Shown here: positions 1 through 52,911 of the stretch, in pieces
Position numbering within the stretch: position 1 is the stretch's first letter
How the letters are laid out: each line of letters starts with the position of its first letter
IMG/VR virus record: IMGVR_UViG_3300037478_000858
Span: 1 to 52,911 of that record
DNA: 52,911 nucleotides
Direction: 5' to 3' (one strand)
Origin: a virus
Lineage: Duplodnaviria > Caudoviricetes
Program-made: the position numbers and the translations under genes
The notes under the pieces: generated by a model
What the model was told of the DNA's origin: nothing
Database searches by the model: none
What the model saw: only the letters and a program-made list of their open reading frames with translations

Positions 1-350
1 CGTAGGTCTCGACGCCGGCGAGCGCGCAGAGTCCCTGGATCTCGGTGGAGCGGTCCTTGGCGAAGTTGCCAGCCGCGCTGATGTAGGCGTTCTGCAGCCC
101 GGGCGAGTAGCGCGTGAGGTAGGCGAGCCCGTGCTGGATGGTAGTCGACTTAACGTGCCGCGGCGGCATGTCGACGACCAGCTGGACGACCTCGCCGCGC
201 TGGATGCGCTCGAAGACGCGACGCAGCGGCTCGACGTGGGCCGGGGATGGCCACTGCGGCGAGACGCGGTCGATGAACGACTCGAGCGACTCGGTGCCGT
301 ACTGGAGCTCCAAGAGGGCGGTGAGCTCGCGCTCCTCGTCGTCGGTGAGG
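1..350. repeat. Imperfect direct repeat of 51802..52151 (terL 5' region)
   Basis: Aligns at offset 51801; differences cluster around the Walker A codons (~140-195). Confidence 0.95.
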
Positions 351-364
351 GGTTCCTCAGCCAC
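1..364 (-). CDS. terL: Terminase large subunit, 5' part (allele A, truncated by window edge)
   Basis: Translates MAEEPLTDDEERELTALLELQYGTESLESFIDRVSPQW...VDMPPRHVKSTTIQHG, nearly the same as the TerL N-terminus at 50705..52171. Confidence 0.9.
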   Translation of the reverse strand, partial: MAEEPLTDDEERELTALLELQYGTESLESFIDRVSPQWPSPAHVEPLRRVFERIQRGEVVQLVVDMPPRHVKSTTIQHGLAYLTRYSPGLQNAYISAAGNFAKDRSTEIQGLCALAGVETY

Positions 365-1256
365 CACCGAGCCAGATCCAAACGCCGGGCGCGTTCTCGA
401 CCAGCTCGCCGCTCCCACGGAGCTGCCGAATCTCGCCGTTCAGCGACGCCGCTATGATGTTCCGAAGGCCCTGTCCGCCTATGAAACCACGAAACCGAGA
501 TCGAGCCAGCTTGACCAAGTAGCCTCCGAGCTCCTCGGGCATCGCCCCACCGAACGTGATGCCAACCTCGTGAGGCCCTATGGCCATGACATCGACGCAG
601 TGAGGCTCTCGCCGGCCAGATGTCGGACCCATCCAGGTCGAGAATCTCTGGAGGCCGACGGCGGTCACCTCGCGCCTCGCTCGCCTCGCACGGTCGGTGA
701 GGAGCTCGTCGGCCCGCTCCGCACACGCGCGGAGTAGCGCAGCCAGCGCACGCTCGAGCATGCCCATCTCGGTACTCGTTCGTCTACATGACGCGGTGTC
801 GCGTTGCGTCCTGTTGTCGGCAGCCGGTGTTGCTCGTGGTGGCGGCCGCCGCGGATCGGCCGGCAACGCCGCAGATCGGACATCCGCGGCGGCCGCGGCT
901 TCTCGGGGCGCTGGATGTAGCGGCACAGTCAGTGCTCCAGCGCGGTGATCGAACGACTCTCGCGGATCCCACCACTGCGGGATATGCACACCGTCAAGAA
1001 CCCGATCTAACTCCAGCCCGAGCAGTCCCGAGGAGGGGCCGAGCCGAGCGGCTGCGGTCGCGATTGTATTAGTCCGGCGCGCGAGGTGGCGTCGTTGCTC
1101 AGCTGCCAACCGCTTCGATCGCGCGCGGCGGCCAGCCTCCCTTGCGCACTCTGGACAGATCAGGTCGCCCCGACTGTTTGGCCGACGGACCACGCCGTGA
1201 GCCTGGGGGCAGGGCCTATCCGCGGCTGCGTGGGCGGTTACGTATTCAGCCTTCAC
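357..1256 (-). CDS. Hypothetical protein (299 aa) between terS and terL allele A; N-terminal CPxxH...CxxC zinc-binding-like motif
   Basis: ORF overlaps both neighbours; motif CPQAH...RGDLICPEC. Confidence 0.55.
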   Translation of the reverse strand: MKAEYVTAHAAADRPCPQAHGVVRRPNSRGDLICPECAREAGRRARSKRLAAEQRRHLARRTNTIATAAARLGPSSGLLGLELDRVLDGVHIPQWWDPRESFDHRAGALTVPLHPAPREAAAAADVRSAALPADPRRPPPRATPAADNRTQRDTASCRRTSTEMGMLERALAALLRACAERADELLTDRARRARREVTAVGLQRFSTWMGPTSGRREPHCVDVMAIGPHEVGITFGGAMPEELGGYLVKLARSRFRGFIGGQGLRNIIAASLNGEIRQLRGSGELVENAPGVWIWLGGG

Positions 1257-1623
1257 CCTCAGCGCCCTCTCGCTTCGCCTGCAGCTCCTCGATCCGCTTC
1301 GCCCTCTGCGCCGGCGTCAACGCCAGCACTCGCGCGAGCAGGTCCTCGCCGGCGTTGAGCGTCATCGACGCGTGTGCCTTGCCCCACCCGCGGTCGAGCA
1401 ACTCCTTCGCCGCGACCAGCCTGTCCGCCGCGCGCTGCTTGTCGTCGGCCAGGATGCCCGACAGGAAGGCGACGACATCGCCAGGGTCGACCAGCTCGCG
1501 GACGCGTTCGGCCAGCGACAAACCTCGCTTGGGTCTGCCGTTCGGGTTCCCGCTCTTCCCCGGAGCGAACCTGCCATCGTCCCGTCTGTTTGAATCCTGC
1601 TTTGCAGGTTTCCTCGGTTTCAT
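1246..1623 (-). CDS. terS: Terminase small subunit-like protein (DUF5681-type), allele A
   Basis: GRFAPGKSGNPNGRPK motif and AAKELLDRGWGK; position upstream of terL. Confidence 0.75.
   Translation of the reverse strand: MKPRKPAKQDSNRRDDGRFAPGKSGNPNGRPKRGLSLAERVRELVDPGDVVAFLSGILADDKQRAADRLVAAKELLDRGWGKAHASMTLNAGEDLLARVLALTPAQRAKRIEELQAKREGAEGEG
1267..1509. repeat. Imperfect direct repeat of 52660..52911 (terS 3' region)
   Basis: Near-identical; about 4 substitutions and a 9-bp CTGCAGCTC duplication in the right copy. Confidence 0.95.
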
Positions 1624-1889
1624 CCCCACTCTTCTCTCCCTGCGTAGAACACGGACTTGAGGAGCAACTGCACCGCCCTCGCACTGCCGGGCTCCGTGCG
1701 GATGTACCCCGCACGCTCGAGCGCGCGGAGGTGGCGCTCGAGCGCGACGGCCGAGCGCATCTCGAGCCCCTCGAGCATCTCGGCGCGCGTCGGCGCCCAC
1801 CCTTTGCGCGAGCTGAACTCGACGATGAACCGCAGCACGTCGCGCTGCCGTGACGTGAGCGTCGCGTCACCGTCTTTACGGGCCGCCAC
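1620..1889 (-). CDS. Stand-alone LexA-type winged-helix DNA-binding protein (no peptidase domain)
   Basis: LTSRQRDVLRFI...GWAPTRAEMLEGLEMRSAVALERHLRALERAGYIRTEPGSARAVQLL resembles the LexA N-terminal domain; only 89 aa. Confidence 0.8.
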   Translation of the reverse strand: MAARKDGDATLTSRQRDVLRFIVEFSSRKGWAPTRAEMLEGLEMRSAVALERHLRALERAGYIRTEPGSARAVQLLLKSVFYAGREEWG

Positions 1890-3391
1890 GGTTCCTTCCT
1901 GCCCACTCCTCGGCCGCGGCGGCGACGATCCCGTACGCGTCCTCTACCTCCTCCAGGTGCTTGGCCATGCGGGCCCGCGAGTGCAGGTCTGAAAGCGTGA
2001 GCTCGCGGATCCAGGTCGCCGTGGCTCGGCGGTGGTGCGCGCCTCGTGCGTTCGCTACGGCCTTGGCCACAGCCGCCTTGGCCGCAGCCACCTCCTGCCC
2101 CTGGAGCCGAGCCCGCTCCGCGCGGTCACGGTCGCCGCCCCGCCGGTCATCGGCGTAGAACACCACACCGCCGAGCCACACGATCGATTGAGCACCTTCG
2201 GCGACGCCGGAGTGCATCCCCATGTGACCGAGCTCGAGGTTGCATTGCTCGCCGCGCTCGGTCTTGCTGTCGCATCGACGCCTCACGCGACTCTCTCCAC
2301 GACCAGCCCCTGGTTCGTCGCCGCGGTGCGCACGCGCATGCCGGCGCGCTTGGCCATCTGGTAGCACGAGCTGCGCTTCATCTGATCGCACCACGGCTCG
2401 GGCAGCACGAACGAGTCGCCGACCTCGCACGAACGGAGCGTGCCGGTGAAGTCGAGGCGGAGCTGCAGGCTACGCCGCATCCGGGCCGCCCTTCCGGCGC
2501 CGCAGCGCTTCGGCCCGAGAGATCGACACCGGACTCGTCATCTCCTCGACGACGTCGGCCGTGAAGGCCAGCGCCTTGTCGAGGTCGGACAGGCGGTCGA
2601 CACGGTCGGCGAGCTCGGCCGCCTCGCCGTGGATGACGTGCCCCGCGGCCAGCCGCGACATCAGTCGTCGTCCTTCTCGAGCTTGCTCTTGAGCTTCTTG
2701 CTCTCGACGAGTCTGGTCACGCACCGGCGGACCTCCTCGCCGTACTCGATGTCGCAGCTGATGGCGTCAACCTCCTCAGCCTCCATGGTCTCGATCAGGC
2801 GCTCGCGCACGGCCTTGGCGCGCTCCTGCGCTTCCTTCGCCTGGTACTTCGCCGTGGCGTACTCCTCGTGCAGCTCGCGGAGCTCGGCGCTGCCGACCTC
2901 CGTGCCCGGGATGGCGGTTTGCGACGACCGACGAATCGGGGTGGGTGGTGTGGTTTGGGCTTCCATTGCTCAGGTTCCTCCGACCTCGGCGCGCGCCTTC
3001 GCCGCGCACTCGGTCCACAGGGTTTGATCCAGGGCGCCGCCTATCGGCGCCGCGGCCTTGTACAACTCCGCCGTGCGGCGGAAGATGGCGCTCTCGAGGG
3101 CGCTGTCGAACTTCGCCGGCCCGACGGCGCCGGGGTCGCGGGCGTCGTCGTGCTTCATGGGCAGGCCTCCACCGCCATCCGCCGTTCGCGGCGCCGCAGG
3201 GCTCGCACCACCTTGGCGTCGAAGAGTCGGCCGGACGTCCACAGCGAGATGACGACCCGTTCGCCGTCGAACCACCAGGCCAAGCGCCCGATGAGCCCCC
3301 TGGAGATGTCCGGCGGTGGTACCGGCGCAGCCGGCTCGAGCCAGTCGTCGGGGCCATCGTCGTCGTACCGAATCCCCGCTCCGTTGCTCAC
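1876..3391 (-). other. Run of small translationally coupled hypothetical genes (approx. 1876-2286, 2283-2480, 2470-2661, 2661-2966, 2970-3158, 3155-3391)
   Basis: Tiled minus-strand ORFs with overlapping start/stop codons, typical of a phage nin-like region; boundaries approximate. Confidence 0.55.
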
Positions 3392-3678
3392 GCTGGTGCC
3401 TCGATAGCCGCCAGCGCTTCCCCGATCGACGACACGAAGAACGTCGCCTCGGGCGCACACTCGTTGGCCTCGATCTGCGACGGCTTGATCCGGTTCTTGC
3501 GGCTCGAGTTGTTCTCGGGGTTCTTGACCTCGAGGAGCACGAAGCGCCGCTGCCATGGCACCCACACGAGGAGGTCCATCGGCTGGTCGAGTCGCCAGAC
3601 GAATGCGCCGGCCTTGCGCAGGGCATCGACGATCGGCTTCTCGTTGGCATCGCGCTGGGCGAAGCGGGGCATCGGCAT
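3388..3678 (-). CDS. VRR-NUC-like / Holliday-junction resolvase-like PD-(D/E)XK nuclease
   Basis: RDANEKPIVDALRKAGAFV...PMDLLVW...LLEVKNP pattern. Confidence 0.7.
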   Translation of the reverse strand: MPMPRFAQRDANEKPIVDALRKAGAFVWRLDQPMDLLVWVPWQRRFVLLEVKNPENNSSRKNRIKPSQIEANECAPEATFFVSSIGEALAAIEAPA

Positions 3679-3918
3679 CAGTCAGCTCCTTCGGTTGTTC
3701 CACGTGGCACGCGCGGGTCGCGGCCGAGCAGCACGGTGGCGATCGCTCGACACCCCGGGCAGCTCACGAGCTTCGGCTTGCCGGCGAAGTCGCCGGCGTC
3801 GAGATCACCGCACAGCGCGCGGGGCAGCACGGCGTCGGCGGGCGTGTACGAGAGGTGCTTCATCGCACGAGCCCCCACGCGAGGCGGACCCAGAGCACGG
3901 CCCATGCGATCGCCAGCG

Positions 3919-4437
3919 TCACTGCGCACCTCCGAGCCGGGTTCCGGCGATCACCGCGGCGACGTTGGCGTCCCGCAGTTCACCAAGCGCTCGGGTGAGC
4001 TCCCGGACCTGGCGGCGCAGCTCGTCGGCGGCGGCCTTGGTGTCGCGCAGGCGGCGCCGCAGCTTCTTCGCGTCGCGGTCCTCCGTGTTCAGCCGCTCAA
4101 CGTCGGCCTCAAGCCGTCGGACCCCGCGGGCGAGCTCGCCGACCCGCTGGTCGCTCGATGCGAGAGCAGACCTGGCGCCGCGGAGCTCGTGTTCGACCTC
4201 GGCCTTCTCAGCCTGGGCGCGATTGCGTTCGAGTCGGAGGTCGGCGATGAGCTGGTCCAGTCCCTCGACGACGCCGCGCAGTCGGGTGTTCTCGTTGAGG
4301 AGCTCGGCGGTCGCCGCGGTGTGCGCGCGCCGCTCGGCGGCGAGGCTTTCCTCGATCCGTCGATCGACCTCGGCATCAACGCGGCGCTCGACGACCCTGC
4401 GAAGGTGCGCGACGACCCTGCGAAGGTGCGCGTTCAC
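3919..4437 (-). CDS. Coiled-coil hypothetical protein
   Basis: Heptad-rich Glu/Arg/Leu sequence; N-terminal AHLRRVV duplicated. Confidence 0.6.
   Translation of the reverse strand: MNAHLRRVVAHLRRVVERRVDAEVDRRIEESLAAERRAHTAATAELLNENTRLRGVVEGLDQLIADLRLERNRAQAEKAEVEHELRGARSALASSDQRVGELARGVRRLEADVERLNTEDRDAKKLRRRLRDTKAAADELRRQVRELTRALGELRDANVAAVIAGTRLGGAQ
4389..4430. repeat. 21-bp tandem duplication (2 copies), in frame
   Basis: CGACGACCCTGCGAAGGTGCG x2. Confidence 0.9.
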
Positions 4438-4766
4438 CGCGACCCCTCCTTGGCGCTCAACCTGGCGAGGCGGGCGCGGATGTTCTTCTCGTCGCGCTTC
4501 AGTCGCTCCACCTCGTCGTGTAGCCGCTGCAGCTTCTCGCCCAGCATCTTCCGACGAGACACCAGGTTGCGCTCATTCGTGGCGTACTCCAGGAGCACGT
4601 TGAAGGCGTCGAGCACTCGCCCGCAACTGCGGCACGTGACCTCGCGTTTCTCTTCGTCCACCTGCACGGCGCGGTGCGCACACCACGGCTTCTCGACTGT
4701 GGACAGCGAGCCCGTGATGATCGCGTCTGCGCGCTCGTCCTGCCAGATCAGCTTGCCGTCGCTCAC
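4434..4766 (-). CDS. Hypothetical Zn-ribbon/coiled-coil protein
   Basis: CAH...VTCRSCG followed by coiled coil; GTG start overlapping upstream stop. Confidence 0.55.
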   Translation of the reverse strand: MSDGKLIWQDERADAIITGSLSTVEKPWCAHRAVQVDEEKREVTCRSCGRVLDAFNVLLEYATNERNLVSRRKMLGEKLQRLHDEVERLKRDEKNIRARLARLSAKEGSR

Positions 4767-5008
4767 CGAGCCTCCAGCACCACGGCCACCACGACCATGG
4801 CGACGATCACCACCGCGGCGACCCATGCGAACGCCCGACCAAACGACGCGAGTCGATCACCGCCGCGGCCGAGCAGCGCGTCCTCAGTCGCCCTCGAGAT
4901 GCGCTCCGCCGGCGGCGTCACCGGCAGCTCGACGTGGACCTCGCCAAGCGGCACGACGGCCCCGCGGCCGTTGCGCTCGACGATTCGATATCCGGCGACA
5001 GTCCCCAT
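4763..5008 (-). CDS. Small membrane protein
   Basis: C-terminal hydrophobic stretch AWVAAVVIVAMVVVAVVL; RBS-like GGGGGA before ATG. Confidence 0.5.
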   Translation of the reverse strand: MGTVAGYRIVERNGRGAVVPLGEVHVELPVTPPAERISRATEDALLGRGGDRLASFGRAFAWVAAVVIVAMVVVAVVLEAR

Positions 5009-5018
5009 GAGATCCCCC

Positions 5019-6367
5019 CTACTCGATGCGGCAGCGCGCCTTGTCGAACTGCAGGTCGACACAGGCGCGGCCGAGGCCCTGGTGGTTCTTCAAAACCTCG
5101 AGCCGCAGATGCTCGGTGCAGCCGGCGTCGAGATCACCGCCGCCGACTTGCGGCGCGTGGTCGATCTCGCGCTCGGGCGGCACCGGCGGCACCCACAGCG
5201 CCATGATTAGCTTTCCCTCCTGCTCGATGGCTCCGCTCTCGCGCAGGTCGGACAGCCGCGGTCGCCGCGGCTTCTCGGAGCGCTCGATGTCGCGGTTGAG
5301 CTGACTGAGGACGAGCACCGCGAGGTTGTCCTGGTAGGCCAGCTCGGCGAAGGCGTGCATGGCGTCTTCGATCTCCTGGTCGCGGCGCTGTCGCCGGCCG
5401 CCGCCCCGCCGATCTGCGGCGACGAGCTGCAGGTAGTCCACGACGACGAGGGCGGTCCCGATGCGGCGGCGCATCGCGCGAGCCCGACGCACCGCCCTCA
5501 TCGCCGTCCAGCCATGGGCGTGGTCGATGGCCAGGTTGTCGCGGCCGGCGAGGCGGTTGGTCGCCTCGCCGAGCTCGGCCAGCTGGAAGCGGTCGAGCTC
5601 GCGCGCACGGATGCTGGCGATGTCGACTCCGCTGTGGCGACCAAGCATCCGCTGGGCCCACCCGCTGCGGCGGTCCTCCCACGTGAGAACGTGGACCCCA
5701 TGGCCAGCGGCGCTGGCGTGATCGGCGATCGCCAGGGCGACAGAGCTCTTGCCGACCGAGGGCCTCGCCGCGAGCACCGACGGGATGCCGACAGGGATCC
5801 CGCGGGTCGCGCGGTCGAGGCGATCGATGCCGGTCGGTACGCCGACGTGGCGTCCGTGGCCGTCGTCGTGGTCGAGGGCGTCGCGGTACTCGGCGGCGAC
5901 CGCGGCGCCCATCGTCGGGTCTTCGTGGGACCGGCCGGTGTCGATCTCGCCGGCCTTGCGCAACAGATCCGAGAGCAGCTCCTCGCCCTCCTCATGGCCC
6001 TGGTAGGCTCGCTGGCGGAGCTCGGCGGTTAGGAGCACCAGCTCTCGGCGCACGCGGCGCTCGTGCAGGATGTCGGCGTAGTGCTCGACGTTCTCCGCGG
6101 TCCCGCCGGCGGTGAGTATTTCGCCGAGGAATGGCTCGCCGCCAACGGCCTCGAGCTTCCCGACGCGCTCGAGAGCGGCGGTCACGGTGAGGTCGTCCAC
6201 CACGATGCCGTCGCGATGGAGCCCGGCCATCGCTGACCAGACGGCGCGGTGGCGCGGGTCGAAGAAGCAGGCCTCGCCCACCTCGAGCCAGCCGAGGATG
6301 TCGGGGCGCACGAATGCAGCGCACAGGACGGCGCGCTCGGCGTTGGGGTCGTTGGGTAGCGTTTGGG

Positions 6368-6371
<4 letters not shown>
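5019..6371 (-). CDS. dnaB: Replicative DNA helicase, DnaB-like
   Basis: N-terminal PNDPNAERAVL; Walker A AARPSVGKS; VVVDYLQL; LSQLNR; RPRLSDLRESGAIEQ. Confidence 0.95.
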
Positions 6372-7200
<829 letters not shown>

Positions 7201-7204
<4 letters not shown>

Positions 7205-7890
7205 GGTCGCCCCTCTTGCTCACGCGCCCTTCGAGCAGCCAGCACCGCCTGCTCATCGTCCGAAGACAGAAGCAGGGCGACTGCCTCTCGGGCACAGCTG
7301 TCTGGGTCTCTCCAGATCTCCGACCCGGTGAATCGAACTGTCGAGATGCCAGCAGCGAGAATATGTCGGTCACGCTGTTTGTCGTGACGGGCTTGCTCTT
7401 TCGTCTTCTCGTGGAAGTCGTGCCCGTCGCACTCGATAGCGAGGACGTTCGGCTGCGGAACGCCGCCGCGACAGACGAGCAAGTCGACACTGTATTTGCC
7501 GATTCGGGCCTGCGGGAAGATGTCGATCGTTCCGTTGCCTGGGAATTCAGAGTCCCAGAACGGAACCATGTCCTCGTAGGTGCCGTAGTCGCCGTCGCCG
7601 CCGACTGCGAACGCACCTCCCCACTCCAGCATCCGATAGCCCCTGCGGGTGATCCACCGGAGGGTCTCTCCGAATATGGCTGGACGGCTGAACAAGTGCG
7701 ACGAGACGCCAATCCCAAGGTTGCGATCGGCAGCCAGCGCTATGAGAGATCGGTGGAGGGCGGCCTCTATGGGCGATCCCGAGACGTGGCCGATCCGCCA
7801 GAGACAAAAGTTCGCCGTCTCAGCTGCCGCCCTCATCTTCATCTCGACCAGCCGCCCTTCGACGTCTTTCCAGAGGGGGCCGTCGCTCAT
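7201..7890 (-). CDS. DUF559/Vsr-like endonuclease
   Basis: PQARIGKYSVDLL...LAIECDGHDFHEKTKEQARHDKQRDR...GISTVRFTGSEI. Confidence 0.85.
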
Positions 7891-8363
7891 CGCCCCTCGC
7901 TCCTCTTCGTTCGCATCGGCGCCCGTCGCAGCCGCTTACTCCGCGCCCGCGAAAGCACGCGATGGCGAAGGCCGTCGTAGACCTTGCCGAGGTGTTCGCG
8001 ACCGATCTCGTCCCACGCCTCGGCGAGCTCGGCCGGGTTGAGGTCGTCGCCGAGCGCGGCGTGCGCCACCAGGTCGAGCAACGCGCTGTCGGCGAGGGCG
8101 TTCTCGACCGCGAGCAAGATCAGCAGGTCGCGAGCCGACAGCGCACAGCCGCTCTTGAGTCGCTGCTCGGTCACCGAGTGAAGCGCCCGCGCGAGCCAGC
8201 TCTCGGACCGACCGAGGATCTCCGCGGCGCGTGACCGGGTGAGACGGTTGACCAGGGCGCGGGCGGTGGCGACCATCCGCTCGTCAAGGTCATCGATCGC
8301 TGCCTGGTCAGGACCTTGGCCGACTGCTGGGTCGGCACAAACGTGAAGCGGTTGCGAGCTCAC
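7887..8363 (-). CDS. HTH protein in CII-like position
   Basis: RSRAAEILGRSESWLARAL helix-turn-helix pattern; downstream of the Cro-like gene; start uncertain. Confidence 0.5.
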   Translation of the reverse strand: MSSQPLHVCADPAVGQGPDQAAIDDLDERMVATARALVNRLTRSRAAEILGRSESWLARALHSVTEQRLKSGCALSARDLLILLAVENALADSALLDLVAHAALGDDLNPAELAEAWDEIGREHLGKVYDGLRHRVLSRARSKRLRRAPMRTKRSEGR

Positions 8364-8482
8364 CGAAAACCCCCGAATCCTCTGTTCAGCGGTTCATTCG
8401 GTGCTTTTCGCCTCTCGCCTCGGGCAAAAAAAGAGGCGTGGATGCGCACACTTCTGAGGCCACGTGCCGGTAGGCTCCTCGG

Positions 8483-8824
8483 ATGGAGCTGAGTTGGAAG
8501 GAGGCCCTGGTCATCGTGGTCGCAGCGACAGGACTGATCGGCTACGGGGTGTGGAGCTGCAGCCGAGGCAACAGCGGAGACACCGTCGGCGTGAGGCCAG
8601 AGGCCCCGGTGAACGCGCCGGGGTGCCTCCGCGCCGCTGCCGAGGTCATCAGCGCGGGCCGCGAGTGCGGGCTCAACATGTCCAGGTACAGCCCGACGAA
8701 GATCTGCCGGTCCTACATCGAGGTGGAGAAGTTCACCGACGAGCGCGCCGTGGAGCGCCTGAGGCTGATCATGGACCAGGACTGCTCTGGGCTCCGGGCG
8801 GCCGTGGACGGCGACCGCATCTAG
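8483..8824 (+). CDS. Membrane-anchored Cys-containing exported protein (moron, antisense to early operon)
   Basis: N-terminal hydrophobic helix ALVIVVAATGLIGYGVW, 5 Cys; TAGGCT -10-like hexamer at 8471, 6 nt before ATG. Confidence 0.65.
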   Translation: MELSWKEALVIVVAATGLIGYGVWSCSRGNSGDTVGVRPEAPVNAPGCLRAAAEVISAGRECGLNMSRYSPTKICRSYIEVEKFTDERAVERLRLIMDQDCSGLRAAVDGDRI

Positions 8825-8835
8825 CCGACCGAGCA

Positions 8836-9066
8836 CTAGCCGGCCTCGGCGGCGACGTCGAAGAACAGCGTAACGAGATCAACCCCCAGTGTTCCAGCAA
8901 TGCTAGGCCACAGGTTGGACCTGGGCGCGTAGGTCCCGCTCTCCCATGCCGAGACAGCCGGCTGTCCGACTCCAATCTCGCTGGCGAAGTCCTCCTGGCG
9001 GAACCCGGCAGCTACACGCGCCGCCCGCAAGCGCTCGCCGAGCGTGATCTTGTCGACCGGTTTCAC
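8836..9066 (-). CDS. Cro-like XRE HTH regulator
   Basis: LGERLRAARVAAGFRQEDFASEIGVGQPAVSAWESG; first gene of the leftward replication operon. Confidence 0.85.
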   Translation of the reverse strand: MKPVDKITLGERLRAARVAAGFRQEDFASEIGVGQPAVSAWESGTYAPRSNLWPSIAGTLGVDLVTLFFDVAAEAG

Positions 9067-9074
9067 AGGGTCAA

Positions 9075-9121
9075 ATCAGCACACTTGATGAATCAGGTCA
9101 AGTGATATCAGACTCACTGGT
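9075..9121. promoter_or_regulatory. Three tandem 15-bp operators (ATCAG-N5-NTGRT) between divergent HTH genes
   Basis: ATCAGCACACTTGAT (9075), ATCAGGTCAAGTGAT (9092), ATCAGACTCACTGGT (9107). Confidence 0.75.
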
Positions 9122-9126
9122 CGAGG

Positions 9127-9498
9127 TTGACGCGATATCAAGAACCTGTGCCACCCCTTGCCGACGTCGCAGAGCTGGGAACGATGGATGACTGGCCGGT
9201 CCTCTACACCGACGCGGAGTGGAGAAAGGCGTGCAGGGCGCGCATGGCCGAGCTCGGCGTTGGGCAGGGGACGCTCTCAGTACACCTGACCGGGACGGAC
9301 ACAAGGCAATCCACGATTTCAACGGTGCTTGGCGAGAAGGATCCGCCGCCTCGATCTAGCTATGTGTTGCCGCTGTCGGTGGCGCTGGGGGTGGAGCTGC
9401 CGCCGATGGCGCAGCTTGAAAGGATCTATCTCCAGAGGCCCGACCGCCGGTTCTTCGAAGCCATCCTGCAACTCATCAAGATTTCAGGCGTCCCGTAG
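9127..9498 (+). CDS. CI-like HTH repressor candidate (true start may be ATG 9184); no S24 peptidase domain
   Basis: RARMAELGVGQGTLSVHL...RQSTISTVL XRE-like pattern; divergent from the Cro-like gene and flanked by operators on both sides. Confidence 0.6.
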   Translation: MTRYQEPVPPLADVAELGTMDDWPVLYTDAEWRKACRARMAELGVGQGTLSVHLTGTDTRQSTISTVLGEKDPPPRSSYVLPLSVALGVELPPMAQLERIYLQRPDRRFFEAILQLIKISGVP

Positions 9499-9658
9499 AA
9501 ATCTGAATCGGCACCGTCAAAAGCGAAGCGTCGATACCTCGTGTCGACATGCGCTTCGCCGAACTCCTTAGCCACCTATCTCGCCAGTCGCCCTCGGAGC
9601 AGCGGCACTTTCTTCTGCGAGTCCACGCGCTCGCCAAGCTCTGGGACTTCGATAGAAA

Positions 9659-9718
9659 ATCAGTCGAACTGATTTTAGGGCTTGACCGCGGCGCCGGTTA
9701 TCAGTACGACTGATAACC
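9659..9718 (+). promoter_or_regulatory. Rightward promoter TTGACC-N17-TACGAC with two palindromic operators
   Basis: ATCAGTCGAACTGAT (9659-9673); GGTTATCAGT-ACG-ACTGATAACC (9696-9718); -35 at 9682, -10 at 9705, ATG at 9719. Confidence 0.8.
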
Positions 9719-11399
9719 ATGCAGCCCGAACCAACCCCTCCCCCCGCTCTCAGCCGAGCCCACCGAGCCGCCCATGAGCTGGCTCGCACGAACGTAAACG
9801 CGTTCATCCAGCAGACCCGCGGACGCCTGCCGTGGGACTCCGAGCACACCGACTCCGGCGTGACCGTCGTGTCGGGCCGCTGCACCGAGTGCGGCGAGCG
9901 GATCGACTTCGCGGTCCCCGAGGATCACCTCCTCGCTCAGGCTGCCCACCTTCGCCGCCGCGCCCGGCAGTTGCGCGAGAACCAGCGCACCGCCGACGAG
10001 CAGCTCGCCGAGCGATACGCGTCGAGGATCGACTTCATCGAGTCGATCGCCGCCGAGCTCGAGGGGAGAATCTGATGAGCGCCAACGCCATCGCGCGCGC
10101 CGCGCGGCGCGACGCCGACCAGCTCAGTATCGAGATCGACCGCCTGCGCTACGCCGCCCTCATGGGCGATGTAGTCGACGCCGCCGAGATCCGCGCCGAG
10201 ATCGAGAAGCTCCAGCGTCGCCTCGCCGACGACACCGAAGAGCTGGTCAAGCTCGCCGAGTCGCGGGCGGCCAAGGCGGCGTCGTGATCGATCCGGGGAA
10301 GTGGAAATGGTTCGGCTACGCCGGCCATCTGTGCGTCGCCGCCGAGTGCCGGTTCCACCTGTTCACCCAGGTCGGCGACCACCTGATTTCGACGGTGGGC
10401 GCCGGGCATCCCGGCGGCGGCGAGCGGAAGACCATCGGCTCGGGTCCCGGCGACTACTTCGAGACCTACGTCTTCGAGGCGGGCCCGCCGTGCAGCGCCG
10501 ATGGGTGTGACTGCGGTGGGATGCCGACGCTGGCGAGTTTGATCGAGCTTGACGGAGTTCGCGCTCGCACCGCCGCCGACGCTCAGGCGAACCACTTGAG
10601 ACAGAGCTGGCGGTACGCCGAGCTCGACGGGGCACCCCGATGAGCAACGTCGGCCCCTCCCAGATCCTCCGCGTCGAGTACGACCACCATGCGGCGCACG
10701 ACCCGTACACCGGGCGACCGCTCTACGACCTGCAGTGGTTCCACGTCCGCGCCCCGTTGCGCTCCGGCGGCCCGCAGCGCCCGGCCGAGCTCCCCGTCGA
10801 CGCCGAGTACCACTCTGGCTATCGGGACAAGGGTGGCGCACAGGCTTGGCTCTTCGTCTGCCGAGTCGCTCCAACCACCCAGACCTGCCCCCGGTGTGAA
10901 TCCCGAATGCGAGGCGCCGCGTGACCGCCCGTCGGACCGAGACTCGCACCCACGCCGATGGCCTGTTCAACGAGTCGGGCGGATGGCGCCGCTACCTCCG
11001 AGGACTCCCGGTGACGTGCGGCAGCCAGCTCGAGATGCGCGCCGGCTCACAGTGGGTGCCGGTGCGTTACGAGGCGAGCTTCCGCGGCGACGTCGGCCTC
11101 CGAGAGCGGCTCTACGTCGAACCCGGGCGGTGTCTGCTGATCGAGCTTGGCTCCGAGCCCGAGCTGCGCTGGAGAACGCCGTGACGCTGGCCTGCCAAGA
11201 GTGCGGCGAGACGATCAGCTGCACCTGCGCGCCGGCCGACGGTGGTCACTGCCTGTGCGCCGACTACACGTTCGTCGGCGACGCGGTCTGTTGGGACTGC
11301 GTCGCGGAGGCTGATCGAAAGGCCGACCAGCTCGGCCGCATGCACGACCGAGCGACCGCCGTCGCCTCGCACCTGGTCGGCGAGGACCTCACGAAGTGA
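9719..11399 (+). other. Coupled small early genes (9719-10075, 10075-10287, 10284-10643, 10640-10924, 10921-11184 DUF5348-like, 11181-11399)
   Basis: Tiled ORFs with overlapping start/stop codons, several Cys-rich; 10921-11184 has a VTCGSQLEM...WVPVRYE DUF5348-like pattern. Confidence 0.6.
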
Positions 11400-11782
11400 T
11401 GGGCGGCAAGCCGAGACTGCGGCGCGAGGTCGCGCTGTGCGAGTGCGGCAATCCGCGAGAGGTCGCCATCAACCAGTCGCTTGCGCTCCACGGGTGCGAG
11501 AGCTGCAACCGCATGGACGGGTTTGGCCCACGCCAGCGAGAGATCGTCATGCTCCTGCGCGAGGCCGAGGGCCCGCTGAAGACCTCGGCGATCGCTGCTG
11601 AGCTCAGGGTCAAGCACAACACCGCCGCCGTGGCCCTCAGCCGCGCCGTTCGCGCCGGTGTCGTCACCAGGCGGCTGGGCGACCAACGCCACTCCGAAGA
11701 GTCCGAGTACTACCTGCCCAATTTGCCGCCGGCGTCGCTCGACGCTCCTCTCGACGTCGCTTGTTCTCGAGGTCCACGATGA
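11396..11782 (+). CDS. Zn-ribbon plus winged-helix DNA-binding protein
   Basis: CECG...CESC then PRQREIVMLLREAEGPLKTSAIAAELRVKHNTAAVALSR. Confidence 0.6.
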   Translation: MMGGKPRLRREVALCECGNPREVAINQSLALHGCESCNRMDGFGPRQREIVMLLREAEGPLKTSAIAAELRVKHNTAAVALSRAVRAGVVTRRLGDQRHSEESEYYLPNLPPASLDAPLDVACSRGPR

Positions 11783-12789
11783 GTAACGCGTGCCCCGTCG
11801 ATGTCGACTACACCCGCGGCCTGGGCGGCTCGCAGATCGCTGCCGCGGTCGGGCTCAACCCGTACTGCCCGCCGATCCAACTGTGGTGCGAACTGGTCGG
11901 TGAGGCCGAGGGGTTCGAGGGCAACCGCTTCACCAAGTGGGGGAAGCTGCTCGAGGAGCCCATCCGCCAGGAGTACGCCGAGCGCCACGGGGTCGTCGTC
12001 GAGGTGCCCGAGCCGATCGTGGATGGCTGGAAGCGCGCGCGTCCTGATGGGCTGGTGTACGAGTACGACCTTCGCGAGCAGCTGCTGTCGGGTCGGCAAT
12101 GCCTGAACCCACGACCCGACCGCGGCCTCGAGGTCAAGACCGGCGACAAGTACACCACCGATCGCTGGGGCGAGCCGGAGACCGACGAGATCCCGATCGA
12201 GTACCTGTGCCAGGACACCTGGTACATGCACGTGACCGACCTCCCCCGGTGGGACACGGCCGTGCTCCTGGGCGGCAACGACTACCGCGAATACATCCTC
12301 GAGCGCGACCGCGACTTCGAGCGCTCGCTCGTCGCGCGCGCCTCCCACTTCTGGCATCACCACGTGCTCAAGCGGATCCCGCCCGAGCCCGACGGGTCCG
12401 ACGAGTATCGCGACTGGATCGGTCGCCGGTACCCGCACGTGACCGACGACTACGTCGAGGCCGACGAAGTCGCTGACCAGATGGCCGTGCAGCTGCGCGA
12501 CGTGGTCCGCGAGATCAAGAGCCTCGAGCGCGTCGAATCGAAGCTGTGGAACGAGCTGCTCTCGCGGATCGGCGACGCCTCCGGGATGGTGACGTCCGTC
12601 GGAAAGATCACGTACCGCCCCGTCAAGGGGAAGGCGAAGACCGACTGGGAGGCGATTGCCCGCGAGCTCGCCGACCGCCTCGGGCTGTCGACCCGCGAGC
12701 GACTTCAGCTCACTGCCGACAACACCGCCCGCGGCAAGGGCTATCGAGCCCGCCGCCGCCCCAACGCATGGACCAAGGAGATCGACTAG
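11779..12789 (+). CDS. YqaJ-like viral recombinase (exonuclease)
   Basis: GLGGSQIAAAVGLNPY, WGKLLEEPI, ARPDGL, GLEVKT, IPIEYLCQ motifs. Confidence 0.9.
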   Translation: MSNACPVDVDYTRGLGGSQIAAAVGLNPYCPPIQLWCELVGEAEGFEGNRFTKWGKLLEEPIRQEYAERHGVVVEVPEPIVDGWKRARPDGLVYEYDLREQLLSGRQCLNPRPDRGLEVKTGDKYTTDRWGEPETDEIPIEYLCQDTWYMHVTDLPRWDTAVLLGGNDYREYILERDRDFERSLVARASHFWHHHVLKRIPPEPDGSDEYRDWIGRRYPHVTDDYVEADEVADQMAVQLRDVVREIKSLERVESKLWNELLSRIGDASGMVTSVGKITYRPVKGKAKTDWEAIARELADRLGLSTRERLQLTADNTARGKGYRARRRPNAWTKEID

Positions 12790-13833
12790 ATGACCCGCAA
12801 CACCGACACCGCCGTCCAGAGGCGCCCGACCGGGCCGGTGGCCGCTCTCAAGCACTTTTTGACCGCGCGAACCGAGCAGCTTTCGGAGTGGGTGACCGAC
12901 GGTGTCGACCCGCGCGCTCTGGTCCGATTCGCGCTCTTCGAGGTCCAACAGTCGCCGCAGCTGCAGAAGTGCACGCCGGCGTCGATCTACCTCTCGCTCC
13001 TGGCCTGCGCCCAGGTCGGCCTCGAGCCCGGCGGCGTCAAGCAGGAGGCGTTCATCGTCCCGTACAAGGACCAGGCGACCTTTCAGCTCGGCTGGCGCGG
13101 GATCGTCAAGCTCGCCCGCCGGTCCGGTGAGATCACCGCACTGACAGCCAACGTCGCCCACGAACACGACGACTTCGACTTCGACCTCGGCTCCGAGCCG
13201 TTCGTTCGTCATCGCCCCGCGCTCGCTGATCGCGGACGGCTGATCGGCGCCTACGCGTTCGCCAAGCTCAAGACCGGTGAGCTCGATGTCGAGTGGATGT
13301 CGCTCGCCGACCTGGAGAAGATCCGCGGCGCCTCTCATGGTGGCCCGGCGTGGAAGGACTGGGCCGATCAGATGTATCGAAAGGCGCCGATCCGGCGGCT
13401 CGGCAAGAGGTTGCCGCTCGGCGGCGACTACATGCTCGGCGCCCGCCTGGACGAGCTCGCCGAGGGCAACGACCTCCACGGCTACCGCCAAGTGCTCGAG
13501 TCGACGGGTGCGGTGATCGACGTCGAGGCCGAGGAGCCCCGGCCGCTGAAGTCGGTCAAAGGCGTCGCGGCGGCGAAGCGGCGGCTGGCGGCGACCGCGA
13601 CCGCGGATGATGAGCCACCTCCCCACGGTGCAGACGAGACCCCGCCCGAGGATGATCCGCCGGCAGAGGCCGAGGTAGTCGACGAGCTCGGCGCCGAGGT
13701 GGCCGACATCGCGGCCAAACTCGACACCGGCAAGGTGACCAAAGGGATAAAGGCGCGGATCCGCAAGCTGCCCGAAGAGCACCGCATCCCGCTGATGCTG
13801 CGAGTCGATGAGATCGAGGGGAACGGCGCCTGA
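12790..13833 (+). CDS. recT: RecT-family single-strand annealing protein
   Basis: LQKCTPASI...AQVGLEP...AFIVPY...QLGWRGIVKLARRSGEI; W...MYRKAPIRRLGKRLP. Confidence 0.92.
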   Translation: MTRNTDTAVQRRPTGPVAALKHFLTARTEQLSEWVTDGVDPRALVRFALFEVQQSPQLQKCTPASIYLSLLACAQVGLEPGGVKQEAFIVPYKDQATFQLGWRGIVKLARRSGEITALTANVAHEHDDFDFDLGSEPFVRHRPALADRGRLIGAYAFAKLKTGELDVEWMSLADLEKIRGASHGGPAWKDWADQMYRKAPIRRLGKRLPLGGDYMLGARLDELAEGNDLHGYRQVLESTGAVIDVEAEEPRPLKSVKGVAAAKRRLAATATADDEPPPHGADETPPEDDPPAEAEVVDELGAEVADIAAKLDTGKVTKGIKARIRKLPEEHRIPLMLRVDEIEGNGA

Positions 13834-14246
13834 TGGCATCGCTCCGCGAACAGCTCGAGCTCCTCGTCGAGCTCGGCGAAAAGGCGACGCCGAGGCCGTG
13901 GGACATCCGCCGCGAGGACGCCGAGCACGGCGCGATTGACTACCAGCTGCACGTCGGCAACGGCGGTCACATCGCGTCCACTAGTGAGCTGGCCAGCGAC
14001 CAGGCCCGCCCCGACGCGCTCTACATCGCCGCATCCGCCAACTGCGCTCTGCCCCTCGCCCGGGTGGTGCTCGCCGCCCTCGACTGGTGCGACGACGACG
14101 GCACCTGCCATTTCTGCGCGCTCGGACAGCAGGTCGCGCCGCCGCCAGGCCGCGGGTGGCTCGGTGAGCCGCTGCCGACCCAGGAGTCCCACGACGACGA
14201 CTGCCCGCTCGCCGAGGCGGCGCGGGCGATGGGGGTGGAGCTTTGA
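13833..14246 (+). CDS. Ead/Ea22-like hypothetical protein
   Basis: EKATPRPW...DALYIAASAN pattern. Confidence 0.55.
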   Translation: MASLREQLELLVELGEKATPRPWDIRREDAEHGAIDYQLHVGNGGHIASTSELASDQARPDALYIAASANCALPLARVVLAALDWCDDDGTCHFCALGQQVAPPPGRGWLGEPLPTQESHDDDCPLAEAARAMGVEL

Positions 14247-14677
14247 TCTGCCCGGGTTGCAAGCACGAGACGAACCGCCCGGCCGTCCAGCCGCTGACTC
14301 CGTACCTCGACGCCAAGTGCGGCAGCTGCGTCCATCTGACAACGGTCACCCCGGGCGCTCGGAGCTTCCACAAGTGCGCCATCTCCGCGCAGACTAGGGG
14401 CCCCAGCACCGATGTCCGCCTCAAGTGGTTGGGCTGCGAGCGCTGGTGGCCGGCCAAGCAGAGCACCCGGTGCTCGGAGTGCGGCACCGAGGGTTTGCGC
14501 CTGGTCGCCGACGACGTTCCGAACCCGCAGCTCGCCTGCGATGGCTGCGGCGGAATGTTCGATCTCGATGAGTGGGTCCGCAAGGCACCGCCGTCGAGCC
14601 AGTGCCACTACGTACGAGCTGACGGCCGCTCCTGCCGTCACGACAAGGGTCACCGCGGACCTCACGAGGTCGGGTGA
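14243..14677 (+). CDS. Cys-rich multi-zinc-ribbon hypothetical protein
   Basis: Several CxxC pairs; coupled to the upstream gene. Confidence 0.55.
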   Translation: MICPGCKHETNRPAVQPLTPYLDAKCGSCVHLTTVTPGARSFHKCAISAQTRGPSTDVRLKWLGCERWWPAKQSTRCSECGTEGLRLVADDVPNPQLACDGCGGMFDLDEWVRKAPPSSQCHYVRADGRSCRHDKGHRGPHEVG

Positions 14678-14861
14678 TGGCTGCGATGCTACGTCGCCGG
14701 CCTATCCTCCTGCGTTCCACGCCCCTACGGGCTCGAACGACAGGCTCCGCCCCTGCGGGCTCGCCTGTGTCGCTCCGCGACGGGCTGTGCAACTCGGGCT
14801 CACGTCGGCCTTGGCGTCGGCGTGAGCTTCGGGGGACCACAGCCACGGAAGGGCGGGGGCG

Positions 14862-15635
14862 ATGACCGAAGCCGCCGCCGAGCTCGTCCTCGACATCGCC
14901 CGCCGCCACGTCCTGGCCGCGGTGTGCTTCTGGCCGGGGTCGACCACCACTGAGCTCGACAACGCCACCGGGTTCGGCGAGGAGGTCGTCGCCGAGCTGC
15001 TCGCCGAGCTCGAGGCCGAGCGGTTCGTGAGTTCGAGGGGGGGCTTGGTGGCTGAGATGAGGTGGAGCGTGCGCTGGCCGCGGCGACCACAGCCGACCGC
15101 CGAGCTGGCGCCGGTCGAGCTCGCCGCGGTGGCGACCCCGACCCGACTACACCGAGCCGCGCCCGTGGCCGTGGAGCCCGACATGACCCGACTGCAGTCG
15201 CTTATCGAGAAGGTCCGCGCCCGCCTGGTCCCCGAGGAGATCAACGGCGGCGAGCGCTGCCCGACGTACCTTTACCGCTGGCAGCTGCTCGAGCTCGCCG
15301 GCGTCAAGGTCTACCTCCATCGCATCGTCGCCGACGACTGGGCGCTCGACCTGCACGATCACCCGAAGCGATTCATCTCGATCGGTCTCGCCGGCAGCTA
15401 CCACGAGACGTCGGTCGAGGACGGCATCGAGCGCCGGCGGTGGTGGCACGCGCCCTGGTTCCGCACGTTCCCGGCTGAGCACCGGCACCGGCTTCGCGTC
15501 CCCTTCGGCGAGTGTTGGACGCTGGTGATCGTCGGCCGTCCCGAGCGCGAGTGGGGGTTCTGGTCGGACGGTCGTTGGATCCAGTGGCGGCGCTACGTCG
15601 AGACGGTGCCCGGCTCGAAGGTGGCCTGCCAGTGA
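14862..15635 (+). CDS. wHTH-like N-terminus plus cupin-like phage domain (possibly two genes; internal ATG 15183)
   Basis: YLYRW...VYLHRI...DLHDHP...SYHE...HRHRL...WTLVIVG...WGFW. Confidence 0.6.
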   Translation: MTEAAAELVLDIARRHVLAAVCFWPGSTTTELDNATGFGEEVVAELLAELEAERFVSSRGGLVAEMRWSVRWPRRPQPTAELAPVELAAVATPTRLHRAAPVAVEPDMTRLQSLIEKVRARLVPEEINGGERCPTYLYRWQLLELAGVKVYLHRIVADDWALDLHDHPKRFISIGLAGSYHETSVEDGIERRRWWHAPWFRTFPAEHRHRLRVPFGECWTLVIVGRPEREWGFWSDGRWIQWRRYVETVPGSKVACQ

Positions 15636-16087
15636 AGCGCCACGGCCCCCGCATCCGCGTCGTCTACGACTGCACCGGTTGCGCGTTCCTCGAGCGCCGA
15701 CCTGGGCACGACCGAACGCCCTGGATCGGGCCGGTCGGCCTGCCGATCCTCCTGTGCGCAGAGCCCACCGTGTCCGAGCGGTACGGCGAGCCGCAGGCGC
15801 TGGGGTACGACGGAACGCCGACCTGGTGCCCGTGTCGCGGAGCGGGCGCATGAGGTATGTGTACCTCGGCGATCGCTTCACCCGCGAGGACCTGGTCGGC
15901 GCCGGCTGCGATCCGGTCCGGCGCGCTGACGGCAAGTGCATCGTCGGCCGCAACGCGGTGCAGCTGGTCGACTTCGAGGGCGGCGAGCGGCACGTGGTGC
16001 TGCGGCGTCGGTTGCGACTGAGGAGCAAGCTCGGATGAAAGACGAACACGCAACGGCACCGCCGGCGGTGCCGACCTTCGCGACCCG

Positions 16088-16372
16088 ATGCACACCGTGA
16101 CCTCACGCGACCGCTTTGGCCTCGTCACAGTCTGCGGCGAGGAGTACGCCATCACCGACATCGGGATGCGAATGCTCATCGCCCGCGAGCTCTACCGCGC
16201 CCAGGGCTTCCCCTATAGCTACCGGATCAGTCTCGAGCACCACGGGAAGCCGCTCACGAAAACCGCGCAGGTCAAGATGTGCGGCAACTCGGTCCCGCCC
16301 CAGCTGGCGGCGGCGATCGTTCGGGCGAACTGCGCTGAGGCCGTGGCGCGGCCGGTGGAGGTCGTGGCTTGA
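16088..16372 (+). pseudogene. C-terminal remnant of a C5-cytosine DNA methyltransferase
   Basis: HTVTSRDRFGLV...DIGMRMLIARELYRAQGFP...KTAQVKMCGNSVPP (motifs IX/X); catalytic N-terminal motifs absent. Confidence 0.8.
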
Positions 16373-17757
16373 CCTACTATCAGAGATTCCTCGACTCCAA
16401 GCTGCAGCTCCCGCCATCGACCGGGATCGAGGTCGAGCCGGGAGTACTTGGCGAGCACCTGTTTCCGTTCCAGTCCTCGATCGTGCAGTGGGCCCTTCGC
16501 CGGGGCCGCGCAGCGATCTTCGCCGACACCGGGCTCGGCAAGACGTTGGTGCAGCTCGAATGGGCGCAGGCGATCACGAGAGAGACAGGCGGTCAGGTCC
16601 TGACGCTGGCCCCCTTGGCCGTAGCTCAGCAGACCGTGCGAGAGGCTGAGCGGTTCGGGATCGACGCCGACTACGCCCGCGACCACAACGACATCGGGGC
16701 CAACGCCTCCATCGTCGTGACCAACTACGAGCGGCTCGATCGATTCGGGGTCGAGGGCTTCGATGGCGTCGTGCTCGATGAGTCGAGCATCCTTAAGAGC
16801 TTCACCGGCAAGACGAAGCGCGAGCTCGTGGAGCGCTGCGCGTCGGTCCCCTACCGGCTGGCCTGTACCGCGACGCCAGCACCGAATGACCACCTCGAGC
16901 TCGGGAACCACGCCGAGTTCCTCGGGGTGATGTCCAGCCACGAGATGATCGCCCGCTGGTTCATCAACGACACCTCGACCTTCGGGACCTACCGGCTCAA
17001 GGGCCACGCGGTCACGCCGTTTTGGGACTGGGTGGCGTCGTGGGCGATCTGTTGCGCGATGCCCTCCGACCTCGGCTACAGCGACGAGGGGTACAAGCTC
17101 CCCGAGCTCCGGCTGGTCCCGCACGTACTTGACGTTGACCTTCTCGAGGACCGCGGCGACCAGCTCTTCCGCATGCCCGAGCTGTCGGCCACCTCGATAC
17201 ACCGCGAGAAGCGCCGGACCGTCCGCGACCGCGCCGCCAAGGTAGCCGAGCTCGTCGGCGTCGAGCCGGCCGAGCAGTGGGTGGTCTGGTGCGAGACCAA
17301 CTACGAGGCCGATGCGCTGGTCGGACTCATCCCCGACGCTGTGGACGTTCGCGGATCCCACTCCGCCGAGTGCAAGGAGCAGGCCGCTCTCGACTTCGTC
17401 GATGGCCGAATCCGGGTTCTGGTCTCGAAGCCGTCGATCTTCGGCTGGGGTCTCAACTGGCAGCACGTCGCCCGGATGGCCTTCACCGGCGCGACTTTCA
17501 GCTACGAGAGCTTCTACCAGGCAGTCCGCCGGGCCTGGCGCTTCGGGCAGACACGTCCGGTCGAGGTGCACGTCGTGATGGCGCAAACCGAGGCGTCGGT
17601 CTGGCAAGTACTTTCGGCCAAGCGCGACGGCCACGACGAGATGCGCGCGCAGATGTCGGCGGCGATGCGCCGCGCTCAGGCGCGCGAGTCGAAAGTCGAC
17701 CGTTACAACCCGACCAAGCCGATGGCGTTGCCGTCGTGGATGCGGAGGTCCGTGTGA
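16369..17757 (+). CDS. SNF2-like superfamily 2 helicase
   Basis: FADTGLGKT, VLDESSILK, ACTATPAPN, GWGLNWQ, QAVRRAWRFGQ. Confidence 0.9.
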   Translation: MTYYQRFLDSKLQLPPSTGIEVEPGVLGEHLFPFQSSIVQWALRRGRAAIFADTGLGKTLVQLEWAQAITRETGGQVLTLAPLAVAQQTVREAERFGIDADYARDHNDIGANASIVVTNYERLDRFGVEGFDGVVLDESSILKSFTGKTKRELVERCASVPYRLACTATPAPNDHLELGNHAEFLGVMSSHEMIARWFINDTSTFGTYRLKGHAVTPFWDWVASWAICCAMPSDLGYSDEGYKLPELRLVPHVLDVDLLEDRGDQLFRMPELSATSIHREKRRTVRDRAAKVAELVGVEPAEQWVVWCETNYEADALVGLIPDAVDVRGSHSAECKEQAALDFVDGRIRVLVSKPSIFGWGLNWQHVARMAFTGATFSYESFYQAVRRAWRFGQTRPVEVHVVMAQTEASVWQVLSAKRDGHDEMRAQMSAAMRRAQARESKVDRYNPTKPMALPSWMRRSV

Positions 17758-18647
17758 AGGTGCTCGACCAGTCCCAGGGTGACGACTGGGTGCTCTATCA
17801 GGGCGATTGCGCGGAGGTGATCCGCGGCCTGCCCGACGAGTCTGTCGGCCTGAGCGTGTTCTCGCCGCCCTTCAGCAATCTGTACACCTACAGCGACTCG
17901 GACCGCGACATGGGGAACAGCGCCGACGACGGCCAGTTCCTCGCGCACTACGGCTTTCTCGCCGGCGAGCTCCTGCGGGTCACGATGCCCGGCCGGCTCT
18001 GCGCCGTCCACTGCAAGGACCTCGTGGACTACGCGGGGAGCTCCGGTCGTGCTGGCCTGCGCGACTTCCCCGGCGACCTAATCCGCGCCCACGAGGCCGC
18101 GGGCTGGAAGTACCACTCGCGGGTCACGGTCTGGAAGTGCCCGGTCCGCGAGATGCAGCGGACGAAGGCCCACGGGCTGCTCTACAAGCAGCTCCGCCGC
18201 GACTCGACGTTCAGTCGCCAGGGCCTCGCCGAGTACGTCTTGGTCTTTCGCCGCTGGGCGACCGAGGGCGACGAGGTCGAGCCGGTCGAGCACACCGAGG
18301 AGACCTTTCCGTTGCAGCGCTGGCAGGAGTGGGCCTCTCCGGTCTGGATGGATATCCAACAGACCAACGTCCTCAACGTCGAACTGGCGCGCGAGGACGG
18401 CGACGAGAAGCACATGTGTCCTTTGCAACTCGATTTGATCGAGCGGTGCATCGCGCTGTGGTCGAACCCAGGGGACGCCGTGCTCTCGCCGTTCGCCGGG
18501 ATCGGCAGCGAGGGGGTGGTGTCCCGCCGCCTCGGCCGGCGGTTCGTCGGCGTCGAGCTCAAGCGCAGCTACTGGGAGCGGGCGGCCAGGAACCTCGACG
18601 AGGCCGCTCGGCAGCGCGACCTGTTCGCGGGCGTGGTGGGGCCATGA
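17754..18647 (+). CDS. DNA amino-methyltransferase (N4-C/N6-A, beta order)
   Basis: FSPPF catalytic motif, then VLSPFAGIGSEG SAM-binding motif; GTG start overlapping helicase stop. Confidence 0.9.
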   Translation: MKVLDQSQGDDWVLYQGDCAEVIRGLPDESVGLSVFSPPFSNLYTYSDSDRDMGNSADDGQFLAHYGFLAGELLRVTMPGRLCAVHCKDLVDYAGSSGRAGLRDFPGDLIRAHEAAGWKYHSRVTVWKCPVREMQRTKAHGLLYKQLRRDSTFSRQGLAEYVLVFRRWATEGDEVEPVEHTEETFPLQRWQEWASPVWMDIQQTNVLNVELAREDGDEKHMCPLQLDLIERCIALWSNPGDAVLSPFAGIGSEGVVSRRLGRRFVGVELKRSYWERAARNLDEAARQRDLFAGVVGP

Positions 18648-19624
18648 GCCGCCACACCTGCCACCTCCCCGGGTGCAATACCGCCTGCCCGCCGAGATAC
18701 CTGTTCTGTCGGCTGCACTGGTCGATGGTCCCGCGCGATCTCCAGCTCGAGGTCTACGCGACGGTCGGCGATCGCGGCAGCGCGATCGACGCCTCGTGGG
18801 CGCCGTGGTGGCGAGCTCAGGCGCAAGCGACGGCGGCGGTACTGCGAGCGATCGGCAAATGCGATGACGAGGCGCTCGAGAGCTGGCTCGCCAAGGAGAT
18901 GGCGGTCGCCGACGCGATGGAGCGGCCGCGGTGAGCTCCGCGATCGCCCATCGGCTCCAGGGCCTGCTCGCCGCCATTGAGCGCGAGCTCGACCGTTCGG
19001 GAGTCCCCGGCGAGCTGCTCGTCACGGTCTACTGCCGCGGCTCCGATGTCGTGCGCATCGGTGCCCGCGAGATCGAGGGCGTGAGGTGGAACCCGGAGTC
19101 CGGCCACCTGTCGTCGAGCCTTGACGACCGCGTGCGCCTGGTCGTGCCGGGTACCGAGCCGCCGACTCCGCTGCAGCTCGGCCGGGCGGTGAAGCGGAGC
19201 TTCACGCTGGTGCCCGAGGGTGATGGTGAGGGTGGGGTGCCGTTCTGATGGCGCTCCGCCCCCGAGCCAATCCGCCGATATGCTGGCTCTGCGATCGACG
19301 CCTGGCCTACGGCGGCCGTCGCTACAAGCTCGTGCTCGACCTGGATGGGCACGAGCACCCGGCGCACGTTTGGTGCGATCCTGAGCCGGAGGTGACTGCG
19401 AGGCCGACGGGGTGAGCGAGCTCGTCTTCGGCGGCCTCGACGACGGTGAGTTCGTCGGGACGCGCGGCTCGGCGAGGAAACGGCCCTTCTCGTTCCCGAT
19501 GCCGACGCACTGGTGCTTCGGGTCGAACGCCGACGGCCACAGCTGGGAGCAGCGAATGTCGGGCGCCCGGCGAGAGGTCGACGCGGAGCCGGAGCCGCCG
19601 GCTCAGCTGGAGCTCGGGCTGTGA
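18644..19624 (+). other. Small hypothetical genes (18644-18934 Cys/His-rich, 18931-19248, ~19248-19415, 19412-19624)
   Basis: Tiled coupled ORFs. Confidence 0.5.
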
Positions 19625-19815
19625 GCGACATCCCCCACGACGTCTGGATCTCGGTCAAGCGACTCGCCGATCTGGAGTACACGACCCGGAGCCAGGTCTA
19701 TCACCTGATCGACGCCGGCGTCATGCCGCACTCGCGGATCGGCGGGCGGATCCGTGTCCGCCGCTGCGACTGGCGGGCGGTGCACGAGGCGAGCGTGAAA
19801 GGAGGGACAGCGTGA
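19621..19815 (+). CDS. xis: Excisionase-like HTH protein
   Basis: ISVKRLADL...RSQVYHLIDAGVMPHSRIGGRIRV; near integrase. Confidence 0.75.
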   Translation: MSDIPHDVWISVKRLADLEYTTRSQVYHLIDAGVMPHSRIGGRIRVRRCDWRAVHEASVKGGTA

Positions 19816-20024
19816 GCAATCACCCCCAGGTCTCAGACCTCGACGAGAGCACCCAGTTTACTGACGCCGTCGATGCCGTCGCGATCGCCTACCGCTGCGA
19901 GCGGTGCGACGTCGAGCCCGGCGACTGGTGCCGGACATCGTCCGGTCGCCGCGCTCAATACCTGCACGCTCCCCGCATCGATCCGGCGTGGAAAGGCCTG
20001 CAGTGGGCCACCCAGCTCGGCTAG
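19812..20024 (+). CDS. Small zinc-finger protein
   Basis: CERCDVEPGDWCRTSSG...HAPRI. Confidence 0.6.
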   Translation: MSNHPQVSDLDESTQFTDAVDAVAIAYRCERCDVEPGDWCRTSSGRRAQYLHAPRIDPAWKGLQWATQLG

Positions 20025-20077
20025 CGAGAGGCGGAGCTCTATAATCGGCTTGCAGACGGCGCCGGATCCGGAGATGG

Positions 20078-20341
20078 TTGATCGACATGAGTGACGGCGA
20101 AAAACTGATCTGGGCCGCCGCCTTCGCATCCTGCCTTGCCGGGATGGACCGGACGGATGAGTCGAGCACAAGGATCGCAGCCGGGTTCGCGACCGATGCG
20201 GTTGCCGCAGTCCGCGCGCTGTCGGAGGACTCGATCACCGAGGGCATGGCCACGACCGAGGAGGAGGCCTTCGACGGTCGCGTGGTGGATTCTGCTCAGG
20301 CGGTGGCCCTGTGGCAGTTCAAGAAAGCAGGATGGTCGTGA
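20078..20341 (+). CDS. Hypothetical protein
   Basis: ORF just upstream of int; TATAAT at 20040 and GGAG upstream. Confidence 0.5.
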   Translation: MIDMSDGEKLIWAAAFASCLAGMDRTDESSTRIAAGFATDAVAAVRALSEDSITEGMATTEEEAFDGRVVDSAQAVALWQFKKAGWS

Positions 20342-20348
20342 GCGTCTC

Positions 20349-21608
20349 TTGAGCGCCTACAGGCGCAAGGACCGCGGCGGCGAATGGTGGTTTCGCAAGC
20401 AGATCCGCTTACCGGACGGCACCAAGTACCGCGTGCACGTCAAGCCGCCGATCAACACGAAGGCGGCGGCCGAGATCTCTGGGCGAGCTGAGATCGAGCG
20501 CCGACTTAACCCGGCGGCGCTGGCGCCAACGTTTGCCGAGTGGTGGAGCGGGCGCTACTGGGCCGAGGCCGTCGAGGCCGAATCCGACAACCAGACAGAG
20601 CGCACGAAGACGCTCAAGCGGTCGCTTTATCGCAACCACCTCGGGCCGGCGCTCGGTCACCTGCGGCTCGACGAGATCGACGTCGGGGTGATTCAACGCT
20701 TCAAGCTCGAGCTCGCCGACAAGCCCGGCCGCAAGCCCGGGTCGAAGCTGTCGGCGAAGTCGCGCTCTAATATTATACTGACGTTGAGCCACGCACTCAC
20801 CTACGCAGAGGAGGCCGGCGTGATCGCGAGCAAGCCGAGGGTGAGAGCGCCGCGGATCGTTAAGCCAGAGATCGAGCCGTGGGAGTTTGCCGATTACCTG
20901 ACGCTCCTGGCCGCGGCCGACGCCGACGCGCGACGCTGGCTCGTCGCGGTGCTGCTCGGCGCTGATGCCGGACTCCGACTGGGTGAGATCCGCGGGCTCG
21001 AGTGGGGCGATGTCGATCTCCACGGCGACGCGATCCACGTCCGGCGCCAGCGAGGCCCGCAGGGCGAGGTTGGCCCGCCGAAGTGGGGGAGCGTTCGCAC
21101 CGCGCCCATGTCAGGGACGCTGTGCGCCGCCCTGAGCTCGTTGCCGGCGTCCAGGGGGCGCGTGGTCGCCGGGACGCCGGCGCACGTCGACAAGGCAATC
21201 AGGCGGCTCTGCAAGGCCGCCGGGCTCGAGGTCTCGGGCTGGCATCGACTTCGGCACACCTTCGGCGCCAACTGCGCGCGGTTCGGGGCCAACCCGTGGG
21301 AGCTCAAGGAATGGATGGGCCACCGCTCGATCACAACCACCGAGCAGTACGTCAACCTGGTGAAGGCGCACCGGCGCAAGCTGCCCGACCGGGTCGCCGC
21401 TGCGCTAGCCGCCGCGCCGGTAGAGACCCGAGCGCTCGCCGGGATCGCCGCGCTCTCGTCGCCGGCGCTGGCCACGTCGGCGGACATGGTTCCGATTCGC
21501 CGTGGCCCCAATGTGGACCCAGGGATCTCAGAACGTGAGAACGGGGCTCCTGTGGGCTCCGATCTGGTGCGAGCGGTAGGGTTTGAACCGTCTGATGAGG
21601 TCGAGTGA
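20349..21608 (+). CDS. int: Tyrosine integrase
   Basis: GLRLGEIRGLEWGDVD, WHRLRHTFG, WMGH...TTEQY catalytic motifs; probable TTG start 20349. Confidence 0.95.
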   Translation: MSAYRRKDRGGEWWFRKQIRLPDGTKYRVHVKPPINTKAAAEISGRAEIERRLNPAALAPTFAEWWSGRYWAEAVEAESDNQTERTKTLKRSLYRNHLGPALGHLRLDEIDVGVIQRFKLELADKPGRKPGSKLSAKSRSNIILTLSHALTYAEEAGVIASKPRVRAPRIVKPEIEPWEFADYLTLLAAADADARRWLVAVLLGADAGLRLGEIRGLEWGDVDLHGDAIHVRRQRGPQGEVGPPKWGSVRTAPMSGTLCAALSSLPASRGRVVAGTPAHVDKAIRRLCKAAGLEVSGWHRLRHTFGANCARFGANPWELKEWMGHRSITTTEQYVNLVKAHRRKLPDRVAAALAAAPVETRALAGIAALSSPALATSADMVPIRRGPNVDPGISERENGAPVGSDLVRAVGFEPSDEVE

Positions 21609-21714
21609 TTGCGGCAAGTTCTCGGGATCCCTCGAGGTCGAGCTGTCCGTCCCGTCCGTCCCGTCCGTAATGAATGGTCCGGTCCGACCGCCGTGGCCCC
21701 AGTGTGGACCCAGG
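21498..21714. repeat. 26-bp direct repeats flanking the att core (putative integrase arm-type sites)
   Basis: CGCCGTGGCCCCA(A/G)TGTGGACCCAGG at 21498-21523 and 21689-21714. Confidence 0.8.
21565..21589 (-). other. attP core: 3' end of a tRNA (probably tRNA-Leu), inside the int 3' end
   Basis: Minus strand GGTTCAAACCCTACCGCTCGCACCA = T-loop, T-stem 3' strand, acceptor 3' strand and CCA. Confidence 0.75.
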
Positions 21715-21800
21715 ATCGCTCACGGCAGCCGCACGAACCCGATCATCCGGTTCGCGCCGATCTCGCGCTCGAAGCGCCGTACCTTCGAAGGTCTCGCTCC

Positions 21801-22091
<291 letters not shown>

Positions 22092-22127
22092 GCCGCGCGA
22101 CGGGGCCGCTGAGACGGTGGTGGGCCA

Positions 22128-23273
22128 ATGACTAACCCCCGCTTCAAGCCCGGCGACCGGGTCCACTACAGCAGCGTCATCGGCGAGCCGCCCGTGAGCA
22201 CTCATACGGTGCGGGAGGTCCGGGTGAGTGGGGACTGGCACGACTTCCCCCTCTACACCCTATCGGACAAACCCGGCTGCGTTGCCGAGGCGGCGCTGAG
22301 TCCGGCGGAGTCCGAATGGCCACCCGGGCACGCTGCCGAATTCAAGTCCTGGATCGATTCCGCCTACGCCGCCGGCATGGAGGCCGCGGCGGTGATCGTT
22401 CGCGAATGCGCGGAGCCATACACCGAGGGATCCGGACCGTGCGCAGCCTTGGAGGCGGGAGCGTGCCTCGACGCTGTACCCCGCCTCCTCGCCCAGCTCG
22501 ACCGCTCCGAGCAGGCGCGGCGGGATGCGGAGGCGGAGCTGGAGCGATATATCGAGATGTACCGGGCCGAGCGCCAGGCTCGGCGAGATGAGCAGCGGCG
22601 CCACCGCGGAGAGCTTGAGCGCCTCGGATCCGAGTTCGCCAAGCTCCGCGAGCAGCTGGCCGCCCTGAAGGCGCCCGCCGACTGCCCGATCGAGGCTGGC
22701 AGTCCTGGCGAGCACAGCGACGAGACCTGCCCGTGGTGCCGCGGCTGGCGGGCCGGTGTCTCAGCTGGGCAGCGAAACGACGACCTCGACGAGCGAATGG
22801 CGCAGGAGGATCAGCGGACGATCAGCCAGCTCCGCGAGCAGCTGGCCGACAGGGACAGCCGACTGTCCGAGTACGCCGACCTCGTCACCGAGTATCGCGA
22901 GCTCGAGCAGGACCTGCGCGAGGAGGTGAGCGAGGCCTGGGCGGCGGCGAAAGTCCGGCGCGAGCAACTGGCGCTGGCGGTGCGGGCGCTGGAGGCCGTC
23001 GTCGCGATCGGCTGCGGCTGTCGGCCGTACCTGGGCGCCTGTGGGTGCGGCGACCGAATGATCGAGGAGGCCGAGGATGTGCTCGCCCAGCTCCGCGGCG
23101 AGACCACCGCCGAGCCCGAGCCCCAAGCCGCCGGCCTCCGCGGCTGCACCGCCCGGACCGACAGGGGCCCCCGGCACGTGTGCCAGCGGGCGGCAGGACA
23201 CGAGGGGCTGCACTACGTCGGGGCGCACGGAGCGAGCTATGAGTGGGGCGACGCGTCCGAGGTCGAGCCATGA
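22128..23273 (+). CDS. Modular coiled-coil/Cys-containing hypothetical protein (381 aa)
   Basis: Long ORF with repeated (Q/K)LREQLA coiled-coil segments. Confidence 0.6.
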   Translation: MTNPRFKPGDRVHYSSVIGEPPVSTHTVREVRVSGDWHDFPLYTLSDKPGCVAEAALSPAESEWPPGHAAEFKSWIDSAYAAGMEAAAVIVRECAEPYTEGSGPCAALEAGACLDAVPRLLAQLDRSEQARRDAEAELERYIEMYRAERQARRDEQRRHRGELERLGSEFAKLREQLAALKAPADCPIEAGSPGEHSDETCPWCRGWRAGVSAGQRNDDLDERMAQEDQRTISQLREQLADRDSRLSEYADLVTEYRELEQDLREEVSEAWAAAKVRREQLALAVRALEAVVAIGCGCRPYLGACGCGDRMIEEAEDVLAQLRGETTAEPEPQAAGLRGCTARTDRGPRHVCQRAAGHEGLHYVGAHGASYEWGDASEVEP

Positions 23274-23482
23274 GCGTCTCCGACTTCTACCGCGCCGAGC
23301 AAGCCGCCCACCGCCGCGCCCGCACCGCCCTCCAGATCCTGCTCGACGACGCCGAGCGCGCTCTGCGCTGGCACTCCATCCCGAGCGGGCAGCGACCCAC
23401 CACCGGCGGACGCCTGCAGGGGTGCACGGTCTCGGCGCTGCGGGCGATCGCTGAGGAGTGTCGGCGGGGTCTGGGGTCGTGA
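23270..23482 (+). CDS. Hypothetical protein
   Basis: ATGA overlap with the upstream gene. Confidence 0.5.
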   Translation: MSVSDFYRAEQAAHRRARTALQILLDDAERALRWHSIPSGQRPTTGGRLQGCTVSALRAIAEECRRGLGS

Positions 23483-23537
23483 GTCTGGGGACTTACGGCC
23501 GCCCGCCAAGAAAACGCACGGGCCGGTCGATTACCGC

Positions 23538-23566
23538 TTGACCTCTACACACGGCGTGTGTAGAGT
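23538..23566 (+). promoter_or_regulatory. Sigma70-like promoter TTGACC-N17-TAGAGT overlapped by a palindromic operator
   Basis: CTCTACACAC-GGC-GTGTGTAGAG at 23543-23565; ATG at 23573. Confidence 0.8.
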
Positions 23567-23572
23567 GTACTC

Positions 23573-23737
23573 ATGACGACGACGCAAATCCTGGACGCCC
23601 GCTACCTCGACAGCCTCTCGCCCGACAGCGACGCCGCCGTGGCCGCGTACGTCGCCCTGCGCCGCCGCTACCGCCGCACCGCCTGTGTCTACGCCGAGAG
23701 CCTCGCTGCGCGCCTCCTGGCCCGCAGGAGGGCGTAG
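23573..23737 (+). CDS. 54-aa hypothetical protein (probably leaderless; not in ORF track)
   Basis: MTTTQILDARYLDSLSPD...LLARRRA; ATG 6 nt after the -10 box. Confidence 0.6.
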   Translation: MTTTQILDARYLDSLSPDSDAAVAAYVALRRRYRRTACVYAESLAARLLARRRA

Positions 23738-23780
23738 GGCTGGAGCGGACGATAACCCCGAGAGAAAAGGACACCGACCA

Positions 23781-24005
23781 ATGACCACGACCACGACCAC
23801 CAAGACCCGCTACATCCCCTGCTCGGCCACCGACGTCCCCGAGGGCGTCCGATTCGACGTCCCGCGGCGCAACCAGGGCCAGACCATCGAGGTCGCATAC
23901 GGCGGATTCGGCCGCGCCGAGCACGACGAGGGCGACGACTACCGCCGCACTCACGACCGCTCTACCGGCGAGACCACCTACGCGCGGCTCGTCGAGAGCG
24001 ACTAG
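23781..24005 (+). CDS. Hypothetical protein
   Basis: AAAGGA RBS, ATG 23781. Confidence 0.6.
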   Translation: MTTTTTTKTRYIPCSATDVPEGVRFDVPRRNQGQTIEVAYGGFGRAEHDEGDDYRRTHDRSTGETTYARLVESD

Positions 24006-24211
24006 TGGCCACCCGCATCAACATCTCCCTCGACCTCGCCGACCTCGAGCAGCTCCGCGAAGCTGCCGAGGCGGCGGGGGAGACCCTGTCCGGGTACCTC
24101 GTGCGCTCGGCCATCGACCGCGCCACGAGCGAGGGCGCCGACCTCGGACCGCGGGCCCGGGCGTGGCTGCGGCGCGAGTTGCGAGCGCGGCTGGCGGGGT
24201 TGATTGACTGA
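24005..24211 (+). CDS. Ribbon-helix-helix (CopG/Arc-like) regulator
   Basis: TRINISLDLADLEQLREAAEAAGETLSGYLVRSAI. Confidence 0.75.
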   Translation: MATRINISLDLADLEQLREAAEAAGETLSGYLVRSAIDRATSEGADLGPRARAWLRRELRARLAGLID

Positions 24212-24720
24212 TGGGCGGCCGAGCCTTCCGGTTTGGAGATCCACGCGCGCCCGAAGGATTCTGGGGGCAGGTCCAACCTGAGCCGATGGGTGGTTGCTGG
24301 CTGTGGATCTCAGGGGGCGGGGTTGGGTATGGGCGTTGGGACGGGCGTCCAGCTCACCGATGGCTGTACGAACTGCTCGTGGCGCCCGTCGCTGGCGACC
24401 TCTTCTGCGATCACCTTTGCCGAGTGCGCGCGTGCGTGAACCCCGTGCACATCGAGCCGGTGACGCCGGGCGAGAATTCTCGGCGCGGGGCTATAGACAG
24501 GCGCCGGGGGAGGCTTCTACACCCCCGGGCAGGCTTTTCCCGGGGACGCGGCGTGACTCGGATTCCGACGATCAGCGCCGCGGAGATGGCGGCGGAAAGG
24601 GAGCGTCAAGAGCTCGAGCGCCTACGCAGGGAGTGGCGTCCGCCAACCACGCAATGGAACACCGACTCCTTTCCCTCAGCGAGGCTTAAGGCCATGCGAG
24701 AAAGCGAAAGTGATGACTAA
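24211..24720 (+). CDS. HNH endonuclease
   Basis: GCWLW...GYG...AHRWLYE...DHLCRVRACVNPVHIEPVTPGEN. Confidence 0.9.
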   Translation: MGGRAFRFGDPRAPEGFWGQVQPEPMGGCWLWISGGGVGYGRWDGRPAHRWLYELLVAPVAGDLFCDHLCRVRACVNPVHIEPVTPGENSRRGAIDRRRGRLLHPRAGFSRGRGVTRIPTISAAEMAAERERQELERLRREWRPPTTQWNTDSFPSARLKAMRESESDD

Positions 24721-24800
24721 GCTCGCGGCGGATGACGCGTGTCTCGAGATTCAGGACTGGCTCCGGCGCGAGCTGCGGCGGGCGGTGGCCGAAACGAAAG

Positions 24801-24833
24801 AGACCCGCGACGGTTAACACCCGTCGCGGGTCT
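24801..24833. terminator. Intrinsic terminator at the convergence of rightward and late transcription
   Basis: 13-bp stem AGACCCGCGACGG/CCGTCGCGGGTCT, 7-nt loop; T-rich tail on the minus strand. Confidence 0.75.
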
Positions 24834-24887
24834 AAGTTCGTGCCGCCGGAATTCTGCGGCGGTGGCGGCCCCGCCCTGCAATAGCGA

Positions 24888-25064
24888 TCAGTCTACCACG
24901 TCGTTCGGCACCCGGTCACGCTCCTGCTCTCGCCTGAGCGGCCCAGACCACCCACAAGCCGCACAGCGCCCCATCCGCCCCCGGCTCCCCGCCACGACCT
25001 CGAGCACTCGCCGACAGCCGGCCGGGCAGCTGCGCGTGATGCCGCCGACGACCTCGAGGGTCAC
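24888..25064 (-). CDS. Small Zn-ribbon hypothetical protein
   Basis: CPAGC...CAACG; GTGA overlap. Confidence 0.45.
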   Translation of the reverse strand: MTLEVVGGITRSCPAGCRRVLEVVAGSRGRMGRCAACGWSGPLRREQERDRVPNDVVD

Positions 25065-25348
25065 AGCGCCGCTCGGAGTTGCCAGAGCCTCGCATCGGCG
25101 CCACGAATTTCCGACCCGTCGGCGAACTGGACGTAGGCCTCGTCGTCGCGTCCGTGTCCACAGCACGCGTTGGCGACGTCGGGCAGCGTGCCGAGGCAGC
25201 CGTCGTGACCGGCGACGGTGGCCGCACGCCCGCACTCGCCGCACGGTCGGTCCGCGGCGTCGGCTACCGGCTCGCCTGTGTCCGCGTAGAGCCAGCGCCC
25301 GTCGACGCACGTGATTGGATGGCCGCGCCAGAGGCCCGAGACGCTCAC
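25061..25348 (-). CDS. Cys/His-rich phage hypothetical protein
   Basis: RPCGECG...GHDGCLGTLPDVANACCGHG. Confidence 0.65.
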   Translation of the reverse strand: MSVSGLWRGHPITCVDGRWLYADTGEPVADAADRPCGECGRAATVAGHDGCLGTLPDVANACCGHGRDDEAYVQFADGSEIRGADARLWQLRAAL

Positions 25349-26040
25349 GGTGTCCTCAGATACCGCGCGCCCACCAGCCACGGTCTCGGGTTCACCGGCC
25401 GATAGACGTCCACCGGGCTGATCTCGAAGTGCAGATGCGTGGCGTCTCGCGCCCGCGGGTTGTCGCCGACCACGATGACGCCCTGCCCGAGCTCGACGGC
25501 GTCGCCGACCTTCACCAGCTGGCAGTCGGCCTTGCCGTGCATGAAGCCGGAGCGCTCGCCGTTGCCGTGATCGATCCAGACCCGCCACCCGGTGCCGATC
25601 CGCGAGCTCGCCATCACCACCCCCGCGGCCGGGGCGATCGCGCAGGTGCCCGGTGGGATCCACCACCGCCGCTTGCCGCCGCGCATGATCGCCCCGCCGT
25701 CGCCGACCGGGACATCGGGGTCGCTGTCGAGCCAGCGATAGAACATGTCCGCGCCGTTGTGTGTCGGCCGCGATGGGTTCTCGGACTTGAACCCGGAGGT
25801 GATGATGGGCTGGCGACCGTCGGCGAGCAGGCGAAGCGGCCAGCACTTCTCGATCGGGTCGAGCTCCGCGTCGATCGACGCCGCGGTCCGCGCGCCGAAG
25901 ATGCCGTCGACCGCGAGTGGCGGATGGCCTGCCTGCCAGAGGCGGGTGAGCTCGGCGGGATCGAAGGTGATCGCGAGCGGGCGGTGGCTGGCCGCCCAGA
26001 AGTCGACCAGGGCCTTGAACCGGCGCCAGGAGGGTTTCAC
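25345..26040 (-). CDS. Endolysin: peptidoglycan-binding-like segment plus M23 metallopeptidase
   Basis: LAVDGIFGART motif; HNGAD (HxxxD) and HLHFE (HxH); probable GTG start 26040. Confidence 0.85.
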   Translation of the reverse strand: MKPSWRRFKALVDFWAASHRPLAITFDPAELTRLWQAGHPPLAVDGIFGARTAASIDAELDPIEKCWPLRLLADGRQPIITSGFKSENPSRPTHNGADMFYRWLDSDPDVPVGDGGAIMRGGKRRWWIPPGTCAIAPAAGVVMASSRIGTGWRVWIDHGNGERSGFMHGKADCQLVKVGDAVELGQGVIVVGDNPRARDATHLHFEISPVDVYRPVNPRPWLVGARYLRTP

Positions 26041-26575
26041 GTCGACCTCGTGTGGCTGTACTCCGTGCCGCGGCGAGCCGACAGCATTCGGCGCACGATG
26101 CCGGGCTCGGCCTGGAGGCACCCCGGGCACCGCCGCGCGCCAGACGGGTCGCGGATCGCAGGGCGCTGTCCGTCCGGGTCGTCGGCGCCGTCGCCGCAGG
26201 CCGATTCCATTTGGTCGCGGATAGACGGCTCGAACAGGTGGTAGAGCGGGTCCGGTCCCGTCCCCGCCGGCAGCCATGCCCACGTTAGAGTCACTCGTCG
26301 GTCCCCTCGAGCCTCACCAGCCGCTGCTCGTGGTCGACTACCTGTTGGCGCAGCTCGCCGATCCGCTCGTGGAGATCGCCGATCTCGGAGTCGAGTTTGA
26401 CCTCGAGCCGCATCCGGAACTTTCGCGCCTCCTCGCATTCGCGGTTGAGCATCTCGTGGATCTCGAGCACCTTGTCCGAGAGCGCTCGGTAGAGCCGGGC
26501 ATCGATAGAGGAGGCCTCGGGGAGATCGCTGGAGTCAAACTCGACAGTCGGCCGCTTGTCTTTGTCTCTCGTCAT
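26037..26575 (-). other. Two small hypothetical genes (26037-26294; 26291-26575 coiled-coil)
   Basis: Coupled ORFs in the lysis cassette. Confidence 0.5.
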
Positions 26576-27105
26576 CTGCGTCTCCGTCGCGGGGGTATCG
26601 TTGGCTTCGAGAGCTGCTCGAGTTTGCTATTGATGGCCGCCAACTCTTGTCGGATCTCCGCCATTGTCTTGGCGGCCGCGCCCTGGTCGGAGTCATAGCG
26701 ATCGACGATGCGGGCGATCCGTTGCCGGTCGAACTGGTACGGCGAGGCGGTCTGGACGATTTGGTGCACCTCGTCGCGGTCGGTCTTCGTCGACTGCAGC
26801 GTCCCCCAACTCACGCCCGCGCTCACGAGGGCAACACCGAGGATCCACCACATCCGCCGCAGGAGCCGGCCGGGTTCGACCTGCTTGATCTCGGCGGCGA
26901 CCTCGCGCTTGAGCTCGAGCAGTTCTGCGGCCGTCTTGCGCTCGAGCCCGTGGATGTCGTCGCGCAGCCCCTGGAACGCCTGGCCGCCGTCGTTCAGTCG
27001 CTTTTCGATGCTGTCGAGCCGCCTCTCGGTCGTGACTCGGAACGTGAGCTCGGCCCGCTCGTCGTCGGTGAGGGTGCGCGGCCGGCGTGGGGGCCCATTG
27101 GTCAC
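26572..27105 (-). CDS. Single-TM coiled-coil protein (holin/antiholin-like candidate)
   Basis: TM segment WWILGVALVSAGVSWG; within lysis cassette. Confidence 0.5.
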   Translation of the reverse strand: MTNGPPRRPRTLTDDERAELTFRVTTERRLDSIEKRLNDGGQAFQGLRDDIHGLERKTAAELLELKREVAAEIKQVEPGRLLRRMWWILGVALVSAGVSWGTLQSTKTDRDEVHQIVQTASPYQFDRQRIARIVDRYDSDQGAAAKTMAEIRQELAAINSKLEQLSKPTIPPRRRRR

Positions 27106-27381
27106 CGGCCGCTCCGCACGCAGCTCAGGCAGCTGCCGATCTCGCTGCGCCACGCGGTGGCCCGGCCGCAGCTGCCGCAGTACAGCGTGACTCCGCCGAC
27201 CACGAGCTCGGCGCGCCCCTCCGCGACATCGTCGGCGAGCTGGACCGCGGGCGGGTCGGCGGCCTGGGCGAGCAGCTCGGCGATGGTCGGGCGGGTCAGC
27301 ACTCGATCACCTCGCCGTCGCGAACCCAGCCGTGCCACCCGCAGCCGACCCAGCGCGGGTCGAGGTCGATGAGCGGGCGGG

Positions 27382-27894
27382 TCACGCCGGCTTCGCAGCC
27401 TGCTTGGTGAGCTGGTGCCAGAGCAACGCGAGCGGCGGGCCGCCGGCGGTGATCAAGGCGGGCAGCCACCCGGCCCCGGTGATCAGGTGATCGGCGAAGC
27501 CCTCGGCGAACCCGAGGGCGATCAGCGCGTACGGGATCCATCGCGCCTTCGCGTCGAGCTTCGGCGACCAGCGGCGGGCGAGCGCGATGGCGATCGCGAG
27601 CAGCGGCGCGATCAGCGCGGCGATCTTGACCCGGAGGCGGACGTCCGAGTCCTTGTCCCGGAGCGCCTTGACCGCCCCGATCGCCTCGTCGAGCTCGACC
27701 TTGAGCTGGTCATTTGTGAGCGGCGGCTCGGCGGCGACCTCGACAGGACCGTTCTCGCCGGCCGTGCTCGCCGCTCCGGCGTCGATCGAGACCTCGTCGG
27801 CAATCGGGGCAGCGTCGGGCGCGGCGCTCACGGAGGCGATGGAGCCGCACAAGAGCACGGCGGCGATCAGGGCGCTGGCGGTGTGGCGGATCAC
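27382..27894 (-). CDS. Multi-TM membrane protein (holin candidate) with N-terminal signal-like peptide
   Basis: Three C-terminal hydrophobic segments plus a hydrophobic N-terminus. Confidence 0.5.
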   Translation of the reverse strand: MIRHTASALIAAVLLCGSIASVSAAPDAAPIADEVSIDAGAASTAGENGPVEVAAEPPLTNDQLKVELDEAIGAVKALRDKDSDVRLRVKIAALIAPLLAIAIALARRWSPKLDAKARWIPYALIALGFAEGFADHLITGAGWLPALITAGGPPLALLWHQLTKQAAKPA

Positions 27895-28142
27895 GAGGCA
27901 CCTCCGACCCGGGCCGGCCAGCGCCACTGGTGCTCGCCCTCTCCAAGCGTCGCCGACGTCGCCCACGGCGATTCGGTACCGTCGAGGAAGACGCGCAGGT
28001 TGACGTACTCGTCGGACCAGACCGCGACGATGATTGCCGGCAGGAGGTCGTCCTCGCCGATATGGTTGCCGTGCGCACTCCATGCGGCGCGGTCGCCCCC
28101 GGTGGGCTTGTAGTGAACGATTCTTCCGATGCTCGGCTTCAT
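27891..28142 (-). CDS. Small phage protein of the 'PSIGRIVHY' type; paralog of 52370..52609
   Basis: MKPSIGRIVHY...PAIIVAV...VNLRVF...WRWP. Confidence 0.7.
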   Translation of the reverse strand: MKPSIGRIVHYKPTGGDRAAWSAHGNHIGEDDLLPAIIVAVWSDEYVNLRVFLDGTESPWATSATLGEGEHQWRWPARVGGAS

Positions 28143-28492
28143 GGGGTCTCTCCGTTCTCGGGTTTGGGGTCGCGCTGCCGGCACCTGCCCTCGACCGTGT
28201 CGCGGTAGCGGTAGAGCTCGATCAGCTTGTGGCCGAGCTTGACGGCCTCGCGGAACGCGAAGCACAGGGCTAGCGGTTGGAGCTCGGCGAGGATCGCGTC
28301 GCGGTCGCCGTTCGTCGCGAGCAGCCGCTGGAGCTTGTCGGACACGCAGGGAATCGCGTTGAGCTCGAGGTCGTCCGGGCGCTCGACGCCGGCGAGTCGG
28401 TCATCATCTCGGGTGACGATCACGGTCTCGACCGGCGGCGGTGTCGATCCGCAACCGGCGATCACCGAGCCGAGTAGGAGCGCGCGGATCAC
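28139..28492 (-). CDS. Lipoprotein, o-spanin candidate
   Basis: Lipobox IAG-C after hydrophobic leader; Pro-rich; follows the i-spanin-like gene. Confidence 0.6.
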   Translation of the reverse strand: MIRALLLGSVIAGCGSTPPPVETVIVTRDDDRLAGVERPDDLELNAIPCVSDKLQRLLATNGDRDAILAELQPLALCFAFREAVKLGHKLIELYRYRDTVEGRCRQRDPKPENGETP

Positions 28493-28836
28493 GACCCGGC
28501 CTCCGGCTGGAAGATGCCGGCCTTCTTGAGCCGCGCCCGCAGCAGCTCGCGCGACTCCGCCGTGTCGGGAATGTGCTCGAGCAGCGCGTCGGCTGCGGCG
28601 AGCTCGTCGCGCAGACCGCGGATCTCGGCGTCGCGAGCGGCGACGTCGGCGGCGCGGCGCGCGGTCTCGGACTGGGCGGCCTCGACAGCCTCGAGTCGAC
28701 TCGCCGCCAACGACTTGGCCGCGACGGCCGACAGGTCGGCGTCGGCCCGCTTGCCGCGCTGTACGTAGGCCGTGATCCAGCCGCTGGCGATTCCGGCCGC
28801 GACCGTGAGCGCGGTGGCGATGATGGCGGCCGTCAC
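28489..28836 (-). CDS. i-spanin candidate
   Basis: N-terminal TM followed by Ala-rich coiled coil; first gene of the lysis cassette. Confidence 0.6.
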   Translation of the reverse strand: MTAAIIATALTVAAGIASGWITAYVQRGKRADADLSAVAAKSLAASRLEAVEAAQSETARRAADVAARDAEIRGLRDELAAADALLEHIPDTAESRELLRARLKKAGIFQPEAGS

Positions 28837-28841
28837 GCCTC

Positions 28842-28890
28842 ACTGTCCGCCGCTCGGCCGCACGACAACAGGGGAGCATTTGCTCCCCTG
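28842..28890 (-). promoter_or_regulatory. Putative late promoter: palindromic box plus -10-like GACAGT
   Basis: CAGGGGAGCA-TT-TGCTCCCCTG (28869-28890); related boxes at 45011 and 50464. Confidence 0.65.
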
Positions 28891-28959
28891 GGCTGCGCCG
28901 CAGCCGGATCAGAAAAATTCTGAAATGCGGAACGCTGCGGCGTCTGGCACCATGGAAGG

Positions 28960-29394
28960 ATGCGGGCGTTGCTGATGGTGGTGGTGGTGCTGGGGGCGAC
29001 TGCGGGTGGGTGCTGCGATACGGCGTTCGTGGGCGAAGAGGTCCCACCTCCAGAGGGGGCGAACGAGGCTGTGGAGTCGATCCACACCTCCTACCAGGAG
29101 ATGTTCGTCCGAGGTCCAGTGGAGCTCGGCTTCCGCTGGACAGACAGCATCCGCAACAGCGAAGGGCTCAACGTGCAGGGGTGGGCAGCTCGGTGCGGAG
29201 AGATTTGGATTCGCGTCGACCCCGACGATCGCACCTCGGACACCGCAGCAGCTCACGAGGCGGCGCATTGTTACGCCGGCCATGTCGGCGAGCATTGTGG
29301 CTTCGCCGACGATTCTCACAGTGAAGCGTGGATATGGGGAGCTGACGGCCTCGTCGAGCAAACCAACAGCAACCTCGCGAGTCTCGACCTCTAG
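28960..29394 (+). CDS. Lipoprotein with HExxH zinc-metallopeptidase motif (moron, antisense to late genes)
   Basis: Hydrophobic leader ending TAGG-C; TAAAHEAAHCY...H. Confidence 0.7.
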   Translation: MRALLMVVVVLGATAGGCCDTAFVGEEVPPPEGANEAVESIHTSYQEMFVRGPVELGFRWTDSIRNSEGLNVQGWAARCGEIWIRVDPDDRTSDTAAAHEAAHCYAGHVGEHCGFADDSHSEAWIWGADGLVEQTNSNLASLDL

Positions 29395-29406
29395 CGTGCC
29401 TTGGCG

Positions 29407-30312
29407 CTAGGTGGCGCCCCCGGTCACTCGATACCACACCCCGTTGTAAAACTGGAATTGCGCCGCAGCCGGAAAGCTTGCTGGCCCGGCGGAGGTCTGG
29501 CCGGCATTCGGCGTCACCTCGCCATCGTTGATCGGGCTGGTGTTGATCATGAAGACGATCTCACCGTCTGCGGGGTTCGCTTTCAGCGTGATGTCAGGAC
29601 CGGATCCAGCCCCGGCAAAGGCAGCGCCGGCGGCATGGTCCGGCAGGGTGTCCCCCGACGCGAGTGACAATATCTCGCGGATAGCGCGGATCCCAAACCG
29701 ACTCCGCAGATCTGTGACGTCGGCCTGCTCGATCAGCGCGACCCCGGTGTCGACCAGCACCTCGGCGAACACGACCTCGCCCGCCGGCGGCGACGGGGCG
29801 ACCGGCGAGGCCGCCGGCGTGCCCGGCGTGTAGGTCACGGTCAGCTTGGTCCGGGTCCGCTTGTCGAGCGACTGCGACGTGATGGCCCCGGTGGTGCCGT
29901 CCTTGACGATGCGCGACTCTGAGTCGCCGACGTCGGCGTCCTCGATCGTCGCCGAGAACACGTCGATCCGCGGGTTCGACCCGTCGGCCGCGTCGACTGT
30001 GAAGGTGTCGTCCGCGCCAAGCTGGTGCATCAGCACCTGTGGGTCCGGCGCGCCGGGGTCGGCGGCTAGGCGCCACAGGATCGGCGCCAGCCCGGTGACG
30101 GTGAGGTCCATGGTCGCGCCATCGGCGGTGACCTTCAGGGCGTCGCCGAACGCGCGGAGCTGCGCACCGCCGCTCAGTGCCGCGTCGAGCAGGAAGCCGA
30201 GGTTGCGGCGCACGAGATTCTGGAGCTCGTTGAGGTCCTTCGGGGTGCCGAGCTCGGTGCTGTTGAACAGGACCTCGGCGGGGTTGGTGTACTCTTTCGC
30301 TAGCTGGGGCAT
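29407..30312 (-). CDS. Tail fibre/baseplate-associated structural protein
   Basis: AADGSNPRIDVF...PVAPSPPAG...LAEV-like fibre N-terminal pattern; last gene of the tail module. Confidence 0.55.
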   Translation of the reverse strand: MPQLAKEYTNPAEVLFNSTELGTPKDLNELQNLVRRNLGFLLDAALSGGAQLRAFGDALKVTADGATMDLTVTGLAPILWRLAADPGAPDPQVLMHQLGADDTFTVDAADGSNPRIDVFSATIEDADVGDSESRIVKDGTTGAITSQSLDKRTRTKLTVTYTPGTPAASPVAPSPPAGEVVFAEVLVDTGVALIEQADVTDLRSRFGIRAIREILSLASGDTLPDHAAGAAFAGAGSGPDITLKANPADGEIVFMINTSPINDGEVTPNAGQTSAGPASFPAAAQFQFYNGVWYRVTGGAT

Positions 30313-30315
30313 GGG

Positions 30316-30636
30316 TTAGACCTCCGTGGCGGCTTCGAATTCGACGACCTCGATCGAGGGCGGATCCCACCAGCCGCCGGTCGGCAACAGGGTGAACGAG
30401 AAGACGCCGGCATTCTCGACGACGCTGGAGTGGTCGGCGAACAGCGGCTGGAACGCGGCACCGTCGTAGACCAAGAGCGTCCAGTACGGATCGGTGCCCA
30501 GCTTGGCCCAGATGGCGATCGCGTGCGAGGCGGTGAGCGCCGCGACGTCGAAGGTTATCGGCGTCCAGCGCGCGGCCTCGCGGTCGGCGCCGAGGGTGCC
30601 GCCGTGGGCGGGGGCGAAGTTGGTGATGTTAGCCAT
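30316..30636 (-). CDS. Hypothetical structural protein
   Basis: RBS GGAG; beta-rich; tail module. Confidence 0.55.
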   Translation of the reverse strand: MANITNFAPAHGGTLGADREAARWTPITFDVAALTASHAIAIWAKLGTDPYWTLLVYDGAAFQPLFADHSSVVENAGVFSFTLLPTGGWWDPPSIEVVEFEAATEV

Positions 30637-30653
30637 CGATGTCGCTCCGATGC

Positions 30654-30764
30654 GATAAGGTGGACATACCTGCTCGGAGGCGTCGGCCCCATTGAAGAGC
30701 GATGCTGCCCACCGGCGGCTGGTGAGATCCGCCTCTTCCGACGCCTCTGAGCAATCCCTTCATC
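30654..30764 (-). ncRNA. Long rod-like intergenic hairpin in the late transcript
   Basis: TGCTCGGAGGCGTCGG...CCGACGCCTCTGAGCA outer stem, GAAGAG/CTCTTC inner stem, CACCGG/CTGGTG apex. Confidence 0.55.
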
Positions 30765-31383
30765 AGGGCTCCTCGATTTCGACGGAGTGGGTGACGCCGC
30801 CGGCCTTGTGTTGCCTCGCGTCCTCGGAGATCGCCGCCGCGGTGCCGCCGGGCGTCCCGTCCGGCAGCACGAGAACGAACAGCGTCAACCGAGTCATCCA
30901 GCGCCAGCCGAATGCGCTGCCATCTGGGTCGGCCAGGAAGCCGAACCCGTCCGCGTCGGCAGGGGTTCCGGGCGTGTCGAGCAGGAAGAACCCGAGGTCG
31001 GGTCCCTCGAGCATCGTCGCGCTGCCGACCACGCCCGCGAGCGCCAGCAGGGCATCGGCGCGCGCGAGCAGCACCGGCCGCGTCACGACGTCGCCCGGGA
31101 CCTGGAGCCGCTCGACGAGCTCGGCGTCGGCTTCGTCGGCCTGGCGCCGGGTGCCGCGGTCGCGGGCGTGGGCGTCGAGCCATGTCCCCTCCGCCAGCGT
31201 GAGGTACGTCTGCCGGGTCCAGTCATCGACCACCGCGCCGGCGAACCGCACCATCTCGGCGAAGGCCTCGAGGTCCTCGCGCTCGCGGTCGGCCCGGCCG
31301 TAGTATCCGGGGATCGCCGTCTGCGCGTGCTCGACGAGCTCGTCGACTGCGCGCCGGCCGGGGATGGTCCACGAGAACGCCAT
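30763..31383 (-). CDS. Baseplate wedge protein (P2 gpI-like position)
   Basis: AEGTWLDAHARDRGTRRQADEADAELVERL pattern; downstream of baseplate J. Confidence 0.65.
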   Translation of the reverse strand: MAFSWTIPGRRAVDELVEHAQTAIPGYYGRADREREDLEAFAEMVRFAGAVVDDWTRQTYLTLAEGTWLDAHARDRGTRRQADEADAELVERLQVPGDVVTRPVLLARADALLALAGVVGSATMLEGPDLGFFLLDTPGTPADADGFGFLADPDGSAFGWRWMTRLTLFVLVLPDGTPGGTAAAISEDARQHKAGGVTHSVEIEEP

Positions 31384-31529
31384 CAGCGCTCCACCCTCCC
31401 CCGGCAGCGGCTCCGCCGGAGCGCCCGCGCCTCGGCGCGAGCCTGGGTCTCTTCGCGGGCCTCACGCCACGCCGCGGCGAGAACGTCGGCGATGTCCACG
31501 AGCGCCCCAATGAGGTCGAGGGCCAGCAT
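31383..31529 (-). CDS. 48-aa hypothetical protein (not in ORF track)
   Basis: MLALDLIGALVDIADVLAAAW...; TGATG overlaps at both ends. Confidence 0.45.
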   Translation of the reverse strand: MLALDLIGALVDIADVLAAAWREAREETQARAEARALRRSRCRGRVER

Positions 31530-32608
31530 CAACTCACCGAGGTGCTCCCCAGCTCCGCGCGGATGATTTGGTTGCTCGCCGGTGCCACGTCGGTGGCCGG
31601 CGTGTTGACGACGACCTCCTTGATGGCCTCGGTGTCCACCGAGCGCGCCGCGGCGCGGATGAGCGACCGATAGAGGGTCTCGCCCGGGCGGAGCCGGTTG
31701 ACGGCGCTCACGACGGCCTGGCGGGCCGCCAGAGCCAGCGCCGCCGGCGAAGCGCCGACCTGGACCACGAGCGAGATATCGATCGCCTGGACCACGCGCA
31801 CGCCGCCGGTGACCGTGAGCGAGACGCCCGCCGCCCGCCAGTTGACGAGCTCGGCCTCGACAGCTGCCTCCATCGCGCCGTTGGAGTTTCCATCGGCGTC
31901 GGCCACAAAGACCGTCGTCGAGCCGGCGATGGTGTCCTCGACGACGCTGGCGGTCTGCACCGTCTCGACCTGAAGAGCCCCGACCACCAGGGCGTCGAGC
32001 GTGGCGCGACGGATGGTCCGGTCGCGCCCGCGGACCCGGGCGCGGATGTCGGGGTCGCTCTCCTCGGCAGCGCCACCGGCGAAGCGCTCGGCGTTCGCGA
32101 CACTGAACCCGGACTCGAAGAGCTCGTCGAGGATGCGGGTGACCGCGCCGGCCACGACGTTGCCCTCGGCGCCGGCCTGCGCAGCCTCGGCCGCCACCGT
32201 CTTGGACGTGTCCACGTCGGCGAAGACCGCATCAGCGGTGGTGACGAAGATCTGGGTGTTGCCCGCGGCGTCGGGCGTCGTCGCGACCCGCGTCCCCGTC
32301 GGGATGTTGCCCGCAGCGCCGGCCCCCGCGCGCGAGAAGGTGACCTCGCCGATCGCCTCGGTGGCCTCGAGGCGGTCGATCTTCCAGTGGTCGCGGACCA
32401 GTTCGGTGAGCAGGTCGCCCTCGGAGGTCTCGAGGAAGGTCGCCGCGACGTTGCTGGCGCCGCGACCGATCACCAGGTCCGCCATCGCCGTCGCCGCCCA
32501 GAGCTGCACGTCGGTGATGTCGCCCGGCGAGACCACCAAGCCCTTCCGGCGGATCAGCAGGACGGCGCGGCCGAGGTCGTACAGATCGCGTGCGCTGGGC
32601 TCGGGCAT
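31529..32608 (-). CDS. Baseplate J-like protein
   Basis: IPTGTRVAT...AAQAGAEGNV...FAGGAAEESDPDIRARV. Confidence 0.9.
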   Translation of the reverse strand: MPEPSARDLYDLGRAVLLIRRKGLVVSPGDITDVQLWAATAMADLVIGRGASNVAATFLETSEGDLLTELVRDHWKIDRLEATEAIGEVTFSRAGAGAAGNIPTGTRVATTPDAAGNTQIFVTTADAVFADVDTSKTVAAEAAQAGAEGNVVAGAVTRILDELFESGFSVANAERFAGGAAEESDPDIRARVRGRDRTIRRATLDALVVGALQVETVQTASVVEDTIAGSTTVFVADADGNSNGAMEAAVEAELVNWRAAGVSLTVTGGVRVVQAIDISLVVQVGASPAALALAARQAVVSAVNRLRPGETLYRSLIRAAARSVDTEAIKEVVVNTPATDVAPASNQIIRAELGSTSVS

Positions 32609-32610
32609 GG

Positions 32611-33060
32611 CTATCTACCTCCGATGACGATGGGCGAGAGGGTGAGGTCGCGGCCGTCGCGGCCGGCGACGCGGATGGTGACCCTCAGCCCGACGCGGCC
32701 GTCGACGGTGACCCTCTCGAGCTTGGCCTCGCGAACGGTGACGACCCGGTCGTTGGCGGCCAGTCGCTCGAGCAGACGCTGCTGGCGCTCGTCGAGCGTG
32801 GCCTGCGAGAGCGCCCGCTTGACGACCTGGGCGAGGCCCATGCCGTACGCGTCGCGGAACACGAGCTCGCCCTCGCCGGTCTGCGCCTCGCCGAGCACCG
32901 ACTGGCGGATGGCGTCGAGACCTTCGACAGTCGCCCAGTCACCGGATGGCGAGACCACGAGGTTGCCGGCGGCGAACAGGATGTCGGCGCCGCCGAGGGG
33001 TGACGGTGGCGGGCCGACGGGCGGGTCGGGCTCGGCCGGCATGGTCCAGGCGAAGCTCAT
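32611..33060 (-). CDS. Baseplate wedge / sheath initiator (gp25/gpW-like)
   Basis: GDWATVEGLDAIRQSV...TGEGELVFRDAYGMGL...NDRV. Confidence 0.7.
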   Translation of the reverse strand: MSFAWTMPAEPDPPVGPPPSPLGGADILFAAGNLVVSPSGDWATVEGLDAIRQSVLGEAQTGEGELVFRDAYGMGLAQVVKRALSQATLDERQQRLLERLAANDRVVTVREAKLERVTVDGRVGLRVTIRVAGRDGRDLTLSPIVIGGR

Positions 33061-33386
33061 CGCGCCTTTCTGCGCCCGGCGTCCACCGCGAGCCGCGCCC
33101 GGCTGGCGATCCGCGCGAGCGCCGGGCTACGCTTGGCGAGCGACTCACCGCTCTCGTCGGTGGACTCGAGGGCGGCGACGAGCTCCTCGAGGTCGGCGGT
33201 CGCGGCGTGGAAGGGCTCGGCGTCGAGCGCCTGGACCACGAACGCGCCGCCCTCCCAAACGCCGGGGGTGGTCTCGACGAATACCGCCGGGTCGAGGGCG
33301 AAGGCTGCCGCGGCGGTGGGGAAGTCCTCGGCTTCGACGCGCCGGAGCACCTTGCCGCCGTTGATCGAGATGTCGAAATGTTTCAT
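33057..33386 (-). CDS. Hypothetical protein
   Basis: ATG 33386 overlapping the upstream stop. Confidence 0.55.
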   Translation of the reverse strand: MKHFDISINGGKVLRRVEAEDFPTAAAAFALDPAVFVETTPGVWEGGAFVVQALDAEPFHAATADLEELVAALESTDESGESLAKRSPALARIASRARLAVDAGRRKAR

Positions 33387-34048
33387 CAGGCTACCTTTCG
33401 GAAAAGCTGAGCCTCGGTGCCGGCGAGGATGCGGCTTGAGGCGGTCGATCCGATCTGCACGGACGGGACATCGCTCGTGGCCAGATCTCGACCCCCGAGA
33501 ACGAAGAAGTTGGTCCCGTTGTTCGTTGCCAAACCGTTGAACAGCGTTGGCTCGCCGGCCCGCTTGGATAGCTCGATCGAGACAATGAGCCGATCGGGAC
33601 TGTTCGTTTGGCAAAGGCTCAGGTCGCTGGCCCTGTCAAACGAGAACCCGTCCGATCGCAGCATCGTGCTCGCGTAGTTGGTCCCGTCCGTGAACGTTCC
33701 GCGGAGCCCCAGCAACGTGTTGTGGGTCGTGCCCGTCGCGCTGTGTAGCCAGAGCAGCAGCTTCCACACCTCATCCGCGTCGAGCGACAACCCCGAGCCC
33801 ACCGTAAAGCTGGTCACCGTCGAGCCCACGGTCACGATGTCGGTGAGGGGTGCCCAGAGGCCGCCGGTGTCGAGGTGGGGCTCGAGCACCTCCGCGGCCG
33901 CCTTCCAGCTGTTCTGCTGGCCCTCGAGCATGAAGGCGGCGAACTCCGGGGTACCAGGCGCCGGGAACGGGTCGGGCACCGCCGGCACCGTCGCCGTGCG
34001 CAGCGCCTCCTCGATGTCGATGCCGAGCTGGTCGCTGAACGCGCTCAC
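33386..34048 (-). CDS. Putative tail-tip/receptor-binding protein
   Basis: Ser/Thr/Gly-rich beta-sandwich-like C-terminus ending SVQIGSTASSRILAGTEAQLF; GTG start 34048. Confidence 0.45.
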   Translation of the reverse strand: MSAFSDQLGIDIEEALRTATVPAVPDPFPAPGTPEFAAFMLEGQQNSWKAAAEVLEPHLDTGGLWAPLTDIVTVGSTVTSFTVGSGLSLDADEVWKLLLWLHSATGTTHNTLLGLRGTFTDGTNYASTMLRSDGFSFDRASDLSLCQTNSPDRLIVSIELSKRAGEPTLFNGLATNNGTNFFVLGGRDLATSDVPSVQIGSTASSRILAGTEAQLFRKVA

Positions 34049-34590
34049 GACAGCTTGCTCCCCGTCTTCGCGGTCGCCAGCGCCGCGTTGTAGGCAGTCA
34101 CCGCGGCGTTGATCGCCGCCGTCACCCCGCCGCCGACGCCCGCGGCCGCCGACGCGATCGTCGCCAGCACCGGCTGAAGCAGCGCGTCGTGGGTGTCGGC
34201 CTTGTAGGTCGGCTCGACCTGTCGACTCAGCGGCGGCGACCCCGCCTCGATGTACACCTCCGCCGCAGCGATCAGCTTGCGTCCCGGGGCGACGTCGGCC
34301 GGTACCGAGCCGGTCGAGGCCACGCCGACGATCACCGCGACGCCCTCGACCTCGCCGGCCGGGAAATGGACCAGGACCTCGTCGCCCTCGTCGGGGATGT
34401 ACCAGTCGGCCGCGTTGTTGGCGAGGTTGGCCCAGACCACACGCCCCTGGTCGTGGAGCGCCACCGAGATCACCAGCTCGCCATCCGCGTTGACCTCGTG
34501 GACTGCGGTCGCGCCCTCGTCGCGCGCGACCAGCCCGAGCTGGCACCAGATGCCGCCATCGCCCGCGAGCTCTCGCAGCGCCGCGCTCAT
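34045..34590 (-). CDS. Baseplate spike (gpV-like OB-fold)
   Basis: VVWANL...WYIPDEGDEVLVHFPAGEVEGVAVIVG. Confidence 0.75.
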   Translation of the reverse strand: MSAALRELAGDGGIWCQLGLVARDEGATAVHEVNADGELVISVALHDQGRVVWANLANNAADWYIPDEGDEVLVHFPAGEVEGVAVIVGVASTGSVPADVAPGRKLIAAAEVYIEAGSPPLSRQVEPTYKADTHDALLQPVLATIASAAAGVGGGVTAAINAAVTAYNAALATAKTGSKLS

Positions 34591-35903
34591 CCGACCGACC
34601 TCTGCTCGTCGAGCTCGCGCGGCTCGTAGGCGTAGTTGACCGCCTCGACCGAGATGGCCATGCCGTCGTCGATGGCGTAAGCGAACTCGGCGAGGCGCGT
34701 GTAGTGGGGCTGTCGCGCATGGATGAGCCGCTCGTAGTTCTCGGCGACCACCGCGGCGACCGATGAGCTGTAGCCCCGGGCGAGGAGGTGCTCGACGCGC
34801 TGCGCCGGGTTCAGCGCCCGCATGGCCTCGGCGTTCCAGGGATCGAACTCGACGACGACCGGTCGACCGCCGCGCAGCTGGAACAGGTCGGCCTCGTTGC
34901 GCGTGCGGAGCCAGCGCGTCCCGAACTTGTAGCTCGCCTCGGCCCTCGCCATGTTCTCGTAGCGGATCTCGGCGTACCTCCTCAGCGCGGCCTCGTCGTA
35001 CTCGCCGCGGGGCGCCGGCAGAAACACCCGCTCGTCCTTCGCGAGCCCGAGTCCGACGTCGGGCGCCTCGTGCTTGCGCGGGTAGAGGACCTCGACGCGC
35101 TTGCGGGTCTTCGGGTTGTACCCGACCACGCGGATCTGCGGCACGCGCTCCTTGGCGAAGCGGCGCCGGACCTCGAGCGACTCGAGCTCGTGACCGTAAG
35201 CGATCACCGGCGCCTGCGCGAGCGACGCCGCGGTCTGGGTCTGCGGGTCGCTGATGACGATGTCCTCGCCGCGGACGAAGACGATGAACCCGTGCGACAG
35301 GCACAGCTCGTAGATGACGTCCCAGACGCTCTTGCCCGCAGCGACCGGCTGGCCCTTCTTGTTCGTCGCCCTCCGGGTTGCGCCCGTCGTGGGCGGCACC
35401 GGCGTCGCGGTGGACTCGTACTGCACGCGGAACCGGAGCGACGCGCCGGGGGGCGCCGCGTCGTCGGCGAGTTCCTGGACGACGCGGTCGAGCGGCCGGC
35501 CGGCGGGCACGCGCTTGCGTGGATCCCACTGCTGATCGAGCAGCAGCCCGGTGTAGTCGCGGCCCTCGAGGCGGATGCTCTGGTTGTCTTCGTCGACCGT
35601 CATCCCGCCCTCGTCGGCGAGGCCGATCACCATCCGGGTCTCGGGCACGATGCGATCCGGCTCGTCGTAGAGCTCGGCGGCCCACATATGGACCGCGACC
35701 ACGGCCGAGCGGATGAGGTCCGGGTCGAGCGGCAGCACGCGCTGGTCGAACTCGATCGACCACGTGTCGGCCTCGTGGTAGCCGGTGAGCGCGACGTTGG
35801 CCGAGTCCGGCTGGACCTCGAGCAAGATCGGCCCGATGTCGGGACCGCCGCGGCCGTCGAAGACGACCGAGACCTGGGCGGTGCATCTTGGATAGAACAG
35901 CAT
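34587..35903 (-). CDS. Baseplate hub (gpD/gp44-like)
   Basis: IRLEGRDYTGLLLD...WDVIYELCLSHGFIVFVRGEDIVI; position between LysM and spike genes. Confidence 0.75.
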   Translation of the reverse strand: MLFYPRCTAQVSVVFDGRGGPDIGPILLEVQPDSANVALTGYHEADTWSIEFDQRVLPLDPDLIRSAVVAVHMWAAELYDEPDRIVPETRMVIGLADEGGMTVDEDNQSIRLEGRDYTGLLLDQQWDPRKRVPAGRPLDRVVQELADDAAPPGASLRFRVQYESTATPVPPTTGATRRATNKKGQPVAAGKSVWDVIYELCLSHGFIVFVRGEDIVISDPQTQTAASLAQAPVIAYGHELESLEVRRRFAKERVPQIRVVGYNPKTRKRVEVLYPRKHEAPDVGLGLAKDERVFLPAPRGEYDEAALRRYAEIRYENMARAEASYKFGTRWLRTRNEADLFQLRGGRPVVVEFDPWNAEAMRALNPAQRVEHLLARGYSSSVAAVVAENYERLIHARQPHYTRLAEFAYAIDDGMAISVEAVNYAYEPRELDEQRSVG

Positions 35904-36943
35904 CAGGCCGCCCTCTCCGGGATGACGAGCTCCTCGGTGCCGTCGAGGCGCAGGCTCGTGAGGTTGTTTGCGAGATAGATTGACCTCCAGCCATCGCTGG
36001 TCCCGTAGTACTGCCGCGAGATGGCGTAGAGGCTCTCACCGGCCGACGGTCGGTGAATCGCCTGCGGCTCGGCCCGCGCCAGCGCCCGCGCGTCGCGCTC
36101 GGCCGCGGCGGAATCGCCGGCCAGCCCCAACGCCTCGGCCGCCGCGTTCTTGGTTTGCTCGGCGAAGCGCAGATTCTCAAGGGCGCTGTCGAACGCCACC
36201 GACACGTCGCTCCTGGCCCGGACAACAGCCAGAGCCATCGCGTGCGCCGCGTCGCGGATGCCCCGGAACGCCGCCGCCGCCTGCACCAGCCCGCCAGTCG
36301 CGTCCTGCAGGAGGCCATCGGTGACCACCGAGCTCGCCGCCGCGGTCGCCGAGTTGAGGTTGGCAACCTGCTCGTCGAGCGCTTCGAGGATGGCGTTCTT
36401 GCGCGGGATGGCTGCGAGCGCAGCGCGGCGCGAGGCCAGCCGGTCCGTCCCGACCTCGAGGCCGGCGACGTGCTGCCCCAGCGGCTTGACCGAGCGTCGA
36501 GCGACGCGAGCGACGCCGGCGCCGAACCGGTGCGGCGAGAACGTGACCTCCCAGCCGATGCGCGCGGCGCGACGGTAGGCCACGCGCAGGTTGGTGATGA
36601 GGCCGGTGAGCGAGAGGCCCTCGAACTCGATGCGCACCAGCGGCGCCCGCTCGACCAGTTTGCGGAACGCGTCGAACATCGAGCGCGCCGTGCCGACCCG
36701 GAGCCACTTGTCGTTCCACTCGCCGCGGATCCCGAACGGCTCCCACGCCACCGAGGTGACCTGCTCGACGACCTCGACGCCGCCGGGGACCCGCCGTCGG
36801 ATGGTCCCGACATCGAGCTCGAGAGGGATCTCGCCGACTGGCGAGCTGTGCTCCTCGGGGGTCCACCGGAACACGGCGGGCGAGTCGATGACGCCGGCGC
36901 CGGTGCGCCGCAGCTCGGTGATCTGGAAGACGCGGCGGGCCAT
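35903..36943 (-). CDS. Tail tube initiator with C-terminal LysM
   Basis: GESLYAISRQYYGTSDGWRSIYLANNL...LVIP; follows tape measure. Confidence 0.8.
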   Translation of the reverse strand: MARRVFQITELRRTGAGVIDSPAVFRWTPEEHSSPVGEIPLELDVGTIRRRVPGGVEVVEQVTSVAWEPFGIRGEWNDKWLRVGTARSMFDAFRKLVERAPLVRIEFEGLSLTGLITNLRVAYRRAARIGWEVTFSPHRFGAGVARVARRSVKPLGQHVAGLEVGTDRLASRRAALAAIPRKNAILEALDEQVANLNSATAAASSVVTDGLLQDATGGLVQAAAAFRGIRDAAHAMALAVVRARSDVSVAFDSALENLRFAEQTKNAAAEALGLAGDSAAAERDARALARAEPQAIHRPSAGESLYAISRQYYGTSDGWRSIYLANNLTSLRLDGTEELVIPERAA

Positions 36944-38718
36944 CAGAGCCCTCCACCGCCGAGCGCTGACTTCGCTCGCCGCGGCGCGCGAACCTGCTTG
37001 GCGGCGTACTCCGAGAGGTCGCGGATCCACCGGTCCGGGTCCTTCGCGGGGACCTCGACGCGATTGATGTTGACGTTGATGTTGGTGCGGGCGTCCTTAC
37101 GACCCTTCGAGGCGGCCGCGTCGAACTCGTCGAACAGGCCACCGAGGACGCCGGGTCCTCGTCGGAGCGCGCCGAGGTCGAAGCCGGGGCCGAGACCGAA
37201 CGTGGCCGCCGCCTCGAGATCCTTGGTCCACTTGGCCAGGTTCTGGCGCCACTCCATGGTCGCCTTCGAGAGCTTCTCCGGCTCGTCGGCGACAAGCCCT
37301 TGGGCGGCGAGGAAGCCGGACCACTGGGAGATGAACTGGCCGAGCTGCCTCTCGTCGCCCACCAGCCGCGCCAACGGTGAACCCTCGTCGAAGCGCAGCC
37401 AGTCGGGCACCGCAGACTTCTCACGACCGAAGCCCTGGTGTCCCCCCTGGAACACCCCGCCCCGCGTGACGCCCTGGGACTCGAGGTCTTGCAGGAGCAC
37501 CTTGGCGAACCCGGCGTGGCCGCCCCGGGCCATTTCAGCTGCCCATGCAAGGCCGTGCTTTCTAACGTCCTCTTTGATCCCTTCCTCTTGTTTGCGGTCG
37601 AGGTAATCGGCGAGTGCCTGCGCACCGGCGGCGAGCCCCGCGAGCGCGGTGGTGGCGCCGCCGAGCCGCTGTGTGAAACCGGTGATCCCGGGCGTGGTCC
37701 CGCCGAGCGAGGCGCCGAACTGGGAGATGAGATGCACCGGGGCGGCGAGGATGCCGCTGGCGGCCTTGACGCCCTTGAAGATCAGCGCCGCCTTGGTAAT
37801 CGAGAGCAGCACGTCGCGGTGCTTGAACAGGAACCCGCCGACATCGCGAGCGCCGCGGGCGAGAGAGAGCACGCCCTGCCCCGCCGACTTTACGAAGGAC
37901 CGAACGCGCTCCTGGTTGGCGTCCAGCCATTTGTTCCAACGCCCGAGCTCGGCCGTGATCTCGGCGAACAGCGGCTGGCCGACCTTGCCGAGCGTCTGTT
38001 GGAGCTGGTCCTTGAACGTCGAGAGCTGGCCGCTGAACGACGTGCCGAACTGCTTGGCCGAGTCCGTGAGGCTCTGCTGCGAGAGCGCCTGCTTGACCAC
38101 GCCCGCTCGCTCGCCGCCGTCGCTGATCTTGCTGAACTGCTCGCGGTTCATGCCGATCCCGCCGAGCAGCTGCTGGGCGTAGATATCCCGCCCCGTGATG
38201 GTGCCGGCGAGCATCGCCCGGATGTCCTGCGAGATCAGGTCCGTCCGGCCGCCCGCGAGCGCCTGGCCGGCGATGATGCCGCCCCGGGTGATCTCGGCGA
38301 GGTCCTGCACGCCGAGCCCGGCCTGTAGGACCGAGCCGGCGATCGAGCTGGCCATCTCGGCGAAGTCCCTGGTGGTCGCCGGTGATGCCTTGGCCATCTC
38401 GCGCAGGGTGCCGAACAGCCCCGCCGCTTCGACCCTGGCGTCGGCGAACGGCTTGCGCAGCTGCATCGCCAGCACCGTCTGTAGCGAGGTCTGGAGGTTC
38501 TCCATGTCGGCGTTGAAGCCGATGAGACTGCGCTGGGCCTGGCGGAACCCGAGCCCGGCCACGAGGGTCGCGCCCACGCCCATGAGCGTGCGCTTCAGGC
38601 CGGCGCCGGCGCGGTCGGCCCTCGCCGCCGACTGCGAAACCTTGTCGAGCTGGCGGCTCGCCACGTCCTGGGTGACGTACTTGGTCGTGACGATGTAGGT
38701 CGTGCGCTCGGTGCCCAT
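36943..38718 (-). CDS. Tape measure protein (591 aa)
   Basis: Ala/Gly-rich helical ORF after chaperones; SFSGQLSTFKDQL-type motif. Confidence 0.85.
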   Translation of the reverse strand: MGTERTTYIVTTKYVTQDVASRQLDKVSQSAARADRAGAGLKRTLMGVGATLVAGLGFRQAQRSLIGFNADMENLQTSLQTVLAMQLRKPFADARVEAAGLFGTLREMAKASPATTRDFAEMASSIAGSVLQAGLGVQDLAEITRGGIIAGQALAGGRTDLISQDIRAMLAGTITGRDIYAQQLLGGIGMNREQFSKISDGGERAGVVKQALSQQSLTDSAKQFGTSFSGQLSTFKDQLQQTLGKVGQPLFAEITAELGRWNKWLDANQERVRSFVKSAGQGVLSLARGARDVGGFLFKHRDVLLSITKAALIFKGVKAASGILAAPVHLISQFGASLGGTTPGITGFTQRLGGATTALAGLAAGAQALADYLDRKQEEGIKEDVRKHGLAWAAEMARGGHAGFAKVLLQDLESQGVTRGGVFQGGHQGFGREKSAVPDWLRFDEGSPLARLVGDERQLGQFISQWSGFLAAQGLVADEPEKLSKATMEWRQNLAKWTKDLEAAATFGLGPGFDLGALRRGPGVLGGLFDEFDAAASKGRKDARTNINVNINRVEVPAKDPDRWIRDLSEYAAKQVRAPRRAKSALGGGGL

Positions 38719-38900
38719 CAGGTGTCCACCGCGTCGTTGTGACGCTCGATGTGATCGGTGAGGAAGTGACGGAGGCAGGCCCGGTCAAGCCGGGTGAGGT
38801 CGAGGTAATCAGACCAGGAGAGCGCGCCTCGGAGGTTCCACGCGACCCACACCCAGTCGGCGATCAACCGGGCTCGGTGGGCCCGGCCGCCGGCAAAGGG
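38718..38900 (-). CDS. Tail assembly chaperone -1 frameshift extension (gpGT-like)
   Basis: Slippery C-CCT-TTG at 38900..38894; -1 frame reads PFAGG...WVAWNLRGALSWSDYLDL to the stop next to the TMP start. Confidence 0.7.
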   Translation of the reverse strand, partial: PFAGGRAHRARLIADWVWVAWNLRGALSWSDYLDLTRLDRACLRHFLTDHIERHNDAVDT

Positions 38901-39526
38901 TCGGCGCTCCCCGCGATGATGTCGTCGAGCATCCCCTGCGGCAGCGCGGCTACCCGATCGTGGGCAGCTCGCACGAAGGCGCGCGAGCGGAGGTCCCAGC
39001 CCGACCAGTCGAAGGGCTGCTCGGCGGGGCGGCCATCCACCTCGACGATCGACAGCCCGACGAGCACCTCGGAGATCTGGTAGTTGGTGAGGCCCTCCCC
39101 GAGGGCGTCGAGGGCGGCGTTCTCCTCGCGACCATTTCGCAGGCCGAGCTTGATGGTCGTGAACGCGAGGCCGAGGTCGTCGTCGCGGAGCCCGGGCCGA
39201 TCGGTGGCGGCGAAGGTGCGGCCTTGCTCGGTGGCGAGGAAGGCATCCATCTCGTCTTTGGTCGGGGCGTGGAGCCGAAGGTAGCAGCCGCGCACGACCG
39301 CCCGGGTGAGCTGGTCCCAGTCGGCCCACGCGACGTAGGGGCGCGTGACGGCCTCGTCGTTGACCTTGGTGATCGCGTCGGCTACCAGCTGCTCTTGCAA
39401 CCGGGTCGAGGACTCGCCGGCCCGGCCTACGGCGGCCGCCTCGTCGGCCCCGGTGAGCACCGCGAGCTCGAACGAGGCGATGGCCAGGTCGGGGTACTTC
39501 GCGCAGTCGAATCGCTTCGTGGTCAT
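38864..39526 (-). CDS. Tail assembly chaperone (internally duplicated)
   Basis: Between tube and TMP; two similar halves. Confidence 0.75.
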   Translation of the reverse strand: MTTKRFDCAKYPDLAIASFELAVLTGADEAAAVGRAGESSTRLQEQLVADAITKVNDEAVTRPYVAWADWDQLTRAVVRGCYLRLHAPTKDEMDAFLATEQGRTFAATDRPGLRDDDLGLAFTTIKLGLRNGREENAALDALGEGLTNYQISEVLVGLSIVEVDGRPAEQPFDWSGWDLRSRAFVRAAHDRVAALPQGMLDDIIAGSADPLPAAGPTEPG

Positions 39527-39961
39527 CTACGCGGCGTCCATGAACGAGCAGAACCCGGTCCAGCTCGGCATGATGTAGCCCCGCTCGGGCCGCTCCCAGC
39601 CGTCGAGGTGCATCACGAGGTCGCCGGACAGGACCACGACCAGCGGGGCGGCGCGTCGGTGGGCCATGGTGATCGCCAGCGAGATCTCGGGGAACGGCGC
39701 GCCCTGCTCGTCCGCGCGCTGGATCTCGTTCCAGAGGTCGAACCAGACGCGATCGCTCTGGTAGATCCCGAACGAGAAGTCCACTCCGTGGATGTCGAGG
39801 TCGCCGCGCTCGCGCGCCTCGCCGGAGTGGATGGGGGTCTCGAGGGTAACCTTCGGACTGATCCGCAGATTGGCGACACGAAGCATCGAGCCCTCGAGGC
39901 GCACGCCGCTCTTGGTGATCTGGGCGATGGCCTCTTTGGCCCGCATCTTTTCGAACGCCAT
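39527..39961 (-). CDS. Tail tube protein
   Basis: 144 aa immediately after the sheath gene. Confidence 0.75.
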   Translation of the reverse strand: MAFEKMRAKEAIAQITKSGVRLEGSMLRVANLRISPKVTLETPIHSGEARERGDLDIHGVDFSFGIYQSDRVWFDLWNEIQRADEQGAPFPEISLAITMAHRRAAPLVVVLSGDLVMHLDGWERPERGYIMPSWTGFCSFMDAA

Positions 39962-39969
39962 GGTGCCTC

Positions 39970-41457
39970 CTAGCCCTGCTCGGTGATTTGGACGGTTGCG
40001 CCGACTTCTTCGAAGAGGACGATGAAGAGCCCGAACGCGATGGTGCGGATGCGGGCGAGATCCTTCTGGACGCCGAGCGCCCGCTGCTCGTCGCTGTTGA
40101 TGACCTCGGTGTCGTAAACGAAGGCGGGCTCGCCGCTCGCCAGGCGGTCGACGTAACGACCCTGGCGGGCCTGTCCCGACAGAAAGCCGCTGATGTCGGC
40201 GCGGCGGCGGTCGCGACGGGTCTGGGTGTTCGACTTCTTGACGTCACCGCTGGTGCGCTGGGCCATCGCAGAGATGAGGAAGTCCCGGATCCGCCGCTCG
40301 GTGATCTCGGGACGCTCGAGGTTGGTGGTCACGCCCGAGACGAACACGTGGCCGCCGGTTTGGTGGCGCTCGAAGGCGCAGATCCCGACCTCGCGGAACG
40401 AGTCGTAGTCGCCGGGCTGGAGCCCCTCGAAGGTGAGCCCGCGGATCCCGGTCGTGAACTGCCGGCTGTCGTCGTCGCCCGGGTGCACGTCGGCGTCGGT
40501 CTGGCTCAGGATCGAGGCCATCCACGCGTGCGGCTCGGTGGTGACGAGCGTCGCCGTTTCCGGGTCGAGGGTTGTCGGGTGGTTGAAGCAGTACACCAAC
40601 CGCGACAGCGCGCTCCGCAGCCCGGCGACCTCGGTCTCGGCGGCGGCCTGGGTGATTGCCGCGGTGTCCGGGCAGACCAGGAACAGGCGGTCGGGCGAGG
40701 CGTCGGCGAGCACGAGCAGCTGGGCCTTGACGGCCGCGGTCGAGTGGCCAGCGACGTAGACGATGCCCACGCCCTTGAAGCCGGAAAGGAGGTCGAGGGG
40801 CCCACCTCCGGCCGTGTAGTCGGCGTCGACTAGGGTGCCGTCGTCGCCGGCGGTATCGGTGAGCGACGCTGCAGCGGCATCGTCGGGTCGACCGTCGGCG
40901 AGCTTGGTGACCTCGACCAGATTGGCGTCGTCGTCGCCGATCACCTGGAGCAAGTTGTCATTGCCGGCGGTGACGTCGAGGTTGCGGTAGACGACCTCGC
41001 GGCCGAGGTAGGACACCCGCAGGTTGAAGTGGTCGCCATCGCCGTCGGTGGCGGCCTCGATGTCCACGACGATGTCGTTCCCCCACGCGCCCGGCGAGCT
41101 GGCGGCGATGTTGATGGCCGGGGTCGCTCCGTCGACGAAATCGGCCTCCGCGGTCGCTGCGTCGCTGGCGATCGCCCGGGCCACGACCAGCCGGCCGACC
41201 GGCTTGTTGAGCAGGCTCTTCCAGATCTCACCGACGATCGGGCCCCCGCTGCCGTAGTCGCGTCCACCGAACACGTCGATGAACCGCTGCGGGCTGTTGA
41301 TCTCGACAACGCCGGCCGGGCCGCGGACGGTGCGTCCGGTAACTCCGATGATGTTGTTCTGGACGCCGCCCACCACGGCAGGGGGCGCGACCGAGCGGAT
41401 GTACAGCCCCTCGGCCCCGATCTGGGCGTCGCTGGTGATGAATCGTGGCGCCGGCAT
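39970..41457 (-). CDS. Contractile tail sheath protein
   Basis: GLYIRSV...GRTVRGP...FIDVFG; SSPGAWGNDI; EITERRIRDFL. Confidence 0.9.
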   Translation of the reverse strand: MPAPRFITSDAQIGAEGLYIRSVAPPAVVGGVQNNIIGVTGRTVRGPAGVVEINSPQRFIDVFGGRDYGSGGPIVGEIWKSLLNKPVGRLVVARAIASDAATAEADFVDGATPAINIAASSPGAWGNDIVVDIEAATDGDGDHFNLRVSYLGREVVYRNLDVTAGNDNLLQVIGDDDANLVEVTKLADGRPDDAAAASLTDTAGDDGTLVDADYTAGGGPLDLLSGFKGVGIVYVAGHSTAAVKAQLLVLADASPDRLFLVCPDTAAITQAAAETEVAGLRSALSRLVYCFNHPTTLDPETATLVTTEPHAWMASILSQTDADVHPGDDDSRQFTTGIRGLTFEGLQPGDYDSFREVGICAFERHQTGGHVFVSGVTTNLERPEITERRIRDFLISAMAQRTSGDVKKSNTQTRRDRRRADISGFLSGQARQGRYVDRLASGEPAFVYDTEVINSDEQRALGVQKDLARIRTIAFGLFIVLFEEVGATVQITEQG

Positions 41458-41466
41458 GGGTGTCTC

Positions 41467-42138
41467 CTACGGGTACGGGGTGAGCGAGCCGTCCTCGGCG
41501 ACCTCGAACTGCTCGAGCTCGGGGAGGTTGGCCAGGTCGGCGTCGCTGGCGATCGGGGTGTCGAGGTCGCTGGTGATGGCGAGCACGAGGTCGGTGACGA
41601 CGTGGGCGTCCTTGCGCAGCACGAGGACGGGAACGTCGACCGAGACCTCGGTGAAGCTCCAGCGACGCTGCGAGAACACGAGCTCCTCTCGCCACTCGGT
41701 GTCCTCGAAGTGGAACGCGACGTCGTAGGTCTCGGCGATCGGAAAGCCACCGATCACGAGACCGGAGAGGGTGACCAGCAGTCGGCCCGGAGCTCGGTCA
41801 TCGCCGCAGAACGCGGCGAGCACGGCGTCCTCGATCTCCTCGCGCTGGACCGGGTAGCGAGCGCCCACCCACAGCCGGACGGAGCCCTCGAGCGAGCCCA
41901 CGTGCACGACCGCGTCGGCGCCGTCGTTGACCATGACCGGCTCGCCGTCCTCGTCCTCGAGCTCCAGGTCCGGGTGCGGATCGAACTTAAACCGCTCGGG
42001 GAGGATGGCGAGCCGCGGGTAGTCGGCGGCCTCGGTCGGCGGTCGCTGGAGCACCTCGACGGCGCCGGCCAGCGTCGGGCTCGAGGCCTCGAGGGCAGCG
42101 CCGAGGGCAGCGGCGGCGGCGTAGCGGAGGGCGCTCAC
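41467..42138 (-). CDS. Tail terminator/completion protein
   Basis: Position before sheath; YPRLAI motif; GTG start 42138. Confidence 0.55.
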   Translation of the reverse strand: MSALRYAAAAALGAALEASSPTLAGAVEVLQRPPTEAADYPRLAILPERFKFDPHPDLELEDEDGEPVMVNDGADAVVHVGSLEGSVRLWVGARYPVQREEIEDAVLAAFCGDDRAPGRLLVTLSGLVIGGFPIAETYDVAFHFEDTEWREELVFSQRRWSFTEVSVDVPVLVLRKDAHVVTDLVLAITSDLDTPIASDADLANLPELEQFEVAEDGSLTPYP

Positions 42139-42638
42139 CGGCCTGCCCCACCTTTGAGCCGGCGTTCTACCTCTTCGCGGAGGAACCGGTTCAGCGTCGG
42201 AAGTGCGTCGCGGAACACGAAGCGGCCGTCCTGGCCGTGCCGGCGAATCTTTTCGACGATGGCCCGGGTGATCGCGCCGACGTCGAGGTTGTCCTCGGCG
42301 TCGGCCGCGTTGATGCCGAGCATCTTGCGCGCGACCCAAGCACGGATCGCCTCGCGACCCTCCTCGGAGACCGGATGAGGGCGGGCCCCGAGCTCGATGA
42401 CGCCGGCGATCGGCGAGTCGTTCTCGAGTACGACCTCACCCCCTTGGCCACGGACCTGGAAGCTCGACTTGTACTGGCCGCGGTCGGTGATGCCTTTGCG
42501 GTCGGTCTCGGCGATCAGATGGGCCTTGCCGCGCTGGGCGGCGACGCGCTGCGAGCTGCGAATGGCGCCCTTGACCTTGCGCGCCTCTTCGCGCAGAGCC
42601 TTCGGCAGGTCCTTCGCGCTGATCGCCCGGGTAGCCAT
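42135..42638 (-). CDS. Neck protein (HK97 gp10-like)
   Basis: DRGQYKSSF...NDSPIAGVIELGARPH. Confidence 0.65.
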   Translation of the reverse strand: MATRAISAKDLPKALREEARKVKGAIRSSQRVAAQRGKAHLIAETDRKGITDRGQYKSSFQVRGQGGEVVLENDSPIAGVIELGARPHPVSEEGREAIRAWVARKMLGINAADAEDNLDVGAITRAIVEKIRRHGQDGRFVFRDALPTLNRFLREEVERRLKGGAGR

Positions 42639-43102
42639 CAGACGTTCTCCGTGCGGCGGCAGACGATGCGCCAGCCGATGTCCGGGTCGCCGCGGAGCAC
42701 CTCGGGCGGGCGCCGCGGGACGTACTCGCGCACCCGCTGGGCCTGGCCGTGGGCGTCGGTTACCCGGTAGAAGAACTCGGACGGCGACGAGACCGCAGGC
42801 GCGAGCTCGGCCTCGGTGTAGGTGAGGCTGATCTCGTCGATGACGATGTCGCCCTCCTCCTCGAGGCCGGCGGGGCGGAGCTCACCGCGTACGTTCGTGC
42901 GCACCCGCGGCGGCGGCGACAGCTCGAGGGCTACGTCGTCGGGGGCGCCCTCGCCAAGGCGATCTCCCGACCACGTTCGGGTCACGACCTCGACGGTGTG
43001 TGGCCGGGTCCCGAGCACCGGATGTAGCGAGCTCCGCAGGTCATCGACCAGCGGAACCAGGCTGTCGACCAGAACGGTCGGATCGAGGACCGAGTCCGGC
43101 AT
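42638..43102 (-). CDS. Head closure/stopper protein
   Basis: Position and size in the neck module. Confidence 0.5.
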   Translation of the reverse strand: MPDSVLDPTVLVDSLVPLVDDLRSSLHPVLGTRPHTVEVVTRTWSGDRLGEGAPDDVALELSPPPRVRTNVRGELRPAGLEEEGDIVIDEISLTYTEAELAPAVSSPSEFFYRVTDAHGQAQRVREYVPRRPPEVLRGDPDIGWRIVCRRTENV

Positions 43103-43473
43103 CAGACCGCCACCGCCGATCGCACACCGGCGTGGAACGCGGCGCCCGGCATGATCGCGACGTCGAGCATCGCCGCCATCCGAACCACCGCCTCGCGACC
43201 GCGGGCGATCGCCGCGGCGACCTGGTAGTGCACGCGCAGCTGGATCGAACCGACCTGGGTGGCCTTGCCGCTCAGCTGGTACTGGGCCTCGATGAACGCG
43301 TCGGCGTCCAGGGCCCGCTGCAGCTCCACGCGCACCTCGGCCTCGTCATCCGGGCGCGTGTCGATGGCGTCCATCGAGCGCTCGAGCGACGTGGCCTCCT
43401 CGCCGGAGCCCGTGAGGGTGGTCCAGCCGAGGTACTTGCGGACCTGGGCCCGCTCTGGGCCGGTGAGGGCCAC
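43102..43473 (-). CDS. Head-tail adaptor candidate
   Basis: Helical ALTGPERAQVRKYLGW N-terminus; position after capsid genes. Confidence 0.5.
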   Translation of the reverse strand: MALTGPERAQVRKYLGWTTLTGSGEEATSLERSMDAIDTRPDDEAEVRVELQRALDADAFIEAQYQLSGKATQVGSIQLRVHYQVAAAIARGREAVVRMAAMLDVAIMPGAAFHAGVRSAVAV

Positions 43474-43476
43474 GGG

Positions 43477-43758
43477 CTAGCCCTTCGGCTTGCCCTTCTC
43501 GCCCTTCGCCTTGGACTTCTCGCCCTCGGCGTCCTTGGCCTTGGCCTTGGCCTCGTCGGAAACCGGGACGACTCGGCCGCCGGTGAGCCGGTCGATCACC
43601 GAGGGGATGACCTTGCCGCTCGGCAGCTGGCGCCGCATGCAGTATCCGTCCTCCACCTCCGCGATGTCGCCGGGCTTCATCTCGTAGCGCCGTACCTGTC
43701 CGGGTGCGCTGGCGATCATGAACTTCGCCGTTTCCTTGCTCTGGTTCTGGACCTTCAT
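43477..43758 (-). CDS. Small Lys-rich protein after major capsid
   Basis: AAGGAG RBS, ATG 43758. Confidence 0.6.
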   Translation of the reverse strand: MKVQNQSKETAKFMIASAPGQVRRYEMKPGDIAEVEDGYCMRRQLPSGKVIPSVIDRLTGGRVVPVSDEAKAKAKDAEGEKSKAKGEKGKPKG

Positions 43759-43769
43759 GGGGTTGCTCC

Positions 43770-44855
43770 TTACAGCGCGGGATCGAGGTCGGTGATGCGG
43801 AAGTGGGCGTTGGGCCGATCGACGGCGAGCTGGCAGGTGGTCACCAGCTGGAACTTCGACTTGCGGCCGGTGCGGGCCAGCTTGTAGAGGCCGGCCATCA
43901 GCGGGCGGGCGCCGCGCGAGAACTCCTCCGGGCGCAGCATCTGTTCCTCGACGGTGCCGGCGATCGGCAGCTCGGCGAGGATGTCGCCGCGATCGCGCGC
44001 GGCGGCGGCGCGGGGCAGCTCGAGCAGCTCGATGTGATCGAGGTTGAGCCCCACGAGGTCGGAGTCCGGCCAGTCCTTGTCCTTGATGATCGGCACGCCG
44101 TTGATCAGGAGCATCTCGTAGCCCTGATCGATCGTGATCGCCTGGCCGCGGACCGTCGCGGTCTGGACGTTCTGCACGAGGCGCCGATCGTCGGCGGCCA
44201 GGGAGCCGATCTTCGTCCACAGGGCGGTGCTCGCGACCAGCAAATCGGGACGCCCGCCGCTCGCGTCGAACGCGGCATCGAACCCCTCCTGGATGAGGTC
44301 GATGGTGATGGCGCGGTCTACGGCGGCGTTGGCGAGCAGGTTGCTGGCGAACTGCGAATGGGTGGCCCGGTTCACCGTGGCGTAGATACCGGTCGCGTCG
44401 AGGGGTCCGCCGGTGCTGAGCATGCCGCTCAGCTCCTGGGGCGGGCCGGCGTCGCCGGTGCCGGAGATCAGCTCGAGATTGATTTTGGCGGCAGCGCGGT
44501 TGCGCGCGTCCCGGAGCTTCTTCAGGTAGACGTTCGCCAGCTCGGTCGGGTCGCCGGCGGCGGCGTCCTCGGTGCGACCGGTGATCGCGAACGAGTCGCC
44601 GAGCTCGGCCCACTCGAGGACCGCGGGCAGCTCGGTGTCGTCGCTGAACGCCGCGACGTCTTCGCCGTCGTCGTAGTACACGCCGACGTCGGTGCCGACG
44701 GTGATGGTCCATGCGCAGTTCTTCCCTGCCTTCGCCTTTGCCTTCGGCAAGAGGTTGAGCAAGGTGGTCGCGCGGTTCGGCTGGCGAGCGACGACGCCAG
44801 AGCGAAACCGCTGCTCGAGGGCGTCGCGAAGGCTGGCGAGTGTGGCATCGGGCAC
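43770..44855 (-). CDS. Major capsid protein (HK97-fold expected)
   Basis: 361 aa after scaffold; AGGAG RBS before GTG 44855; INGVPIIKD motif. Confidence 0.85.
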   Translation of the reverse strand: MPDATLASLRDALEQRFRSGVVARQPNRATTLLNLLPKAKAKAGKNCAWTITVGTDVGVYYDDGEDVAAFSDDTELPAVLEWAELGDSFAITGRTEDAAAGDPTELANVYLKKLRDARNRAAAKINLELISGTGDAGPPQELSGMLSTGGPLDATGIYATVNRATHSQFASNLLANAAVDRAITIDLIQEGFDAAFDASGGRPDLLVASTALWTKIGSLAADDRRLVQNVQTATVRGQAITIDQGYEMLLINGVPIIKDKDWPDSDLVGLNLDHIELLELPRAAAARDRGDILAELPIAGTVEEQMLRPEEFSRGARPLMAGLYKLARTGRKSKFQLVTTCQLAVDRPNAHFRITDLDPAL

Positions 44856-45035
44856 TGGTCGGCTCCTGGCAAGGGGTTCACGTCCTTGTCGCCGGACCGC
44901 GTGCTGCACGACCGAGGTCGTGAGTGAGTGCCCTTATCGCCGTGGCTCGCGTGCCGAAGCGCAGCCGCGCTCGGTTCGCTGAATATGCGGGCCGGTGCCC
45001 GGGGCGGCCTAGGGGAGTATTTGCCCCCCTAGGCC
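44856..45035 (-). promoter_or_regulatory. Late promoter box (45006-45035), -10-like CATATT (44987-44982) and structured capsid 5' leader
   Basis: GGCCTAGGGGAGTATTTGCCCCCCTAGGCC; leader hairpins CCGAGCGC/GCGCTTCGG and CACGACC/GGTCGTG. Confidence 0.6.
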
Positions 45036-45045
45036 GGAGCGGTCA

Positions 45046-45768
45046 CTAACCGAGGGGTTGCCCCGCCAGCAGCGCCCCGAGCTGGGCGTCGGTGACGTTG
45101 CCGTCCTTGTCGGGCGTCAAATCGATCGGCCCGCCGGAGTTGCCGGAGCCGCTCACCTCGCGCGGCGCCTTGAATCGCTTGCCGAGGTCGCTCTCGGCCC
45201 ACGACTTCACGCCATCGGCCAGCGCAACCTCGAGCTCGTCGTCGTCGAGCCAAACGACCTTGCTGCCGCCCTTGTCGTCTTCGACCGTCGTCACTCGGCC
45301 CTTCAGGTGACCGAGTGCGACGTCGAGCAGCTCCTTGTCGACGCCGATCTTGGAGAGCTGCTCGGCGAGGGCTGAACGTTCACCGGTGGACCGTGCCTTG
45401 TCGGCAGCCTCCTGGCGCTTCTTCTCCGTTTCCTCGACCTTCGCCAGGAGGCGCTCGTTGTCCCGCTGGAGCTTCTTGAGCGTCTTGGCCACCTCTTCGG
45501 GCAGCTTGGCGCCGCCCTTGCCCTTGTCCTTGTCGCCGGCGGCCTCGTCGTCATCATCGTCGTCGTCCTCGAGCCCCTTCTTGAGCGCCTCGGTCGCAGT
45601 CGTCACCGCGTTGCCAACGGCCTCGCCGATCAGGTCCTTGAACGCCTGGCGCTTGAACTGCGCGGTTACCGCCTTGTTGGCGGCCTCGGCGACGAGGCCT
45701 TCGGTCTTGGTCGTCGACTCCTTGAGCGCGGCCTCGATGAGTTCTTTGACTTTCTCTTCGGTGAGCAT
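45046..45768 (-). CDS. Capsid scaffolding protein
   Basis: Highly charged coiled coil, acidic tract, GSGNSGG near C-terminus; AAGGAG RBS, ATG 45768. Confidence 0.75.
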   Translation of the reverse strand: MLTEEKVKELIEAALKESTTKTEGLVAEAANKAVTAQFKRQAFKDLIGEAVGNAVTTATEALKKGLEDDDDDDDEAAGDKDKGKGGAKLPEEVAKTLKKLQRDNERLLAKVEETEKKRQEAADKARSTGERSALAEQLSKIGVDKELLDVALGHLKGRVTTVEDDKGGSKVVWLDDDELEVALADGVKSWAESDLGKRFKAPREVSGSGNSGGPIDLTPDKDGNVTDAQLGALLAGQPLG

Positions 45769-45962
45769 CAGTTCTCCTTGAGCGAGTAGGGCACGCTCGG
45801 TTTGATTTCCCAGCCCTTCGACAGGCGCTCGAAGGCGGCCGGATCGTCTTGGAGCTGGCAGAGCGCTCGCCACTCGAGGTCCGAGATCGGGCGGTGCTCG
45901 CGATAGTAAGCCTCGGCCTGCGCCAGGTCGTTGCGTCGGAGATCTCCGATGGTCACGCCCAT
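45768..45962 (-). CDS. Small protein downstream of MuF (candidate immunity protein)
   Basis: 64 aa, starts 3 nt after the MuF stop. Confidence 0.5.
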   Translation of the reverse strand: MGVTIGDLRRNDLAQAEAYYREHRPISDLEWRALCQLQDDPAAFERLSKGWEIKPSVPYSLKEN

Positions 45963-45965
45963 ATT

Positions 45966-48680
45966 CTACGGCCTACCTCGCTTGGCATCGACCAGCGCTT
46001 GCAGCAGCTCCGCCTCGCGGCGACTGACCCGGGCGCCGCCTATCCCTCGAGCAGCGCCGGGTTCGTCGAGCACCGGGTTCCCGGTCGGCGGGAAGCCGCG
46101 AATCCACTCCGCCGCGGCCTCGAATTCATCATCGATCGCCAGCCCCAGCTGCTTGTAGGCCAAGGCGCGCTCACGAACGATGCGCCAGGCCTCAGCGCCC
46201 TCGACCTCGTAGAGCGCTTCGACCCAGCTCACTTGGGGGGAGAAAAACTCGGCGTAGGCGATATGGCTATCAAGCCAGTCGCCCGGAACCCCCATCCGCC
46301 GCATCAGCTGGTGGCTCGTGGCCTCCGTGGCCAGCTCCTCAGTGATCAGTCCGAGCCCTTCGAAGCTTCGCCACTTCCCCGGGCCGAACGAGTGCGTCGT
46401 CTCGTGCACGAACGTCGAGAACCCCTGCAGGTTGCGGCGCACGTCGGCCATCCGGCCCGCTCGGGCCGCCGCGGCGAACGCCCGCAGCTCCTCGGCCTGC
46501 CCCTGCTCCAGGGTCATGACACCGTCAGGTGTGAGCCGGCCCAGTACGCCCAGCCCGGCGTACCCCACCTCGACTTTCTTGATCGGCTTCGAGGGCTCGC
46601 CGAGCTCGAGCGCCATGTTGCCCCGCAGCTCGTTGACGGCCGCGTGGAAGTCGCCCTGCTCGAGCGGCGCGAGCACCCGCTCGAGGCGCTCCTGCTCGCT
46701 CAGCTCTCGGCGCGCAGCGCGGGCGCGCTCCCTGGCGGGCTCGACGGCTCGCTCTCGCGCGTCGATCTCCTCGGGTGTCAGGTACGGGTCGCCCGGGATA
46801 TGCCGACCACGTGCCCGCCGTGCCGCCTCCTCGGCGGCTCGCAGCTCCTCCTCGGCCTGGTCGAGTCTCGCGTTCGCGTCGAGAGCGGGTTCCGGCTCGG
46901 CCGGCGACTTGGGCTCCTCGTCCCACTCGGGCCGCCAGGGTGTGAGGGCGCAACGGCAGTTGTGCACGATGAAACCGTTGGCGATATACGACTCGTCCTC
47001 GTCGACCTGAAAGTTGTAGACGGGGCCGACGAATGGCTTGCGCCCAACGCGCACCGACAGCAACCTATACCGGTGGCCCGCCACGACAGCCCCCATGGAA
47101 CGCCGCGCATCTCGGAGGACAATCGACGCAGATACGCCAGCATGAGCGCTGCCGAGCGCAAGGCTCAGGCCGCGCCAGCGCACGACGCGGTGCGCGGAAC
47201 GAAGAAGCCGCCAGAGGTTCGCCGCCGCATGGTGGCCGCGCAGGCCGGCCGCGCGAAGTCGCACCACGAGACCGCCGTGGCGATCGCCCTGCGACGCCTC
47301 GGGGTTGAGTTCGCTATCGGCTACCAGGTGGACGTGTTCCTTGTAGACCTCGCCATCGCCTCCGATCGCGTCGCTGTCGAGATCGACGGGGGTCAGTGGC
47401 ACACCACGCCGAGGAAGTCGGCTCAGGATCGACGCAAGGAAGCTGCGCTCCTTGCGCGAGGCTGGCGCATCGTCCGTTTCCAGAACAACGCGCTCAAGTA
47501 CCCAGACCTCTGCGCCGCGCGGATCCAGCTCCTCTGCGGCGATCCAGCCGCGTGGGGTGGCGATCGGGTGATTCGGTGTGGCGCGCAGGACGTCGCCCCC
47601 CCGATGAAGCGTGACCAGGTGACCGGTCGCTACCTGCCGCGAGAGAGCTAGAACGCGGCGCCACCGGCCGCGGTGGGTGAGGACGAGATCGCCGACGGCG
47701 ATCGTCTCGATCGGCCGGTCGCCGGATGGGGTTCGCACGAGCGTCCCGGCCGGAAAGCAGTTGGGGTGTCGGGGCGGATGCGGGATGTCGCGGCCCTGGC
47801 GGTCGCGCACGAACACGCCATCGAGCTCGACCACCTTGCCGTCGAGCTCGGCGCACAGCTCGCACAGCCGGCGGTCGGCCGCCGCGTCCCACCGCTTGCT
47901 GTAGCCCGGGTCCTGCCGGTCGGCCTCCTCGAGCGCTGTCTGGTGCTGGACGTTGTACGCGTGCAGCCCTTCGGTGCGGACGATGCGCTCGGCCCAATGG
48001 TTGTACCGGCGAAACAGCCCCTCCGAGATGTTCTCGGCGATCGCTCCGGGCTCGCCAATGACGCCGCGCAGCGACACCAGCCCGCGCGGTCCACCGTGTT
48101 TGACCAGCCGTCGCGTGAGCTCCTCGAAGGTCTCGCCGCGCACCACGCCGGTGGCGAGCATCCGGCGGATGTCGGTGGACATGGCCTTGCCGTAGCGCGC
48201 GGCCGAGGCGCGGTAGCGCGGGATGAGCTGCGTCGAGCCCTCGGCGAGGATGGCCGCCTCGGCGAGTTGGAGCGGTCGCACGCTGTGACCGAACACCGCG
48301 GCGAACACCGCGACCTCCTCCTCGAGGTGGGCGATCGCCATCGCTCCGGCCGCGCGGCCCTGAGCGCGAAGCGTGCCCTCGACCTCGATCGGCAACCGCT
48401 TCTCGACGACCTCGAGGGTGTGCTCGAGCTGCAGCAGCGCCTGCCGGTAGCGCTGGGCGGTGAAGCGGAGCTCGCCGTCCGGGATCTGGGTGAGCCATCG
48501 CTCGAGGTCCTGGCGGAGCTCGGCGCGGGCGTCGGCGAGCGCGGGCGCCAGGGCGCGGACGTAGCGGTCGGGCAGGCGCGCGGCCTGCTCAGCGATCACC
48601 CCCATCACCTGGGCGACCTGGCGACGCTGTGGCTTGCGCGACGGGCGGCGGGCGCCGATGCCGGGCGGGGCGACCGACAC
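45966..48680 (-). CDS. MuF/SPP1 gp7-like minor head protein with intein and C-terminal HExxH domain
   Basis: AERIVRTE...KRWDA...RLCELCAELDG...HPN[intein]CRC; FVHETTH...TEELATE in the C-terminal extension. Confidence 0.9.
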   Translation of the reverse strand: MSVAPPGIGARRPSRKPQRRQVAQVMGVIAEQAARLPDRYVRALAPALADARAELRQDLERWLTQIPDGELRFTAQRYRQALLQLEHTLEVVEKRLPIEVEGTLRAQGRAAGAMAIAHLEEEVAVFAAVFGHSVRPLQLAEAAILAEGSTQLIPRYRASAARYGKAMSTDIRRMLATGVVRGETFEELTRRLVKHGGPRGLVSLRGVIGEPGAIAENISEGLFRRYNHWAERIVRTEGLHAYNVQHQTALEEADRQDPGYSKRWDAAADRRLCELCAELDGKVVELDGVFVRDRQGRDIPHPPRHPNCFPAGTLVRTPSGDRPIETIAVGDLVLTHRGRWRRVLALSRQVATGHLVTLHRGGDVLRATPNHPIATPRGWIAAEELDPRGAEVWVLERVVLETDDAPASRKERSFLASILSRLPRRGVPLTPVDLDSDAIGGDGEVYKEHVHLVADSELNPEASQGDRHGGLVVRLRAAGLRGHHAAANLWRLLRSAHRVVRWRGLSLALGSAHAGVSASIVLRDARRSMGAVVAGHRYRLLSVRVGRKPFVGPVYNFQVDEDESYIANGFIVHNCRCALTPWRPEWDEEPKSPAEPEPALDANARLDQAEEELRAAEEAARRARGRHIPGDPYLTPEEIDARERAVEPARERARAARRELSEQERLERVLAPLEQGDFHAAVNELRGNMALELGEPSKPIKKVEVGYAGLGVLGRLTPDGVMTLEQGQAEELRAFAAAARAGRMADVRRNLQGFSTFVHETTHSFGPGKWRSFEGLGLITEELATEATSHQLMRRMGVPGDWLDSHIAYAEFFSPQVSWVEALYEVEGAEAWRIVRERALAYKQLGLAIDDEFEAAAEWIRGFPPTGNPVLDEPGAARGIGGARVSRREAELLQALVDAKRGRP
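46959..47759 (-). mobile_element. Intein (267 aa) inserted in the MuF HPN/CRC motif
   Basis: Starts CFPAGTLV; block B LRATPNHP; ends VYNFQVDEDESYIANGFIVHN followed by Cys+1. Confidence 0.95.
47142..47651 (+). CDS. DUF559/Vsr-like endonuclease encoded antisense within the intein (alternative start GTG 47073)
   Basis: YQVDVFLVDLAI...VAVEIDGGQWH...QDRRKEAALLARGWRIVRF; basic N-terminal RGTKKPPEVRRRM segment. Confidence 0.85.
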   Translation: MSAAERKAQAAPAHDAVRGTKKPPEVRRRMVAAQAGRAKSHHETAVAIALRRLGVEFAIGYQVDVFLVDLAIASDRVAVEIDGGQWHTTPRKSAQDRRKEAALLARGWRIVRFQNNALKYPDLCAARIQLLCGDPAAWGGDRVIRCGAQDVAPPMKRDQVTGRYLPRES

Positions 48681-48869
48681 CTACTGCACCACCAAGGGCT
48701 CGGCCCACTCGATCGGCACCGCAGCCCACTTGCCGTTGTCAAGCTCGACGACGAGCACAGGGTCGGCAACCCCTCGCGGGTCGGCCTCGACGCTCACCAC
48801 GCGCCCGCATGCCCCGCCGCGTTCGATGTCGAGGTCTCGGGCGCGGACGCGGTCGCCGACGGCGATCAC
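48681..48869 (-). CDS. Small SH3-like hypothetical protein
   Basis: VGDRVRA...GRVVSV...VVELDNG; coupled between portal and MuF. Confidence 0.55.
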   Translation of the reverse strand: MIAVGDRVRARDLDIERGGACGRVVSVEADPRGVADPVLVVELDNGKWAAVPIEWAEPLVVQ

Positions 48870-50428
48870 GAATCCTCCGGCGTCTCGTCGGGTGGCTCGG
48901 ACGGTGTCCCGAGCTCGACCATCGGCCCTGCGAGCGAGTCCTGAGTGATCGCCTCCTCGAGCTCTCGGCGAATCGCCTCGCGGATCTCGTCGGTGGCCTC
49001 GTCGCCGAGGTCGGCCAGGGCGAGGCGAAGCTTGCGCGCGCGCTGGTAGGTCGCCGACGGAATCGGCACGGTCTCGAGGCCCATCGCGCGATCGATCTCG
49101 GCGCCGAGGTCAACGCCATGGAAGTCGTCCATCCCCGAAGCCACCCAACCGTCCGGGTCCCTCCGGCCGATGGCGATCGTGTTGACGGTCGCGGCAGCGT
49201 GGCGTCGACCCTCGCGGCCGAGCGCACGCAAGATGACCTCGGTGGCCTCGTGGTCGAGCTGCTTGGAGCCCTCCGACCGCCTGATGACCGCGCCGCTGTT
49301 GTCCTCGGCCAGGGCCATCTGATACATGACGCGGAAGATGTCCTCGGCCAGGCGCTTGAGGCTGTCGCCCGCGTGAGCAAAGGCTCCGGTGTCCGGGCCG
49401 ACGTACATCGCCGAGTCCTCGTGGCCGCGCACCTGGACCCAGCCCGGCCCCCTCGCCGAGGTCTGAGCTCGACCCGGGTTGCTCTGGTGCTCGCTCACCG
49501 GCGTGTCGATCCCGCCGAGCGCCGGGGCGAGGAATTCGTAGAGCTGGCTGTAGAGCGCCTTGTACTCGGCCCAGCTGAGCCCGCAGCTCTTGTTCAGATA
49601 CTCGACGGCGAGGCTGTGGAGCTTGTTGCCGGCCCACAAGCCGGCCGGCAGCTCGAGGCGGATGATCGGCGTGCGACCGAAGCTGTGACGACCTCGGCTC
49701 TCGGGCGAGATCATCGCGTCCTCGTTCGGCGGCTTGCCCTTCTCGTACTCGACCACCCAGCGCGTCCAACCCTCGGCGTCGTAGGCGGTGTACTCCTCTC
49801 GGACCTTGTCGCGCTTCTCGTACGGCGTCGGGCGCCGGCAGGACTTCGAGCAGACCATCGTCCAGTAGACCTCGCCGTCGGCGTCGGCGTCCCAATCGAG
49901 CACTGCCTCGGGGCGCAGCGGGGCCGCGTAGGCGTTGAGGGCGCCGGCCGCCTCCTGCTCCGCCTCCGACTGCGGCGACCAGTCCGGCGGCATCGTGGGC
50001 AGGTCGACGAGCGTCCAGGTGAACCCGCACAGCAGCGCGGACCGGAGCTGCTCGAGCACGAGCTCGTGGACCGAGCGCTCCCTGCCGCGCGGCGGCGAGC
50101 AGTCGGCGAACAGGTCGCGGTAGAACGACGACGGGGCGGCGTCGCCGAGGGCGAGCTCGATCGGGTCCGCCGACAGCCCGGCCACCACGTGATCAATCAC
50201 CGTCGAGAGGTGCGAGACGTAGAACGCCCGCCGCTTGCGCTCCTGGTAGACCTTCTCGGTCTCGCCGCCGTGGCGAGGGAACAGCCGGTCGAGCACCTTA
50301 GGGTTGCGGAGCAGCGCCTTGCCGCCCTCGTAGAGCGCGCGCAGCTCCTGCCAATACTCGAGGTCGTACTCGGGATGGGTCGCCTTCAGGCGGTAGTAGG
50401 CGATCGCCCGGGGCTCGAGCGCTGGCAC
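48866..50428 (-). CDS. Portal protein (DUF4055-like)
   Basis: HPEY...W...LYEGG...PRHGGETEKVYQERKRRAFY; 520 aa after terL. Confidence 0.85.
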   Translation of the reverse strand: MPALEPRAIAYYRLKATHPEYDLEYWQELRALYEGGKALLRNPKVLDRLFPRHGGETEKVYQERKRRAFYVSHLSTVIDHVVAGLSADPIELALGDAAPSSFYRDLFADCSPPRGRERSVHELVLEQLRSALLCGFTWTLVDLPTMPPDWSPQSEAEQEAAGALNAYAAPLRPEAVLDWDADADGEVYWTMVCSKSCRRPTPYEKRDKVREEYTAYDAEGWTRWVVEYEKGKPPNEDAMISPESRGRHSFGRTPIIRLELPAGLWAGNKLHSLAVEYLNKSCGLSWAEYKALYSQLYEFLAPALGGIDTPVSEHQSNPGRAQTSARGPGWVQVRGHEDSAMYVGPDTGAFAHAGDSLKRLAEDIFRVMYQMALAEDNSGAVIRRSEGSKQLDHEATEVILRALGREGRRHAAATVNTIAIGRRDPDGWVASGMDDFHGVDLGAEIDRAMGLETVPIPSATYQRARKLRLALADLGDEATDEIREAIRRELEEAITQDSLAGPMVELGTPSEPPDETPEDS

Positions 50429-50435
50429 GCCGAGA

Positions 50436-50483
50436 ACCGTCGCGCACGCCGGCGACGGCGACTAGGGGAGCGTTTACTACCGA
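50436..50483 (-). promoter_or_regulatory. Third late-promoter box upstream of portal
   Basis: AGGGGAGCGTTTACT at 50464; -10-like GACGGT at 50441-50436; GTG start 7 nt downstream. Confidence 0.55.
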
Positions 50484-50695
50484 TCCGTGGAGCGGGTGGC
50501 CAGCCTGATCCTGTACCGCCTGAGCAGCCGTCCCTGGCAGTAGAGCTCGTGGCGCAGCGGGTCACCCTGAAAGCTGCGTAGCTCGAAGTCGTCGAGCTGC
50601 ACGCCGCCCGCTGCCATGCGCCCCTGGATGTCAGTATCGATCTGGCGATCGATCTCGGCACGGGCAACATCCAGCGAGCGCAGCATCGTCGGCAT
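50477..50695 (-). CDS. Small hypothetical protein
   Basis: 72-aa ORF between terL and portal. Confidence 0.45.
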   Translation of the reverse strand: MPTMLRSLDVARAEIDRQIDTDIQGRMAAGGVQLDDFELRSFQGDPLRHELYCQGRLLRRYRIRLATRSTDR

Positions 50696-50704
50696 GCAAT
50701 CAGT

Positions 50705-52171
50705 CTACCCGAACGGCCCCGAGGCCTCGCGCGCACCGACGCCGGCGCCGTGCGGCTGGTCGCGATAGAGCAGGTTCCACGCGTGGGCGGTGACGTCGGC
50801 CTGGTCGTCCTCGGGGTCATCGACGCCGGTGACCCCGAGCAGCTCGGCCAGGTAGGTGTCCACGTCCCACGTCGCGTCCTCGGGCACCAGGACGCGGCCC
50901 TCGTTCCATGCGCCCGAGGCCGGCTGTGAGCGGATGAACTTGTCCGTGGTCGTCTTGACCTCGACGACGCGGAGCTTGGGCTCGAGATCGCGCAGCATCT
51001 GGGGGACGGCCTTGAAGCCGGCGACCGCCTCGGCGCCGATCAGCAGCCGCCGAGCGCGCTGGATCGCGAGCAGGCGCTTGACCACCCACGGCACGGGCTT
51101 CTGATGCCGCTCCACGTGGAGCACGTACATCCGGCTGGCATCGCCGTAACCGCGCATCGCGAAGACGCCGATGGCCGAGTGGTCCGCCGAGGTCTTCTCG
51201 CTGGCCGCCGGGTCGACCACGATGGCGGCGCGACAGCCGTCGAGCTTGAAGTCGGCGAGGCGGAACCGCGACGGCTCGAGGAACAGTGCGCTGCCCAGCG
51301 GCCGCGGCTGGCCCATGAATAGTGCCCACCAGAAGTACTTGTTGCGCGTGAACGGCAGCAGCTCTTCGAGCGGGTAGTAGTCGGGCCACAGCGGCCGGCC
51401 GACCTCGGAGATGTCGGGGAACCAGCCGTCGGTGAACGTGCGCCCAGCCTTGAGCGCCAGAATGCGGTCAGCTGCCGCCTCGTCGAAGTCGTAGATCGCC
51501 GGCAGCGAGATCCGCTCCCAGTCCTCGCCCTCGGTCTTGAGCAGCCGGCCGATGAGGTCGTCTTGGTGCCACCGAGTGTGGGCGACGATCGCCGAGCTGC
51601 CGGGCTCGCGCCGGTTGCGCGCTGAGCCCCAGTACCACTGCCAGACCTTCTCTCGGTAGCGAGCGGAAAGCGCATCCTGGGGCGTCGGGTACGGATCGTC
51701 GATGACCTGGACGCCGGTGGTGCCGGTACCGACGTACTGGCCGCCGATGCCGATGGCCTTGAGCCGGCCGCCGGCGCGCGTGCGCCAGTTGTCGGCCGGG
51801 CCGTAGGTCTCGACGCCGGCGAGCGCGCAGAGTCCCTGGATCTCGGTGGAGCGGTCCTTGGCGAAGTTGCCAGCCGCGCTGATGTAGGCGTTCTGCAGCC
51901 CGGGCGAGTAGCGCGTGAGGTAGGCGAGGCCGTGCTGGATGGTTGTTGTTTTCGTGTGCCGAGGCGGCAAGTCGACTGCGACCTGGAAAACCTCGCCGCG
52001 CTGGATGCGCTCGAACACGCGCCGCAGCGGCTCGACGTGGGCCGGGGATGGCCACTGCGGCGAGACGCGGTCGATGAACGACTCGAGCGTCTCGGTGCCG
52101 TACTGGAGCTCCAGGAGGGCGGTGAGCTCGCGCTCCTCGTCGTCGGTGAGGTCGGGCTCAGTCGCAGTCAT
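50705..52171 (-). CDS. terL: Terminase large subunit (allele B, complete)
   Basis: Walker A LPPRHTKT; Walker B VQVIDDP; HTRWHQDDLIG; nuclease VVDPA...DDQAD. Confidence 0.95.
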   Translation of the reverse strand: MTATEPDLTDDEERELTALLELQYGTETLESFIDRVSPQWPSPAHVEPLRRVFERIQRGEVFQVAVDLPPRHTKTTTIQHGLAYLTRYSPGLQNAYISAAGNFAKDRSTEIQGLCALAGVETYGPADNWRTRAGGRLKAIGIGGQYVGTGTTGVQVIDDPYPTPQDALSARYREKVWQWYWGSARNRREPGSSAIVAHTRWHQDDLIGRLLKTEGEDWERISLPAIYDFDEAAADRILALKAGRTFTDGWFPDISEVGRPLWPDYYPLEELLPFTRNKYFWWALFMGQPRPLGSALFLEPSRFRLADFKLDGCRAAIVVDPAASEKTSADHSAIGVFAMRGYGDASRMYVLHVERHQKPVPWVVKRLLAIQRARRLLIGAEAVAGFKAVPQMLRDLEPKLRVVEVKTTTDKFIRSQPASGAWNEGRVLVPEDATWDVDTYLAELLGVTGVDDPEDDQADVTAHAWNLLYRDQPHGAGVGAREASGPFG

Positions 52172-52373
52172 CGCCGGCGACCGGATCATCGTAGAGCCGG
52201 ACCGGTCGCCGACCGCGGAACTTCGGGCTCACCCTGCCCGTCCGCCGCAGCGAGCGGTTGGCGAACTTGCGCCACCAGCGCCGCGCCCTGGCAACGTGCG
52301 TCGAGTTTGCACCCTTGCCGGGATTGGCGCTCTCGAAGCGCGGCCCGGTCTCGGTACCCCTGCGACGGCTCAC
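52158..52373 (-). CDS. Small basic hypothetical protein (allele B insert)
   Basis: 71 aa, Arg-rich, coupled to neighbours. Confidence 0.45.
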   Translation of the reverse strand: MSRRRGTETGPRFESANPGKGANSTHVARARRWWRKFANRSLRRTGRVSPKFRGRRPVRLYDDPVAGDDCD

Positions 52374-52609
52374 CGGGGCCCTTCCACATCGACCACGACT
52401 TCAACGACTGGCCAGCGCCAGGTTCGCTCCGTCGTGCCCTCTCGAACCCGATGCGTCGGCACGGTCTCGCTGCGATAGAACACGGTGAGGTCAACGTGGC
52501 CGTCGTCGTGAACGCCCGTGACGATCGCTGGGACCAACGGGGGTTCGAGCTCCTCGGGGATCTGCGCGGCGACTTGGAAGTGGACGATACGTCCGATGGT
52601 CGGTGTCAT
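52370..52609 (-). CDS. 'PTIGRIVHF' small phage protein (allele B insert); paralog of 27891..28142
   Basis: AGGAGA RBS; MTPTIGRIVHF...PAIVTGV...VDLTVF...WRWP. Confidence 0.7.
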   Translation of the reverse strand: MTPTIGRIVHFQVAAQIPEELEPPLVPAIVTGVHDDGHVDLTVFYRSETVPTHRVREGTTERTWRWPVVEVVVDVEGPR

Positions 52610-52650
52610 AGCTGTCTCCTGGGTCTGGGGTTTGGCTGTGGACGGCGATT

Positions 52651-52911
52651 TCACTCGGACTCTCGCTTCGCCTGCAGCTCCTGCAGCTCCTCGATCCGCT
52701 TCGCCCTCTGCGCCGGCGTCAACGCCAGTACTCGCGCGAGCAGGTCCTCGCCGGCGTTGAGCGTCATCGACGCGTGTGCCTTGCCCCACCCGCGGTCGAG
52801 CAACTCCTTCGCCGCGACCAGCCTGTCCGCCGCGCGCTGCTTGTCGTCGGCCAGGATGCCCAACAGGAAGGCGACGATATCGCCAGGATCGACCAGCTCG
52901 CGGACGCGTTC
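52651..52911 (-). CDS. terS: Terminase small subunit-like, 3' part (allele B, truncated by window edge)
   Basis: Near-identical to 1246..1623 but with a different C-terminus (ELQELQAKRESE). Confidence 0.8.
   Translation of the reverse strand, partial: ERVRELVDPGDIVAFLLGILADDKQRAADRLVAAKELLDRGWGKAHASMTLNAGEDLLARVLALTPAQRAKRIEELQELQAKRESE

What the first reader, a model, noticed from the sequence alone, without database searches (positions are those of the whole stretch)
46959..47759. Intein whose putative homing endonuclease is encoded on the opposite strand
Seen: the MuF intein has intact splicing motifs (C1 CFPAGT, TPNHP, VYNFQV...VHN/C). Its interior, where a LAGLIDADG or HNH domain normally sits, resembles no domain I recognise. 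The reverse strand of that interior (47142..47651, possibly from GTG 47073) encodes a DUF559/Vsr-like nuclease with the family motifs intact (Q...VDLAI...VEIDGGQWH...D...L...GWRIVRF) and a basic N-terminal segment; its tail overlaps intein block B. Both frames share codon boundaries, the antisense register that tends to stay open in GC-rich genes because TTA/CTA/TCA codons are rare. Established: Vsr-like (EDxHD) homing endonucleases are known from phage introns and as free-standing genes between split-intein halves. Inference: an inverted endonuclease gene hides inside a contiguous intein, its antisense translation is spliced out as filler, and the nuclease could be expressed separately from the late host gene. 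I know of no description of this dual-strand architecture but could not search the literature. No clear antisense promoter is visible and the nuclease N-terminus may be truncated.
Basis: partly seen in the sequence, partly recalled or inferred. Interest (0 to 1): 0.92.

Follow-up and report, generated by a model that had tools for sequence, protein, structure and literature searches.

The report
Intein carrying an antisense homing endonuclease gene
A phage head-assembly gene carries a self-splicing protein insert (an intein) whose middle encodes a DNA-cutting enzyme on the opposite strand; this layout is real and common in phages but was described in a 2025 preprint, and this copy looks partly decayed.

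Summary
The minus-strand ORF 45966..48680 is a MuF/SPP1-gp7 minor capsid protein with a contiguous class-1 intein (46959..47759). The plus strand of the intein interior, in the codon-aligned register, encodes a Vsr/DUF559 (EDxHD-type) nuclease: Pfam hits above gathering score, AlphaFold pLDDT 88, best PDB match I-Bth0305I. The same DNA read in the intein frame does not fold (pLDDT 33-54).

It is neither chance nor an assembly inversion. The same antisense arrangement occurs in 6 of 6 inspected Salmonella, Pantoea and Vibrio phage records and in 80 of 80 IMG/VR loci kept (GC 0.43-0.72). In three independent lineages the substitution pattern flips to the nuclease frame inside the interior.

The novelty claim fails. 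Antisense VSR-like endonucleases in full inteins of actinophage minor capsid genes are described in bioRxiv 10.1101/2025.01.02.630785, which cites antisense LAGLIDADG cases back to 1998.

The window copy has lost the N-terminal HTH domain and the start codon through three in-frame deletions, so it is probably a decaying endonuclease.

Beyond that preprint: many relatives encode a sigma-70-like promoter, Shine-Dalgarno and ATG antisense to splicing blocks F/G, and homologous sense-oriented versions occupy the same MuF site.

The parts
45966..48680 (-). MuF / SPP1 gp7-like minor capsid (head morphogenesis) gene, 904 aa, including the intein
   Evidence: ORF list; Pfam Phage_Mu_F 6.5e-13; 60 of 65 N-extein relatives carry Phage_Mu_F or no family, with no Hint family on record
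47760..48680 (-). N-extein, ending ...PPRHPN
   Evidence: Translation; the intein-less allele P0097 reads HPNCRCALTPW across the site
46959..47759 (-). Contiguous class-1 intein, 267 aa (Cys1 ... His-Asn, followed by Cys+1)
   Evidence: Hint_2 and TIGR01443 hits; junctions
47490..47759 (-). N-terminal Hint subdomain (blocks A and B, TPNHP); intein residues 1-90
   Evidence: AlphaFold pLDDT 90-98 per 10-residue block
47082..47480 (-). Intein interior read in the intein frame: filler with no predicted fold (intein residues 94-226)
   Evidence: pLDDT 33-54 apart from one block at 69; no Pfam family on this stretch
46959..47072 (-). C-terminal Hint subdomain (blocks F and G, VYNFQV...VHN)
   Evidence: pLDDT 90-97; TIGR01443 hit
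45966..46958 (-). C-extein, starting CRCALTPW
   Evidence: Translation
47073..47651 (+). Antisense Vsr/DUF559 (EDxHD-like) endonuclease ORF, as read from in-frame GTG 47073 to TAG. The start is uncertain; homology to relatives begins near 47106; ATG 47142 corresponds to an internal conserved Met
   Evidence: Pfam hits; alignments; AlphaFold pLDDT 88.4, pTM 0.75; Foldseek top hit 3R3P, then 1VSR
47268..47489 (+). Nuclease core (VDLAI ... VAVEIDGGQWH ... GWRIVRF)
   Evidence: Pfam MTES_1575 aa 80-153 of P0002. Family-invariant E66, D92, G106, G107 and near-invariant E103, W109, H110 are present. D92 and H110 align with the positions mutated in 3R3P (D196A, H213A)
47490..47648 (+). Nuclease C-terminal tail (…TGRY…), dual-coded with Hint blocks A and B on the other strand
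   Evidence: Alignments; both frames conserved in this zone in relatives
47040..47100 (+). Zone where three in-frame deletions (30, 45 and 36 nt relative to L009) removed the HTH DNA-binding domain and the L009-type ATG
   Evidence: DNA alignment; protein alignment

Best explanation
The MuF minor-capsid gene of this roughly 53-kb phage genome carries a contiguous class-1 intein at the conserved HPN|CRC site.

A homing endonuclease gene (HEG) of the Vsr/DUF559/EDxHD superfamily lies inside the intein on the opposite strand, in the codon-aligned antisense register. The same DNA therefore specifies two products. In the MuF frame it is an unstructured linker between the two Hint halves, which is spliced out with the intein. 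In the other frame it is a folded nuclease whose C-terminal tail is dual-coded with Hint blocks A and B.

The element belongs to a large family of MuF inteins with antisense HEGs, found in Salmonella, Pantoea, Vibrio and Gordonia phages and in many uncultured viruses. In that family the interior evolves under purifying selection in the HEG frame. The intein is sporadic among close intein-less alleles. Many members encode a sigma-70-like promoter, SD and ATG antisense to splicing blocks F and G.

Inferred mechanism: the HEG is transcribed against the late operon, cuts intein-less muF alleles near the HPN|CRC codons, and repair copies in the intein together with the HEG. Splicing restores MuF.

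The window copy is a derived member. Three in-frame deletions removed the N-terminal HTH domain and the start codon, and its Hint ends lack the embedded expression signals. It is most likely (about 60%) a decaying HEG that no longer homes, inside an intein that still splices. The nuclease core and its catalytic residues are intact.
For: Shown for the window:
- Pfam and NCBIfam hits on both strands.
- The GC3 signal moves to the plus frame at aa 380-500.
- AlphaFold: the nuclease frame gives pLDDT 88.4 with 137 of 192 residues at 90 or above, and its best PDB matches are I-Bth0305I 3R3P (TM 0.75 on the target) and Vsr 1VSR.
- AlphaFold: the intein frame gives Hint ends above 90 and an interior of 33-54.
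- The family profile hits 3HRL at 8.3e-10 and 3R3P at 2.2e-5.

Shown for relatives:
- tblastn found 20 phage records. In 6 of 6 inspected, the match lies opposite the annotated MuF gene and the ORF is unannotated.
- In IMG/VR, 279 stretches encode relatives and the best 80 were kept. All 80 have a spanning ORF on the other strand in the same register, at GC 0.43-0.72.
- Of 64 non-redundant spanning ORFs, 49 hit Intein_splicing and 40 hit Phage_Mu_F.

Selection:
- STP-1 versus AH01: extein differences at intein-strand codon positions 1/2/3 are 46/36/181, but 63/16/26 in the interior. Amino-acid identity is 0.81 in the HEG frame and 0.48 in the intein frame.
- The same flip occurs in L012/L025 and L063/L078.
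- W versus L009, aligned by the HEG frame: 43/43/70 at HEG positions 1/2/3, with identity 0.51 against 0.29.

Mobility:
- 76 of 652 phage records with MuF relatives cover at least 80% of the intein-bearing query. Extein relatives at 90-94% identity lack the intein.
- 60 of 65 relatives of the window's N-extein have no Hint family on record. P0097 has the uninterrupted site.

Expression signals:
- 41 of 54 non-redundant loci have ATG, GTG or TTG antisense to the residue before VYN.
- 24 of those 41 have a strong promoter-like site at -51 or -32/-35, against a background of 15 in 106,319 positions.
- The Ile-Ile pair of block G is coded ATT-ATA in 13 of 18 loci, against 5.6% expected.

Decay of the window copy.
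Against: - No transcription, translation, cleavage or splicing data exist for this or any relative.
- In the window, openness of the antisense frame carries no weight: 1 stop in 905 codons.
- The W versus L009 comparison is near saturation. Aligned by the intein frame, it shows no asymmetry (64/49/62). The asymmetry comes from an alignment guided by the HEG frame.
- The window has no promoter-like site, no SD at a usable distance from GTG 47073 or ATG 47142 (read), and no HTH domain.
- The loci in the promoter and codon counts are related to each other, so the p-values overstate independence. Block G is conserved as protein anyway.
- The stop-avoidance count and the intein HMM hits are partly circular, because loci were selected by tblastn to the HEG.
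- The Salmonella-phage HEG hits no Pfam family at E<=0.01. Affeca's core lacks the GGxWH motif. Activity may therefore be lost in several members.
Confidence: 0.82

Rival explanations
1. The antisense nuclease in the window is a dead relic. After the HTH domain and start codon were deleted, it stays open only because the genome is GC-rich and the MuF frame must remain open. The intein is on its way to becoming a mini-intein. This is a sub-case of the best explanation and concerns only the present state of this copy.
For: Three in-frame deletions totalling 111 nt removed the HTH domain and the ATG present in L009. No promoter-like site was found. Antisense stops are nearly absent across the whole gene, 1 in 905 codons. 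W deviates from near-invariant family residues at 3 places: V54, F89-L90 and K122 (and my reading of the sequence).
Against: The nuclease core keeps all family-invariant and putative catalytic residues and is predicted to fold with pLDDT 88. Its Pfam score is the highest among the six HEG-family copies scanned: the window, L009, Affeca and STP-1.
Confidence: 0.6
2. Assembly inversion. The true intein carries the DUF559 domain in frame, as P0029 and P0046 do, and the interior was flipped by misassembly of the metagenomic contig.
For: Homologous sense-oriented, in-frame versions exist at the same MuF site. The codon-aligned register would keep a flipped block in frame. One weak inverted repeat (16 nt, 81% complementary) flanks the region.
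Against: The same antisense layout is seen in 80 of 80 independent IMG/VR loci and in 6 of 6 inspected isolate phage genomes. The nuclease ORF runs on into the N-terminal Hint part, which is in the correct orientation for MuF, so no simple flip separates the two. The repeat arms lie outside the nuclease and would also flip Hint block B.
Confidence: 0.02
3. Chance resemblance. A GC-rich antisense frame happens to mimic a DUF559 motif.
For: Long open antisense frames are expected at 70% GC.
Against: Two Pfam families score above gathering threshold. There are 279 relatives in IMG/VR. The fold is confident and matches a solved homing endonuclease. Selection acts in that frame in relatives.
Confidence: 0.01
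4. The antisense product is not a homing enzyme. It has been domesticated by the phage, for example as a nuclease against competing phages or host DNA, and is kept for that reason.
For: The phage also carries a free-standing DUF559/MTES_1575 gene at 7201..7890. NCBIfam shows weak similarity to nuclease domains of anti-phage proteins: ProA 1.4e-7, far below its cut-off. The window copy lacks the targeting HTH domain.
Against: The intein is sporadic among near-identical intein-less alleles, as expected for homing. The bipartite HTH-plus-Vsr layout of relatives matches I-Bth0305I (passages read).
Confidence: 0.07

Closest known systems
Anti-sense VSR-like HEN inteins of actinobacteriophages (Gosselin, Arsenault and Gogarten, bioRxiv 10.1101/2025.01.02.630785; abstract, sections 8 and 15 and passages read)
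   Same: A full, contiguous intein with a Vsr-like endonuclease ORF on the antisense strand. The intein-frame interior has no recognisable structure. Minor capsid exteins are among the hosts. I confirmed one example myself: Gordonia phage Affeca gp15 has a 280-aa antisense ORF of this HEG family, with HTH_58 at 7.6e-12 and a weak MTES_1575 hit.
   Different: The window is an uncultured-virus record with an undetermined host. Its HEG has lost the HTH domain and start codon. The preprint text I searched contains no occurrence of 'promoter'. The parts I read (abstract, sections 8 and 15, passages from the term searches) give no per-strand substitution analysis and name no enterobacterial or Vibrio phages, but I did not read the whole text.
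I-Bth0305I and the EDxHD homing endonuclease family (Taylor et al. 2011, PMC3239194; passages read)
   Same: Vsr-like catalytic fold: best Foldseek hit 3R3P and profile hit at 2.2e-5. Relatives have the same bipartite layout, with an N-terminal HTH/NUMOD-like DNA-binding region and a C-terminal nuclease. The window has Asp at the position where that paper notes an extra acidic residue in place of Vsr Phe62 (EIDGG); most antisense family members have Phe there.
   Different: I-Bth0305I is encoded in a group I intron on the sense strand. Here the gene is antisense inside an intein, and in the window it lacks the DNA-binding region.
Fractured genes: split inteins with a free-standing Vsr-like HEG between the halves (Dassa et al. 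2009, PMC2677866; passages read)
   Same: An intein associated with a separately translated Vsr-like endonuclease gene lying between the splicing halves.
   Different: There the intein and host gene are split into two ORFs. Here a single ORF reads through the HEG in antisense, so the intein is contiguous.
Anti-sense LAGLIDADG inteins (cited in the preprint to Gorbalenya 1998 and Gogarten 2002, which I did not read), including Gordonia phage Barsten gp15
   Same: Antisense HEG in a contiguous intein. Barsten's MuF intein has Hint ends like the window's (LYNFAVDEDESYIAAGIAVHN/C) and a 206-aa antisense ORF.
   Different: A different nuclease family. The LAGLIDADG assignment for Barsten rests on my recognising a motif; Pfam gave no hit at E<=0.01.
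Sense, in-frame DUF559/Vsr HEN inteins at the same MuF site (P0029, P0034, P0042, P0044, P0046, P0050, and the first intein of P0053)
   Same: Same insertion site and a homologous nuclease: hhalign of the family profile against P0029 gives probability 97%, E 8.7e-11, over 120 columns. The window's Hint ends are 42% (N) and 77% (C, 22 aa) identical to those of P0029.
   Different: The endonuclease is translated as part of the intein. They also carry a Cys-rich segment and have no antisense ORF requirement.

Membership tests
Class-1 intein (Hint domain) | N-terminal Cys/Ser1, block B TxxH, C-terminal His-Asn followed by Cys/Ser/Thr +1 | tested here: met
   CFPAGT, TPNHP and VHN/C in the translation; Hint_2 at 6.9e-10; TIGR01443 at 3.1e-8
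Class-1 intein (Hint domain) | In-frame insertion at a conserved extein site, with intein-less alleles in relatives | tested here: met
   P0097 reads HPNCRCALTPW uninterrupted; 60 of 65 N-extein relatives have no Hint family on record
Class-1 intein (Hint domain) | Hint fold formed by the N- and C-terminal parts | tested here: met
   AlphaFold beta-rich ends with pLDDT 90-98. No fold search was run on this model
Class-1 intein (Hint domain) | Protein splicing activity | not testable with these tools
   Needs expression and a gel or mass-spectrometry assay
Vsr / DUF559 / EDxHD endonuclease superfamily | Profile match above the curated threshold | tested here: met
   MTES_1575 45.1 bits (cut-off 38.2) and DUF559 38.5 bits (cut-off 20.6). 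TIGR00632 vsr scored only 31.8 against a cut-off of 97.85, so it is not a Vsr orthologue
Vsr / DUF559 / EDxHD endonuclease superfamily | Vsr-like fold | tested here: met
   Foldseek: 3R3P E 5.8e-5, TM 0.75 on the target; 1VSR TM 0.61
Vsr / DUF559 / EDxHD endonuclease superfamily | Catalytic Asp, His and acidic residues conserved | tested here: met
   E66, D92, E103 and H110 are present. D92 and H110 align with the D196 and H213 positions of I-Bth0305I
EDxHD homing endonucleases (I-Bth0305I type) | N-terminal NUMOD/HTH DNA-binding region | tested here: not met
   Absent from the window copy. Present in L009, the Jersey-like phages, the Vibrio phage and Affeca
EDxHD homing endonucleases (I-Bth0305I type) | Site-specific cleavage of the element-free allele | not testable with these tools
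   Needs purified protein and intein-less muF DNA
Anti-sense VSR-like HEN intein (2025 preprint) | HEN ORF on the strand opposite a contiguous intein, with an interior unstructured in the intein frame | tested here: met
Anti-sense VSR-like HEN intein (2025 preprint) | Complete HEN ORF with its own start | tested here: inconclusive
   Only GTG 47073 or the internal ATG 47142 are available, with no SD. The canonical start seen in 41 of 54 relatives is absent
Fractured gene / split intein with free-standing HEG | Host gene and intein broken into two ORFs | tested here: not met
   A single 904-aa ORF spans the intein

The most novel reading that the evidence does not exclude
The intein and its antisense endonuclease gene form one integrated, co-evolved bidirectional unit, not a chance nesting. 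In much of the family, the conserved C-terminal splicing blocks F and G and the +1 extein codons also serve, on the other strand, as the endonuclease's own sigma-70 promoter (TTGACA-N17/18-TGTATAAT or TGnTATAAT), Shine-Dalgarno sequence (GGAGG/CGAGG from the N-L-E/Q codons) and start codon (ATG opposite the block-F His codon). The endonuclease tail is dual-coded with blocks A and B.

Synonymous codon choice, and perhaps even the non-canonical penultimate Ser/Lys/Gln of some members, would then be shaped by the antisense signals.

The unit is widespread far beyond actinophages: Jersey-like Salmonella phages, Pantoea and Vibrio phages, and hundreds of uncultured viruses. Homologous nucleases occur in both orientations at the same MuF site, which would make orientation switching directly traceable.
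Probability: 0.55. Interest if true: 0.75.

Novelty: new member of a known kind. Interest (0 to 1): 0.55.

Why it matters
For this window, the result is a correct annotation. The gene is a MuF gene with an intein, and it holds an unannotated antisense nuclease gene that ordinary gene callers miss. None of the 6 inspected GenBank records annotates it.

More broadly, the family is a natural case of long antisense dual coding (250-320 codons) under selection on both strands. Regulatory signals appear to be written into protein-splicing motifs.

This gives testable predictions about how an intein-borne endonuclease can be expressed independently of a late structural gene. It also bears on how free-standing endonucleases and mini-inteins merge, and on how sense and antisense forms interconvert.

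It also suggests that 'unknown interior' inteins should routinely be scanned in six frames.

Tried and rejected
- DNA-level search of the intein against GenBank phages found only a 69-nt match, to Gordonia phage Barsten. That match led to a different, LAGLIDADG-type antisense ORF.
- A single-protein scan of IMG/VR found nothing. The alignment-based scan worked.
I therefore wrote my own positional scan.
- The inverted-repeat search gave one weak pair, which I judge to be chance.
- The stop-avoidance count found 7 stops in 9,183 codons inside against 434 in 29,067 outside. Five of the 7 are the HEGs' own terminal stops, which I had included for the five GenBank loci. The other two are near-terminal stops in L010 and L051. 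I give the test little weight because tblastn-selected matches are biased against stops.
- W versus L009 aligned by the intein frame showed no positional asymmetry.
- Literature searches on 'opposite strand', 'antisense' and 'overlapping gene' and passages of PMC8966425 and PMC4853749 held nothing relevant. Searches returned the preprint. PMC11855218 (abstract only) describes an out-of-frame HNH in a non-intein insertion; it is related in spirit but not the same thing.
- I did not determine the host of the window virus. I did not run the representative-protein search, the atlas search or the complex prediction. I did not inspect the 199 lower-ranked IMG/VR matches.

Full report
WHAT IS THERE

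The window is a whole IMG/VR virus record of 52,911 bases, with CheckV completeness 92. On the minus strand, ORF 45966..48680 (904 aa) is a MuF/SPP1-gp7 minor capsid protein. It hits Pfam Phage_Mu_F at 6.5e-13 over aa 170-308.

The ORF is interrupted in frame by an intein of 267 aa, at aa 308-574, which is 46959..47759. The motifs HPN/CFPAGT, TPNHP and VYNFQV...VHN/C are present. The intein hits Hint_2 at 6.9e-10 and TIGR01443 at 3.1e-8.

The plus strand of the interior shares codon boundaries with the intein frame. It encodes a protein that hits Pfam MTES_1575 (45.1 bits, cut-off 38.2) and DUF559 (38.5 bits, cut-off 20.6).

At 70% GC the antisense register has only 1 stop in 905 codons, so openness alone proves nothing here. 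The elevated third-position GC does move from the minus to the plus frame at aa 380-500.

TWO READINGS OF ONE DNA

I folded each frame with an alignment of relatives.

- Plus-frame product (192 aa from GTG 47073): mean pLDDT 88.4, pTM 0.75. Its best solved-structure matches are the homing endonuclease I-Bth0305I catalytic domain (3R3P, TM 0.75 on the target) and Vsr (1VSR).
- The family profile also finds 3HRL (8.3e-10) and 3R3P (2.2e-5) by sequence.
- Intein frame: confident Hint ends (pLDDT 90-98) and an interior, residues 94-226, at 33-54 apart from one block at 69.

The interior is therefore filler in the MuF frame and a folded nuclease in the other frame.

NOT A ONE-OFF AND NOT AN ARTEFACT

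tblastn of the plus-frame protein against GenBank phages hit 20 records: Salmonella 17, Pantoea 1, Vibrio 1, Escherichia 1. I inspected 6 of them. In all 6 the match lies inside the annotated MuF/head-morphogenesis gene on the opposite strand, and no record annotates it.

These genes have 45-54% GC. Even so, they carry complete antisense ORFs of 250-322 aa in the same codon-aligned register.

A profile-seeded scan of IMG/VR found 279 stretches encoding relatives. Of the 80 kept, all 80 have a spanning ORF on the other strand in that same register, at GC 0.43-0.72. Of 64 non-redundant spanning ORFs, 49 hit Intein_splicing, 40 Phage_Mu_F, 8 Phage_portal and 3 Phage_min_cap2. Their consensus shows the same site, PPxHPN|C ... 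HN|CRC.

This rules out chance and a local assembly inversion. In addition, the nuclease ORF runs into the N-terminal Hint part, which is correctly oriented for MuF.

WHICH STRAND IS SELECTED

Between Salmonella phage STP-1 and Pantoea phage AH01, extein differences fall at intein-strand codon positions 1/2/3 as 46/36/181. In the interior they fall as 63/16/26, so the silent position is that of the nuclease frame. Amino-acid identity there is 0.81 in the nuclease frame and 0.48 in the intein frame.

The C-terminal Hint block returns to the intein pattern (0/1/8). The N-terminal Hint block is conserved in both frames (0.79 and 0.73). Five further pairs of the Salmonella, Pantoea and Vibrio phages and two metagenomic lineages, L012/L025 and L063/L078, behave alike.

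For the window against its closest relative L009 (HEG 54% identical), the signal is weak. It is 64/49/62 when aligned by the intein frame. It is 43/43/70 with identity 0.51 against 0.29 when aligned by the nuclease frame, which biases toward that frame.

MOBILITY

Of 652 phage records with relatives of the STP-1 MuF, 76 cover at least 80% of the intein-bearing query. Listed relatives at 90-94% extein identity, such as FSL SP-038 and phiEap-2, lack the intein.

Of 65 relatives of the window's N-extein, 60 have no Hint family on record. These include the closest ones, at 72-55% identity. The related intein sits in a more distant extein, P0005/L009, at 49%. P0097 shows the uninterrupted HPNCRCALTPW site.

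This sporadic pattern fits homing. It does not prove it.

EXPRESSION SIGNALS IN RELATIVES

This part goes beyond what I found in the literature.

- Start codon. In 41 of 54 non-redundant loci with a recognisable block F, the codon antisense to the residue before V-Y-N (usually His) is ATG, GTG or TTG.
- Shine-Dalgarno. The N-L-E/Q codons read GGAGG or CGAGG on the other strand, 7-8 nt upstream of that start.
- Promoter. 24 of the 41 also have a strong sigma-70-like site at a fixed distance. One form is TGnTATAAT at -51, antisense to G-I-I-T of block G. The other is TTGACA-N17/18-TGTATAAT at -32/-35, antisense to ...YIANG(V/L)LSSN. The background is 15 such sites in 106,319 positions of the same ORFs, or 0.006 expected per window.
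- Codon choice. The Ile-Ile pair of block G is coded ATT-ATA in 13 of 18 non-redundant loci, against 5.6% expected from Ile usage elsewhere in those genes.

The loci are related to one another, so these counts are not independent events. Two different positional solutions in diverse sequences argue for selection all the same. All of this is inference from sequence, and no transcript was seen.

THE WINDOW COPY IS DERIVED

L009 has an HTH domain and an ATG upstream of the conserved RxxxM..AAHxAVRG segment. The window lacks both because of three in-frame deletions of 30, 45 and 36 nt.

Its block F reads PVYNFQV, so the canonical start is absent. No promoter-like site is found. GGAGGA lies 22 nt before ATG 47142, which is too far for an SD, and that Met is an internal conserved residue.

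The nuclease core is intact: E66, D92, E103, G106, G107, W109 and H110 are all present. D92 and H110 align to the D196 and H213 positions of I-Bth0305I.

I therefore read it as an endonuclease that has probably lost targeting and regular expression (about 60%), inside an intein that must still splice because MuF is needed.

The window's Hint ends differ from most of the family. They resemble those of inteins with a sense, in-frame homologous DUF559 endonuclease at the same site: P0029 is 42% identical at the N end and 77% at the C end, and the nuclease profiles match at hhalign probability 97%. They also resemble those of Gordonia phage Barsten, whose MuF intein holds a different antisense ORF. 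One splicing scaffold thus hosts several endonuclease arrangements. P0053 even carries both a sense and an antisense-type intein in one MuF protein.

WHAT IS KNOWN

[quoted passage not shown] I read the version dated 2025-10-20: abstract, sections 8 and 15, and passages from term searches.

It names minor capsid among the host proteins. It notes that the intein-frame interior has no recognisable structure. It links the VSR-like HEN to 3R3P and the EDxHD family. It proposes invasion of inteins by free-standing HENs. It cites anti-sense LAGLIDADG inteins to Gorbalenya 1998 and Gogarten 2002, neither of which I read.

Gordonia phage Affeca gp15 carries an antisense 280-aa ORF of the window's HEG family. 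The window element is therefore a new member of a kind already described.

In the parts of the preprint I read or searched, I found no promoter (0 occurrences), no per-strand selection test, and no mention of enterobacterial or Vibrio phages.

Dassa et al. 2009 (PMC2677866, passages) and Taylor et al. 2011 (PMC3239194, passages) cover the split-intein and intron forms of the same nuclease family.

VERDICT

The novelty claim is not supported. The window copy is probably decaying.

Interest is moderate. The layout is rare in the literature and common in the data. The family-wide expression signals and the sense/antisense pairs are worth following up.

No read-level or RNA evidence could be obtained.

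Noticed in passing
window 7201..7890 (-): A second, free-standing DUF559/MTES_1575 nuclease gene in the same phage (229 aa; MTES_1575 45.8 bits, cut-off 38.2). It is only 31% identical to the intein-borne one over 71 residues.
   Followed up: partly
P0053 (978 aa, metagenomic protein): One MuF protein appears to carry two inteins. The first has a sense, in-frame DUF559 endonuclease. The second, at HPN/C...SN/CRC, has an interior showing the antisense-family signature (…LDLHGDA…). This is read from the protein only; no DNA was seen.
   Followed up: no
L089 2603..3223 (+) (Gordonia phage Barsten, inside gp15): An unannotated 206-aa antisense ORF inside the MuF intein, with a LAGLIDADG-like motif by my recognition. 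Pfam gave no hit at E<=0.01. Its Hint ends resemble the window's.
   Followed up: partly
L090 1696..2538 (-) (Gordonia phage Affeca, inside gp15): An unannotated 280-aa antisense ORF of the same HEG family, with two HTH units. Its core reads VAVEVHRTAQ instead of VAVE.(F/D)GG.WH, so the nuclease may be inactive.
   Followed up: partly
L017, L026, L028, L034, L060 and others (IMG/VR loci), intein C-terminus: Many family members end in Ser-Asn, Lys-Asn or Gln-Asn instead of His-Asn before Cys+1. In the Ser-Asn group the L-S-S-N codons form the antisense TTGACA -35 box.
   Followed up: partly
P0094 (closest intein-less extein relative, 72% identity): The homing site reads HPNDRC instead of HPNCRC: the Cys that would be +1 of the intein is replaced. 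This may be a site variant that cannot support splicing or be invaded.
   Followed up: no
L002 2342..3094 (+) (Salmonella phage STP-1) and five other GenBank records: The antisense HEG hits no Pfam family at E<=0.01 and is unannotated in all 6 inspected records, so standard pipelines miss it. One depositor labels the MuF gene 'NAD+--asparagine ADP-ribosyltransferase'.
   Followed up: yes
L010 and L051 (IMG/VR loci): These are the only 2 of 80 loci with a stop inside the tblastn match. Both stops lie near the C-terminal tail, giving a shorter tail or early decay.
   Followed up: no
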